Part shown: positions 1-34,434 of the stretch, one piece after another
Layout: every line of letters begins with the position of its first letter
Position numbering within the stretch: the first letter of the stretch is position 1
IMG/VR virus record: IMGVR_UViG_3300029124_000021
From: a virus
Direction: 5' to 3' (one strand)
DNA: 34,434 nucleotides
Notes under the pieces: model-generated
Databases searched by the model: none
Seen by the model: the letters and a program-made list of their open reading frames with translations, nothing else
Told to the model about the DNA's origin: nothing
Made by a program: the position numbers and the translations under genes

Positions 1-189
1 TCGGAAGTTCTGGCGACTACGCACAAATCGGAAGTTCTGGCGACTACGCACAAATCGGAAGTTCTGGCGACTACGCAAAAATCGGAAGTTCTGGCAACTC
101 CGCAAAAATCGGAAGTTCTGGCTACTACGCACAAATCGGAAGTTCTGGCAACTCCGCAAAAATCGGAAGTTCTGGCTACTACGCACAAA
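1..189 (+). repeat. Seven tandem copies of a 27-bp unit (tcggaagttctggcNactNcgcaNNaa), in-frame with the coding sequence that follows
   Basis: Exact 27-nt periodicity from position 1. Only 4 positions of the unit vary (15 g/a/t, 19 a/c, 24 c/a, 25 a/t). Each unit translates to a 9-aa repeat IGSSG(D/N/Y)(Y/S)A(Q/K). Confidence 0.95.
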
Positions 190-797
190 TTAATTCTACT
201 GGGGATGATACAGTAGTTACAGGGATTGGTTATAGAACAATAATTAAAGCTAAAAAAGGTTCGTGGATAACTCTTGCAGAATATGATCCTAATAATAATT
301 ACAAACCAGTTTGTGTAAAATCTGCTCAAATAGATGGTAAAAAATTAAAAGCAGATACTTATTATATTTTGTTAGATAAGAAATTTCAAGAATGCGTATA
401 TATTGACGGCATAATCTCTATTGTTATCAGCAAACATAAGAATGTTTATAAAGTCAGAAATTTGAATGAAACAAAAGAAAGCTTTATTGTTCAAGACGGA
501 GACATTTATTCTCACGGCTCAACAATTCAAGAGGCTAAGGATAGTTTAATTTACAAAATATCAAATCGAGATACTTCAAAATTTGATAATTACACGTTTA
601 AAACTGAATTAACTCTGAAAGAAGCAATTGAAATGTATAGAGTTATTACCGGAGCTTGTGAGAGTGGAACAAGGTATTTTGTTGAGACTGTCCTAACAGA
701 TAAAAAAGAAAAATATACTGTTCAAGAGGTTATAACTTTAACACAAGGTCAATACAATCATGAAAAGTTGGTAGAATTTTTTAAAAGAACGAATTAA
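1..797 (+). CDS. 3' portion (5'-truncated at the window edge) of a tandem-repeat protein: 9-aa repeats followed by a ~200-aa non-repetitive C-terminal domain; continues from 34108..34434
   Basis: The repeat frame (codons at positions 0 mod 3) stays open without a stop into the track ORF 369..797. The same repeat lies at the window 3' end downstream of an RBS+ATG at 34108. Confidence 0.6.
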   Translation, partial: GSSGDYAQIGSSGDYAQIGSSGDYAKIGSSGNSAKIGSSGYYAQIGSSGNSAKIGSSGYYAQINSTGDDTVVTGIGYRTIIKAKKGSWITLAEYDPNNNYKPVCVKSAQIDGKKLKADTYYILLDKKFQECVYIDGIISIVISKHKNVYKVRNLNETKESFIVQDGDIYSHGSTIQEAKDSLIYKISNRDTSKFDNYTFKTELTLKEAIEMYRVITGACESGTRYFVETVLTDKKEKYTVQEVITLTQGQYNHEKLVEFFKRTN

Positions 798-818
798 AAA
801 CGAATAAAGGGGTATAAT

Positions 819-1034
819 ATGCAATTAACTAAGAGAGAATATCAGGTATTAACCTTAGCCTGTAACTCAGATAAACAAATAGCTAAACAACTCGGAATTT
901 CATTGTCGACAGCTCACACTTATATATTCCAATTATTTAATAAATTTGTAGTAAATAACCGCAGTCAGTTGTTGGTAGAGGCTTTAAGGCAAAATGCAAT
1001 AACACTTGAAGATATAATATTGAGGTTAGAATGA
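819..1034 (+). CDS. Standalone LuxR/GerE-type HTH DNA-binding protein (71 aa)
   Basis: The sequence LTKREYQVL...SDKQIAKQLGISLSTAHTYIFQLFNKF matches the LuxR C-terminal HTH signature. RBS aaagggg lies upstream. Confidence 0.7.
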   Translation: MQLTKREYQVLTLACNSDKQIAKQLGISLSTAHTYIFQLFNKFVVNNRSQLLVEALRQNAITLEDIILRLE

Positions 1035-1387
1035 TTAGTGAAAAAGAAAAAGCTTATTATCGCAGTAATATAATTGACAAATATGTAATTGAGATTGATA
1101 CAATTCTTGAGGCAGAGGAACGAATAAAAAAGAAAAAATATGAACTTGCATGGCGATTTGAAAAACTTAAAAACAACCCTGGTTATAAACGTTGCAATAA
1201 ATGTGGAGAATATAAAAGACTTTCAGAATTTTATAAAAATCCTTTAAAAAAACAAGGAGTTTTTGATTATTGCAAAAAATGTGCAATAGCAATGGGTAAA
1301 AATAAGAAAAAAGTTGATTTAGGATTTTGGGATAAAAACGGAAAATATAAAGAAGATTTTCAAGAGATAGATTTTTCAAAGGAATGA
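1031..1387 (+). CDS. Hypothetical Zn-ribbon protein
   Basis: CNKCG...DYCKKC four-Cys ribbon; start overlaps the upstream stop (ATGA). Confidence 0.5.
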   Translation: MISEKEKAYYRSNIIDKYVIEIDTILEAEERIKKKKYELAWRFEKLKNNPGYKRCNKCGEYKRLSEFYKNPLKKQGVFDYCKKCAIAMGKNKKKVDLGFWDKNGKYKEDFQEIDFSKE

Positions 1388-1398
1388 AATATGAGGTA

Positions 1399-1422
1399 AG
1401 GCGGAAATAAAACCGCTTTCTT
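1399..1422 (+). terminator. Weak hairpin (gcgg-aaataaaa-ccgc) followed by tttctt
   Basis: Seen directly after the stop at 1387; the stem is only 4 bp. Confidence 0.3.
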
Positions 1423-1544
1423 ACATAATAATTCTTATTGGTACGTAACACTTCGTTACAAAACTTAACACAAACCCGCACGGCTACGTTGTGCCAAAAT
1501 CCGCTCAAATTGCCGTCTACATCAAATAGAGGAGAAAATTAAAA

Positions 1545-1952
1545 ATGATAATTTTACTTTTAATAAATATTTTAGAACTACTAGCAATTGTTTATTTGTT
1601 ATGGATTTTGTTTGAGCAAGTTATGAATTATGAACACTTAAACGATTTGCACGAAAATACTTTGAATAGTTTAGAAAAAATTAGAAATGAACGAGATTAC
1701 TGGCGAAATGAATATTATCGCCCCACAAGTGAAACAAAAGCAGGTTTATTAAAGAAGAATGTTGAATATATAAATACAATTAACAAAATTAAAAAAATTG
1801 CTAAAAACTCAAATATGATACCTTGTGGAGATTTTTATACTGATTGCGAAAACTGTAAAGACGAAACGACTGACAACGGTAAAACCTGTATGAGAAAAGG
1901 TTTGAAACGAATTTTGGTAGTAGTAGGAGAATTAGAAAATGAAAAAATTTAG
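1545..1952 (+). CDS. Hypothetical membrane protein (N-terminal TM, C-terminal Cys cluster)
   Basis: The N-terminus MIILLLINILELLAIVYLLWILF is hydrophobic; C-terminal motif CGDFYTDCENCKDETTDNGKTC. Confidence 0.45.
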   Translation: MIILLLINILELLAIVYLLWILFEQVMNYEHLNDLHENTLNSLEKIRNERDYWRNEYYRPTSETKAGLLKKNVEYINTINKIKKIAKNSNMIPCGDFYTDCENCKDETTDNGKTCMRKGLKRILVVVGELENEKI

Positions 1953-2127
1953 AACATTTTTTTTGAAACTTCTCTTTCCGACTTTATACAAAAGGATTAT
2001 GGGAGTTACAGCATACTGGCTAACTCTCCGACTTTTACGTGTTCGCGATATAAAAGACGAGTATGTAGATAACAGGTTAAGAGATTTTGAAACTGCAATT
2101 TGGTATTTAGAGGAGTATATAAGATGA
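1939..2127 (+). CDS. Hypothetical small protein
   Basis: ORF with overlapping start and stop in a tightly packed operon. Confidence 0.3.
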   Translation: MKKFRTFFLKLLFPTLYKRIMGVTAYWLTLRLLRVRDIKDEYVDNRLRDFETAIWYLEEYIR

Positions 2128-2588
2128 CAGATAAAGAAATAATTATTAACGGTATTGATGTAAGCGAGTGTAATTATGCAATTTTACCGAACAAACAGTG
2201 TTATATGAAATCAATGTTTTATGCAAAAGAAACAAGTTGCATTGCTTGTAAGGAACATAATACTAAACGAAATTTTTGTAAAAATAATCCAAACTGTTAT
2301 TACAAACAACTCAAACGCAAAGAACGAGAGTGTGAAGAATTGAAAAGAGAAATAGCCTTTGGGAACAATGGGAAATTGTCTGACAAAATAAGAGCCATAG
2401 TTTTTAAAAACCTAAATGCTGAAAACTCAAAATATAAGCAAGCACTTGATGAGATTGAGAAACAAGTAAAAGCTATGAATAATGAGTGCTTTTATGATGA
2501 TATTTGCGATTGTAATAATTGCGATATGAAAAACGGTTGTTCTTATTATAGGAAATTTAACCATTTTATGAGCAGGCAATCCCGATAA
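2100..2588 (+). CDS. Hypothetical Cys-rich protein (multiple CxxC pairs)
   Basis: CIACKEH...CKNNPNC and CDCNNCDMKNGC clusters suggest metal binding; function unknown. Confidence 0.45.
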   Translation: MVFRGVYKMTDKEIIINGIDVSECNYAILPNKQCYMKSMFYAKETSCIACKEHNTKRNFCKNNPNCYYKQLKRKERECEELKREIAFGNNGKLSDKIRAIVFKNLNAENSKYKQALDEIEKQVKAMNNECFYDDICDCNNCDMKNGCSYYRKFNHFMSRQSR

Positions 2589-2722
2589 TGACTGCAAGAG
2601 CGGGGAATATACAAGCACTCACAGAGTTTTTAAGTTTAGTGGAATATCACGCAGTGTTTTTATATATGGTAGAAGAGGCAAGCAATGATAAGTTTGCACT
2701 AGAGTACACGGAGAGGTTTTAA
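2588..2722 (+). CDS. Small 44-aa ORF translationally coupled on both sides (TAATG overlaps)
   Basis: Its ATG overlaps the stop at 2586-2588 and its stop overlaps the ATG at 2722. Below the ORF-track size cut-off. Confidence 0.3.
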   Translation: MTARAGNIQALTEFLSLVEYHAVFLYMVEEASNDKFALEYTERF

Positions 2723-3318
2723 TGAACATTTTAAATCTTTATGCTGGTATTGGTGGAAATCGTAAATTATGGGGAAACGAACATAATATTATAGCTGTAG
2801 AATATGATGAAAAAATTGCTAATGTTTATAAGGAATTTTTCCCAAAAGATACAGTAATAGTTGATGACGCACACGAATATTTATTAAAACATTATAAGGA
2901 ATTTGATTTTATATGGAGTTCTCCACCTTGTGTAACTCACAGTAAGCTTATATTAGGGAATATTAACAAGCCAAATTGTTTTCATTATCCAGATATGAAA
3001 TTATATCAAGAAATTATTCTATTAAAAACTTTTTGTAAAACCAAATGGGTTATTGAAAATGTAAAACCGTACTATAAGCCCTTAATAGAACCATCTTTTA
3101 ATATTGGGAGACATAACTTTTGGAGTTCAGATTTTATTCTAACTATTCAGCGTACTTTGAACCATTCTCAAATACGTAACAACAGAAATTTACTAGCAAA
3201 AAGTTTAGGATTTGATATTAACCATTTAAAAAATAAAAACATTGATGTAAGACAGGTTTTAAGAAATTGTGTAGAACCAGAAATAGGTAAATATATTTTT
3301 AATCAAATCACTTCTTAA
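2722..3318 (+). CDS. Minimal DNA (cytosine-5)-methyltransferase-like protein (198 aa) retaining motifs I, II, IV and VI only
   Basis: LYAGIGG (motif I FxGxGG), AVEYDEKIANVY (motif II), SSPPCV (PC motif IV), VIENV (ENV motif VI). No target-recognition domain or motifs IX/X before the stop. Confidence 0.6.
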   Translation: MNILNLYAGIGGNRKLWGNEHNIIAVEYDEKIANVYKEFFPKDTVIVDDAHEYLLKHYKEFDFIWSSPPCVTHSKLILGNINKPNCFHYPDMKLYQEIILLKTFCKTKWVIENVKPYYKPLIEPSFNIGRHNFWSSDFILTIQRTLNHSQIRNNRNLLAKSLGFDINHLKNKNIDVRQVLRNCVEPEIGKYIFNQITS

Positions 3319-3329
3319 TTGTTTTGTTT

Positions 3330-3364
3330 CGAGGTTGAGCCACTGGCTTGACCTCGTTTTTTTG
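3330..3364 (+). terminator. Rho-independent terminator (cgaggt...acctcg stem with inner agcca/tggct pairing, then T7)
   Basis: GC-rich extended hairpin immediately followed by ttttttt, downstream of the stop at 3318. Confidence 0.75.
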
Positions 3365-3370
3365 TGCGTA

Positions 3371-3396
3371 AAAAAATAGGGTGATTGACACCCCGC
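3371..3396 (-). terminator. Convergent minus-strand terminator (gggtg-attga-caccc; the T-run is the plus-strand a7 at 3371-3377)
   Basis: Read on the minus strand the hairpin is followed by tattttttt, downstream of the minus ORF 3417..3551. Confidence 0.5.
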
Positions 3397-3416
3397 TTTC
3401 ATACTTCCGTTTTGTG

Positions 3417-3551
3417 CTATTTCAAAACTTTTATCTCATAGTTTTGAATAAGCTCATTGATTAAATCGGAAATATTAAACCCTAAGAGCCTTAATAACAT
3501 TAATTTTTGAGAAATAGTTCTATTTTGAATTTTGATTTTAATAAACTCCAT
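3417..3551 (-). CDS. Small 44-aa protein with a possible ribbon-helix-helix-like pattern
   Basis: Translation MEFIKIKIQNRTISQKLMLLRLLGFNISDLINELIQNYEIKVLK reads as strand-helix-turn-helix. RBS aagggg lies 7 nt upstream on the minus strand and the gene has its own terminator. Confidence 0.4.
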   Translation of the reverse strand: MEFIKIKIQNRTISQKLMLLRLLGFNISDLINELIQNYEIKVLK

Positions 3552-3624
3552 ACATAACCCCTTGTCTATTGATTTTATTTTCTTTCTAAGATATGTTATT
3601 TACATTCTCTAGAAGGGGGATTAT

Positions 3625-4032
3625 TTGAAACCAGTTAGGCAATTTATGAAAAAGATTTTAATTTTAACAACGATAATATTTATTTCACTTCCTGCTATTG
3701 CAAAGCAAAGAATTTATGCTGAAAAGGTTTATCAGGCGCAGTGGTGTAAAGCTCACAACGGTAAAATGGAATATAGGCTTAATGATAAAGCTCGTGTTGA
3801 TTGTGTAACAGATACTCTTGCAGTTGAATTTGATTTTGCAAACAAATGGGCTGAATGTGTTGGGCAAGCCTTGTATTATGGTCGACAAACAAAGAAACAA
3901 CCGGCTTGTGTTTTAATTATGGAAAATGAAGAAAAGGATTTAAAATACTTATATCGTTTACGTCGTGCTGCATATAAAAAAGGGGTGAACATGCGTACCT
4001 TTACAATTAAGCCTGAACAAATAAAAAATTAA
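3625..4032 (+). CDS. Secreted/periplasmic protein of unknown function (Sec signal peptide, AIA|KQ cleavage site)
   Basis: MKKILILTTIIFISLPAIA signal; strong RBS aaggggga before a TTG start at 3625; mature part VDCVTDTLAVEFDFANKW has no family I can name. Confidence 0.55.
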   Translation: MKPVRQFMKKILILTTIIFISLPAIAKQRIYAEKVYQAQWCKAHNGKMEYRLNDKARVDCVTDTLAVEFDFANKWAECVGQALYYGRQTKKQPACVLIMENEEKDLKYLYRLRRAAYKKGVNMRTFTIKPEQIKN

Positions 4033-4076
4033 GTCAGTAGTTATTTTACACGATATATTTTTTGTCAAAATCTTTT

Positions 4077-4092
4077 AACCTAAAAATAGGTT
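4077..4092. promoter_or_regulatory. Perfect palindrome aaccta-aaaa-taggtt upstream of the late (packaging) operon
   Basis: 6-bp inverted half-sites with a 4-bp spacer, ~20 bp upstream of the 4105/4111 start. Confidence 0.3.
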
Positions 4093-4104
4093 AGAAAAAA
4101 GGTT

Positions 4105-4611
4105 TTGATTATGGGAACGCAAATTGTTCAACAGTTTTCTTTATTTACAAGTGATGAGATAGATCCACTTCTTAATCGGACAGTAAAAGGTAAGGTTGCC
4201 AAAAAACGTGTTCGGTACAAAAAGCCGACGTACACAAAAAAGTATGAATTAATCAGGTTTAATGAATTTACGGAAGAATGGGTACAAGATAGTGACGAAA
4301 AGCATATTTACAGAATAAGAACACTACAAAAAATTTATTCGTTACTTTTTACATATTGTGGATTTTCTCCTTTTGCAAATGAAAGTGTTATAAAACGTCT
4401 GAAACATACGCCAACACAGGATTGGACACTTTGGGAAACTGCTACAATGGTTCGTATAGAAGAATTAGACAAAAAAGGGTACACAGTGCATTTTGATGAA
4501 GAATTTGGAAATCAATTCGAAATCAAAGGTACTGAAATGAAAAGTATTAAAGAACGTTTAAAAGCTCATATAAGCCTTTTAAGACGCTTGAAAAGGGGTG
4601 AAAGGTTATGA
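4105..4611 (+). CDS. Hypothetical protein immediately upstream of terS (likely ATG at 4111)
   Basis: ORF whose stop overlaps the terS start (ATGA). Basic N-terminal region. Function unknown. Confidence 0.5.
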   Translation: MIMGTQIVQQFSLFTSDEIDPLLNRTVKGKVAKKRVRYKKPTYTKKYELIRFNEFTEEWVQDSDEKHIYRIRTLQKIYSLLFTYCGFSPFANESVIKRLKHTPTQDWTLWETATMVRIEELDKKGYTVHFDEEFGNQFEIKGTEMKSIKERLKAHISLLRRLKRGERL

Positions 4612-5030
4612 AAAAATTAACACCTAAACAAGAAAAATTTTGTCAAGAATTTATTAAATGTGGAAATGCAAGTAAAAGTTATAGAATTGCATATAATACT
4701 TCTAATATGAAATCAGAAACAATTAATAGAACCTCTTTTGATTTAATGCAAGACCCCAACATAACCGCAAGGATAAAAAGTTTGAATGAAGAAATAAAAA
4801 ATAAATCTATTGCTGATGCAGAAGAAATTCAAATGCTTATGACAAAACTTTTACGTGGGGAAGAAGTAGAAGAAGTTCCGATGATGTCTGATGATGGAGT
4901 TGTTATGGCAAGAAAAAAAGTTACGCCAAAAGACAGAATTAAAGCCGGGGAAACTCTTGCAAAAATGCGGGGATATTTTGATATTAAGGTAAAAATTGAT
5001 AATATTCCAATAATAAGGGATAATATTTAA
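4608..5030 (+). CDS. terS: Terminase small subunit (Terminase_2 / P27 family)
   Basis: LTPKQEKFCQEFIKCGNASKSY is the characteristic N-terminal motif; sits immediately upstream of terL. Confidence 0.85.
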   Translation: MKKLTPKQEKFCQEFIKCGNASKSYRIAYNTSNMKSETINRTSFDLMQDPNITARIKSLNEEIKNKSIADAEEIQMLMTKLLRGEEVEEVPMMSDDGVVMARKKVTPKDRIKAGETLAKMRGYFDIKVKIDNIPIIRDNI

Positions 5031-6277
5031 TGATTGATTTACGAGATGTTATTATTCCAAAATTTTATGATGTTCATAAGGATATTAAGGCGAGAAAACA
5101 TACACATTACTGGTTTAAAGGGGGGCGTGGTTCTACTAAATCTTCTTTTATTAGTCTTGAAATAGTTTTGAATGTAATGAGAGATAGTAAATGTAATGTA
5201 ATATGTTTTCGTAAAATTGGAAAAGATATTGAAGAAAGCGTTTATAATCAAATATTGTGGGCAATTGATGTATTAGGTGTTCAAGATTATTTTAAAGCAA
5301 CCAAATCACCTTATCGAATAGTTTATGAGCCAACGGGACAAATTATATCGTTCAGGGGACTTGATGATGCAAAAAAAACAAAATCTATAAAACTTCAAAA
5401 GGGATATTATAAAATATCTTGGTTTGAAGAACTTGACGAATTTTCAGGGATTGAAGAAGTCAGAAAGGCTGAACAATCTGTAATGCGTGGGGGAAACGGG
5501 TTTATAGCTTTTAAATCTTATAACCCGCCACAAAATATTAATAATTGGGTAAATAAAGAAGTTTTACACGAAAGAAAAGACCGTATAATTACGCATAATA
5601 CTTATTTAGATGTTCCAAAAGACTGGTTAGGGGAGCAGTTTTTTATAGAAGCTGAATTTCTAAAACAATTTAATGAGTTGGCTTTTCGCCATGAGTATAT
5701 GGGAGAAGTAACCGGAAACGGTGGTATAATTTTTCAAAACGTTAAAAATTTACAAATTACAGATGAAATGATAAGACAATTTGACCAGTTACGAGAGGGG
5801 ATAGACTGGGGGTTTGCTGCAGACCCCTTTGCATGGAATAAAATGCACTATGATAAAACAAGAAGATGTTTATACATTTATGATGAAATTCACAAAACAG
5901 GACTTACAAATCCTCAAGCTATGGATTTAATAAAAACAAAAACTCAATGTAAAATTATTGCAGATAGTGCAGAACCAAAATCAATTGCGGAATTTCAGAT
6001 AAATAATTTTAATATTGTAGGAGCTATTAAAGGTCCTGACAGTGTTCGTTATGGGATAAAATGGTTACAACAACTTGCATATATTTATATTGATAAAGAA
6101 AGATGCCCTCATACATTCGATGAATTTTCTTTGTATGAGTTGGAAAAAGATAAAAACGGGGATTTCAAAGATAAATATCCTGATAAAAATAATCACCATA
6201 TTGATACAATACGTTACGCCCTTTCAGATGATATTGATAGAAACAATATTACGCCAATTAAAGGTTTACGTTTATAA
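5030..6277 (+). CDS. terL: Terminase large subunit, PBSX (XtmB) family
   Basis: Walker A WFKGGRGSTKSS near the N-terminus; 415 aa; position between terS and portal. Confidence 0.9.
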   Translation: MIDLRDVIIPKFYDVHKDIKARKHTHYWFKGGRGSTKSSFISLEIVLNVMRDSKCNVICFRKIGKDIEESVYNQILWAIDVLGVQDYFKATKSPYRIVYEPTGQIISFRGLDDAKKTKSIKLQKGYYKISWFEELDEFSGIEEVRKAEQSVMRGGNGFIAFKSYNPPQNINNWVNKEVLHERKDRIITHNTYLDVPKDWLGEQFFIEAEFLKQFNELAFRHEYMGEVTGNGGIIFQNVKNLQITDEMIRQFDQLREGIDWGFAADPFAWNKMHYDKTRRCLYIYDEIHKTGLTNPQAMDLIKTKTQCKIIADSAEPKSIAEFQINNFNIVGAIKGPDSVRYGIKWLQQLAYIYIDKERCPHTFDEFSLYELEKDKNGDFKDKYPDKNNHHIDTIRYALSDDIDRNNITPIKGLRL

Positions 6278-6324
6278 GCCCGTTTTATAAGGTTTTATCA
6301 TCATATTAAGGAGATTTTATAAAT

Positions 6325-7689
6325 ATGATGTATCAGATTGAGGCTGACAATAACGAAATAAATAAAACTAATGTAGCGGAGTGGTTAAGAATTTTTCAGA
6401 CTTGTATTTTACCCGAAAGACAAAAACTAGGGGCATATTATATGGGTAAAAATAAGATTGAGAAACAAGGAGTTGTTCAAGGTCGCCCGAATTATTTAAT
6501 TAATGTTAATATGGCTAAGTATATCACAGATGTTGCAACCGGTTATTTTATTGGCAAGCCTGCAATTTATGAAGCAGTAGGGGAGAGCACAAAATCAGCA
6601 CTTGACAAGCTCATGGATATTAACAAAAATTGTCGTGGTGAAGAAATAGACTTTGAAGTTGCAAGTGATATGTCTATTTATGGTGTTGGTTATCAATTAT
6701 TGATGGTAAAAGAAGGGCAAGACCCGATTGAGCAACGTATTGTATTTAAGCGTTTAAGCCCGTTATTTACTTTTTATGTTACTGATAACACTATTTTGCG
6801 TAATCCTTTATGTGCTATTTATTATTACACATATTTGGAAAACAAACAGACTAAAAATCGTGCGTATGTGTATGACAATGAAAATTTATATATCTTTGAC
6901 GGCTTTGGATTAGCGTTAGAGTTATCAGAAGTAACTCCGCACAATATGGGACAAATTCCGCTATTGCAGACAATTAACAATGACAAAGCAATGGGGGATT
7001 ACCTTTCTGTTGTTGATTTGTTGGATAGTTTAAGTTTAAGTTTATCAAATAATACAGACGACTTACAATCTATCGCAAATGCAATTCTTGCGGCAAGCGG
7101 TGGCACACTTAATAAGGAACAAATTCAATTAATTAACCAATATCGTACTGCTAATTTGCCGGTTGGTGCCGATATGAAATGGGTTGTTAAAGACCTTAAT
7201 CCTGATGCAATTAAAGACCATGTTGACCGCCTTATGGATTTTATTTTTCAAATTTCGCTCGTACCCGACTTAACAGATGATGCCTTTGCGGGTAATCTTT
7301 CAGGTGTTGCGATGGAGTTCAAAATGTGGGGTATTGACCAGTTATGGACAGCAAAAGAACGAAAATATAAAACAACATTGTACAAACGTATTAAAATGCT
7401 TTTGCACCTTTTGCAATATCAGATTAAGAACGATTTTGAGTTTTCAAAAGATATTTCAATCACTTTTTACAAAAATTTACCGCAAAATATGCAGCAAGAT
7501 TATGATATTGCACAAAATTTAGCCGGTATTATCTCGCTTAAAACTTTATTGAAAAATATTTCTATTGTCAAAGATGTTGACAAAGAGATTGAGCAAATCC
7601 ACGAGGATGAACAACGAAAAGCGGACACATACGGCTTTAATAACCCGATTAACAATAAAGATGTAAATGACGATGGCAAAGATGAGTAA
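6325..7689 (+). CDS. Portal protein (SPP1 gp6-like size and position)
   Basis: 454 aa, directly after terL and before the MuF-like gene. Confidence 0.75.
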   Translation: MMYQIEADNNEINKTNVAEWLRIFQTCILPERQKLGAYYMGKNKIEKQGVVQGRPNYLINVNMAKYITDVATGYFIGKPAIYEAVGESTKSALDKLMDINKNCRGEEIDFEVASDMSIYGVGYQLLMVKEGQDPIEQRIVFKRLSPLFTFYVTDNTILRNPLCAIYYYTYLENKQTKNRAYVYDNENLYIFDGFGLALELSEVTPHNMGQIPLLQTINNDKAMGDYLSVVDLLDSLSLSLSNNTDDLQSIANAILAASGGTLNKEQIQLINQYRTANLPVGADMKWVVKDLNPDAIKDHVDRLMDFIFQISLVPDLTDDAFAGNLSGVAMEFKMWGIDQLWTAKERKYKTTLYKRIKMLLHLLQYQIKNDFEFSKDISITFYKNLPQNMQQDYDIAQNLAGIISLKTLLKNISIVKDVDKEIEQIHEDEQRKADTYGFNNPINNKDVNDDGKDE

Positions 7690-8584
7690 AAATTATTGGC
7701 AAGAGCGTAGCAGGCTTAATAAATTGCGTGTTTTACATCTTGGGGAGCGCTTTATTAATGAGCTTAAAAAGGTTTTAAAGGGTAATCTTGATGATATTGA
7801 CAAAGAGATTAAGGCTTTTTATGACAAATACGGAGATAATCCCGCTGAAAAACTGTCTTATGAAGAATTTCAAAAGTATAAAGCAAATCTAATAAAAAAA
7901 GCTAAGAAATACCCGAAAGACAAGATTTTGCAAAAACAAGCAAAGCAAGACATACCGAAATACAAAATTGACCGCTTACGACAACTTGAAACAGAACTAC
8001 AAATAAAGCTTGCCAGTGCCACTGCAACGCAAGAAACGGCAATTAAAAGCAATTTAGCAGAGGTTGCATTTATATCAAATAAAGCCACTGTTGAAATGTT
8101 TAAAGATGGCTTAGGGCTTAATCTCGGTGGAATTTCTGAACGCAAAATTAAACAAGTCATAATGACTGATTGGCTTGGTGGTAAAAATTGGAGTGAGCGA
8201 ATTTGGGAAGATAGAGAAAAGCTTGGGCAAAATGTCAAAGAAATAATGAAAAAGGGAACTACTCAGGGTTATGGTTATCGCAAGATGGCAACTGAACTTA
8301 AAGGCAATATGTCGAGTAGTTTTAATAACGCTTTCAGGCTTATTAGAACAGAGGGGGCATTTATCCAGTCCGCAGCAACTCTTGAAAGCTACAAAGAGGC
8401 ACAAGAGGAGCTTGAAGAAAAAATGCAGTACAAATATGACGCTTTTCTCGATGACAGAACTTCAAGTATCTGTAAAGAGCTTAATAATAAGACATTTTGG
8501 GTAGATGATGCGGTTGTTGGTGAGAATTTCCCTCCAATGCACCCAAATTGTCGTTCAACTACACAATTAATTATTCCTGATTAA
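7667..8584 (+). CDS. Minor head / head morphogenesis protein (SPP1 gp7 / Mu F family)
   Basis: C-terminal FPPMHPNCRSTT matches the conserved PP-HPNCRC motif of the Phage_Mu_F domain. Confidence 0.85.
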   Translation: MTMAKMSKNYWQERSRLNKLRVLHLGERFINELKKVLKGNLDDIDKEIKAFYDKYGDNPAEKLSYEEFQKYKANLIKKAKKYPKDKILQKQAKQDIPKYKIDRLRQLETELQIKLASATATQETAIKSNLAEVAFISNKATVEMFKDGLGLNLGGISERKIKQVIMTDWLGGKNWSERIWEDREKLGQNVKEIMKKGTTQGYGYRKMATELKGNMSSSFNNAFRLIRTEGAFIQSAATLESYKEAQEELEEKMQYKYDAFLDDRTSSICKELNNKTFWVDDAVVGENFPPMHPNCRSTTQLIIPD

Positions 8585-8620
8585 TGCCCGTTTTGTAGCC
8601 TGTCATACTCTATTTATGCG
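8582..8620 (+). repeat. Copy 1 of a ~39-bp post-stop-codon motif TAATGCCCGNTT...CTGTCATACTNTNTTTATGNG
   Basis: 30/39 identity with 11372-11410; shorter related copies at 6274-6285 and 20798-20810, each starting at the TAA stop of the upstream gene. Confidence 0.5.
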
Positions 8621-8664
8621 GTACTCACGCAGTTTAAACAGAGGAAATATAAGGAGAAAACAAA

Positions 8665-9162
8665 ATGGCAGACGATGAAAAAACTTTTACGCAAGCTGAT
8701 GTTGACAAGCTGATGGCAAATTTAAACGCAAAACATCAAGAGGACATGAATGCCCTTGCCGGCAAATTAAGGGCAGAGTTTAAAGACAAAGAGGCTAAGG
8801 CTAAGGCAGAGGCTGAAAAACTCGCTAAACAAGCTAATATGTCCGAACTTGAAAAAGCAAATGCCGAACTTGCTGACTGGAAAGCTAAGTATCAGGAAAA
8901 AGAGGACTTAATTAATCTTTCAACGCAAAAAGACGAAACACGTAAATTAATGAAAGAAATGGGAGTTGATGAGGGCTGTCTTGATTTTTGTTTTATCCCA
9001 AAAGATACAGATGGTACAAAAGCCCGGATAGAAGCGTTTAAAGAGTACACGGACGGAGTTAAAAAAGCCACGTTTGAAAACGGTATGCAGTCTAAAATTC
9101 CACAGTCACATACACAAAAAAAGAGTGATGATACCGCTTTAAGAAAGGCTTTCGGGCTATAA
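8665..9162 (+). CDS. Scaffolding protein
   Basis: Coiled-coil sequence rich in A/K/E located between the minor head and major capsid genes. Confidence 0.6.
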   Translation: MADDEKTFTQADVDKLMANLNAKHQEDMNALAGKLRAEFKDKEAKAKAEAEKLAKQANMSELEKANAELADWKAKYQEKEDLINLSTQKDETRKLMKEMGVDEGCLDFCFIPKDTDGTKARIEAFKEYTDGVKKATFENGMQSKIPQSHTQKKSDDTALRKAFGL

Positions 9163-9177
9163 TAGGAGATTTTAAAA

Positions 9178-10086
9178 ATGACACAACAAATTGATTTAGT
9201 TACAAAAATGTTACCTCTAATCGACGAGGTCTATAAAAAAGAGGCAAAATCCGCAATTTTGGAAGCTCCGAGTGAATTGGTGCAAGAAACACAAGATGCG
9301 AATACTTTTAAAATTGCAAAACTTGCATTAATGGGATTAGGCGATTACTCCAAAACAACAGGATTTCCAGAAGGTGACATCTCGCTTACTTGGGAAACAC
9401 ACACTTTCGCTAATGATAGAGGCAGACGTTTCTCTGTCGATAGAATGGACAATATTGAAAGTTTTGGACTTGTTGCAGGGCGTATGGTTGGCGAATTTAT
9501 CAGACAGTACGTAATCCCTGAAATTGATGCTTACCGCTTTGCAAAAATTGCATCAAAAGCAGGAAATATCGCAACTGCCGCAACTTTGACGGCTTCCACT
9601 GCAAAATCAGCACTTGATACCGCAATTACGGCTTTGCAAGAGAAAGAAGTCGACGATAATCGACAAATAATTTTTGCAACACCGACAGTTGCTCAATTAT
9701 TGTCCGATAATATCACTAGAACTACATTAAACGGCGAAAATGCAATCAACAATGTGATTGAAAGTTATAACGGCATTCAGATTGTCAGAGTTCCGCAAAC
9801 TCGTTTTTACACTCAAATCACATTGGCAGACGGTCAACCTTCTGATGGTGCAAATACTGCCGGTGGGTACTCCAAAACTGCAACAACTGGGGCAGACATC
9901 AACTTTATCGTTATGGATAAAGCCGCATCTGTCAACATCACAAAATCCGTTGTTGCGAAGTTGTTTACACCTGACGAAAACCAAAACAAAGATGCATGGC
10001 AATTCGATTATAGATTGTATCATGATAGTTTTGTTTTCGATAACAAAAAAGCAGGTATTTACTTGAACGCAAAAGCCGCAGGTTAA
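9178..10086 (+). CDS. Major capsid protein (XkdG position)
   Basis: 302 aa directly after the scaffold gene, followed by a strong hairpin. Confidence 0.65.
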   Translation: MTQQIDLVTKMLPLIDEVYKKEAKSAILEAPSELVQETQDANTFKIAKLALMGLGDYSKTTGFPEGDISLTWETHTFANDRGRRFSVDRMDNIESFGLVAGRMVGEFIRQYVIPEIDAYRFAKIASKAGNIATAATLTASTAKSALDTAITALQEKEVDDNRQIIFATPTVAQLLSDNITRTTLNGENAINNVIESYNGIQIVRVPQTRFYTQITLADGQPSDGANTAGGYSKTATTGADINFIVMDKAASVNITKSVVAKLFTPDENQNKDAWQFDYRLYHDSFVFDNKKAGIYLNAKAAG

Positions 10087-10095
10087 GGAGGTTAA

Positions 10096-10278
10096 ATGTT
10101 GATTTATAAAGATGGGATAACTCGTCATATTCGTGGAAATGATTGGCAGCACTACAAAGAATTAGGCTTTGTAGAAGTCGAGGCAACGCTGAAGGCGCAA
10201 GACGACGAAGAACTTGAAACACAAGATGATGAAGTCGAGGCAACACCGAAAAACAAAAGGAACAAAAGGGGGAATTAA
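10096..10278 (+). CDS. Small acidic hypothetical protein
   Basis: 60-aa ORF with an RBS ggaggt upstream. Function unknown. Confidence 0.3.
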   Translation: MLIYKDGITRHIRGNDWQHYKELGFVEVEATLKAQDDEELETQDDEVEATPKNKRNKRGN

Positions 10279-10290
10279 TCCCCCTTTCCC
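10268..10290 (+). terminator. Hairpin ggggga-attaa-tccccc followed by a short T tract
   Basis: 6-bp G/C stem downstream of the capsid gene; only ttt follows, so it may be partial or attenuating. Confidence 0.45.
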
Positions 10291-10297
10291 TTAACAA

Positions 10298-10651
10298 ATG
10301 GAGCAAAAAATGATTGGCAATTACGACAAAATAAAAGAATATGTGCTTTTGTTATCAGGACAAGAAGATAACCCAAAACTAGATTTTCAAATTAATATGA
10401 TTATTGATGAATGTCTAGCATATTGCTATCGGAAAGATGTTCCCGAACAAATGGAAAGACCGTTAGCAGACGTTATAGTGAACGAATTAAACCGTAAAGG
10501 TATATTTACTATTGACGGGGATATTACAAGCTATAAAGAGGGTGATATGCAAGTATCCTTCGGCGGAATTTCGACAAATTCTACAGGTTTGAAATATAAC
10601 GGCAAACTTGATCCGTTTAAGTTAATTATTGGAGTTGTCGATAATGTTTAG
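10298..10651 (+). CDS. Head-tail connector (gp6-like / YqbG-type)
   Basis: Size and position after the capsid gene; N-terminal DECLAYCYRK region is typical of this family. Confidence 0.5.
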   Translation: MEQKMIGNYDKIKEYVLLLSGQEDNPKLDFQINMIIDECLAYCYRKDVPEQMERPLADVIVNELNRKGIFTIDGDITSYKEGDMQVSFGGISTNSTGLKYNGKLDPFKLIIGVVDNV

Positions 10652-10976
10652 GAATGATATTTGCACAATTAAGCGGAGATTGAAGGCTGTAGTTGAAGGG
10701 GAAACGCTTTGGGGCGATTACAAGACGATTGCGGCGGATATTCCTTGTCATTTATCAGTCAAAGCAATAAGTGCTTTAAATCAGTCGCAAAGCACCGCTA
10801 CTGTAATGTATGATTTTACTTTGTTTTATGACGCCTCACTTGGCATAGATTTACAACCGAATGATGTTGTGTTTGTTAAGACTTCGCAGGGGCAAGAGTA
10901 CAAGCTCACTGCCGGAGAAAGTCACCAATATTATTTGACTACTCAAACGCATTGCGAAAAATTAACAGAGGTGTAA
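10629..10976 (+). CDS. Head closure / head-tail adaptor protein
   Basis: Position and size only. Confidence 0.45.
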   Translation: MELSIMFRNDICTIKRRLKAVVEGETLWGDYKTIAADIPCHLSVKAISALNQSQSTATVMYDFTLFYDASLGIDLQPNDVVFVKTSQGQEYKLTAGESHQYYLTTQTHCEKLTEV

Positions 10977-11374
10977 TTATGTTTGACCAATATGCTGCAA
11001 AATTAAAGCAATATCAAGCCGATGTGCCAAAAGTGTTTAAAAAAGTTGCAAGAAAGACGGCTATAAAGGCAGAAAATACCGCAAAAGAGTTTACAGACAA
11101 AGAGGGGCTTGTTGATACGGGTGCATATAAAGGAGCTTGGGAAGCAAAATCGCAAGAGCTTGAAAAAGGCACATATGCGGTTTTTTTAAACAATAGTATG
11201 GATTATGCAAGTCACTTGGAATTCGGACATGCTTTGCGAAATGGTGGGCGTTGGAAAGGTCGATTTGTTGGTCGTAATACTCTTGATGAAGCTCACTTCT
11301 ATGCGCTTGAACAACTAGACAAGGAGCTTGAAAAAGCAATTATTAGTTATCACAATTCTTTTTTAAATGAATAA
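10952..11374 (+). CDS. HK97 gp10-family tail-component protein
   Basis: EGLVDTGAYKGAW and YASHLEFGH match the gp10 family signatures VDTGxL...EFG. Confidence 0.7.
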   Translation: MRKINRGVIMFDQYAAKLKQYQADVPKVFKKVARKTAIKAENTAKEFTDKEGLVDTGAYKGAWEAKSQELEKGTYAVFLNNSMDYASHLEFGHALRNGGRWKGRFVGRNTLDEAHFYALEQLDKELEKAIISYHNSFLNE

Positions 11375-11410
11375 TGCCCGATTGGCTCACTGTCATACTG
11401 TGTTTATGGG
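11372..11410 (+). repeat. Copy 2 of the ~39-bp post-stop motif
   Basis: See 8582-8620. Confidence 0.5.
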
Positions 11411-11825
11411 TATTATTGTAGAACTAAAAAATGCGATAAGAAAATCTATTTATTCACTTGACAAAACAATGAACTTCAATTTTGAAAAAATCAAGCGAGT
11501 ACAATATCCTTACGTTTTTTTCTATATTCGCAATTATAAAATTATTGAGCCGGCAGACCCGACACGTTGGGCACAAGTAACGGTTAATTGCGTGCTTGAA
11601 TACTGCAAAGAGGCTGATTGCGATAATGCTGATTTATTGACTTATGAGGATATATTCCGCAAAGCTACAAAGAATTTTGAGTTTTTAGACACAAAACTAT
11701 ATGCACAAAATACTGAATTTAGTCTTGTCGATGGGGCTTTGCAAATGCTTTTTGACCTCACTTTTTACGTGAGAGAACAAGACGAAACAGAACTGATGCA
11801 AGAATTACAACTAACAATGAAATAA
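11406..11825 (+). CDS. Tail terminator/completion-like hypothetical protein (track ORF starts at 11367)
   Basis: The ORF-track start at 11367 lies inside the repeated motif; ATG at 11406 (MGIIVELK) is the more plausible start. Confidence 0.4.
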   Translation: MGIIVELKNAIRKSIYSLDKTMNFNFEKIKRVQYPYVFFYIRNYKIIEPADPTRWAQVTVNCVLEYCKEADCDNADLLTYEDIFRKATKNFEFLDTKLYAQNTEFSLVDGALQMLFDLTFYVREQDETELMQELQLTMK

Positions 11826-11840
11826 AGAGAGGACAGGGAA

Positions 11841-12932
11841 ATGGTAGAAAAACAACCTAGTTTTTTAATTACTTTTAAGGAATTGGCGATAGCAGCTATT
11901 CAAAAACAAAAGTTAGGCAAAGTCGTAATGATTTTAAATGACAATACTACTTCTAATGATAGGATTTCTTATTTTACGCTTGGAGATGTCAAAAAAGCTG
12001 ATTGGACAAGTGCAAACTATGATTTAATCACTTTGGCATTCTTGGGCAATCCAACAGAGGTAATCTGTATTAAATCAGAAGAAGATTTTGCAGAAATTCA
12101 AAAGAAATTGAACTATTATAGCGGTTATGTTCTTGTTTATCCGTCTGCAAAAGCGAGTGAACACACAATGATTAAAAACTACTTGCAAAAACAGAGAGAA
12201 AACAACAACTACTCTATTGCTATTCTTGGCAATCCTACTGCGCCGGATGTTCCATATATTGTTAATTTTGCGACTACAAATATTAAAGCAAACCTTAACG
12301 ACGCTGATAAAACTTTCACTTATGGCGATTTTACAGCACGTGTTGCGGGGGCTTTTTCAGGACTTCCTGCAAGCCGTTCATTGACTTATTTCGAACTACC
12401 GGAAGTTTACGATTGCACTTTGTCTGAAACTCCTGATGCAGATGTTAAGGCAGGTAAATTGATTATTTTGCAACAAGACGGCTCATTTAAACTAGGTCGT
12501 GCGGTAAACTCTTTGACAACATTAACAGACGGCGTTACAGAGGCTTTCCAAAAAATCCGTATTGTCAACATTATGGATATGATTGCAAATGACATCATTA
12601 CAACGTTCAGGACAACTTATGTCGGCAAGTACACAAACAACTACTCAAACAAATTGCGTTTTGTAGGTGCAATCAATGCTTATTTACACGATTTAGCAGT
12701 AAACGGATTACTTGAAATTGCAAATCAGAATGAAGTCCGTATATCTTACGAAAAGAACAAGGCTTATTTGGAAAAGAAAGGCAAAGACACAAGCAAGATG
12801 TCTTATCAAGACATTATTCAGGCAAATACAGGTTCAAATGTGTTCTTAGACGGTGTTTGCTCACCTACTGACACAATGGAAGATTTGGACTTGGGTATGT
12901 ACTTATTTGAAACACTCGCAGAGGCTGCGTAA
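11841..12932 (+). CDS. Contractile tail sheath protein (XkdK position)
   Basis: 363 aa immediately upstream of the tube gene; PBSX gene order. Confidence 0.6.
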   Translation: MVEKQPSFLITFKELAIAAIQKQKLGKVVMILNDNTTSNDRISYFTLGDVKKADWTSANYDLITLAFLGNPTEVICIKSEEDFAEIQKKLNYYSGYVLVYPSAKASEHTMIKNYLQKQRENNNYSIAILGNPTAPDVPYIVNFATTNIKANLNDADKTFTYGDFTARVAGAFSGLPASRSLTYFELPEVYDCTLSETPDADVKAGKLIILQQDGSFKLGRAVNSLTTLTDGVTEAFQKIRIVNIMDMIANDIITTFRTTYVGKYTNNYSNKLRFVGAINAYLHDLAVNGLLEIANQNEVRISYEKNKAYLEKKGKDTSKMSYQDIIQANTGSNVFLDGVCSPTDTMEDLDLGMYLFETLAEAA

Positions 12933-12959
12933 TTAAAGAAAGGATAAGGTATTTAAGAT

Positions 12960-13385
12960 ATGACTGCACAGGCAAAAGACGTATTGACAGGAACTGACGT
13001 AACTGTATGGCTTGACGGTGAAGAAGTCGGTGTATGGGCATCGTTAGAGGCTAATGTAACAATGAATTACGATGATGTAAACATAGGTCAAGATGTTGAT
13101 CGCAAATTCTTGAGTTTTCAAGGTGATGGCTCGTTGAATTATCAGGCTACAAACTCAATGACGGTTGAAATGTTCAACAAAATCAAAAACAATCCTGATG
13201 TTAGATTTACTATTGAGGGTGAATTAACAAGACGTTCAACAGGAGAAAAAGAGGCTTATTCAATCCCGGGAGTTACATTCGACAGTATTCCGCTTGCAAC
13301 TTGGAGCAAAAACGAAATTGTATCAAAAGAAATGTCTTTTAGATTTCCACCATCTCAAATTGTTACTACATCAACTATTGACTAG
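12960..13385 (+). CDS. Tail tube protein (XkdM-like)
   Basis: 141 aa following the sheath gene. Confidence 0.65.
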   Translation: MTAQAKDVLTGTDVTVWLDGEEVGVWASLEANVTMNYDDVNIGQDVDRKFLSFQGDGSLNYQATNSMTVEMFNKIKNNPDVRFTIEGELTRRSTGEKEAYSIPGVTFDSIPLATWSKNEIVSKEMSFRFPPSQIVTTSTID

Positions 13386-13393
13386 GAGATATT

Positions 13394-13795
13394 ATGAACT
13401 TAGATAAATTATTGAAAAAAATCGAATTAAACAAACAAACTGAAAACGAGGTTAAAACGTACCCGCTTACAATCGGCGATGAAACGTATGAAATTCGAAC
13501 TTTGACACGTGCCTTGAAACGTGAATTTCTTTACGCAAACGGCGTCGATACAACAAAAATGACGATTGGGGACATTATCAAAAAATCAATCCCGTATATT
13601 TACAAGTCCATTGTGGGGATTAAAGACCTTGCAGAGCGTGCGAAGCAAGAGAAATTAATCGTCAAATACTACGATATTATCGAGTATCTTTTCGAGCCCG
13701 ATGAGATTATGACCATTGTAGGCTTTATCTATGACATCAACGGCATAGGTGAAGACCAAATGGAGGCGGGCGTTGAAGAAATAAAAAAGCCATAG
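13394..13795 (+). CDS. Tail assembly chaperone (XkdN position), zero-frame product
   Basis: Located between tube and tape measure; ends EEIKKP*, with the A_AAA_AAG slippery site over its last codons. Confidence 0.55.
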   Translation: MNLDKLLKKIELNKQTENEVKTYPLTIGDETYEIRTLTRALKREFLYANGVDTTKMTIGDIIKKSIPYIYKSIVGIKDLAERAKQEKLIVKYYDIIEYLFEPDEIMTIVGFIYDINGIGEDQMEAGVEEIKKP

Positions 13796-13941
13796 GAGAA
13801 GATATTAATCTCCTTCTATGCGCATATTATTTGCAAAAGGGCATAACTCCTGAACATATCTTAAACTTAACAATACATGAAAAAATGTTCTACTTAGCCT
13901 CAATGGCTTGGTGGAGCGAAAAACAACAGATTAAGGATTAA
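13394..13941 (+). CDS. Predicted -1 frameshift fusion product of the tail chaperone (G/GT-type)
   Basis: Heptamer aaaaaag at 13783-13789 in X_XXY_YYZ phase. The -1 frame is open from 13777 to the TAA at 13939-13941, immediately before the tape measure ATG. Confidence 0.5.
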
Positions 13942-15387
13942 ATGGCAACATATAAAGACATATTACTACTTGTAGATAAAGTATCACAGCCTTTGAAAAA
14001 AATACAAAAAAGTATGCAAGAGGCACAAAAGCCTATGTCTAAAATTCGAGAACGTATTCAAAAAGTAGGGAATAGTTTTAAAAATCTTGCTAATAAAGCA
14101 AAATTAGCAGGTAGTAGTATGCAAAAATGGGGTAACAAAATTACCGGTGTTGTGTCAAAGTTAGGGTTAAGCATAACTGGCTTTACTGGTGCAGTCGGGA
14201 TGGCTTTTAATCGTGTTCAGGGGTGGTTTTCTCAAACCGCAGAATATGGTGACCGAATAGACAAAATGTCTCAAAAAATAGGAATGTCAGCAAAAAACTT
14301 TCAAGAATGGGATTTTATTATGTCTCAAAATGGTGGGCATGTTGAAAGTTTACAAATGGGATTTAAAACTCTTGCAAATCAACTTAATTCTGTTAAAAAG
14401 GGTTCAAAAGACAGTGTAAAAGCTTTTAAGGCTTTGGGAATTCGTATTACAGATAATAGAGGGCGTTTGCGTGACCAAAACGATGTTTTTAATGATGCAG
14501 TAAAAGCGTTGCAACGCATGCAAAATCCTACACAAAAAGCAATTTATGGAAATAAACTATTTGGGCGTAGTTTTATTGAAATGAAACCATTGTTAAATCA
14601 ATCAGCAGAGGCTATTGAAAATTTACGTAAACAAGCACAAGATACAATTATTTCTCAAGAAGATATTGATAATGCTGTGAAATATACTGATACTATGGAC
14701 AGATTTAATCGAATTTTTCAAGCTAAAATGGCACCGATTATTACAAGATTAATGCCAAAAGTTTTAGAAATTATGGATAAAATTCTCCAACGTTCCGATA
14801 TTCTTGAAAAATTAATCGGTTGGATTGTTGTTTTGACCGATAAAATTGTGGCAATGGTTGATTGGTTTATGAACTTAAACAGCTTTCAAAAAAAATTAGT
14901 AATTGGCTTTGGTTTATTTTTAGCTGCTATTGGTCCAGTGATTAGTGGTTTAGGGTCAATTGTAATGATATTAGGTTCTTTTGGGGTGACTGCTACTGTT
15001 GCAGCTGAGGCAATTGGTGGCTTTGTTGCAGCAACTGCACCTTGGGGCGTTGCTATTGCGGGTATGATTGGCTTAGTATATTCACTCGTTAAAGCTATTC
15101 AAACTCTTGTCGGTTGGTTCCAACATCTTAAAAATATGAAAATTAGTAGTATCAATACTGGGTTTGATACAGAGCAATTAGACAAATTAAGTAAATTACA
15201 AGCAAGTATGGGAGATAAAGCTTTTACCGCTAAATATAGTAAAGATGTAAATAAAAAAGTTACAAATTATAGAAAAACACAAAATACAACCACAAATACT
15301 TACAATACTTTTAGCGGAAATATTACTTTATCAAGAGATAATCAATTAAACGGACTTTTACTTGGAGCTTTAAATACTGCTAATTAG
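13942..15387 (+). CDS. Tail tape measure protein
   Basis: 481 aa, helical N-terminal half and a Gly/Ala-rich hydrophobic segment (LVIGFGLFLAAIGPVISGLGSIVMILG...); position after the chaperone gene. Confidence 0.75.
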   Translation: MATYKDILLLVDKVSQPLKKIQKSMQEAQKPMSKIRERIQKVGNSFKNLANKAKLAGSSMQKWGNKITGVVSKLGLSITGFTGAVGMAFNRVQGWFSQTAEYGDRIDKMSQKIGMSAKNFQEWDFIMSQNGGHVESLQMGFKTLANQLNSVKKGSKDSVKAFKALGIRITDNRGRLRDQNDVFNDAVKALQRMQNPTQKAIYGNKLFGRSFIEMKPLLNQSAEAIENLRKQAQDTIISQEDIDNAVKYTDTMDRFNRIFQAKMAPIITRLMPKVLEIMDKILQRSDILEKLIGWIVVLTDKIVAMVDWFMNLNSFQKKLVIGFGLFLAAIGPVISGLGSIVMILGSFGVTATVAAEAIGGFVAATAPWGVAIAGMIGLVYSLVKAIQTLVGWFQHLKNMKISSINTGFDTEQLDKLSKLQASMGDKAFTAKYSKDVNKKVTNYRKTQNTTTNTYNTFSGNITLSRDNQLNGLLLGALNTAN

Positions 15388-16303
15388 TATTAGCAATATG
15401 TTCTTCTTTATATTCTAGTATTTTTCCCCATGCTCTATTCGGAGTAATTGGTGGCTCAAAATTTAACATTTTTATAAGATTGTTTGCATTAAACAAAAAG
15501 AGCTTTTTGTATTCCTCGAGTGATAAATCTTCTTTGAAAGCCCAACCATATATAGCAGGAGCAATAAAACCATGCGCCCATTCAGGGAATTCTTCTATTG
15601 TTTCTTTATCTAATTCTTCAGGGAAATCATATAAAGTACAATAATCTCCTATTAAATCTATATACAGTATAGTCATATAAGTGTTTGTTGCTTGGGTTGT
15701 ATTACCACAAAACGCTTGTAATTCAGCTTCCATAAAACGGAAACGTCTTAACTCTTTAAAACCTTGTTTTGTGTATATACTTTTTTTGCCAAAATGTAAA
15801 TCAATAATTGCTTGTTGAATTGCACTTTGTACAGTATATTGTTTTTCTTTATCTAATTTTATTTTTATTAATGTATTCGTTTCCTCCCATAGTTGTATGA
15901 ATTTCACACGAGAATTATATTCTTTCCATAAATTATCTAATATATCACGTTCTTTTTCAGTAAATAATCCCTCTTGTGAAGTTAAAATTTCCCGTTTACG
16001 AAATACTTTATTTTTACAACTGGTACATTTAAATGTTTTACCTTTGCGAATTGGCAAAGTATTGCCACAATATGGACAAGTATTGTTTTTGTTTAGTTTT
16101 AAGTTTTTTAAAAATATATCTAAATTTAATTCATCCCAAAATAACGTTTTTGATATTGCAAGCTTTTTACGTTTTGTTTTTCTTCTATAATATTCTTCCT
16201 TTGTTATTGTGTTAGGAAAATTTAAACAACTCTTGGGCAAATTTTTCTTTTGCTTAAATGGCTTTAACCAACTAACAAATTTATAAAAAATTTTCAAACC
16301 CAT
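15380..16303 (-). CDS. Hypothetical protein with an N-terminal C4 zinc ribbon (CPYCGNTLPIRKGKTFKCTSCKNK) and a ~180-aa C-terminal domain of unknown function
   Basis: Reverse-strand ORF embedded in the forward-strand tail module; its stop overlaps the tape measure stop by 8 nt. Confidence 0.55.
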   Translation of the reverse strand: MGLKIFYKFVSWLKPFKQKKNLPKSCLNFPNTITKEEYYRRKTKRKKLAISKTLFWDELNLDIFLKNLKLNKNNTCPYCGNTLPIRKGKTFKCTSCKNKVFRKREILTSQEGLFTEKERDILDNLWKEYNSRVKFIQLWEETNTLIKIKLDKEKQYTVQSAIQQAIIDLHFGKKSIYTKQGFKELRRFRFMEAELQAFCGNTTQATNTYMTILYIDLIGDYCTLYDFPEELDKETIEEFPEWAHGFIAPAIYGWAFKEDLSLEEYKKLFLFNANNLIKMLNFEPPITPNRAWGKILEYKEEHIANTN

Positions 16304-16305
16304 TA

Positions 16306-16644
16306 TTAAAAATCCATTCTTGCAATAATATGTTCTCTAAGCTTTTCAAATTCAGGTTGTTGAGCTTTTGTAAACATAACTGTATTTTCGTCTTTTGTCG
16401 CACTGAACAAACCGCCTTTGTCCTCTAAACTTCCCGGAAAGATAAATTGAATATACCCGTTTGTTACATTTCCTGCTTCTTTAAATTGTAATGCAGTTAA
16501 TTGTCTTAAAAAGATTGTTTTTGTTCCATCAAACCCATGAAGTGCAAACCCCATTACTCCTTTTCGGGTAATATCTATTTTGCTATAAGACAATTCCACT
16601 TGCCCATTAACACCCTTAACTACTTGGCTAATTTGTTGTTCCAT
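16306..16644 (-). CDS. Small protein (112 aa) with a bacterial PH-domain-like pattern
   Basis: GTKTIFLRQLTALQFKEAGNVTNGYIQFIFPG plus a C-terminal helix EFEKLREHIIARM resembles bPH folds. First gene of the reverse-strand cassette, 2 nt upstream of 15380..16303. Confidence 0.5.
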   Translation of the reverse strand: MEQQISQVVKGVNGQVELSYSKIDITRKGVMGFALHGFDGTKTIFLRQLTALQFKEAGNVTNGYIQFIFPGSLEDKGGLFSATKDENTVMFTKAQQPEFEKLREHIIARMDF

Positions 16645-16767
16645 TCTTAACTCCTTTAATTAACTATTCCATACATGAATACACAAAACAAAACATTTTG
16701 TAACTACCCATGTGGCTAATTCTTCAAAAAACTTAATGCCCCTTTTAGTAATTTCTATAATTAAACT

Positions 16768-17436
16768 ATGGGTAAACGATTAGAAATTCAGTTATATTGC
16801 TCGAAAACAGGCGAAAGCATTACATTGCCGCTTAATCCTGAAACAACAGATATTCCGAATGAAAAAGAAATTGAAACATTTGACATTTTAGGTTATGGAG
16901 AGGTGGCTGTAAAGGGCAAGAAGCGACTTAAACGCATCACCCTATCAAATATATTACCGTCTAATAATTCATGGCTTGCGTTGGCTGCATCACTTGTTAA
17001 AGGATTAAATTATAAACCGTATTCGTTACAAGAAACAATTGATATGATTAATCGGTGGGTAGACAATGACGAAATTATTCGTGTAATTATTTCAGAAAAA
17101 CTTAATAAATTATTCAGGATTGAAAAACACGTTGAGGCAGTGCGAGAAAGTGTTGTAGACGTCGGTTACACTATTGACCTTGTAGAATATGTAGATCCAA
17201 CAAACAAAAATACTGTTCTTAAAATGAATGTACCTGAAACAAGTGTTACGAAGTTAAAATCACGCCCAATAGAAAAATTTGTTCCTAACAAACAAGTTGC
17301 AAAACGGAATATGACTATTTATAAAATAGCTAAACTTACTTACGGCGGTCGTTCACAAGAATTGGCAAACCTTAACGCTATTTACAATCGTAATGCAGAT
17401 ATTGCAGGCAAAGTCGTGGAGATGTTGCCACTATGA
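16768..17436 (+). CDS. Tail/baseplate protein at the XkdP position
   Basis: Position only; I could not confirm a LysM motif. Confidence 0.4.
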   Translation: MGKRLEIQLYCSKTGESITLPLNPETTDIPNEKEIETFDILGYGEVAVKGKKRLKRITLSNILPSNNSWLALAASLVKGLNYKPYSLQETIDMINRWVDNDEIIRVIISEKLNKLFRIEKHVEAVRESVVDVGYTIDLVEYVDPTNKNTVLKMNVPETSVTKLKSRPIEKFVPNKQVAKRNMTIYKIAKLTYGGRSQELANLNAIYNRNADIAGKVVEMLPL

Positions 17437-18344
17437 TTAAAATTAATGACCAAATTATAGAAGTTGTGCGTGATGGAGTTACTTGGCAAGGTGCAAAAGA
17501 CACAGTGGCAAGAACTTTAAGTTTTTCTATCGTTTATCAACCACTTGATGAAAATTTCCCAAAATATAAAATCAAAATTGGAGATAAAGTCACATATATT
17601 GAGAACAACAAGACATATTTTTACGGATATATTGAAAGCATAAGCTATGCAACAGATAACGGCACACTCGAAATTAGTTGTTGTGATATTATGAAACGAT
17701 TATTAAATTCAAAGTGCGTAGGGCGTTTCAGAGGTACTCTTAAACAACTTGCAGACAAAATATGCGGGCTTTTCTATCTCAAAAACGGAATTACAAGTAA
17801 CAACACACATGTTCATAATATCGTTTCAACAGGAGATATGAGCTATTACGAAATCCTGAAAAATGCTTGCGATGTTATGTTTGAAAGATATACGCTATAC
17901 CTAGATGGATTAACCCTTAAACTTGCAGAGCATAACTCTTTTGCAACATTCACAATCGGTCAGAACATTCGTTCTTCGTCTTTTTCGCAAGATATGTCAG
18001 AAGTCGTAAACAAAGTTTTAATAATTGATAGCAAGGGGAAATTGTTAAGCTCCGTTCAAGACAGTGCAAGCATTAATCAATTCGGCTTGTTTCAAACGGT
18101 TTATACGTATGATAAAGATAGTAAAAACAATCTTGTAGATGCAAAAAAAGAATTAAAAACTATCAAAAATGAGGGTTCAATCGTTGTAAATAACGATAAT
18201 AACTGTATTAGCGGGCGGTTTATAAAAGTTTATGAGCCGATGAATAATTTCAACGGTTTATTTGAAATTGTATCGGATAGTCATACTATTGCAAATGATA
18301 GTGTTATGACACTGGGTATTGAACTTGTGGAGACGGCAAAATGA
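17433..18344 (+). CDS. XkdQ-like tail protein (baseplate hub region)
   Basis: 303 aa with overlapping starts; synteny. Confidence 0.45.
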   Translation: MIKINDQIIEVVRDGVTWQGAKDTVARTLSFSIVYQPLDENFPKYKIKIGDKVTYIENNKTYFYGYIESISYATDNGTLEISCCDIMKRLLNSKCVGRFRGTLKQLADKICGLFYLKNGITSNNTHVHNIVSTGDMSYYEILKNACDVMFERYTLYLDGLTLKLAEHNSFATFTIGQNIRSSSFSQDMSEVVNKVLIIDSKGKLLSSVQDSASINQFGLFQTVYTYDKDSKNNLVDAKKELKTIKNEGSIVVNNDNNCISGRFIKVYEPMNNFNGLFEIVSDSHTIANDSVMTLGIELVETAK

Positions 18345-18772
18345 GCACAGCGGGGAAATTTTGGAAGGAAGTAGGTAAAAAAGCAAAGGCAACAAATCCC
18401 GATATGGTGGCATTGTGTCAGGTTTTATCCTTAGAGCCTTTTGCTTTTGAATACAGGGGCATAGATATAAGCATTCAAAACGGTGATAACATCTTTATTG
18501 ACCCGCTTTTGTTACAAGCAAATATCGGGCTTGATGTCGGAAGCTTAGACAGTGCGCAAAATATCAATCCTGCTTTATGGAAAGCTAATAACACGCCTAC
18601 CGGAACAGTTGAAATATCAGGAACTCAAAAGCAGTTCTTGACGGATTTTTATAACTTCTTTAAGGAATGGCAAAACACATATATTCTTGCCGTTGGGGAT
18701 TATGTAACCGTTCAAAAACTTGGCAATAATACATATCTTGTAATAAGAAAGGTGGTAGAAATTGAGCAGTAA
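18341..18772 (+). CDS. XkdR-position baseplate protein
   Basis: Synteny only. Confidence 0.4.
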   Translation: MSTAGKFWKEVGKKAKATNPDMVALCQVLSLEPFAFEYRGIDISIQNGDNIFIDPLLLQANIGLDVGSLDSAQNINPALWKANNTPTGTVEISGTQKQFLTDFYNFFKEWQNTYILAVGDYVTVQKLGNNTYLVIRKVVEIEQ

Positions 18773-19214
18773 TTATCCATTTATCCCGACTACATTAACC
18801 GATATTGAGGAAGTCAAAACAGATATTGAATTACCAGTTTTTAAAGAGCTTGCGTTTGATTTTCAAACAAATCAACTAAAAACGCAAGGCGGACAATATT
18901 ATTATGTTGAGAAAAACGAGGCAATTAAGATATGGATTTACTTTGCTTTGCTCATTCCACGATTTACTTATGTTGCATATTCTACTGATTATGGACAAGA
19001 GATTTACACCCTCATTGGGCGTTATTTGTCAGGCGAACTCTTAAAATCTGAATTAAAACGTTTTATTGAAGAGGCTTTATTGTGTAATCCGTATATCACA
19101 AGTCTTTCAGACTTCGATATTACACGCACAGGCTCAAAAGTAATTTGCAACTTCTCTGTAAATACGGTTTATGGAAACGTTGCACAGGCTTACGAATACT
19201 TACAGACAATTTAA
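18762..19214 (+). CDS. Baseplate wedge protein (gpW/gp25-like, XkdS position)
   Basis: Size, position before baseplate J, and a KIWIYFALLIPRFTYVAYSTDYG core. Confidence 0.5.
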   Translation: MSSNYPFIPTTLTDIEEVKTDIELPVFKELAFDFQTNQLKTQGGQYYYVEKNEAIKIWIYFALLIPRFTYVAYSTDYGQEIYTLIGRYLSGELLKSELKRFIEEALLCNPYITSLSDFDITRTGSKVICNFSVNTVYGNVAQAYEYLQTI

Positions 19215-19284
19215 AAAAAGTTTGTCAAGTCCATGAAAACATGGATATGTTTTTGCCCGTTTCAACAGTTGACATAATCAAAGT

Positions 19285-20325
19285 ATGGGAACACAGGAAG
19301 ATATACAAGAACGGATAAATAACAGGCTTACAATGCCTGCAAACCTCTTAGAGGGTGGATTTTCACAACAGATAATCGGCTCAGTAGCTTATGAGCTTGC
19401 AAATATTCAAGACACCGAATTAAACAACATCGTAAACAGATGCTTTGTAAAAACTGCAACAGGTGATGATTTGGATAATGTCGGCAGTGATTATGGGTTG
19501 CCACGTAGGGAAGATGTCGCCGCAAGTGTTTATCTTGAAATTGAGGGCGTACAAGGAGCAGTAATTAACCAAAATGTCAAAGTTACCTATAATAACCTTG
19601 TTTACACTGTTCAAGAATACAAAATTATTAATTCATCAGGTGTTACAAGTGTTAAAGCAAAATGTGAAACACTCGGCACAATAGGCAACGTGCCTGAAAA
19701 TACGATTACAGAATTTGTAACAGATTATGAGGGATTATCAACGGTAACAAACCCAGAACCCGCTTATGACGGATTTGACAGGGAAGATGATGAAACGTAC
19801 AGACAAAGGATACTTGATTATTTGGCAGAAGATGCCACAAACGCAAACAAAGCACAATATGAAAAATGGGCAAGAGAAGTTGAGGGCGTACAAAAAGCCG
19901 TTATCGAAAGTGCAGAAGTAATGGGAGCGGGCAACGTTGGTGTTTATCTATCTGCAATAGGTGATGTTGATGTTTCAGAAGATTTAAAGAAAAAAGTACA
20001 TGACCATATTGACGCAGTTCAACCGATTAATGCGACTGTAATTGTAAACTCTTTGACTTATGTCAAAATCAATGTTGTTGCAAATGTGGTATTGAAAAAC
20101 GGTTACACTGAAATAGATGTAAAAGACGAGTTGACAAAGAAGCTTAAAGCATACTTGCCGACAGTTGACAACTCCGTTTCATACTTTAATATTAACAATT
20201 TGATATTTGACTGTGTCGGGGTTGAAGATGTCACAAGCTACACTTTAAACGGCGGAACAAATTCTATTACAATCACTGATACAGAATATCCGGTTACTGG
20301 TGAGGTAATTATCAATGAGTCTTAG
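19285..20325 (+). CDS. Baseplate J-like protein (XkdT position)
   Basis: 346 aa; synteny. Confidence 0.6.
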   Translation: MGTQEDIQERINNRLTMPANLLEGGFSQQIIGSVAYELANIQDTELNNIVNRCFVKTATGDDLDNVGSDYGLPRREDVAASVYLEIEGVQGAVINQNVKVTYNNLVYTVQEYKIINSSGVTSVKAKCETLGTIGNVPENTITEFVTDYEGLSTVTNPEPAYDGFDREDDETYRQRILDYLAEDATNANKAQYEKWAREVEGVQKAVIESAEVMGAGNVGVYLSAIGDVDVSEDLKKKVHDHIDAVQPINATVIVNSLTYVKINVVANVVLKNGYTEIDVKDELTKKLKAYLPTVDNSVSYFNINNLIFDCVGVEDVTSYTLNGGTNSITITDTEYPVTGEVIINES

Positions 20326-20800
20326 CGATAACTTACCAAAAGAGATTACAAGCATTTTGGGGTTAAAAGATGTATTACTTGCTATTGACCCTGAAATCCA
20401 GCTTGTCAGAGATGATATTTCACAAATCATTAAAGAATTATACGTAAAAACTACGGAATATTTTATTGAACGTTGGGAAGCAGATTTTTCATTGTCTTAT
20501 GACCCATCATTAACTTTACAACAGCGTAGACAAAGGATTTTGAACAAATTAGCAAGAAAAAAGACTTTAACGTGGCAAAATCTTGAATTGCTTATAAGAA
20601 ACAATATCGACAATCCGCAATTTTATATTTCTAATCATTCATCAGAATACCATTTTACGATTATGGTACAAACAGAGAACTATAAAGAAATGCAAAAAGC
20701 CTTAGATATCGCAAAGCCTGCTTATTTAACGTTTGACATTGTAGTTACTGAATATTTTAAACGTTGCGGAACGTTTGCATGCGGTACAAATCCATTATAA
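20315..20800 (+). CDS. XkdU / gpI-like tail protein
   Basis: 161 aa overlapping the baseplate J stop; position before the fibre gene. Confidence 0.5.
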   Translation: MSLSDNLPKEITSILGLKDVLLAIDPEIQLVRDDISQIIKELYVKTTEYFIERWEADFSLSYDPSLTLQQRRQRILNKLARKKTLTWQNLELLIRNNIDNPQFYISNHSSEYHFTIMVQTENYKEMQKALDIAKPAYLTFDIVVTEYFKRCGTFACGTNPL

Positions 20801-20850
20801 TGCCCGATTGAAAACTCTTTATGATGAAGATAACAAGGAGATTTTAATAA

Positions 20851-22680
20851 ATGGCTTACGTTAAAAATACTTGGGTAGACCAAAAAGTACAAAGACCAAA
20901 AACTTATAATTTTACGACAAATGACGACGGTTCGACAACTTTAATTGATGCTTTTGGAGATGTTGAGGAATTAGGAACACCAGTTAATGCGGATAACATG
21001 AACCATATTGAAGATGGTTTAGCTAATGTTGGGATATGGACTTATTCTGCAACCGTAGAATATAACAAAGATGATGCGGTTATTAGAATTGTTAATGATG
21101 AGTTTGTTTTATACAAATCTAAACAAGACGAAAATAAAGGTAACGCTTTAACAAATACAGATTACTGGGAAGAAGTAAAGCTAGGTGGTTCAGGTCTTGA
21201 AGTTTGTGATATTGGTATGTCTTTGTTTGTTGATGAAACCAAAGGGTTAAGACGCAGACTTAACGGGCAGATTGTTGATATTAATACTAATACACAAGGC
21301 TTTTTGACTCGCTTAAAACAGATTACAACGCTTTATCCTAGCTTGTTGTGTACAGAAGAAGAGTGGCAAGCTATTAAGAGTGCTAGTAAATTAGGACAAT
21401 GTGGTAAGTTTGTATTTAATTATAGCGGTGCTGAAATTGTTTCGGTGCGTATTCCATCTGTTGTTAACATCAATGGCTTAGCCGATATGGCAAATGCAGG
21501 CTTGATTAAAGATGAAAGTTTGCCGAATATTGTAGGAACTGTTGGAAATATTTCCTTTGTAAATAATGCAAGGAATTTTACAGGCTGTTTTTATCAAAAC
21601 GCTTATTATGGATATACTGGAGCTGGTACTCAATATCAAGGGCAAACATCTGGTATTGTAGACGTTGGAATCAAAGCTTCCCTCTCATCTTCAACCTATC
21701 AAGACAATGCACATGTACAACAAGAAGCAATTCAATATCCATACTTTATCCAAATTGCGACGGGGCAGGAAACAGAAAACAATATTGTAAATGATATTGA
21801 GTTAAACAACCCTTACAGCTTATTTGACCACAAATATTCAGACCACGAGTTAAATAATTTATCTTGGTTAAAATCAGAAGCACAGTGGAATGCTAAAACG
21901 GTTTATACTGATGCTTACGACAAATTATTGAAGGTTTATAACGGTACTGAAATAGTTGAGGGATTGTCTGTTAAATTATCAACAGAAACATATACCGACT
22001 ACGATTTTGTTTTGAATATATCTGATGAAACATTTAGGTTGCCGTTGAAAACTAAGCTTGCTAGTGGTAAGGCTATTGTTGGTAATGGTATGACATTGGG
22101 TTTAACAAATGGCACTGAGAACGGAGGCTTGGCTGGTTATTCTAATGGTAGTACTAATGCAAACATCGCTTACAAAGATACATACGGAGTAACAGTTGGA
22201 AATGCAATAACAGGAACAAATGTTACCGCTTCATTAGGCGTAACTACCGACCCGACAAAATCAGGTGTAGAACTATCCGACAGTGGATTATACCTGTACT
22301 TCTACGTAGGCGAAACAGTACAAAACGCTAACCTGATTGATGCCGGCAGAATTAATGAGCAACTATCAGGCTTGGTAGAAGTTGGTGGTAGTTTAGGCAT
22401 GCCATCAAATAAATATGTAAACTTAACACTAGGTGCTAGTGGTGATAGTTATACTGCTCCAGCTAATGGATGGTTACATCTAAAAGTTCTGAAATCAGTT
22501 GCAGGTTATTCTGCTTTTTATAGCTCAAGTGGTCTTAGTGCTGAAAACAGAACTACGATAAACACTTCAAACTGTAGTGTATGTATACCTTGTAAAAAAG
22601 GCGATGTAGTTACTTGTTACTATGATGGCACAAACGTCGATATAGTATTCACTTTTATCTATGCTGTAGGAGATATATAA
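20851..22680 (+). CDS. Tail fibre protein
   Basis: 609 aa with a G/S/T/N-rich C-terminal half; N-terminus MAYVKNTWVDQ is typical of XkdV-type fibres. Confidence 0.6.
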   Translation: MAYVKNTWVDQKVQRPKTYNFTTNDDGSTTLIDAFGDVEELGTPVNADNMNHIEDGLANVGIWTYSATVEYNKDDAVIRIVNDEFVLYKSKQDENKGNALTNTDYWEEVKLGGSGLEVCDIGMSLFVDETKGLRRRLNGQIVDINTNTQGFLTRLKQITTLYPSLLCTEEEWQAIKSASKLGQCGKFVFNYSGAEIVSVRIPSVVNINGLADMANAGLIKDESLPNIVGTVGNISFVNNARNFTGCFYQNAYYGYTGAGTQYQGQTSGIVDVGIKASLSSSTYQDNAHVQQEAIQYPYFIQIATGQETENNIVNDIELNNPYSLFDHKYSDHELNNLSWLKSEAQWNAKTVYTDAYDKLLKVYNGTEIVEGLSVKLSTETYTDYDFVLNISDETFRLPLKTKLASGKAIVGNGMTLGLTNGTENGGLAGYSNGSTNANIAYKDTYGVTVGNAITGTNVTASLGVTTDPTKSGVELSDSGLYLYFYVGETVQNANLIDAGRINEQLSGLVEVGGSLGMPSNKYVNLTLGASGDSYTAPANGWLHLKVLKSVAGYSAFYSSSGLSAENRTTINTSNCSVCIPCKKGDVVTCYYDGTNVDIVFTFIYAVGDI

Positions 22681-22681
22681 C

Positions 22682-23314
22682 ATGAGTAGATTAGCTTTTT
22701 ATAAAAAAGATGGGAAATACTACGCTAAAAATACTCCTATTGTTAAATATTGGAAATATAACGACACCACATTTACACGCCCTAATCTTACCGCTAATGG
22801 TACAATCGGGGGTGATAGTTTTGCAGTTGCAAGGTCTATCGCAGGGTATAACTCTAATTATGAAATTTGGAAAGCCTTCGACGGCGATATAGAAGCAAAA
22901 TACCAATCAGTTTCTAACACAAGTATAGCATGGATAACATTTTATAACCCAAAACCACTAAACGTTAAGAGTATAAGATATTATCAGGAATATGGTGAAC
23001 GCTACTATTATATCAGAAATATGACTATACAAGGTTCTAATGACAATACAAATTGGACTGATATAGGTACATACACTGCTACTGCTTGGATTGATAACTT
23101 TACGGTAGATATGAGTGGTAATACAGGGTTTTATAAATATCACAGGTTATATATAACAAATAGGAGCTACTACAATAATCAAAATGCCTATGTTATTTGT
23201 CGTGAGATAACAATGGTGGCTACACAAAGGAATAGCATAGATGAAGTTACTGCTGATGATGACTATGATTATACTACTGTTGAAAACCACTATCAAATAT
23301 TCAGAAAGGAGTAA
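22682..23314 (+). CDS. Discoidin (F5/8 type C)-like carbohydrate-binding domain protein, probable distal fibre/receptor-binding accessory
   Basis: IWKAFDGD...SIAWITFYNPKPLNVKSIRYY...NWTDIG resembles the AFDGDxxTxW core of discoidin domains. Confidence 0.5.
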   Translation: MSRLAFYKKDGKYYAKNTPIVKYWKYNDTTFTRPNLTANGTIGGDSFAVARSIAGYNSNYEIWKAFDGDIEAKYQSVSNTSIAWITFYNPKPLNVKSIRYYQEYGERYYYIRNMTIQGSNDNTNWTDIGTYTATAWIDNFTVDMSGNTGFYKYHRLYITNRSYYNNQNAYVICREITMVATQRNSIDEVTADDDYDYTTVENHYQIFRKE

Positions 23315-23316
23315 AA

Positions 23317-24042
23317 ATGTTTTATATAGAGCAAGATAACCAAATCAAATTATACAACATAGATAAACAAACTTTAGAAACAAATTTAAAATTTCAACCT
23401 CAATATCAAGGCTTGGAAATCAAAGAAGTACCAGAGGATTATACTATTGTTGATTTTAAACTCGTATCTTTACAAGAAGAACAAGAGATTGAACAACAGA
23501 AAGAAAGAGAACGTCTTGACATGCTTTTTATGACAGGTTCTGACGTAGAACGTGCGATATATAAGGTTAAAGGTATAGACTTTGACGACATCCTAACTAT
23601 GGTAAAAAACAACCCAGCTATCGATGCAAAAGCTTTAAAAATTGAGTTTAAAGCAAACAACTTCTACAGAGGAAATCCGTATATTTCACAGGTTGGTACA
23701 TTACTCGGCTTTACTTCTGAACAAATGGATAGGTTCTTTGATACAAAGGATTGGCACTATTTGACGAACTGTAATATCAAAGTAACTTTACGAGCTGATG
23801 AAAAGCCTGAAACAGAGCCAATAGTTACAATCAACGGAATAGAAACAAAAGAAACAACATTGTCTTATGGCTCAACTTGCACAATAAAGGTTGAATGTGA
23901 TGGATATAAAACATTACAACCAGAAGATTTCACTGTTACAGAAGATATGCACATTGAACTTCAACTAATAAAAGAAGAACAAGCAACCGATGTTTCAAAT
24001 GAAGTGGAAACAAAGGCAACTGACGAACCTAACGCTAACTAA
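23317..24042 (+). CDS. Hypothetical protein after the fibre genes (possible fibre assembly/XkdW position)
   Basis: Position and acidic C-terminal tail. Confidence 0.35.
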   Translation: MFYIEQDNQIKLYNIDKQTLETNLKFQPQYQGLEIKEVPEDYTIVDFKLVSLQEEQEIEQQKERERLDMLFMTGSDVERAIYKVKGIDFDDILTMVKNNPAIDAKALKIEFKANNFYRGNPYISQVGTLLGFTSEQMDRFFDTKDWHYLTNCNIKVTLRADEKPETEPIVTINGIETKETTLSYGSTCTIKVECDGYKTLQPEDFTVTEDMHIELQLIKEEQATDVSNEVETKATDEPNAN

Positions 24043-24213
24043 CATTACTCTTGACAACGGTAACAGGCTCGTAACAAGACAAACAGACGCTTACAAGCTG
24101 CAAAGCCTTTATAACAAACTCGGGCAATGGGTAAAATCAAAACTTAGGTACTATAAAGATAAACAAGTAATTAAAGAAATGAGAAGTAATAATATAAAAT
24201 GAAAGGGTAAAAG

Positions 24214-24453
24214 ATGAAAAAATTAGCAATTCTATTAGGTTTATTATTGGTCAGTAGTTCAGCTGTGTTTGCGGATGAAGTTATGCCTGCACAATCTGCA
24301 AAAAATAATCAAGCATATTTTACAGCCAATATTCAAAAACAACCACAAAATAGCAAACAAAAACAAGATATAAACAATCATTTTACCTTTTTTACAATCA
24401 ACGTACAAGTTAACGGAAAGATTGATAATTTTACCAATACTGACAAAGAGTAA
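24214..24453 (+). CDS. Small secreted protein (signal peptide MKKLAILLGLLLVSSSAVFA, Q/N-rich)
   Basis: Canonical Sec signal peptide; RBS aaagggtaaaag. Confidence 0.5.
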   Translation: MKKLAILLGLLLVSSSAVFADEVMPAQSAKNNQAYFTANIQKQPQNSKQKQDINNHFTFFTINVQVNGKIDNFTNTDKE

Positions 24454-24471
24454 AATAGGGGTAAAAGTGAT

Positions 24472-25032
24472 TTGGAGGTTTTAAAGATGACACAAATTCT
24501 TTTTAATACGGAATTTAAAGACATGAAAGGTTACAATTTAAACTATTGGCTTAAATTTAACCATAAAAGACTTATTGGGAGTGCCATTTTTACAAAAAAT
24601 AAGTCTGCAACATCAAAAGTAGTTCGTTGGGCAGAAGAAAAAAAATGCCCTGATAAAGGTTTTATCCCTTCTCACACCGGCTCAATCATTGAATATAACG
24701 ATAGATTATATCTATTCGATATGAAACCTATGAGAGCAAAAATTCAGCCGTTACTAACTTATTTACTGACTACAGATGATGAGTTTGCACTTGTTATAAG
24801 AGATTTTGACCTTGATACAAAAATGTTTTCAATAAATGTTGCAGAACATATCGGTGAATTTTATCCGTTTATGTCTGCTATTAGAAGTGTTTTTACAAAA
24901 AGACAATCAAAATGGACAAGACACTGTTCAGAATTGCATTTAAGAGAGTTACAAAAACAAGGGATATTAACAGAATTAAATCCTGAAATTACACCGGATG
25001 AGTTATTTCATAGTTTAACTCAAAAAAAATAA
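24472..25032 (+). CDS. Putative permuted papain-fold (YiiX/YaeF-type, NlpC/P60 superfamily) hydrolase
   Basis: PSHTGSIIEY (His68) and C-terminal WTRHCSELH (Cys152) in His-then-Cys order, as in permuted NlpC/P60 enzymes. Assignment is tentative. Confidence 0.45.
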   Translation: MEVLKMTQILFNTEFKDMKGYNLNYWLKFNHKRLIGSAIFTKNKSATSKVVRWAEEKKCPDKGFIPSHTGSIIEYNDRLYLFDMKPMRAKIQPLLTYLLTTDDEFALVIRDFDLDTKMFSINVAEHIGEFYPFMSAIRSVFTKRQSKWTRHCSELHLRELQKQGILTELNPEITPDELFHSLTQKK

Positions 25033-25332
25033 TTGGAATTAAAGAATAGCTGCGCTTTTCAAAAGGAAGGAGCAGTAATGCAAGAAATAAAAAGAATACT
25101 AAAAATGATGAATAGTGAAATTTTTTATAAAATTATAAAGATTTCGGGATTAGATGATCGGGAAAAAACGTTATTAACGGAATTTATTTTAAGAGAACAA
25201 AAACGGGATTATGTTTGTGAATTACTTCATGTTTCACGCTCAACATTCAGAGAAATAAAAAATCAAGCAATGCTGAAAGTCAAAATTGCATTAACTAACC
25301 TTTTAAATGAAAAAATTAATCATCTCTCATAA
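25033..25332 (+). CDS. Sigma-70 region-4-like HTH regulator (ArpU/RinA-type late-regulator candidate); likely start at M 25078
   Basis: LDDREKTLLTEFILREQKRDYVCELLHVSRSTFREIKNQAMLKVK fits a region-4 HTH. Confidence 0.55.
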   Translation: MELKNSCAFQKEGAVMQEIKRILKMMNSEIFYKIIKISGLDDREKTLLTEFILREQKRDYVCELLHVSRSTFREIKNQAMLKVKIALTNLLNEKINHLS

Positions 25333-25416
25333 TAAGTGAACCTTCTTATTAGTACAATCCTTTATACTTAACGGTATGGAGGATTTTTTTTTATTGGTCG
25401 GAGAAATGGAGACAAA

Positions 25417-25995
25417 ATGCAAATAAAAACAGAAGACGGAACAAGAAACGTTTCATCTGCCGGTGTTGGTGGCGCAGGTTTAGGTTTAGGCATTGCAGGA
25501 ACAGCATTAGGTTTACTTAATGGAGGTTTGGGAGTATTGGGGAACTGTCGACAAATAAATGGTTCAAGTGAATGTCAAGACACAAGACAGATTTCAGCAC
25601 TACAAGCTGAACTAGGGAAAGAAAAGGCTGAAAGATATGCCGATAATATAGGAATTGAAACCTATAAAGCAAGTGTTGACCGAGCAAAAGAAATTACATC
25701 AGAAGTTAATAACAATTACAAAATTTTTGCAAGTCAAATTTCTGACTTAGAAAAAAAGGTAGCAGTTGGTGAACAAAGAACTAGCGATAATTTCAACTTT
25801 ATGAATTATAAAGTTGACACAGTTAAAAAAGAACTTGAACAAGATATTAATTGCAAAACTAATAACTTGCGTGCTTATGTAGATGCAACATTTGTTCCGG
25901 GTAAATTGGTTATGCCATTGGATAACATCTGTCCAGAAGCTATGCAACGTTATAATTCTTGGACTGCTCCAACAAATACAACAACAGGGGGTTAA
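25417..25995 (+). CDS. Membrane protein with an N-terminal glycine-zipper TM segment and a Cys-containing coiled-coil domain (i-spanin-like or holin-associated candidate)
   Basis: GVGGAGLGLGIAGTALGLLNGGLGVLG, then heptad-rich sequence containing 4 Cys residues. Confidence 0.5.
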   Translation: MQIKTEDGTRNVSSAGVGGAGLGLGIAGTALGLLNGGLGVLGNCRQINGSSECQDTRQISALQAELGKEKAERYADNIGIETYKASVDRAKEITSEVNNNYKIFASQISDLEKKVAVGEQRTSDNFNFMNYKVDTVKKELEQDINCKTNNLRAYVDATFVPGKLVMPLDNICPEAMQRYNSWTAPTNTTTGG

Positions 25996-25999
25996 TTAA

Positions 26000-26422
26000 A
26001 TGTTTAAAAGTGATGATAGGGTCGGAAATATCGAACTTTTAGAACAAAAATTAAAACATTATGAGGAGCAATCCTCAATAAATGAAACAGGTTATTGGCA
26101 GAAATTATCTGAAATGTGTTCTAAATTAAGTTCCGACCAGCTTAATTATATTAATAACAACGAAAACGTTATTGATAAGAAAAATAAGATGATGGAAGCC
26201 TTTAATCTGTTTTTGTTTGAAAATTTCAAAAAAGATTTTGCGGAAATTCCAAATTGTCAAAAACTTTGTGATGATTATATCGATACAATTCAAGATACTA
26301 TCGCTAATTATAACAAACAGATCGCAAATACAATCGAAGAAAATAAAGAACTTAAAACCAAAATTGCTGAATTGGAAAGGAAAATAAAAAATAATGAGAA
26401 ATCTAATACAAAGAGAACTTGA
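26000..26422 (+). CDS. Hypothetical coiled-coil protein
   Basis: Very AT-rich ORF; C-terminal KELKTKIAELERKIKNNEK. Confidence 0.4.
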   Translation: MFKSDDRVGNIELLEQKLKHYEEQSSINETGYWQKLSEMCSKLSSDQLNYINNNENVIDKKNKMMEAFNLFLFENFKKDFAEIPNCQKLCDDYIDTIQDTIANYNKQIANTIEENKELKTKIAELERKIKNNEKSNTKRT

Positions 26423-26750
26423 TAAAGCCGAAGAATACTTGTTAAAAACTCTTTTTAATGATATTCAAAATCCACAAATAAGCAATAAAATTAAGTTTTT
26501 TATGATATCTAAAAATATTGATTTTGACACCTTTATAAATCATAAAATAATGATTTTTGAGGAATTTTCACAAGATTTTATGAAAGATAACGGTTATTAT
26601 GATGGTGAAAAATTAACAAAAGTTTTGTTATTAAAATTTCCTATATTAGAGGGTTTAGAACTCCCCGATATTAAACCAATAGATTTACTTAAAATATTAG
26701 ATAATTTTATAAATTTAAAACAAATAGGAAATTTTATTCAAAATTTTTAG
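26394..26750 (+). CDS. Hypothetical protein
   Basis: AT-rich ORF overlapping its neighbours. Confidence 0.35.
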   Translation: MRNLIQRELDKAEEYLLKTLFNDIQNPQISNKIKFFMISKNIDFDTFINHKIMIFEEFSQDFMKDNGYYDGEKLTKVLLLKFPILEGLELPDIKPIDLLKILDNFINLKQIGNFIQNF

Positions 26751-26752
26751 AG

Positions 26753-27214
26753 GTGAACATGAAAGAAAAAGCTTTAAATAAATACAAAGAACTGAAAAAA
26801 GATAATCCGAATATTGACAATGAACTTATAATGACAATTATTGAGCAAATGCCACAAGAAGCTATTTGTGTGTTTGACTATATGCTTTATGGTTATCATA
26901 TTGTTTCAAAAGAAATGTATGAAAAAGCAGTTGAGTGTCTTGTAAATCAGGACGACTCAAAAGGCCCAAAATGGAGCTTAACAGAAATCAAAAACAAGGT
27001 AAACATTGATTTTGATAACAAGGATTATACTTTGATGGATTATGCCTATACTCTGAATATGAAATATAGCGATATTGGCGATTTGATTAGCACAGATATG
27101 CTTATGAAGATTGCAAAACGTTATCTTGAAGATAAAGACTATTATGGAGACCCGTCAGAACGTGCATATTTTGATGCAAAAGAGCGAATAAAATATTTTG
27201 AAGAAAAAGACTAA
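26753..27214 (+). CDS. Hypothetical protein
   Basis: AT-rich ORF followed by a strong terminator. Confidence 0.4.
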   Translation: MNMKEKALNKYKELKKDNPNIDNELIMTIIEQMPQEAICVFDYMLYGYHIVSKEMYEKAVECLVNQDDSKGPKWSLTEIKNKVNIDFDNKDYTLMDYAYTLNMKYSDIGDLISTDMLMKIAKRYLEDKDYYGDPSERAYFDAKERIKYFEEKD

Positions 27215-27220
27215 CTCCTA

Positions 27221-27248
27221 CCGCCGCCAATAAAAACGGCGGTTTTTA
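27221..27248 (+). terminator. Rho-independent terminator (ccgccg-ccaataaaaa-cggcgg + ttttta)
   Basis: Perfect 6-bp GC stem plus a T-run after the 27214 stop. Confidence 0.65.
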
Positions 27249-27279
27249 TTATTGGTAACATAAAAGAGGTAATAAGGAA

Positions 27280-27522
27280 ATGAAATTTATGAGCTTAACG
27301 CCCGAAGAAGAACGAGAAATGTATGCAGACATTAAAGTAATAAAAAGTAATTGTGCAAGATGTCTTGAATGCCAAAAAGAACACGGCGAAAGGTTAACAC
27401 AATTAGAACAAGATGTTACTATTTTGAAAGAGGATAAAAAAATAACAAGTCTTGTTTGTTCAGGTATTGGCGCACTTATTATGTGGTTGTTGAGCAATTT
27501 ATTTAGTTTTTTTAAAGGTTAG
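27280..27522 (+). CDS. XhlA-like / holin-like membrane protein (N-terminal coiled coil, C-terminal TM)
   Basis: 80 aa; ITSLVCSGIGALIMWLLSNLF TM segment; immediately upstream of the amidase, as in the PBSX xhlA-xlyA arrangement. Confidence 0.55.
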   Translation: MKFMSLTPEEEREMYADIKVIKSNCARCLECQKEHGERLTQLEQDVTILKEDKKITSLVCSGIGALIMWLLSNLFSFFKG

Positions 27523-27527
27523 ATTTT

Positions 27528-28019
27528 ATGAAACGTATAATCATTCACTGGACTGCCGGAACAAACAAACCTTGCGCTACTGATTTGGAACATTATCATT
27601 ATTTAGTTACAGGTGCCGGAGAAGTTAAAAACGGCAAATACAAGCCGGAAGATAACGAGAATTGCAATGACGGTAAATATGCACCACACACAGGCGGCGG
27701 TAATACCGGTTCAATTGGTGTAGCTATGTGCGGCATGTATGTGCCTTCAAAGGTAGACATTACACGCACTGAATACCCGTTGACAAAAGTTCAGTGTGAA
27801 AGAACATTTAAACTTTGCGCAGATTTGTGCAAGAAGTATAATATACCTATCACGCCTGATTACGTTATGACACATTATGAATTCGGAAAGAAACACCCGA
27901 AAACATCTAGCGCAGGCAAAATTGATATCATTTATCTTCCACCGTGGCAAGAAGTAGCACCCGCTAAGATAGGTGATTTTATACGAAATAAAATCAAATG
28001 GTATTATAAAAATTCATAA
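27528..28019 (+). CDS. N-acetylmuramoyl-L-alanine amidase endolysin (Amidase_2/PGRP, T7-lysozyme-like), no wall-binding domain
   Basis: IIHWTAG...HYHYLV...HTGGGNTGSIGVAMCG...THYEFGKKHPKTSSAGKIDI correspond to Amidase_2 catalytic and Zn-ligand regions; 163 aa. Confidence 0.85.
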   Translation: MKRIIIHWTAGTNKPCATDLEHYHYLVTGAGEVKNGKYKPEDNENCNDGKYAPHTGGGNTGSIGVAMCGMYVPSKVDITRTEYPLTKVQCERTFKLCADLCKKYNIPITPDYVMTHYEFGKKHPKTSSAGKIDIIYLPPWQEVAPAKIGDFIRNKIKWYYKNS

Positions 28020-28046
28020 TCATTAACTTTTTAAACTTAACTTACA

Positions 28047-28080
28047 AGCCCTATTTATAGACCGTAGGGCTTTTTATTTG
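28047..28080 (+). terminator. Terminator hairpin agcccta-N11-tagggct + ttttatttg between convergent genes
   Basis: 7-bp stem followed by a T-run after the lysin stop; overlaps the 3' end of the minus-strand gene. Confidence 0.7.
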
Positions 28081-28829
28081 CTAAGTTTTCTCAACACCTC
28101 CTGCAACATTGCACACTCTTTAGGCGGTTCAGCAACCCAAATTCTATTCTGTGCATTTCTTGCCTCTGTTTCTTTAATTTGTTGCGCATAATACCTATTA
28201 ACTGCCTCTTTTGCTTTAAAGTCCTTGATAATCTTTTCTGCAAAGCCATTGCGTTTTAAAGCTGCAATGTATGAAGTTACATTCTTAGCTCTCTTACTTT
28301 CTGCATATTCTTTTAGAATTTTAAAATCCTCAACTCTTTCAGGTTGATTAATTTGTTCCTTTATAGGTTCATGTTCATGATGTGACAAATTGTCACGGTT
28401 TGAATTGTCATTTTGTCCTAAATCTTCTGACATATTTTCAGGTGTAAAAATTTTTTCATTTTGAGGCCACTCTCCGCCAATTCTTGACGTGAAAACATAG
28501 TGATTGGTATATTTGCTCTCAATTAAAATTAACCCCTCTTTAACAAGCTCCTGAATACCTCTAACAACAGAACGCTCTGAAACTCCTATTTTTTTGGCAA
28601 GAGTTTTTTGTTTTGGGAACATATCAGGTTTATTTGGGTTATAACAAGCAGATAATTCCAACAAAACAAGTTTTGCTATTGGGGTAATATCAAATTGTGA
28701 CAAATTATTAAGTAAATAGTTTGTCAGTTTAAATTGTGAAAAGCCATGTCCAGCATGCCTTTTAACTGTGTTTTCTCTCATTTCCACATCTCCCTTTTTA
28801 AAATTTTGCACATCAACTATTGCCTTCAA
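28074..28829 (-). CDS. Winged-helix DNA-binding protein (Rep/replisome-organizer-like or regulator), first gene of the minus-strand lysogeny side
   Basis: FPKQKTLAKKIGVSERSVVRGIQELVKEGLILIE is a wHTH; 251 aa. It occupies the slot where an integrase is usually found. Confidence 0.55.
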   Translation of the reverse strand: MKAIVDVQNFKKGDVEMRENTVKRHAGHGFSQFKLTNYLLNNLSQFDITPIAKLVLLELSACYNPNKPDMFPKQKTLAKKIGVSERSVVRGIQELVKEGLILIESKYTNHYVFTSRIGGEWPQNEKIFTPENMSEDLGQNDNSNRDNLSHHEHEPIKEQINQPERVEDFKILKEYAESKRAKNVTSYIAALKRNGFAEKIIKDFKAKEAVNRYYAQQIKETEARNAQNRIWVAEPPKECAMLQEVLRKLSK

Positions 28830-28987
28830 AGGGAAACCGTGATATCATTTTGTTGTGAATTAGAATTTTTCTTTTGGGCTTTCCTTTGGAAGGTCTTTTT
28901 TATTATTTAGTTTTTTGTTAACAGCATGTAAAGATTAGCATGCCATTACTTTCTTCATGATATAGCTTGTGATAATGTTGTGTCAAG

Positions 28988-29037
28988 CGGTTATTAACCG
29001 TTGAAAATATTGTGAGTTACTGATAATAACCGGTTAT
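28988..29037. promoter_or_regulatory. Two related palindromes, cggttaTTaaccg (28988-29000) and ataaccggttat (29026-37), in the divergent intergenic region
   Basis: They share AACCG/CGGTT half-sites; the second abuts the RBS of the 29054 gene. Confidence 0.4.
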
Positions 29038-29053
29038 GAAGGAGTAATTTATT

Positions 29054-29731
29054 ATGGATAGAAAGTTAAAAGTTGCAGAGTTTGCAGCACTTTTAGGAAT
29101 TGTGCCTAAGACAGTTTATAAAATGATTGAGCGTAACGAGATAATTACCGTAACTGAAAAGGTGAATAACCGTCAAACAACGCTTGTGATAACGAATGAT
29201 GAACAGATTGAGGAATTTAGAAAAAGTTACAGTAAAAATCAGGTTAATAACGGTAATTATTACGAGAATGTTACAGAAAATGAATGTTCAGAGAGTTACA
29301 CTGAGCGAAATGAACAGGTAAAAAATAATTACGGTACTGAATTTGCCAATGAAGTAATTGATAAGATAATAACCCTAAATAACGGATACAATGAACAGAT
29401 AAACGAATACAATAACCGCTTAGAGAAAGTTAATGAGCAGTTAATCACTGCTAAGAGTAAATTATTATTACTTGAAGATAAAGCAGGACGTGAAGGCGTA
29501 TATATCAATGAAATTAACGAGTTAAGAACAGATAATAACAAGTTAAAAAAAGTTATTTACGGTTTATTTACTGTAATAGCACTTTTATTATTAATATTTA
29601 CTTGTTATTTAACTTACAATATTGTAATCTCAAGCTCAATACAATCAATTCCCGAGAAAAACTCGGCAGTTCAACAGGTTAGTCAACCGGTTAAAGAAAG
29701 TAATAAACCGGTAGTAAAAAATCCTAAATAA
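29054..29731 (+). CDS. Membrane-anchored HTH protein (Xis/MerR-like N-terminal HTH, coiled coil, C-terminal TM)
   Basis: LKVAEFAALLGIVPKTVYKMIERNEI HTH; IYGLFTVIALLLLIFTCYLTYNIVI TM near the C-terminus. Confidence 0.5.
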   Translation: MDRKLKVAEFAALLGIVPKTVYKMIERNEIITVTEKVNNRQTTLVITNDEQIEEFRKSYSKNQVNNGNYYENVTENECSESYTERNEQVKNNYGTEFANEVIDKIITLNNGYNEQINEYNNRLEKVNEQLITAKSKLLLLEDKAGREGVYINEINELRTDNNKLKKVIYGLFTVIALLLLIFTCYLTYNIVISSSIQSIPEKNSAVQQVSQPVKESNKPVVKNPK

Positions 29732-29741
29732 ACAAAATAAT

Positions 29742-30344
29742 CTATACGTTTGTTCTGATAAGGCTTACAACTCGCCCAATGATTTTAAATGTATCGTTAG
29801 GGGTAATTACTCTATTTTGATATTCTTTGTTTTCTGATTTAATAATAATCTGATCTATATTTTTGACAAGCTTTTTAATGAATAATTCATTGTTGTATGA
29901 AAATAAATAAACTTTGTCATCTATTATTTGTTCACCTTGCCAATGTTTTAAAATAACTTTATCACCATCAAATATAAGAGGATACATGGATGAACCTTCG
30001 GCAGTAATGACAGAATATGTCGCATTTGATGAATAATCTGTAATACTGTCTTTGCTTATTGATATTTTCTCGGGGCTTTCTTGAAAAACTGTACAACCAG
30101 TTCCGCAAGAGGCAAAAACATCAGGATAATAATTGAGTTCAACAGAATTATTATCACCGCCACGTAAACTTATGCCATAATGTTCTTCGATTTTTTCTAT
30201 TTCTTCGTCTGAAAAATCGGCATTACGAGCAACTCTATTGCCAATAGCAGAAGCACCAATACTTAAAACTTTACCAATTTCAGCATATGACGGCTTATAA
30301 TTTATTAAGTTTTGTAAATCTGAAAAAAGCGTTAAACTACGCAT
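29742..30344 (-). CDS. CI-like repressor with LexA-type S24 peptidase domain
   Basis: N-terminal HTH SYAEIGKVLSIGASAIGN; S24 catalytic Ser motif GSSMYPLIFDGD and a downstream Lys in FIKKL. Confidence 0.85.
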   Translation of the reverse strand: MRSLTLFSDLQNLINYKPSYAEIGKVLSIGASAIGNRVARNADFSDEEIEKIEEHYGISLRGGDNNSVELNYYPDVFASCGTGCTVFQESPEKISISKDSITDYSSNATYSVITAEGSSMYPLIFDGDKVILKHWQGEQIIDDKVYLFSYNNELFIKKLVKNIDQIIIKSENKEYQNRVITPNDTFKIIGRVVSLIRTNV

Positions 30345-30451
30345 TTATAAACCTCGTACATTAAAAGTGTAATAAAAAGCGTCGATATACACAAAAAGTG
30401 TTGACATTTTACATGTTCTGTGTTACCATGTGTCCATAAGGAAATCGGACA
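30345..30451. promoter_or_regulatory. Divergent switch region: PR-like promoter (+) TTGACA 30401-06 / TACCAT 30424-29 (17-bp spacer) and PRM-like promoter (-) TTGTGT (30389-94) / TACACT (30366-71), with ACAC-N5-GTGT and ACATG-N11-CATGT inverted repeats
   Basis: Both promoters have 17-bp spacers and their -35 elements lie back-to-back. The inverted repeats overlap the -35 and -10 regions. Confidence 0.5.
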
Positions 30452-30607
30452 ATGAAAACAGAACACATTACAATCCGCTTATCACGTGAATTGAAAGAAC
30501 AAGTCGAAGAATATGCAAGTAAGCATAAATGGACAAGAAACTTTGCAATTTGCGAGATAATTGCGAACCACTTTAATAACTATGAACTATCTGGAGATTT
30601 AAGATAG
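30452..30607 (+). CDS. Ribbon-helix-helix (CopG/Arc-like) small protein, Cro analogue
   Basis: MKTEHITIRLSRELKEQVEEYASKHKWTRNFAICEIIANHF reads as beta-strand then two helices. RBS aagga 8 nt upstream. Transcribed divergently from cI. Confidence 0.55.
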   Translation: MKTEHITIRLSRELKEQVEEYASKHKWTRNFAICEIIANHFNNYELSGDLR

Positions 30608-30855
30608 TTATTTAAAAGAAGACAAAAGGGAACTTCAATAGCTCCCCCAAATCTCCTGAATAATATTAACTCAAACAAACCCCAAAGACAATCTTTTCAT
30701 GGGTTTAGTTGTAATACAAATTTACAATAGAACATTGACAATTAAATACCATAAGACGCTAAAGATGATATATCGGCGCAGAAAAACAAGTTTTTAATCA
30801 GCTGTCAAGTAATCCTTGACAGTTGCCATAAGAACTTTAAAGAAATCTTTTCACC

Positions 30856-31073
30856 TTGCCCTGTGCAACCGTTTACACAAAAACCTCATATAAGTCTACC
30901 TGCGCAGGGCAACCTAAAGAGATTTACTGGGGAAACACTCCTTTGTGGCTAATTAACTATACGATGTAGACCAACAATTCCATTCCGTTTCCCCTTTTTC
31001 TAAAACTTTACTATCCTTTTGGGGCTACCGTAAAACTCACTGAACTTAAAAATATCACAAGCCCCTTTTTTTT
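30856..31073 (+). ncRNA. Structured non-coding leader: a 12-bp long-range stem (30856-67/30901-12), a ggggaaac/gtttcccc stem + T5 (30929-30999), and ggggct/agcccc + T8 (31021-31073)
   Basis: Inverted repeats and T tracts are visible directly; no ORF over 30 aa; GC content above the local background. Whether it is a stable RNA or a cis-acting attenuator is unresolved. Confidence 0.35.
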
Positions 31074-31102
31074 AGATTTTTACGACATAGGAGATAATAA
31101 AA

Positions 31103-31198
31103 ATGAACTTATCATTACCACTTGTCATTCAAGGAATGGCAGTTTTTGCAACGTTTTATTTTATGTTTACAAGCTTTGTAATTTTGATTGGAGGCTAA
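31103..31198 (+). CDS. Small hydrophobic peptide (31 aa, single TM: MNLSLPLVIQGMAVFATFYFMFTSFVILIGG)
   Basis: RBS aggag 9 nt upstream. First ORF after the tandem terminators; its 3' end contains the RBS of the next gene. Confidence 0.3.
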   Translation: MNLSLPLVIQGMAVFATFYFMFTSFVILIGG

Positions 31199-31201
31199 AA
31201 A

Positions 31202-31456
31202 ATGTTAGAAAATTATTGTTATCCAACAATGGATAAAGACTTATTACTCCACAAAATAAACAAAATATCAGCTAAGCTTGATGCTTATTATCAAACAATT
31301 GAACGAAACAATGTTGACATTCCCGACTTTATGAAATCAGCAGAACATCAAAGGAAAAACCTTATTAAAGCAGACATTAATAGACTGCTTAGAGAAGGAA
31401 CTCTTGATTATTACTATTTCGAATTGTTAGAGGAAGAAGATGGCATTAGAAGATAA
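31202..31456 (+). CDS. Hypothetical early protein
   Basis: 84-aa ORF with an RBS ggagg. Confidence 0.45.
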   Translation: MLENYCYPTMDKDLLLHKINKISAKLDAYYQTIERNNVDIPDFMKSAEHQRKNLIKADINRLLREGTLDYYYFELLEEEDGIRR

Positions 31457-31613
31457 TTTTCTGAATAAAGATCCCCAAAATTATCAAACAGAGCTTGAAT
31501 TTTTATTAAATTCAGGTTCACTTTCTTTTGATGATTGCGAGGCATTATTTGGAAGTAAAAAGATTACAAAAGAAGATTTTGAGTATTGCAAAGAATACTT
31601 TGAAGAAGTTTAG
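31440..31613 (+). CDS. Small acidic hypothetical protein (57 aa)
   Basis: Start overlaps the upstream gene; below the ORF-track size cut-off. Confidence 0.3.
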   Translation: MALEDNFLNKDPQNYQTELEFLLNSGSLSFDDCEALFGSKKITKEDFEYCKEYFEEV

Positions 31614-31619
31614 AAAGGA

Positions 31620-31934
31620 TTGATTATGACAAAAGAATTGAACGGCATTGTTGATGAAATGCTGGAAAACAAAGACTTGCAGGCTCAACACAAATTTGAG
31701 CTTAAACGTCTTGAGCAACAGGAAGAACTTTTGAACGTGAAACTTATCGGAGTTCTCAAAAAAATGAAAGTTAATGAAATGATTTTACCTAACTGCAAAT
31801 TCGGAATAACAACCAAAACAAGAACGGTATTTGACCAAAAACTATTCAGTCAAGAAAACCCTAAATTATTTGAAAAATATAAACTTACAAAAGAACAAGA
31901 AAAGTTTGAGTTCAAAATAGGTAATTTTGGCTAG
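31620..31934 (+). CDS. Hypothetical protein (likely ATG at 31626)
   Basis: 104-aa ORF next to the recombinase gene. Confidence 0.45.
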   Translation: MIMTKELNGIVDEMLENKDLQAQHKFELKRLEQQEELLNVKLIGVLKKMKVNEMILPNCKFGITTKTRTVFDQKLFSQENPKLFEKYKLTKEQEKFEFKIGNFG

Positions 31935-31942
31935 GAGGTAAT

Positions 31943-32062
31943 ATGAATAAATGGGAAATTTATACAGATCAAGACCTCGACAAATTGCTTAGAGATGCAA
32001 TTGAAATGCGTGATAAACGCTGGCTAAGAGCTATTAAAGCTGAAATAACTAGGAGAAATTGA
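31943..32062 (+). CDS. Small 39-aa ORF
   Basis: RBS aggagg upstream; its stop abuts the ERF start. Confidence 0.25.
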   Translation: MNKWEIYTDQDLDKLLRDAIEMRDKRWLRAIKAEITRRN

Positions 32063-32063
32063 G

Positions 32064-32657
32064 ATGAATAGATTGATTAATATACAAAGCAAATTAAAAG
32101 CTCCTAAAAATCAAAAGAATACATTCGGTAATTATTATTACCGGAGTTGTGAAGATATTTTAGAGGCGGTCAAGCCACTTTTGCAAGAAGAAAAGCTTAG
32201 TTTGGTAATATCTGATGAGATTATTAATGTCGGGACACGCTTTTATGTTAAAGCTACGGCAAAACTTTTTGATGATGCAGGGAAAGAACTTGTTAGTACA
32301 TCGGCTATCGCTAGGGAAGAAGAAAGCAAAAAAGGCATGGAGGCAAGCCAAATTACAGGTAGCACATCATCATACGCTCGTAAGTATGCCCTAAATGGTT
32401 TATTTGCAATTGATGATAATAAAGATGCAGATAATACCAATACACACGATAAAAAACCTTCAAAAACAAATCCCGATTTAGACCTTTTGCAAGGGTTACA
32501 AGCAACAGTATCAACAAATGAGGCACACAGGTATTATCAACAAAACCTAGCAAGTGCAAAGGATAATGAGGATTTTAAACAAGCTTATATGAAACATTAC
32601 AGTGTTTTAAAACGAAAGGAAGAAAAATGTCAGAAAAACAATTCGTTAAAGGATTAA
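32064..32657 (+). CDS. erf: ERF-family single-strand annealing protein (recombinase)
   Basis: KNTFGNYYYRSCEDILEAVKPLL and TSSYARKYALNGLF match ERF superfamily signatures. Confidence 0.8.
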   Translation: MNRLINIQSKLKAPKNQKNTFGNYYYRSCEDILEAVKPLLQEEKLSLVISDEIINVGTRFYVKATAKLFDDAGKELVSTSAIAREEESKKGMEASQITGSTSSYARKYALNGLFAIDDNKDADNTNTHDKKPSKTNPDLDLLQGLQATVSTNEAHRYYQQNLASAKDNEDFKQAYMKHYSVLKRKEEKCQKNNSLKD

Positions 32658-32866
32658 ATATAAAGACAAAAACAACACAATATGGCGATATTATCAAAGT
32701 AGGAATAAATGTTAGTGATTTTTGTGATAAAAATCCAATGAATGAACGAGGATATATTAACTTTGATATCAAAAAAGGAAAGTCAGAAAAATGGTATGCA
32801 GAACTTAATACATACGGACAAAAGACAGAAGAAGATCCAATCAATGAGGATGAAATACCGTTTTAA
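32627..32866 (+). CDS. Small hypothetical protein downstream of ERF (possible OB-fold/ssDNA-binding partner)
   Basis: Position only; alternating beta-like pattern KGLNIKTKTTQYGDIIKVGINV. Confidence 0.35.
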   Translation: MSEKQFVKGLNIKTKTTQYGDIIKVGINVSDFCDKNPMNERGYINFDIKKGKSEKWYAELNTYGQKTEEDPINEDEIPF

Positions 32867-32875
32867 GGAGAGTAA

Positions 32876-33658
32876 ATGAGTAAAAGATTTGTAGATACTG
32901 AACTTTGGCAAAAAGAATGGTTTCAGGATTTAAGTTTAAAACACAAGATTTTACTTAAATATCTATTTGAAAATTGCGATTGTGCAGGTATTTGGAATAT
33001 TAATTTTCGCTTAGCATCTTTCATAATCGGAGAAAAAGTTTCTCTCGATGATATTAAGCATATTAATTCTGTAAAACAACAATTCGAAATATTAGATAAT
33101 AAAAATATTTTTGTTCTTGATTTTATCAAATTTCAATATGGAACTCTTTCAGAAAATTGTAAACCTCATAAAAATGTTATAGAAAAATTAAAAAAATACA
33201 ATTTATTTGAAAGGGTATGTAAAGGGTATCCAAAGGGTATAGAAACCCTTGAAGAAAAAGAACAATACACAGAAAAAGAAAAGGATAAAGATATTTCTTC
33301 TTTGGTACTTTCTTCTTTAAACGAAAATCAAAAAATCTATGGCGAATACAACAATGTTTGCTTAACCGCTGAACAATATAACCGGTTATTAGCAAAATGT
33401 GCAAGTCAGAAATTGCTAGATGAGCTTATCGATAGTCTTTCGGCTAACATTGAAACAGGGAAGGAACAGCCCTTTCGAGCTGACTTCCCCAACGCTCATA
33501 GCATAAGACTTGAGAAGTATTTTGAATTTCGTAAAAAACATCCTGAACGCTTTAACTCAAAGCTTAAATCAGGCAATCAATTTCAAACAGATGAACAGGA
33601 AGAAATCAGAAAAATAGCTGCAGAATGGGCGAAACGAGGTGACAATGAACGTACGTGA
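32876..33658 (+). CDS. Replisome organizer / replication initiator-like protein
   Basis: Position after the ERF module and in-gene iterons; N-terminal WQKEWFQDLSLKHKILLKYLFENCDCAGIW region. Confidence 0.55.
   Translation: MSKRFVDTELWQKEWFQDLSLKHKILLKYLFENCDCAGIWNINFRLASFIIGEKVSLDDIKHINSVKQQFEILDNKNIFVLDFIKFQYGTLSENCKPHKNVIEKLKKYNLFERVCKGYPKGIETLEEKEQYTEKEKDKDISSLVLSSLNENQKIYGEYNNVCLTAEQYNRLLAKCASQKLLDELIDSLSANIETGKEQPFRADFPNAHSIRLEKYFEFRKKHPERFNSKLKSGNQFQTDEQEEIRKIAAEWAKRGDNERT
33213..33240 (+). repeat. Three direct repeats of aaaGGGTAT at 11-bp spacing (iteron-like), plus a partial inverted copy agaaaccctt
   Basis: GGGTAT at 33213, 33224 and 33235 inside the replication gene. Confidence 0.45.
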
Positions 33659-34046
33659 GTTTTTAAATGAAATGCTTTTTTACTTCCCTCTAAAACGGAA
33701 TAAAGAAGATCTTGAAAAGCTTTTTGAAATCTATGTTAATGATATCCTCTTTTCAATCGCACAATACAAAGACTATGAATGTGATTATAAGACTTTGTTA
33801 CAACTAATTCGTTGTAACAGAACTTATACAAACTTCCCCCCTGTTGCGGAAATTATAAAAGATATTCCAAAAGCATTAAAGTTAAAACCTATAACACCTG
33901 AATATTCAGGACATGAAGGAGAAGTTGTTAAACGGATTTTAAACGGGGTTGAATACGAGTTTACAGTAGTTCCCAATCATTGGAATAAGGTCAAAACCGT
34001 TTCAGAAATAGACAAAGAGATATCACAACGACAAAAAACAGTATAG
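33639..34046 (+). CDS. Hypothetical protein (likely start MNVREF at 33645)
   Basis: 135-aa ORF overlapping the end of the upstream gene. Confidence 0.4.
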   Translation: MTMNVREFLNEMLFYFPLKRNKEDLEKLFEIYVNDILFSIAQYKDYECDYKTLLQLIRCNRTYTNFPPVAEIIKDIPKALKLKPITPEYSGHEGEVVKRILNGVEYEFTVVPNHWNKVKTVSEIDKEISQRQKTV

Positions 34047-34107
34047 CTTTGAACAATAACAAAAATAATTCATACACATTTTAAGTGAGTATTTATAAGG
34101 AGAAATT

Positions 34108-34434
34108 ATGATAGAAGAATTAAAAGAGATATTTGAACTTGCCACATCTCTAACAACATTGGCAAAAGAGATTTTAAAGTTAAAACCAAATAATAAAAAT
34201 GCAAATGAAAATGATATAATTATTGCAAATAAGAACAACTACGCACAAATCGGAAGTTCTGGCAACTACGCACAAATCGGAAGTTCTGGCAACTCCGCAC
34301 TAATCGGAAGTTCTGGCTACTCCGCACAAATCGGAAGTTCTGGCAACTACGCACAAATCGGAAGTTCTGGCGACTACGCACAAATCGGAAGTTCTGGCTA
34401 CTCCGCACAAATCGGAAGTTCTGGCGACTACGCA
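34108..34434 (+). CDS. 5' portion (3'-truncated at the window edge) of the tandem-repeat protein: 47-aa N-terminus then IGSSGxxAQ repeats
   Basis: RBS aaggag 7 nt upstream of ATG 34108. The frame runs into the 27-bp repeat array and stays open to the window end. Confidence 0.6.
   Translation, partial: MIEELKEIFELATSLTTLAKEILKLKPNNKNANENDIIIANKNNYAQIGSSGNYAQIGSSGNSALIGSSGYSAQIGSSGNYAQIGSSGDYAQIGSSGYSAQIGSSGDYA
34250..34434 (+). repeat. 6.85 tandem copies of the same 27-bp unit as at 1-189
   Basis: Units at 34250, 34277, 34304, 34331, 34358, 34385 and a 23-nt partial unit at 34412. Variation is at the same 4 unit positions. Confidence 0.95.

What the first reader, a model, noticed from the sequence alone, without database searches (positions are those of the whole stretch)
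15380..16644. Reverse-strand two-gene cassette inserted inside the tail module between tape measure and baseplate genes
All ~20 kb of late genes are on the plus strand except this pair: a 112-aa bPH-like protein (16306..16644) followed 2 nt later by a 307-aa protein with an IS1595-style N-terminal C4 zinc ribbon and an unknown C-terminal domain (15380..16303). It has its own intergenic promoter region (16645-16767) and converges on the tape measure stop. This location and orientation is typical of acquired accessory cargo (abortive infection, superinfection exclusion, anti-defence, or lysogen-expressed functions). The domain combination does not match any system I know, which makes it the best candidate in the window for an undescribed two-component system.
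Basis: partly seen in the sequence, partly recalled or inferred. Interest (0 to 1): 0.7.

Follow-up and report, generated by a model that had tools for sequence, protein, structure and literature searches.

The report
Swappable accessory cassette in phage tail module
Two real, reverse-strand genes of unknown function sit in a slot between the tape measure and baseplate genes of a temperate gut phage where related phages carry at least seven other gene sets, so they are exchangeable accessory cargo and not tail parts, and they do not look like an obligate two-protein system.

Summary
Genes A (16306..16644, 112 aa) and B (15380..16303, 307 aa) lie on the minus strand, 2 nt apart, between the tape measure gene and the XkdP-like baseplate gene. 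Both are under purifying selection.

A is a DUF4429 protein with a PH-like fold. B has an invariant C4 zinc ribbon followed by an all-helical TPR-like domain. B belongs to a rare family with no Pfam model and is not an IS1595 transposase.

Relatives with about 85-96% identical tail genes carry eight different contents in this slot, so the pair is cargo and not a virion part.

A is the constant first gene of a reverse cassette whose second position is exchanged exactly at gene boundaries. The alternatives are B, a DUF4236 membrane protein plus a Kv-type K+ channel, or a 194-aa membrane protein.

B moves on its own. It occurs in either orientation, without A, behind a cI-like repressor, or in other tail modules, and often has an N-terminal membrane anchor. 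A also occurs alone.

The hotspot and cargo reading is supported. An obligate A+B system is not. A lysogen-expressed, membrane-proximal exclusion or abortive-infection role is my best guess, and it is inferred only.

The parts
16306..16644 (-). Gene A: 112-aa DUF4429 protein with a PH-like fold and no SHOCT tail. It is the constant first gene of the reverse-strand cassette.
15380..16303 (-). Gene B: 307-aa protein with an amphipathic N-terminus, a C4 zinc ribbon and a TPR-like helical domain. This is the exchangeable second position of the cassette.
16016..16078 (-). Zinc ribbon of B: C76-P-Y-C79 ... C93-x-x-C96.
   Evidence: The four Cys and P77 are invariant in 14 family members and in 107 superfamily members. 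Only sub-threshold matches to many zinc-ribbon models.
15386..15958 (-). All-alpha TPR-like C-terminal domain of B, residues 116-306. D216, G219 and W292 are nearly invariant across the superfamily.
16244..16297 (-). N-terminal amphipathic segment of B (LKIFYKFVSWLKPFKQKK). It occupies the position of a hydrophobic transmembrane helix in several homologues.
   Evidence: Hydropathy analysis: P0004, P0006, P0007, P0008 and P0013 have an N-terminal 19-mer with KD above 1.6, while window B and P0001-P0003 do not. Segment 3-20 has a hydrophobic moment of 1.23. Membrane association is inferred.
16645..16767 (.). Divergent spacer between A and the XkdP-like gene. It contains A's Shine-Dalgarno (16651-16657) and is the presumed, unproven promoter region.
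   Evidence: Sequence. No consensus sigma-70 site inside it. Conserved in L029 and L028, and replaced in L011-L013 by a spacer with TTGACA-17-TACACT. GC 26.8%.
15380..15387 (.). Left recombination junction. The converging stop codons of the tape measure gene and B overlap in the palindrome CTAATTAG.
   Evidence: blastn homology to L029 and L002 ends at 15386.
16296..16308 (.). Internal junction between A's stop and B's start. Homology to phages that carry other second genes resumes here.
   Evidence: blastn shows homology resuming at 16296 (L029, L013) or 16305 (L011, L012). L029 and L013 have the same 2-nt spacing between A and their own second gene.
13942..15387 (+). Left flank: the tape measure protein, 481 aa and intact.
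   Evidence: PF10145 and tape measure PHROGs. The protein is 481-482 aa in all sister phages.
16768..17436 (+). Right flank: the XkdP-like baseplate-module protein, followed by a YqbQ-like gene.
   Evidence: phrog_380. The next gene matches PF24032 (YQBQ). 90-95% identical in sister phages.

Best explanation
The pair is a horizontally exchanged accessory ('moron'-type) cassette. It sits in a hypervariable slot between the tape measure gene and the baseplate genes of a temperate, PBSX/YqbQ-type contractile-tailed gut phage. It is not part of the virion.

Shown:
- A, a soluble PH-like DUF4429 protein, is the constant promoter-proximal gene of a reverse-strand cassette.
- The second position is exchanged at gene boundaries. 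The alternatives seen are B, a DUF4236 membrane protein plus a Kv-type K+ channel, or a 194-aa two-TM protein.
- B is an independently mobile gene. It encodes a non-enzymatic zinc-ribbon plus TPR-like binding module that carries an N-terminal membrane anchor in many relatives.

Inferred:
- The cassette is transcribed from the spacer next to the XkdP-like gene, against the late operon, and therefore independently of late transcription, for example in lysogens.
- A and B are made together by translational coupling.
- They act at the cytoplasmic face of the membrane.
- The most likely role is to protect the lysogen or the infected cell against other phages by superinfection exclusion or abortive infection. 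A would be an adaptor or sensor, and B a scaffold that binds an incoming-phage or host protein. This would parallel the sister cassette, where A could gate an ion channel in the way RexA is proposed to gate RexB.

My confidence differs by layer: about 0.9 for the cargo and hotspot reading, about 0.4 for an exclusion or defence role, and about 0.25 for A and B acting as one functional unit.
For: Cargo and hotspot:
- Eight different slot contents occur between homologous tape measure and XkdP-like genes.
- L029 has 96%/95% identical flanking proteins and a 100% identical A, but carries DUF4236-TM plus a Kv channel in place of B.
- Breakpoints lie at 15386 and 16296.
- B's GC content is 5.7 points below the window average.

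Independent mobility of B:
- B is inverted and paired with a 183-aa membrane protein in L002-L005 and L027.
- It lies directly behind a Peptidase_S24 cI-like repressor in L006/L007.
- It lies in other tail modules in L008, L010, L009 and L032.

Membrane theme:
- Nearly every alternative slot content includes at least one predicted membrane protein, including the Kv channel with its TSVGYGD filter.
- Five B homologues have an N-terminal TM helix, and P0008 fuses DUF4236, a TM segment and B.
- Bacterial chromosomes carry a DUF4429 plus Kv operon.

Lysogeny association:
- The window phage has an S24 repressor.
- DUF4429 genes in IMG/VR prophages lie next to integrases and ImmA-like proteins and near prophage ends.

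Defence association by domain fusion:
- 16 of 107 distant B-core relatives carry TerB_N and match Shango SngA.

Precedents:
- The HK97 gp15 exclusion moron lies next to the tape measure gene (PMC3594210).
- Sbash gp30/31 and lambda RexAB are prophage pairs of a soluble protein and an ion channel (PMC6426596).
Against: - No expression or phenotype data exist.
- No consensus promoter was found in the window's spacer, and no terminator.
- Neither protein matches any PADLOC defence model beyond noise: LmuB at E=9e-4 for B and nothing for A.
- Window B lacks a true TM helix.
- Most B homologues are co-oriented with late tail genes. That fits late lytic expression as well as it fits lysogenic expression.
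- A+B co-occurrence is confined to one lineage. Close A homologues also stand alone in chromosomes, so functional coupling is weakly supported.
- The TerB_N/SngA link is through the fused domain only. Isolated B-like cores do not match SngA.
Confidence: 0.45

Rival explanations
1. A and B are two unrelated morons that only share a transcript. B works alone, as it does in most of its family, and serves the phage's own late programme, for example as a membrane-tethered scaffold or regulator linked to late-region accessory genes or to lysis and late-transcription control. It would not serve defence. A has a separate, self-contained function.
For: - The other B homologues whose neighbourhoods were read lack A.
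- In L002, L008, L010, L009 and L032, B is co-oriented with the tail late operon.
- In four of these loci, B heads a block that includes a DUF1492-like late-regulator homologue and DUF7841. Homologues of these lie elsewhere in the window at 25033-27214, next to the lysis amidase.
- Close A homologues stand alone in chromosomes or sit next to many different genes.
Against: - The 2-nt spacing and the missing Shine-Dalgarno for B imply coupled translation with A.
- L029 and L013 have the same tight junction between A and their own second gene, which suggests selection for co-expression with A.
- In the window, B is antisense to late transcription.
- B also occurs directly behind a cI-like repressor.
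Confidence: 0.3
2. The cassette is a counter-defence (anti-immunity) or host-takeover module, expressed early in infection to neutralise a host system. B's TPR-like domain would sequester a host defence protein.
For: Variable, fast-exchanging slots in phages also hold anti-defence genes (general knowledge). B looks like a binding module with no catalytic site: the only conserved residues are the four Cys, P77, D216, G219 and W292. B-core relatives are fused to TerB_N, a domain found in defence proteins, and that fusion could reflect mimicry.
Against: B is placed behind a cI-like repressor on the same strand in L006. A-type genes lie next to integrases. Both point to prophage expression. The alternative cargo, which includes a K+ channel and membrane proteins, is not typical of anti-defence proteins. 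The chromosomal DUF4429 plus Kv operons suggest a cellular function.
Confidence: 0.1
3. A and B are tail-assembly or virion components specific to this phage, for example tape measure chaperones or baseplate accessory proteins.
For: B lies immediately after the tape measure or distal-tail genes in two different tail types.
Against: Sister phages with 85-96% identical tape measure and 90-95% identical XkdP-like proteins lack B (L029, L011-L016), or lack both A and B (Dulem virus 31, L030). In the window the genes are on the opposite strand. B also occurs in a lysogeny module. A homologues are common in bacterial chromosomes.
Confidence: 0.03
4. B is the transposase or homing enzyme of a small mobile element (IS1595-like or similar), and that enzyme explains its presence in either orientation.
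For: A weak match to Zn_ribbon_IS1595 (E=0.014). The B gene occurs in both orientations in the same slot.
Against: The match is below Pfam's cut-off and no better than matches to many other ribbon models. No DDE, HNH, GIY-YIG or other nuclease domain was found. The C-terminal domain is a TPR-like helical repeat. No terminal inverted or direct repeats flank the gene. Breakpoints coincide with gene ends, as in ordinary mosaic recombination.
Confidence: 0.03

Closest known systems
Phage morons in tail operons, e.g. HK97 gene 15 (a superinfection-exclusion moron next to the tape measure gene; Cumby et al. 2012, summarised in PMC3594210)
   Same: An insertion relative to close relatives, inside the tail module and adjacent to the tape measure gene. 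Part of it (B and the spacer) deviates in base composition. It is carried by a temperate phage, and the alternative cargo in the slot is nearly always membrane proteins.
   Different: There is no sequence or fold relationship to gp15/YebO. The cassette has two genes, is on the reverse strand, and has a constant leader gene with an exchangeable second gene. A promoter, a terminator and prophage expression are not shown, and window B has no TM helix.
Lambda RexAB and mycobacteriophage Sbash gp30/gp31 (a prophage pair of a soluble sensor and a membrane ion channel causing abortive infection; PMC6426596)
   Same: A two-gene prophage cassette with a soluble first protein. In sister phages and in bacterial chromosomes the same first gene (A) is followed by an ion channel. 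In Sbash the pair also lies next to a gene thought to be a tail gene.
   Different: A is DUF4429/PH-like, not DUF4747. In the window the second gene is a zinc-ribbon/TPR-like protein and not a channel. The channel in sister phages is a 6TM Kv-type K+ channel, not a 4TM RexB-like protein. No phenotype is known.
DUF4429 (PF14472), usually found as DUF4429+SHOCT proteins of about 150 aa in Bacillota and prophages
   Same: A is a true member by sequence and has the PH-like fold. DUF4429 is frequent in prophages: 92 matches in IMG/VR.
   Different: A is the short form without the SHOCT tail. The family has no described function, and a full-text search for 'DUF4429' found no paper.
Shango SngA-like TerB_N proteins
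   Same: Distant relatives of B's core (zinc ribbon plus helical domain) occur as the C-terminal half of about 600-aa proteins. Their N-terminal half is TerB_N and matches PADLOC SngA.
   Different: B has no TerB_N domain and does not match SngA. Isolated B-like cores do not match SngA either. No SngB/SngC helicase or ATPase genes are adjacent.

Membership tests
DUF4429 (PF14472), PH-like clan: protein A | Sequence match to the family model above Pfam's gathering score | tested here: met
   34 bits against a cut-off of 25, E=4.6e-8, covering residues 23-104. Precomputed PF14472 on all listed homologues.
DUF4429 (PF14472), PH-like clan: protein A | PH-like fold (seven-stranded beta sandwich capped by a C-terminal helix) | tested here: met
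DUF4429+SHOCT architecture | C-terminal SHOCT domain (PF09851) | tested here: not met
   A is 112 aa with DUF4429 only. SHOCT appears only in homologues with 58% identity or less.
IS1595-family transposase: protein B | Zn_ribbon_IS1595 (PF12760) above threshold | tested here: not met
   15.8 bits against a cut-off of 25.4. Comparable sub-threshold hits to nine other ribbon models.
IS1595-family transposase: protein B | DDE catalytic domain and terminal inverted repeats | tested here: not met
   No transposase domain in Pfam, NCBIfam or PHROGs. The C-terminus is all-alpha and TPR-like. No flanking repeats of note.
TPR / helical-repeat superfamily: protein B, C-terminal domain | Stacked helix-turn-helix repeats recognisable by fold or sequence | tested here: inconclusive
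Shango SngA | TerB_N domain and a match to the SngA model, with adjacent SngB/SngC genes | tested here: not met
   B has no TerB_N hit and no SngA hit at E up to 1. B-like cores cut from TerB_N fusion proteins do not match SngA. The neighbours are tail genes.
RexAB / Sbash gp30-31 type abortive-infection pair | RexA-like DUF4747 sensor plus a multi-TM channel partner | tested here: not met
   A matches DUF4429 only. B has no 19-mer with KD above 1.6. A channel partner is present only in sister cassettes.
Moron (as described in PMC3594210, after Juhala et al. 2000) | Extra DNA relative to closely related phages | tested here: met
   Slot contents differ among phages with homologous flanks, and breakpoints lie at gene ends.
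Moron (as described in PMC3594210, after Juhala et al. 2000) | Own promoter and terminator | tested here: inconclusive
   No consensus promoter in 16645-16767 and no terminator. There is a 10/12 site at 16913-16885 inside the XkdP-like gene. The sister spacer has TTGACA-17-TACACT. The host's promoter type is unknown.
Moron (as described in PMC3594210, after Juhala et al. 2000) | Base composition different from the surroundings | tested here: inconclusive
   B is 27.7% GC and the spacer 26.8%, against 33.4% for the window. A is 33.9%.
Moron (as described in PMC3594210, after Juhala et al. 2000) | Expression from the repressed prophage | not testable with these tools
   Needs transcript data from a lysogen.
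Virion or tail-assembly component of this phage lineage | Conserved at this position across the lineage | tested here: not met
   B is absent from L029, L011-L016, L001 and L030. A is absent from L001, L002 and L030. This holds despite conserved tail genes.

The most novel reading that the evidence does not exclude
The short DUF4429 PH-like protein may be the common subunit of an undescribed, modular family of phage and bacterial two-part systems that act at the membrane. In this reading it senses a signal and controls whichever partner is encoded immediately downstream: a Kv-type K+ channel, a DUF4236 membrane protein, a two-TM protein, or the zinc-ribbon/TPR protein B. That would make it a Rex-like exclusion or abortive-infection family with exchangeable effectors, with the window's A+B as one variant.
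Probability: 0.2. Interest if true: 0.7.

Novelty: new variant of a known kind. Interest (0 to 1): 0.45.

Why it matters
If the cassette is expressed in lysogens and excludes or aborts other phages, it would give a first function to two unannotated families. One is DUF4429, which is common in prophages. The other is a zinc-ribbon/TPR-like family with no Pfam model.

It would also define a leader-plus-exchangeable-partner architecture that includes a phage-borne voltage-gated-type K+ channel. The natural swap series, with the same A and the same flanks but different second genes, is a ready-made experimental design.

The hosts appear to be poorly studied gut bacteria. The closest cellular A homologues include a Gastranaerophilales MAG, so the finding also bears on phage-host biology in the gut.

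If it is just one more moron of unknown function, it still documents a well-defined recombination hotspot between the tape measure and baseplate genes.

Tried and rejected
- **Family searches for B.** Pfam, PHROGs, NCBIfam and PADLOC gave only sub-threshold zinc-ribbon hits and a noise-level LmuB hit.
- **tblastn of B against 50,697 GenBank phages.** No match.
- **PDB sequence search.** Nothing for A, and only weak consensus-TPR and RpoP-like ribbon matches for the B superfamily.
- **Names for distant B relatives.** Only 'hypothetical' or an automatic 'RPC12/RpoP' label from the ribbon.
- **Is B's core part of Shango SngA?** Rejected. The SngA hits come from the fused TerB_N domain, and isolated cores do not match.
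- **Transposon or invertible-element idea.** No flanking inverted or direct repeats.
- **Split tape measure idea.** Rejected. The tape measure protein is 481-482 aa in all sister phages regardless of cargo.
- **RNA elements.** No Rfam family and no tRNA in the window.
- **Literature.** No paper mentions DUF4429. One unrelated paper mentions DUF4236.
- **Scans with B.** One locus among 185,579 species genomes and two in IMG/VR, so no large census of B contexts was possible.
- **Scans with the XkdP-like protein.** Only 2 viral and 5 metagenome loci.
- **B plus a 7-gene block as one mobile island.** Weakened. Homologues of several block genes lie elsewhere in the window, at 25033-27214.
Full report
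**1. Observation**

A is 16306..16644 on the minus strand, 112 aa. B is 15380..16303 on the minus strand, 307 aa. B's ATG lies 2 nt after A's stop.

A has a good Shine-Dalgarno, AAAGGAG at 16651-16657, 6 nt before its ATG. B has none, which suggests translational coupling to A.

B's stop codon and the stop codon of the 481-aa tape measure gene (13942..15387, plus strand) overlap by 8 nt in the palindrome CTAATTAG. All other long, non-overlapping ORFs from about 370 to 27214 are on the plus strand.

Both genes are real. A has more than 178 homologues. B has 13 close homologues and 403 by profile search. dN/dS against relatives is 0.02-0.19 for A and 0.19-0.29 for B.

- the tape measure gene (PF10145 and tape measure PHROGs);
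- an XkdP-like gene (phrog_380);
- a YqbQ-like gene.

The phage is temperate. It has a Peptidase_S24 repressor at 29742..30344 on the minus strand, an ERF recombinase and an amidase.

**2. What the proteins are**

B has no family in Pfam, PHROGs, NCBIfam or PADLOC. Its model (pLDDT 79.8, pTM 0.73) has four parts:
- a disordered, amphipathic N-terminus (residues 1-31);
- two helices;
- a C4 zinc ribbon (C76, C79, C93, C96), invariant in the family and the superfamily;
- an all-alpha domain (residues 116-306).

The IS1595 ribbon match is below threshold and no better than matches to other ribbon models. There is no transposase domain and no flanking repeat.

Beyond the cysteines, only P77, D216, G219 and W292 are conserved across the superfamily. 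That pattern fits a binding module better than an enzyme.

Five of the 13 homologues carry an N-terminal transmembrane helix. Window B has an amphipathic segment in that position.

A profile search shows the ribbon-plus-helical core, about 220 aa, in roughly 400 metagenomic proteins. None has a functional name. Of 107 members examined, 16 carry an N-terminal TerB_N domain and match PADLOC's SngA, the Shango protein. That match is through TerB_N alone.

**3. The slot is a hotspot**

Phages with homologous tape measure and XkdP-like genes carry eight different contents between them:

| # | Slot content | Strand relative to tail genes | Loci |
|---|---|---|---|
| 1 | A then B | reverse | window, L028 |
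| 2 | A, DUF4236 multi-TM protein, 224-aa Kv-type K+ channel | reverse | L011, L013, L016, L029/L122 |
| 3 | A, 194-aa two-TM protein | reverse | L012, L014, L015 |
| 4 | 191-aa N-terminally anchored protein alone | reverse | Dulem virus 31 |
| 5 | Homologue of that 191-aa protein (183 aa), then B | forward | L002-L005, L027 |
| 6 | 58-aa ribbon-TM peptide, 351-aa protein | forward | L030, L123, L124 |
| 7 | B, then 7-8 small genes | forward | L008, L010 |
| 8 | 90-aa gene forward, 207-aa one-TM gene reverse | mixed | L126 |

The closest relative, L029, has 96% and 95% identical flanking proteins and an A protein identical in all 112 residues, yet a different second gene. DNA homology to L029 stops at 15386, the tape measure stop, and resumes at 16296, A's stop. 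Exactly gene B is swapped. Against L002 the B gene is inverted, at 76% nucleotide identity.

B is 27.7% GC against 33.4% for the window.

It is clearly not met.

**4. Are A and B one system?**

Co-occurrence argues against an obligate pair. A+B was seen only in the window and L028. Every other B-family locus I could inspect lacks A:
- after the tape measure gene in L002, L008 and L010;
- after the DUF2460 distal-tail gene of a different tail type in L009 and L032;
- directly behind a cI-like S24 repressor, on the same strand, in L006/L007.

Close A homologues lead other cassettes. Some form a DUF4429 plus Kv-channel operon in bacterial chromosomes, at 68% and 66% identity to the phage proteins. 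Others stand alone.

In IMG/VR there are 92 DUF4429 matches. Most are the DUF4429+SHOCT form. They lie next to integrases and ImmA-like proteins, or next to a recurrent 211-aa two-TM protein, and often within 4 kb of a prophage end.

Two observations point the other way. The A-to-second-gene junction keeps the same 2-nt spacing in the window, L029 and L013. P0008 fuses DUF4236, a TM segment and the B core in one protein, which links the alternative second genes to one another.

I therefore read A as a constant leader that is co-expressed with an exchangeable partner. That partner is usually a membrane protein. A physical partnership is unproven.

**5. Most likely function**

Shown:
- The cassette is accessory cargo in a recombination hotspot.
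- The phage is temperate.
- Nearly every variant of the slot contains a membrane protein.
- B relatives are often membrane-anchored.
- A relatives sit in lysogeny modules.

Inferred:
- The cassette is transcribed from the divergent spacer, independently of the late operon.
- Its products act at the inner face of the membrane.
- It protects the lysogen by exclusion or abortive infection.

The promoter is not established. The scan finds nothing in the spacer and no terminator, although sister phages have TTGACA-17-TACACT there.

There are two precedents. HK97 gp15 is an exclusion moron next to the tape measure gene (PMC3594210). Lambda RexAB and Sbash gp30/31 are prophage pairs of a soluble protein and an ion channel (PMC6426596). 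The A plus Kv cassette of sister phages resembles the second type in outline. A is not DUF4747, however, and window B is not a channel.

Neither A nor B matches a known defence model.

The main rival is that A and B are independent morons and that B serves the phage's own late programme. Most B homologues are co-oriented with late genes. Four of them head a block containing a DUF1492-like regulator and DUF7841. Homologues of these lie at 25033-27214 in the window, next to the lysis amidase.

**6. Novelty and score**

The kind of feature, a moron cassette in a tail-module hotspot, is known. The proteins and the leader-plus-exchangeable-partner layout are not described. No paper mentions DUF4429, and B's family has no model or name. 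I rate it a new variant of a known kind, with interest 0.45.

The most novel reading not excluded is that short DUF4429 is the common subunit of a modular, Rex-like family of membrane-acting systems. I give it a probability of about 0.2.

Noticed in passing
L029 2737-4377 (minus strand); also L011 5001-6488, L013, L016, L122; bacterial loci L022-L026 at about 6001-7043: Sister phages carry a 224-aa six-TM Kv-type K+ channel in the same slot (TSVGYGD selectivity filter, S4-like RxxRxxRxxK). It follows a DUF4236 multi-TM protein and the same DUF4429 leader gene. Bacterial chromosomes carry a DUF4429 plus Kv operon at 68% and 66% identity. A phage-borne voltage-gated-type channel with a PH-like partner may deserve its own study.
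   Followed up: partly
L008 7055-9865, L010 7294-10247, L009 6986-9864, L032 6970-9279; window 25033-27214: In four phages with two different tail types, B heads a partly conserved block of small genes. The block includes a small TM protein, a DUF1492-like regulator, a Cys-rich 110-aa protein, a 200-230-aa TM protein with a CCCETNRNIDAVRYENA motif, and DUF7841. Homologues of the regulator, DUF7841 and three other block genes lie in the window between the tail fibre genes and the amidase.
   Followed up: partly
L001 (GenBank PP511318.1, Dulem virus 31): The record is classified under Microviridae. It is a 35.8-kb genome with sheath, tube, tape measure and baseplate genes that are about 76-82% identical in DNA to the window. 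It is evidently a tailed phage that has been misfiled.
   Followed up: no
L030 3109-4356; L123 and L124: Another slot content: a 58-aa zinc-ribbon plus TM peptide and a 351-aa protein on the forward strand. The 351-aa protein has only a weak N-terminal match to a type II methyltransferase model and may be a nuclease-like or restriction-related gene.
   Followed up: no
L125 882-1625 (minus strand); L126 3163-4055: More variation around the same module. L125 has a 247-aa reverse-strand gene between the XkdP-like and YqbQ-like genes. L126 has a 90-aa forward gene and a 207-aa reverse one-TM gene in the slot.
   Followed up: no
window 2722-3318 (plus strand): A 198-aa ORF matches only the first ~112 positions of the 324-position C5 cytosine DNA methylase model (PF00145). 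It may be a truncated or split methylase gene.
   Followed up: no
window 15375-15392: The converging stop codons of the tape measure gene and B share the palindrome CTAATTAG. Homology to phages with other cargo ends exactly here, so this may be a preferred recombination junction.
   Followed up: partly
L017 5001-8120: A 77%-identical DUF4429 gene lies next to a 73-aa Cys-rich secreted peptide and close to an AAA_15 ATPase with a 236-aa partner. This may be a defence-type neighbourhood.
   Followed up: no
L114-L119 3001-5400: A 63%-identical stand-alone DUF4429 gene lies beside HipBA toxin-antitoxin genes and integrase fragments in gut metagenome contigs. This is again a mobile-element context.
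   Followed up: no
window 16885-16913 (minus strand): The best sigma-70-like site near the cassette is TTTACA-17-TAAAAT (10 of 12). It lies inside the XkdP-like coding region, about 240 nt upstream of A's start, and is conserved in L011 at 4756-4784. It may be the cassette's real promoter.
   Followed up: partly

What the first reader, a model, noticed from the sequence alone, without database searches (positions are those of the whole stretch)
30608..31198. ~450-bp structured leader with two tandem intrinsic terminators gating the early recombination/replication operon, followed by a tiny hydrophobic peptide
Between the Cro-like gene and the first early ORF there is no coding capacity. Instead there is a GC-enriched block with a perfect 8-bp hairpin (30802-30822), a 12-bp long-range stem allowing one G-U pair (30856-67 with 30901-12), then two GC stems each followed by a T-run (30929-30999 and 31021-31073). 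Transcription from PR must read through both to reach erf and the replication genes. This is the architecture expected for processive antitermination (N/nut-like, or a cis-acting put-like RNA) or for an attenuator/sRNA, but no N- or Q-like protein is evident. The first downstream ORF is a 31-aa single-TM peptide whose 3' end carries the next gene's RBS. It may be a leader peptide or a small membrane toxin.
Basis: partly seen in the sequence, partly recalled or inferred. Interest (0 to 1): 0.65.

Follow-up and report, generated by a model that had tools for sequence, protein, structure and literature searches.

The report
Modular structured leader gating phage early genes
The non-coding stretch after this gut phage's Cro-like gene is a real, conserved, rightward-transcribed RNA leader built from four separable hairpin modules (two long bipartite hairpins, then two terminators with unusually large loops), and none of the modules matches an Rfam family.

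Summary
All four described structures exist at the stated coordinates. Only the + strand folds far better than shuffles (z -6.6 against -1.9). Rfam and ARAGORN find nothing.

Comparison with about 25 related gut-phage contigs refines the picture. The "8-bp hairpin" is the tip of a 50-nt bipartite hairpin, P1 (30788-30837). Its lower stem never varies and 10 of 11 upper-stem pairs covary. The "12-bp stem" is the upper half of a second bipartite hairpin, P2 (30843-30925), which also covaries. T1 and T2 are GC stems closing 50- and 33-nt loops, each followed by a U-run. Their stems differ between relatives yet still pair.

The modules are separable. P1 or P2 alone sits directly 5' of ribosome-binding sites in distant relatives. 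An ORF splits P1 from P2 in one relative. T2 is absent in some relatives and replaced by a tRNA-like remnant in others.

The order [quoted passage not shown] recurs as far away as GenBank Dulem virus 31.

Best reading: a terminator gate on the early operon, with P1/P2 as the cis RNA signal (antitermination, or else processing). No antiterminator activity is shown. This is a new variant of a known kind.

The parts
30357..30424 (.). Three operator-like repeats of the form TACAY-N5-GTGTW (30357-71, 30388-402, 30411-25). They overlap the divergent repressor/PR promoter region.
   Evidence: Direct-repeat family D2, plus my reading. The motif is absent from the box upstream of P1.
30401..30429 (+). 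PR-like promoter, TTGACA-17-TACCAT preceded by TG
   Evidence: 10 of 12 consensus positions. This is a consensus match only.
30452..30607 (+). 51-aa Arc-like ribbon-helix-helix protein, the 'Cro-like' gene
   Evidence: PHROG 582 Arc-like repressor, E 6.7e-6. No Pfam hit. The identical protein occurs on 24 or more metagenomic contigs.
30626..30648 (-). Hairpin H-a. It has a U-rich tail only on the minus strand, so it is terminator-like for leftward transcription.
   Evidence: One search gives 9 bp followed by TTGTCTTCTT on the minus strand. The minus-strand fold has z -3.1. An equivalent hairpin with a different sequence occurs in L031 and L061.
30677..30706 (-). Hairpin H-b (AAACCC/GGGTTT), again with a U-rich tail on the minus strand only
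   Evidence: The equivalent in L031, L042 and L061 is AAGCC/GGCTT, which is a covarying stem.
30735..30775 (+). Conserved 'box': TTGACA (30735-40), then AATAC-CATAAGAC, then TGATATATC (30767-75). It is a candidate internal promoter or protein-binding site and marks the 5' boundary of the conserved unit.
   Evidence: The box is kept when the upstream immunity module is swapped (L013, L015, L016, L023). It is also kept next to moron insertions (L001, L009, L025). A homologous box lies in the divergent promoter region of L028 and L087 and in Dulem virus 31. L023 reads TGATATATT, a near-consensus extended -10. No convincing sigma-70 -10 element is present in the window itself.
30788..30837 (+). 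P1, a bipartite hairpin. The lower stem is AAGUUUUUA/UAAGAACUU (9 bp including one U.G). The internal loop is AU/CCA. The upper stem is 11 bp with loop UAAUC.
   Evidence: Fold -21.1 kcal/mol, z -7.6. In 13 distinct versions, 97.7% of cells are paired and 10 of 11 upper-stem pairs show a change on both sides, with 0 of 500 shuffles as high. Model R1 scores 77 bits on the + strand and 37 bits on the minus strand.
30843..30925 (+). P2, a bipartite hairpin. The lower stem is AAAUCUUUU/AAGAGAUUU (9 bp including one U.G). The internal loop is CACC/CCUA. The upper stem is 12 bp. The apical loop is 33 nt and is dispensable.
   Evidence: Fold -27.9 kcal/mol, z -6.1. 95% of cells are paired and 4 pairs show changes on both sides. 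RNAalifold finds the same two helices independently. The apical loop is swapped in L004, L005, L026 and L027 and reduced to GAAA in L087.
30929..30999 (+). T1, a terminator-like element. An 8-bp stem GGGGAAAC/GUUUCCCC closes a 50-nt loop that begins with the conserved ACUCCUUU, and is followed by UUUUUCU.
   Evidence: z -3.1. The closing stems are GGGGGAA, GGGGCA, CGAGGAAG, GGGACACA and GGGCGG in relatives, and all pair and are followed by U-runs. The CUCCUU motif is kept in the window-clade contigs other than L024 and in L148 and L029.
31021..31073 (+). T2, a second and optional terminator-like element. A 6-bp stem GGGGCU/AGCCCC closes a 33-nt loop and is followed by U8.
   Evidence: -9.3 kcal/mol, z -1.1. 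It is absent in L001, L004, L005 and L009. In L002, L007 and L023 the slot holds a tRNA-like piece. That piece scores 15.4 bits against the Rfam tRNA model, whose gathering score is 29, and ARAGORN does not call it.
31090..31198 (+). Ribosome-binding site GGAGA (31090-94) and the 31-aa single-TM peptide ORF (31103-31198). Its last codons (GGA GGC) form the ribosome-binding site of the next gene.
   Evidence: There are 12 distinct 31-aa versions plus one 33-aa version, sharing the pattern ..IQG..F..FY....F.ILIGG. Variable sites by codon position are 18/10/23. A different 29-aa TM peptide occupies the same place in Dulem virus 31.
31202..31456 (+). 84-aa first sizeable early protein, function unknown, followed by the 57-aa and 104-aa ORFs and erf
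   Evidence: Only 7 clusters of this protein exist among 5.8 billion proteins. Erf lies at 32064-32657 (PF04404 in the relatives; annotated Erf genes under the BLAST matches).

Best explanation
The interval 30735-31102 is a rightward-transcribed, non-coding leader of the early lytic operon. It is assembled from four independently exchangeable RNA modules.

Proposed mechanism. RNA polymerase arrives from PR through the Arc-like gene, and possibly also from a conserved promoter-like box at 30735-30775. It first transcribes two long bipartite hairpins, P1 and P2. Each has a sequence-conserved AU-rich lower stem with a fixed U.G pair, a small internal loop, and a freely covarying upper stem. Polymerase then meets one or two intrinsic terminators (T1, T2), whose GC stems close large loops and are followed by U-runs. 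Unmodified polymerase mostly stops there. That yields a structured RNA of roughly 210-300 nt and keeps the 31-aa peptide, Erf and the replication genes silent. Expression of the early genes requires the terminators to be overridden. P1 and P2 are the only elements conserved upstream of the terminators across relatives with different protein sets. They are therefore the best candidates for the cis-acting RNA signal that makes polymerase terminator-resistant. They could do this alone, in the manner of put, EAR or canT, or together with a host or phage factor, in the manner of nut.

Shown:
- the structures, their strand and their covariation;
- the modularity;
- the conservation of the 'hairpin, terminator(s), peptide' order.

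Inferred:
- that T1 and T2 terminate;
- that they are overridden rather than merely leaky;
- that P1/P2 are the override signal.
For: 1. Strand-specific structure. The + strand folds with z -6.6 and the minus strand with z -1.9. Models R1 and R2 score about twice as high on the + strand. G.U intermediates occur only in the + sense.
2. Covariation in P1, in P2 and in the T1/T2 closing stems.
3. Every window-clade relative keeps at least one stem-plus-U-run immediately upstream of the peptide's ribosome-binding site. L148 has P2-T1-T2. L029 has P2-T1. L061 has its second P1 copy followed by a long-loop terminator. Dulem virus 31 has P1, one ORF, then a cluster of three to four terminators before a 29-aa TM peptide and the recombination genes.
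4. The two complete genomes (the window and Dulem) each have exactly one P1, placed at the head of the early operon rather than between many genes.
5. The window has no homologue of the proteins that flank P1 elsewhere, namely the 93-aa wHTH and the 78-aa Zn-ribbon protein. It also has no N- or Q-like hit. The shared components are therefore RNA.
6. Another strong + strand terminator sits at the early/late boundary at 3330-3356. The late genes lie on the same strand as the early operon. Long-range read-through would therefore be useful.
7. There is precedent for RNA-only or RNA-plus-protein processive antitermination in mobile elements: put, EAR, conAn and canT (PMC11658703; PMC9378689).
Against: - No experiment or transcript data exist, and the host is unknown.
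- T1 and T2 have 50- and 33-nt loops. T2 is barely more stable than shuffles (z -1.1). Standard criteria do not call either. They may be weak, leaky attenuators that need no override.
- P1 and P2 are not always followed by terminators. In L028, L029, L061, L087 and L025 they sit 2-25 nt upstream of a ribosome-binding site. That placement suits a processing, stabiliser or translation role. L028 has three such hairpins within 2 kb.
- L025 has an ORF between P1 and P2, so they do not act as one put-like two-stem unit.
- The invariance of the P1 lower stem in distant relatives is partly built into my search patterns and into the BLAST hit.
- The box lacks a convincing -10 element in the window.
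Confidence: 0.35

Rival explanations
1. P1 and P2 are processing or 5'-stabiliser hairpins. They would be cut by RNase III or a similar double-strand nuclease, or would simply block 5' exonuclease, giving each downstream cassette a defined and stable 5' end next to its ribosome-binding site. T1 and T2 would be ordinary, partly leaky terminators or insulators at cassette borders. No dedicated antitermination exists, and the level of early-gene expression is set by terminator leakiness.
For: - Both hairpins give about 20-21 bp of helix interrupted by a small internal loop. The P1 upper-stem length is held at 10-11 bp while its sequence turns over completely.
- In relatives they lie 2-25 nt 5' of a ribosome-binding site. 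Examples are GAACUUAGAAAGGAG and GAUUUUGAAAGGAG.
- P1 and P2 are interchangeable in front of homologous genes. In L029 a repeat-protein gene follows P1. In L087 its homologue follows P2.
- Several copies occur per operon in L028 and L061.
- In L023, L024, L031 and the second copy in L028, a -10-like hexamer lies 3-13 nt upstream, which would put the hairpin at the 5' end of a transcript.
- Phage SP82 early RNA is a known target of B. subtilis RNase III (PMC4838370, which cites Panganiban and Whiteley 1983). That T7 early mRNAs are processed at intercistronic RNase III hairpins is from my own knowledge.
- The large loops make T1 and T2 plausible weak terminators.
Against: - A stabiliser or RNase III site needs structure. 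It does not need an invariant 9-10-bp lower-stem sequence with a fixed U.G pair.
- The two complete genomes have only one P1 each, unlike the many intercistronic RNase III sites of T7 (from my own knowledge).
- In the window P1 is not next to any ribosome-binding site.
- Clusters of up to four tandem terminators (Dulem virus 31) are hard to explain as mere leak-setting.
Confidence: 0.3
2. The box, P1, P2 and T1 (with or without T2) form a stand-alone small-RNA gene of about 220-300 nt. It would be made constitutively, including in lysogens, and would act in trans by base-pairing or protein sequestration. It would compare with lambda oop and the 6S transcript, or with the P1 c4 and P4 CI immunity RNAs. 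The terminators would simply be the 3' end of this RNA.
For: - The conserved unit starts at the box whatever lies upstream.
- The box carries no copy of the repressor operator.
- L023 has a near-consensus extended -10 element 13 nt before P1.
- The P2 apical loop sequence is conserved between the window and the divergent L024 although the stem covaries.
- The interior of T1 keeps the motifs ACUCCUU and AUUCCA.
Against: - No antisense target for the P2 loop or other single-stranded segments stands out in the phage genome.
- The P2 loop is replaced outright in L004, L005, L026 and L027 and is a GAAA tetraloop in L087.
- P1 and P2 occur separately, and as 5' UTR elements of protein genes, in relatives.
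- L025 carries an ORF inside the would-be small RNA.
- There is no match to C4 or any other Rfam family.
Confidence: 0.12
3. The leader is a sensing attenuator. The conserved interior of T1, or P2 together with T1, would bind a ligand, a tRNA or a protein that decides whether the closing stem forms and termination occurs, in the manner of a riboswitch, a T-box or a protein-dependent attenuator.
For: - T1 is a conserved domain closed by a helix and followed directly by a U-run. It keeps internal motifs while the closing stem covaries.
- L031 has a 140-nt multi-stem domain closed by GGCGG/CCGCC and followed by GUUUUUAU.
- A tRNA-like piece occupies the T2 slot in some relatives.
Against: - No Rfam riboswitch or T-box match was found even at E<=10.
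- RNAalifold finds no conserved structure inside the T1 loop.
- I found no conserved alternative (antiterminator) pairing.
- The T1 interior varies in length from about 35 to 50 nt, with little sequence kept.
Confidence: 0.06
4. The 31-aa hydrophobic peptide is a type I toxin. The structured upstream RNA would be its translation-blocking 5' UTR. The two minus-strand terminator-like hairpins (H-a, H-b) would mark an antisense antitoxin RNA.
For: - The peptide is a conserved small single-TM peptide.
- The 5' region is long and structured.
- H-a and H-b have U-tails only on the minus strand, and this is conserved in L031 and L061.
- The ACUCCUUU motif in T1 could pair with the AGGAG ribosome-binding site (my reading).
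Against: - The peptide is translationally coupled to the next gene and heads a long operon, so it is not a stand-alone cassette.
- It has no charged tail.
- No credible leftward promoter was found.
- H-a and H-b lie about 400 nt upstream of the peptide ORF and do not overlap its mRNA ends.
- A non-homologous TM peptide fills the same slot in Dulem virus 31.
Confidence: 0.05
5. The conservation is at the DNA level. The inverted repeats would be a replication origin, an attachment or recombination site, or repeat 'linkers' that only serve module exchange.
For: - Indels and cassette swaps cluster at P1 and P2 borders. Examples are the L025 insertion with a duplicated AACTT(G/T)AAA, the P1 copies flanking inserts in L028, L061 and L031, and the duplicated box in L001 and L009. 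This resembles PeSL-mediated shuffling in T4-like phages (PMC4122927).
- A tRNA-like 3' piece occurs in L002.
Against: - Covariation passes through G.U states that are mismatches on the other strand.
- The two strands score very differently.
- The likely origin is elsewhere, at the 27-bp iteron-like repeats.
- No integrase was found among the ORFs scanned.
- A role in recombination is compatible with an RNA function and does not replace it.
Confidence: 0.04

Closest known systems
HK022 putL/putR (cis-acting antiterminator RNA of a lambdoid phage)
   Same: Both are stem-loops with internal loops, transcribed just downstream of the early promoter and cro and upstream of the first early terminators. 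No N-like protein is evident in either. Stems covary while local sequence features are kept.
   Different: I saw no sequence or structure similarity, and nothing in Rfam matched (I did not check whether put is an Rfam family). P1 and P2 are larger (50 and 83 nt). They can be separated by an ORF (L025) and occur singly, next to ribosome-binding sites, in relatives. Activity on RNA polymerase is untested.
Lambda nutR-tR1, and the lambda PR'-6S RNA-tR' unit
   Same: Position is shared: cro, then an RNA signal, then terminator(s), then replication/recombination genes. A promoter-proximal terminated leader of about 200 nt is also shared.
   Different: There is no boxA/boxB pattern, because the P1 apical loop is variable. 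No N-like arginine-rich protein and no Q-like protein was found. The terminators have 33-50-nt loops.
canT of Tn916, conAn of pLS20 and EAR of B. subtilis (RNA-based processive antitermination in Gram-positive elements)
   Same: Each is a long structured leader RNA in a mobile element, followed by intrinsic terminators that insulate replication or transfer genes (PMC11658703).
   Different: This is architectural resemblance only, with no detectable homology. canT is a 452-nt region with an undefined structure. Here the modules are short, defined and supported by covariation.
RNase III processing hairpins of phage early mRNAs (T7 R sites, SP82 sites)
   Same: Both give about 20 bp of helix interrupted by an internal loop. 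Both lie between genes, just 5' of a ribosome-binding site, with more than one per operon in some relatives.
   Different: The lower stem is invariant in sequence, with a fixed U.G pair. Only one P1 occurs per complete genome. Cleavage has not been tested.
PeSL cassettes of T4-like phages (promoter-early stem-loop motifs that mediate modular shuffling)
   Same: Both are short conserved regulatory motifs containing a stem-loop that flank insertions, deletions and gene swaps in early regions (PMC4122927).
   Different: The sequence, phage group and host differ. PeSLs are defined as terminator/promoter composites. Here the promoter part is uncertain and the hairpins are not terminators.

Membership tests
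Intrinsic (Rho-independent) terminator | GC-rich stem immediately followed by a U-run | tested here: met
   T1 is an 8-bp stem followed by UUUUUCU. T2 is a 6-bp stem followed by U8. The stem plus U-run is kept in all relatives although the stem sequences differ.
Intrinsic (Rho-independent) terminator | Compact hairpin with a loop of about 3-8 nt | tested here: not met
   The loops are 50 nt (T1) and 33 nt (T2), so the standard scan does not call them. The T2 fold is only -9.3 kcal/mol with z -1.1.
Intrinsic (Rho-independent) terminator | Transcripts end at the U-run | not testable with these tools
   This needs 3'-end mapping or in vitro transcription.
Lambda-type N/nut antitermination | A boxA motif plus a short boxB hairpin whose loop is conserved for N binding | tested here: not met
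   The P1 apical loop differs in nearly every relative: UAAUC, AAUUG, GGAA, AUUUU and UUUUU. The conserved part is the base-paired lower stem, not a single-stranded boxA.
Lambda-type N/nut antitermination | A small arginine-rich N-like protein encoded early | tested here: not met
   No Pfam or PHROG hit of that kind was found among the early ORFs. The proteins that flank P1 in relatives are absent from the window. A 39-aa ORF with a basic tail (31943-32062) lies downstream of the terminators and was not followed up.
HK022 put-like RNA antiterminator | Two adjacent stem-loops in the nascent early transcript, upstream of terminators | tested here: inconclusive
   P1 and P2 are adjacent in the window, 5 nt apart. 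They are separated by an ORF in L025 and occur singly in L028, L029, L087 and L148.
HK022 put-like RNA antiterminator | Acts in cis on RNA polymerase without phage protein | not testable with these tools
   This needs reporter or in vitro transcription assays.
RNase III processing site | About two helical turns of double-stranded RNA, often with an internal loop | tested here: met
   P1 has 9 + 11 bp and P2 has 9 + 12 bp, each with a 2-4-nt internal loop.
RNase III processing site | Cleavage by RNase III | not testable with these tools
   This needs an enzyme assay or 5'-end mapping in an rnc mutant.
Any Rfam family (riboswitches, T-box, C4, tRNA, ribozymes and others) | Score at or above the family's gathering threshold | tested here: not met
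   There were no hits at gathering score in the whole window. Only chance-level hits (E >= 0.67) appeared at 30300-31400. Nothing was found in L024, L028 or L029.
tRNA gene (T2 slot of relatives L002, L007, L023) | Cloverleaf recognised by tRNA models | tested here: not met
   ARAGORN finds no gene. The Rfam tRNA model gives 15.4 bits against a gathering score of 29. A T-arm GAUGG-UUCAAUU-CCAUC and a 7-bp acceptor-like stem are present, but the anticodon arm is missing. It is a remnant or mimic. The window's own T2 lacks even the T-arm.
Type I toxin-antitoxin | A small hydrophobic toxin with an overlapping antisense RNA gene | tested here: inconclusive
   The peptide is present and conserved. 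No antisense promoter was found, and the peptide is translationally coupled to the next gene.
PeSL-like mobile regulatory cassette | A conserved short motif found at the borders of indels and gene swaps | tested here: met
   P1 copies or partial copies flank inserts in L028, L031 and L061. There is an ORF insertion beside P1 in L025. The box is duplicated around a two-ORF moron in L001 and L009.
PeSL-like mobile regulatory cassette | A composite of an early promoter and a terminator stem-loop | tested here: inconclusive
   -10-like hexamers lie next to P1 in only about half of the lineages. P1 and P2 have no U-run.

The most novel reading that the evidence does not exclude
P1 and P2 define a new family of short, protein-independent, cis-acting antiterminator RNAs. 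These bipartite hairpins would be recognised through an invariant AU-rich lower stem with a fixed U.G pair. A group of low-GC gut phages would use them as portable modules to carry RNA polymerase through clusters of long-loop terminators, and possibly on through the co-directional late genes. This would be a put-like mechanism in a new structural form and a new host range.
Probability: 0.2. Interest if true: 0.75.

Novelty: new variant of a known kind. Interest (0 to 1): 0.5.

Why it matters
Terminator gates opened by antitermination are the classic timing device of lambdoid phages. Outside the enterobacterial models only a handful of RNA-based systems are known (put, EAR, conAn, canT), and none has a compact structure supported by covariation.

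This leader offers two short, well-defined hairpin motifs that are absent from Rfam. They come with natural 'experiments' in the relatives: swapped loops, modules used singly, an inserted ORF, and terminators present, absent or replaced. That makes their function directly testable with small reporter constructs.

The result also has a practical use for annotation. In the one GenBank relative, Dulem virus 31, the leader is covered by spurious 'hypothetical proteins' on the wrong strand.

If the hairpins turn out to be processing or stabiliser sites instead, they would still be a useful example of portable 5' UTR insulators in mosaic phage genomes.

Tried and rejected
- Rfam at gathering score on the whole window, and at E<=10 on the region and on relatives, gave nothing meaningful.
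- ARAGORN found no tRNA or tmRNA in the window or in 11 loci.
- Two exact-word scans of the genome collection gave 0 hits, so the host stays unknown. A megablast of window 26000-34434 (lysis, immunity and early region) against plasmids gave no match.
- The one metagenome scan returned 2 true and 3 chance loci.
- I looked for a trans target of the P2 loop, the T1 interior, the 5' leader and the linker by exact or near-exact complement and by RNAduplex across both strands of the window. Nothing stood out beyond the self-match.
- I tested the idea that the P2 loop (AAACCUC) masks the repressor's ribosome-binding site (GAGGUUU). I rejected it. L015 has the same loop but a different repressor ribosome-binding site. 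The loop is also replaced in other relatives.
- I looked for a repressor operator at the box. The TACAY-N5-GTGTW operators of PR are not present there, only a weak inverted resemblance.
- I looked for a sigma-70 promoter for a leftward RNA ending at H-a or H-b. The best candidate, TTGTCA-17-TGTATT, lacks the key A at position 2 (my reading).
- I looked for more P1 copies in the window and found only one. No P1 occurs in L148 or L151-L154 even with filters off.
- A loose two-part pattern scan of viral contigs returned mostly chance hits, which I filtered by folding energy.
- A MAFFT alignment of the terminator arms came out of register, so I counted pairs with a script instead.
- The promoter-like site TTTAGA-16-GATAAT just after T2 is not kept in L024 or L148, and it would start transcription inside the peptide ORF. 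I treated it as chance.
Full report
**Setting.** The window is a roughly 34.4-kb, 30% GC tailed-phage genome. A 27-bp tandem repeat runs off both ends, which suggests a circular or permuted genome. The immunity region holds a leftward S24 (LexA/CI-type) repressor at 29742-30344. It also holds three operator-like repeats, a PR-like promoter and a rightward 51-aa Arc-like ribbon-helix-helix gene at 30452-30607. The next conserved coding sequence is a 31-aa peptide at 31103. It is followed by small early ORFs, erf (32064-32657) and replication genes. Nearly all other genes, including the late genes, are on the same strand. No close relative exists among cultured phages. The terminase is about 48% identical to those of Clostridium perfringens phages. 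The endolysin is 76% identical to that of the metagenomic 'Dulem virus 31'. The host is unknown.

**Checking the observation.** The 495-nt + strand folds at -112.9 kcal/mol against -78.8 +/- 5.2 for shuffles (z -6.6). The complementary strand gives only z -1.9. GC content peaks at 0.47. Rfam gives no match at gathering score, and only chance-level matches at E<=10. ARAGORN finds nothing. The standard terminator scan misses T1 and T2 because their loops are 50 and 33 nt. It does flag a hairpin just after the Arc-like gene whose U-tail is on the minus strand.

**Relatives.** Exact-protein look-ups, word scans and protein-guided scans yielded about 25 informative loci. They fall into three tiers:
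- a narrow 'window clade' (L001-L017, L023, L026, L027), in which the 84-aa early protein has only 7 clusters among 5.8 billion proteins;
- more divergent members (L024, L025, L148);
- distant gut phages of higher GC (L028, L029, L031/L042, L061, L087) and GenBank PP511318.1 (Dulem virus 31).

**P1.** The '8-bp hairpin' is the tip of a 50-nt bipartite hairpin at 30788-30837.
- Its lower stem is AAGUUUUUA/UAAGAACUU, including one U.G pair. The internal loop is AU/CCA, and the upper stem is 11 bp (z -7.6).
- In 13 distinct versions the lower stem never varies, while 10 of 11 upper-stem pairs change on both sides. 97.7% of cells are paired, no shuffle reaches the observed values, and slid registers give 33-53% pairing.
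- The window has a G.U pair where neighbours have G-C or A-U. This pattern is possible only for + strand RNA.
- Caveat: the distant versions were found with patterns or BLAST hits that required the lower-stem sequence. Its invariance is unbiased only for L024 and L025. One second copy in L061 has UAAGGACUU, which keeps pairing through a U.G pair.

**P2.** The '12-bp stem' is the upper helix of a second bipartite hairpin at 30843-30925.
- It has a 9-bp lower stem, AAAUCUUUU/AAGAGAUUU, and an internal loop CACC/CCUA (z -6.1).
- Both helices covary. In the lower stem, A-U becomes U-A in L001 and L009. The upper helix has three pairs that change on both sides.
- RNAalifold recovers both helices unaided.
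- The 33-nt apical loop is similar in the window and L024. It is replaced by unrelated sequence in L004, L005, L026 and L027 and by a GAAA tetraloop in L087. It is therefore dispensable.

**T1 and T2.**
- T1 (30929-30999) is an 8-bp GC stem closing 50 nt, followed by UUUUUCU. T2 (31021-31073) is a 6-bp stem closing 33 nt, followed by U8.
- Across relatives the closing stems have 13 different sequences yet pair, with a mean of 7.4 of 8 positions. Mismatched arm combinations pair at only 4.8 of 8. RNAalifold also calls the T1 stem.
- The T1 interior keeps ACUCCUU just after the 5' arm and AUUCCA near the 3' arm, but it has no consensus fold.
- T2 is optional. It is absent in L001, L004, L005 and L009. 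In L002, L007 and L023 the slot holds a tRNA-like remnant with a T-arm and an acceptor-like stem. That remnant scores 15.4 bits against the tRNA gathering score of 29, and ARAGORN does not call it.
- As a hairpin, the window's T2 is barely better than shuffles (z -1.1).

**Modularity.** The leader is not one unit.
- The conserved block begins at a 'box' (TTGACAAT..AATAC.CATAAGAC...TGATATATC, 30735-30775). The box is retained when the whole upstream immunity module is exchanged (L013, L015, L016, L023). It is duplicated around a two-ORF insertion in L001 and L009. It reappears in the divergent promoter region of L028 and L087 and in Dulem virus 31.
- It has a perfect -35-like hexamer but no good -10 element in the window. 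L023 reads TGATATATT. L024, L031 and the second L028 copy have good -10-like hexamers 3-11 nt before P1. Other lineages have none. An internal promoter is possible but not established.
- In L028, L029, L061 and Dulem virus 31, P1 is followed within 2-25 nt by a ribosome-binding site. L028 and L061 each have two copies flanking inserted genes. L031 has a second copy split by an 80-nt insert.
- L025 has a 51-aa ORF between P1 and P2.
- P2 alone precedes a ribosome-binding site in L087 and L028. In L087 it stands in front of a homologue of the gene that follows P1 in L029.
- L148 has P2-T1-T2 but no P1.
- Each of the two complete genomes (the window and Dulem) has exactly one P1.

**What is conserved at a higher level.** In every window-clade member, and in L148, at least one stem-plus-U-run lies directly upstream of the ribosome-binding site of a conserved 31-33-aa single-TM peptide. 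That peptide's last codons carry the next gene's ribosome-binding site. In Dulem virus 31 the order is Arc-like gene, 93-aa wHTH gene, box, a roughly 95-nt structured insert, P1, a 78-aa Zn-ribbon ORF, then about 350 nt. Those 350 nt hold three to four terminators (two of the long-loop kind) and a weak P2-like hairpin. A ribosome-binding site follows, then an unrelated 29-aa TM peptide, then the recombination genes. L029 has P2-T1 with the same CUCCUU motif and the same UUUUUCUUAGA tail. L061 has its second P1 followed by a long-loop terminator. So the design 'conserved hairpin(s), then terminator(s), then a tiny membrane peptide heading the recombination/replication operon' is under selection in this phage group.

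**Mechanism.** Two readings remain close.
- (a) Terminator gate with antitermination. The terminators block early lytic genes. P1 and P2 are the only shared elements upstream of them in phages with different protein sets. The window lacks the wHTH and Zn-ribbon proteins and has no N- or Q-like hit. On this reading P1/P2 are the cis RNA signal, as in put, EAR, conAn and canT (PMC9378689; PMC11658703). A further strong terminator at 3330-3356 before the co-directional late genes would also need to be passed, or bypassed by a late promoter.
- (b) Processing or stabiliser hairpins plus leaky terminators. Several features resemble phage RNase III sites (SP82 sites are cited in PMC4838370; the T7 sites are from my own knowledge). 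These are the geometry of about 20 bp with an internal loop, the constant stem length, the position next to ribosome-binding sites, the interchangeability and the multiple copies in some operons. The large loops suggest weak terminators.
- Against (b): the lower-stem sequence is invariant with a fixed U.G pair, there is a single copy per complete genome, and terminators occur in clusters.
- Against (a): many copies are not followed by terminators, and P1 and P2 need not be adjacent.
- I rank (a) slightly higher, at 0.35 against 0.30. Both are compatible with a third property, that the motifs mark recombination joints, as PeSLs do in T4-like phages (PMC4122927).

**Less likely readings.**
- A stand-alone trans-acting small RNA is unlikely. 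No target was found and the loops are dispensable.
- A ligand- or tRNA-sensing attenuator is unlikely. There is no Rfam match and no conserved alternative pairing.
- A type I toxin-antitoxin system is unlikely, because the peptide is operon-embedded.
- A purely DNA-level element is contradicted by the strand-specific G.U covariation.

**Verdict.** The elements are new sequence and structure families within a known kind of phage regulatory architecture, and their biochemical role is still to be shown.

Noticed in passing
window 30626-30648 and 30677-30706: Two hairpins lie right after the Arc-like gene, and both have U-rich tails only on the minus strand. The hairpins and their minus-strand tails are conserved, with different stem sequences, in L031, L042 and L061. 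No minus-strand gene lies to their right. A short leftward RNA from the intergenic region (oop-like) is possible, but I found no credible promoter for it.
   Followed up: partly
L002 3571-3632 (also L007 and L023), the slot corresponding to window T2: A tRNA-like remnant with a 7-bp acceptor-like stem, a D-like hairpin and a perfect T-arm (GAUGG-UUCAAUU-CCAUC). It has no anticodon arm and is followed by UUUUCUU. It scores 15.4 bits against the Rfam tRNA model and ARAGORN does not call it. The window's T2 looks like a further decayed version of it.
   Followed up: partly
window 34236-34434 and 1-190: A 27-bp tandem repeat (consensus CAACTACGCACAAATCGGAAGTTCTGG, about 14 copies in all) runs off both ends of the window, so the window is probably a circular or permuted genome cut inside the array. 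The array could be origin iterons or part of a repeat-protein gene like those in L028, L029 and L087.
   Followed up: partly
window 28074-28829 (minus strand) and the window's ORFs as scanned: A leftward gene next to the lysis module matches replication-initiator (O-like/DnaD-like, HTH_36) families. No integrase turned up among the ORFs I scanned against Pfam and PHROGs (not every ORF was scanned). The phage may be maintained as a plasmid prophage. No PLSDB plasmid matches window 26000-34434.
   Followed up: partly
window 3330-3356: A strong + strand intrinsic terminator (12-bp stem with 7 GC pairs, followed by T7) sits after the cytosine-methylase gene. It is followed by about 270 nt of non-coding sequence before the genes that lead to terminase. 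This is the early/late boundary and the likely site of late-gene control.
   Followed up: no
L155/L156 (GenBank PP511318.1, Dulem virus 31): This 35.8-kb circular genome encodes tail sheath, tail tube and terminase genes yet is filed under Microviridae. Its non-coding early leader, including P1, is annotated with a string of short 'hypothetical proteins' on the wrong strand.
   Followed up: partly
L028 about 9330-9470, L029 about 9050-9230, L087 3950-4070, L031 2520-2680: In distant relatives a GC-rich structured insert of 95-190 nt lies between the box and P1. One of its hairpins covaries (CCUGUC..GACAGG against CCUGCC..GGCAGG). The window has only 22 nt at this position. Rfam does not match this insert in L028 or L029.
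   Followed up: partly
L031 2740-3180 (also L042 and L128): After P1 there is a multi-stem domain of about 140 nt closed by GGCGG/CCGCC and followed by GUUUUUAU. After that comes a second P1-like hairpin carrying an 80-nt insertion, then the first ribosome-binding site. In total about 800 nt of non-coding leader follows the Arc-like gene.
   Followed up: no
window 31943-32062: A 39-aa ORF has an arginine/lysine-rich C-terminal half (RDKRWLRAIKAEITRRN) that resembles an RNA-binding arginine-rich motif. It lies downstream of T1 and T2, so it could not be the first trigger of read-through.
   Followed up: no
window 30379-30389 and 30769-30779: GCGTCGATATA, between the PR-region operators, is the near-perfect reverse complement (10 of 11 positions) of TATATCGGCGC just upstream of P1. 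The repressor mRNA leader and the P1 leader would therefore carry the same AUAUCG(A/G)CGC motif. Its significance is unknown.
   Followed up: no
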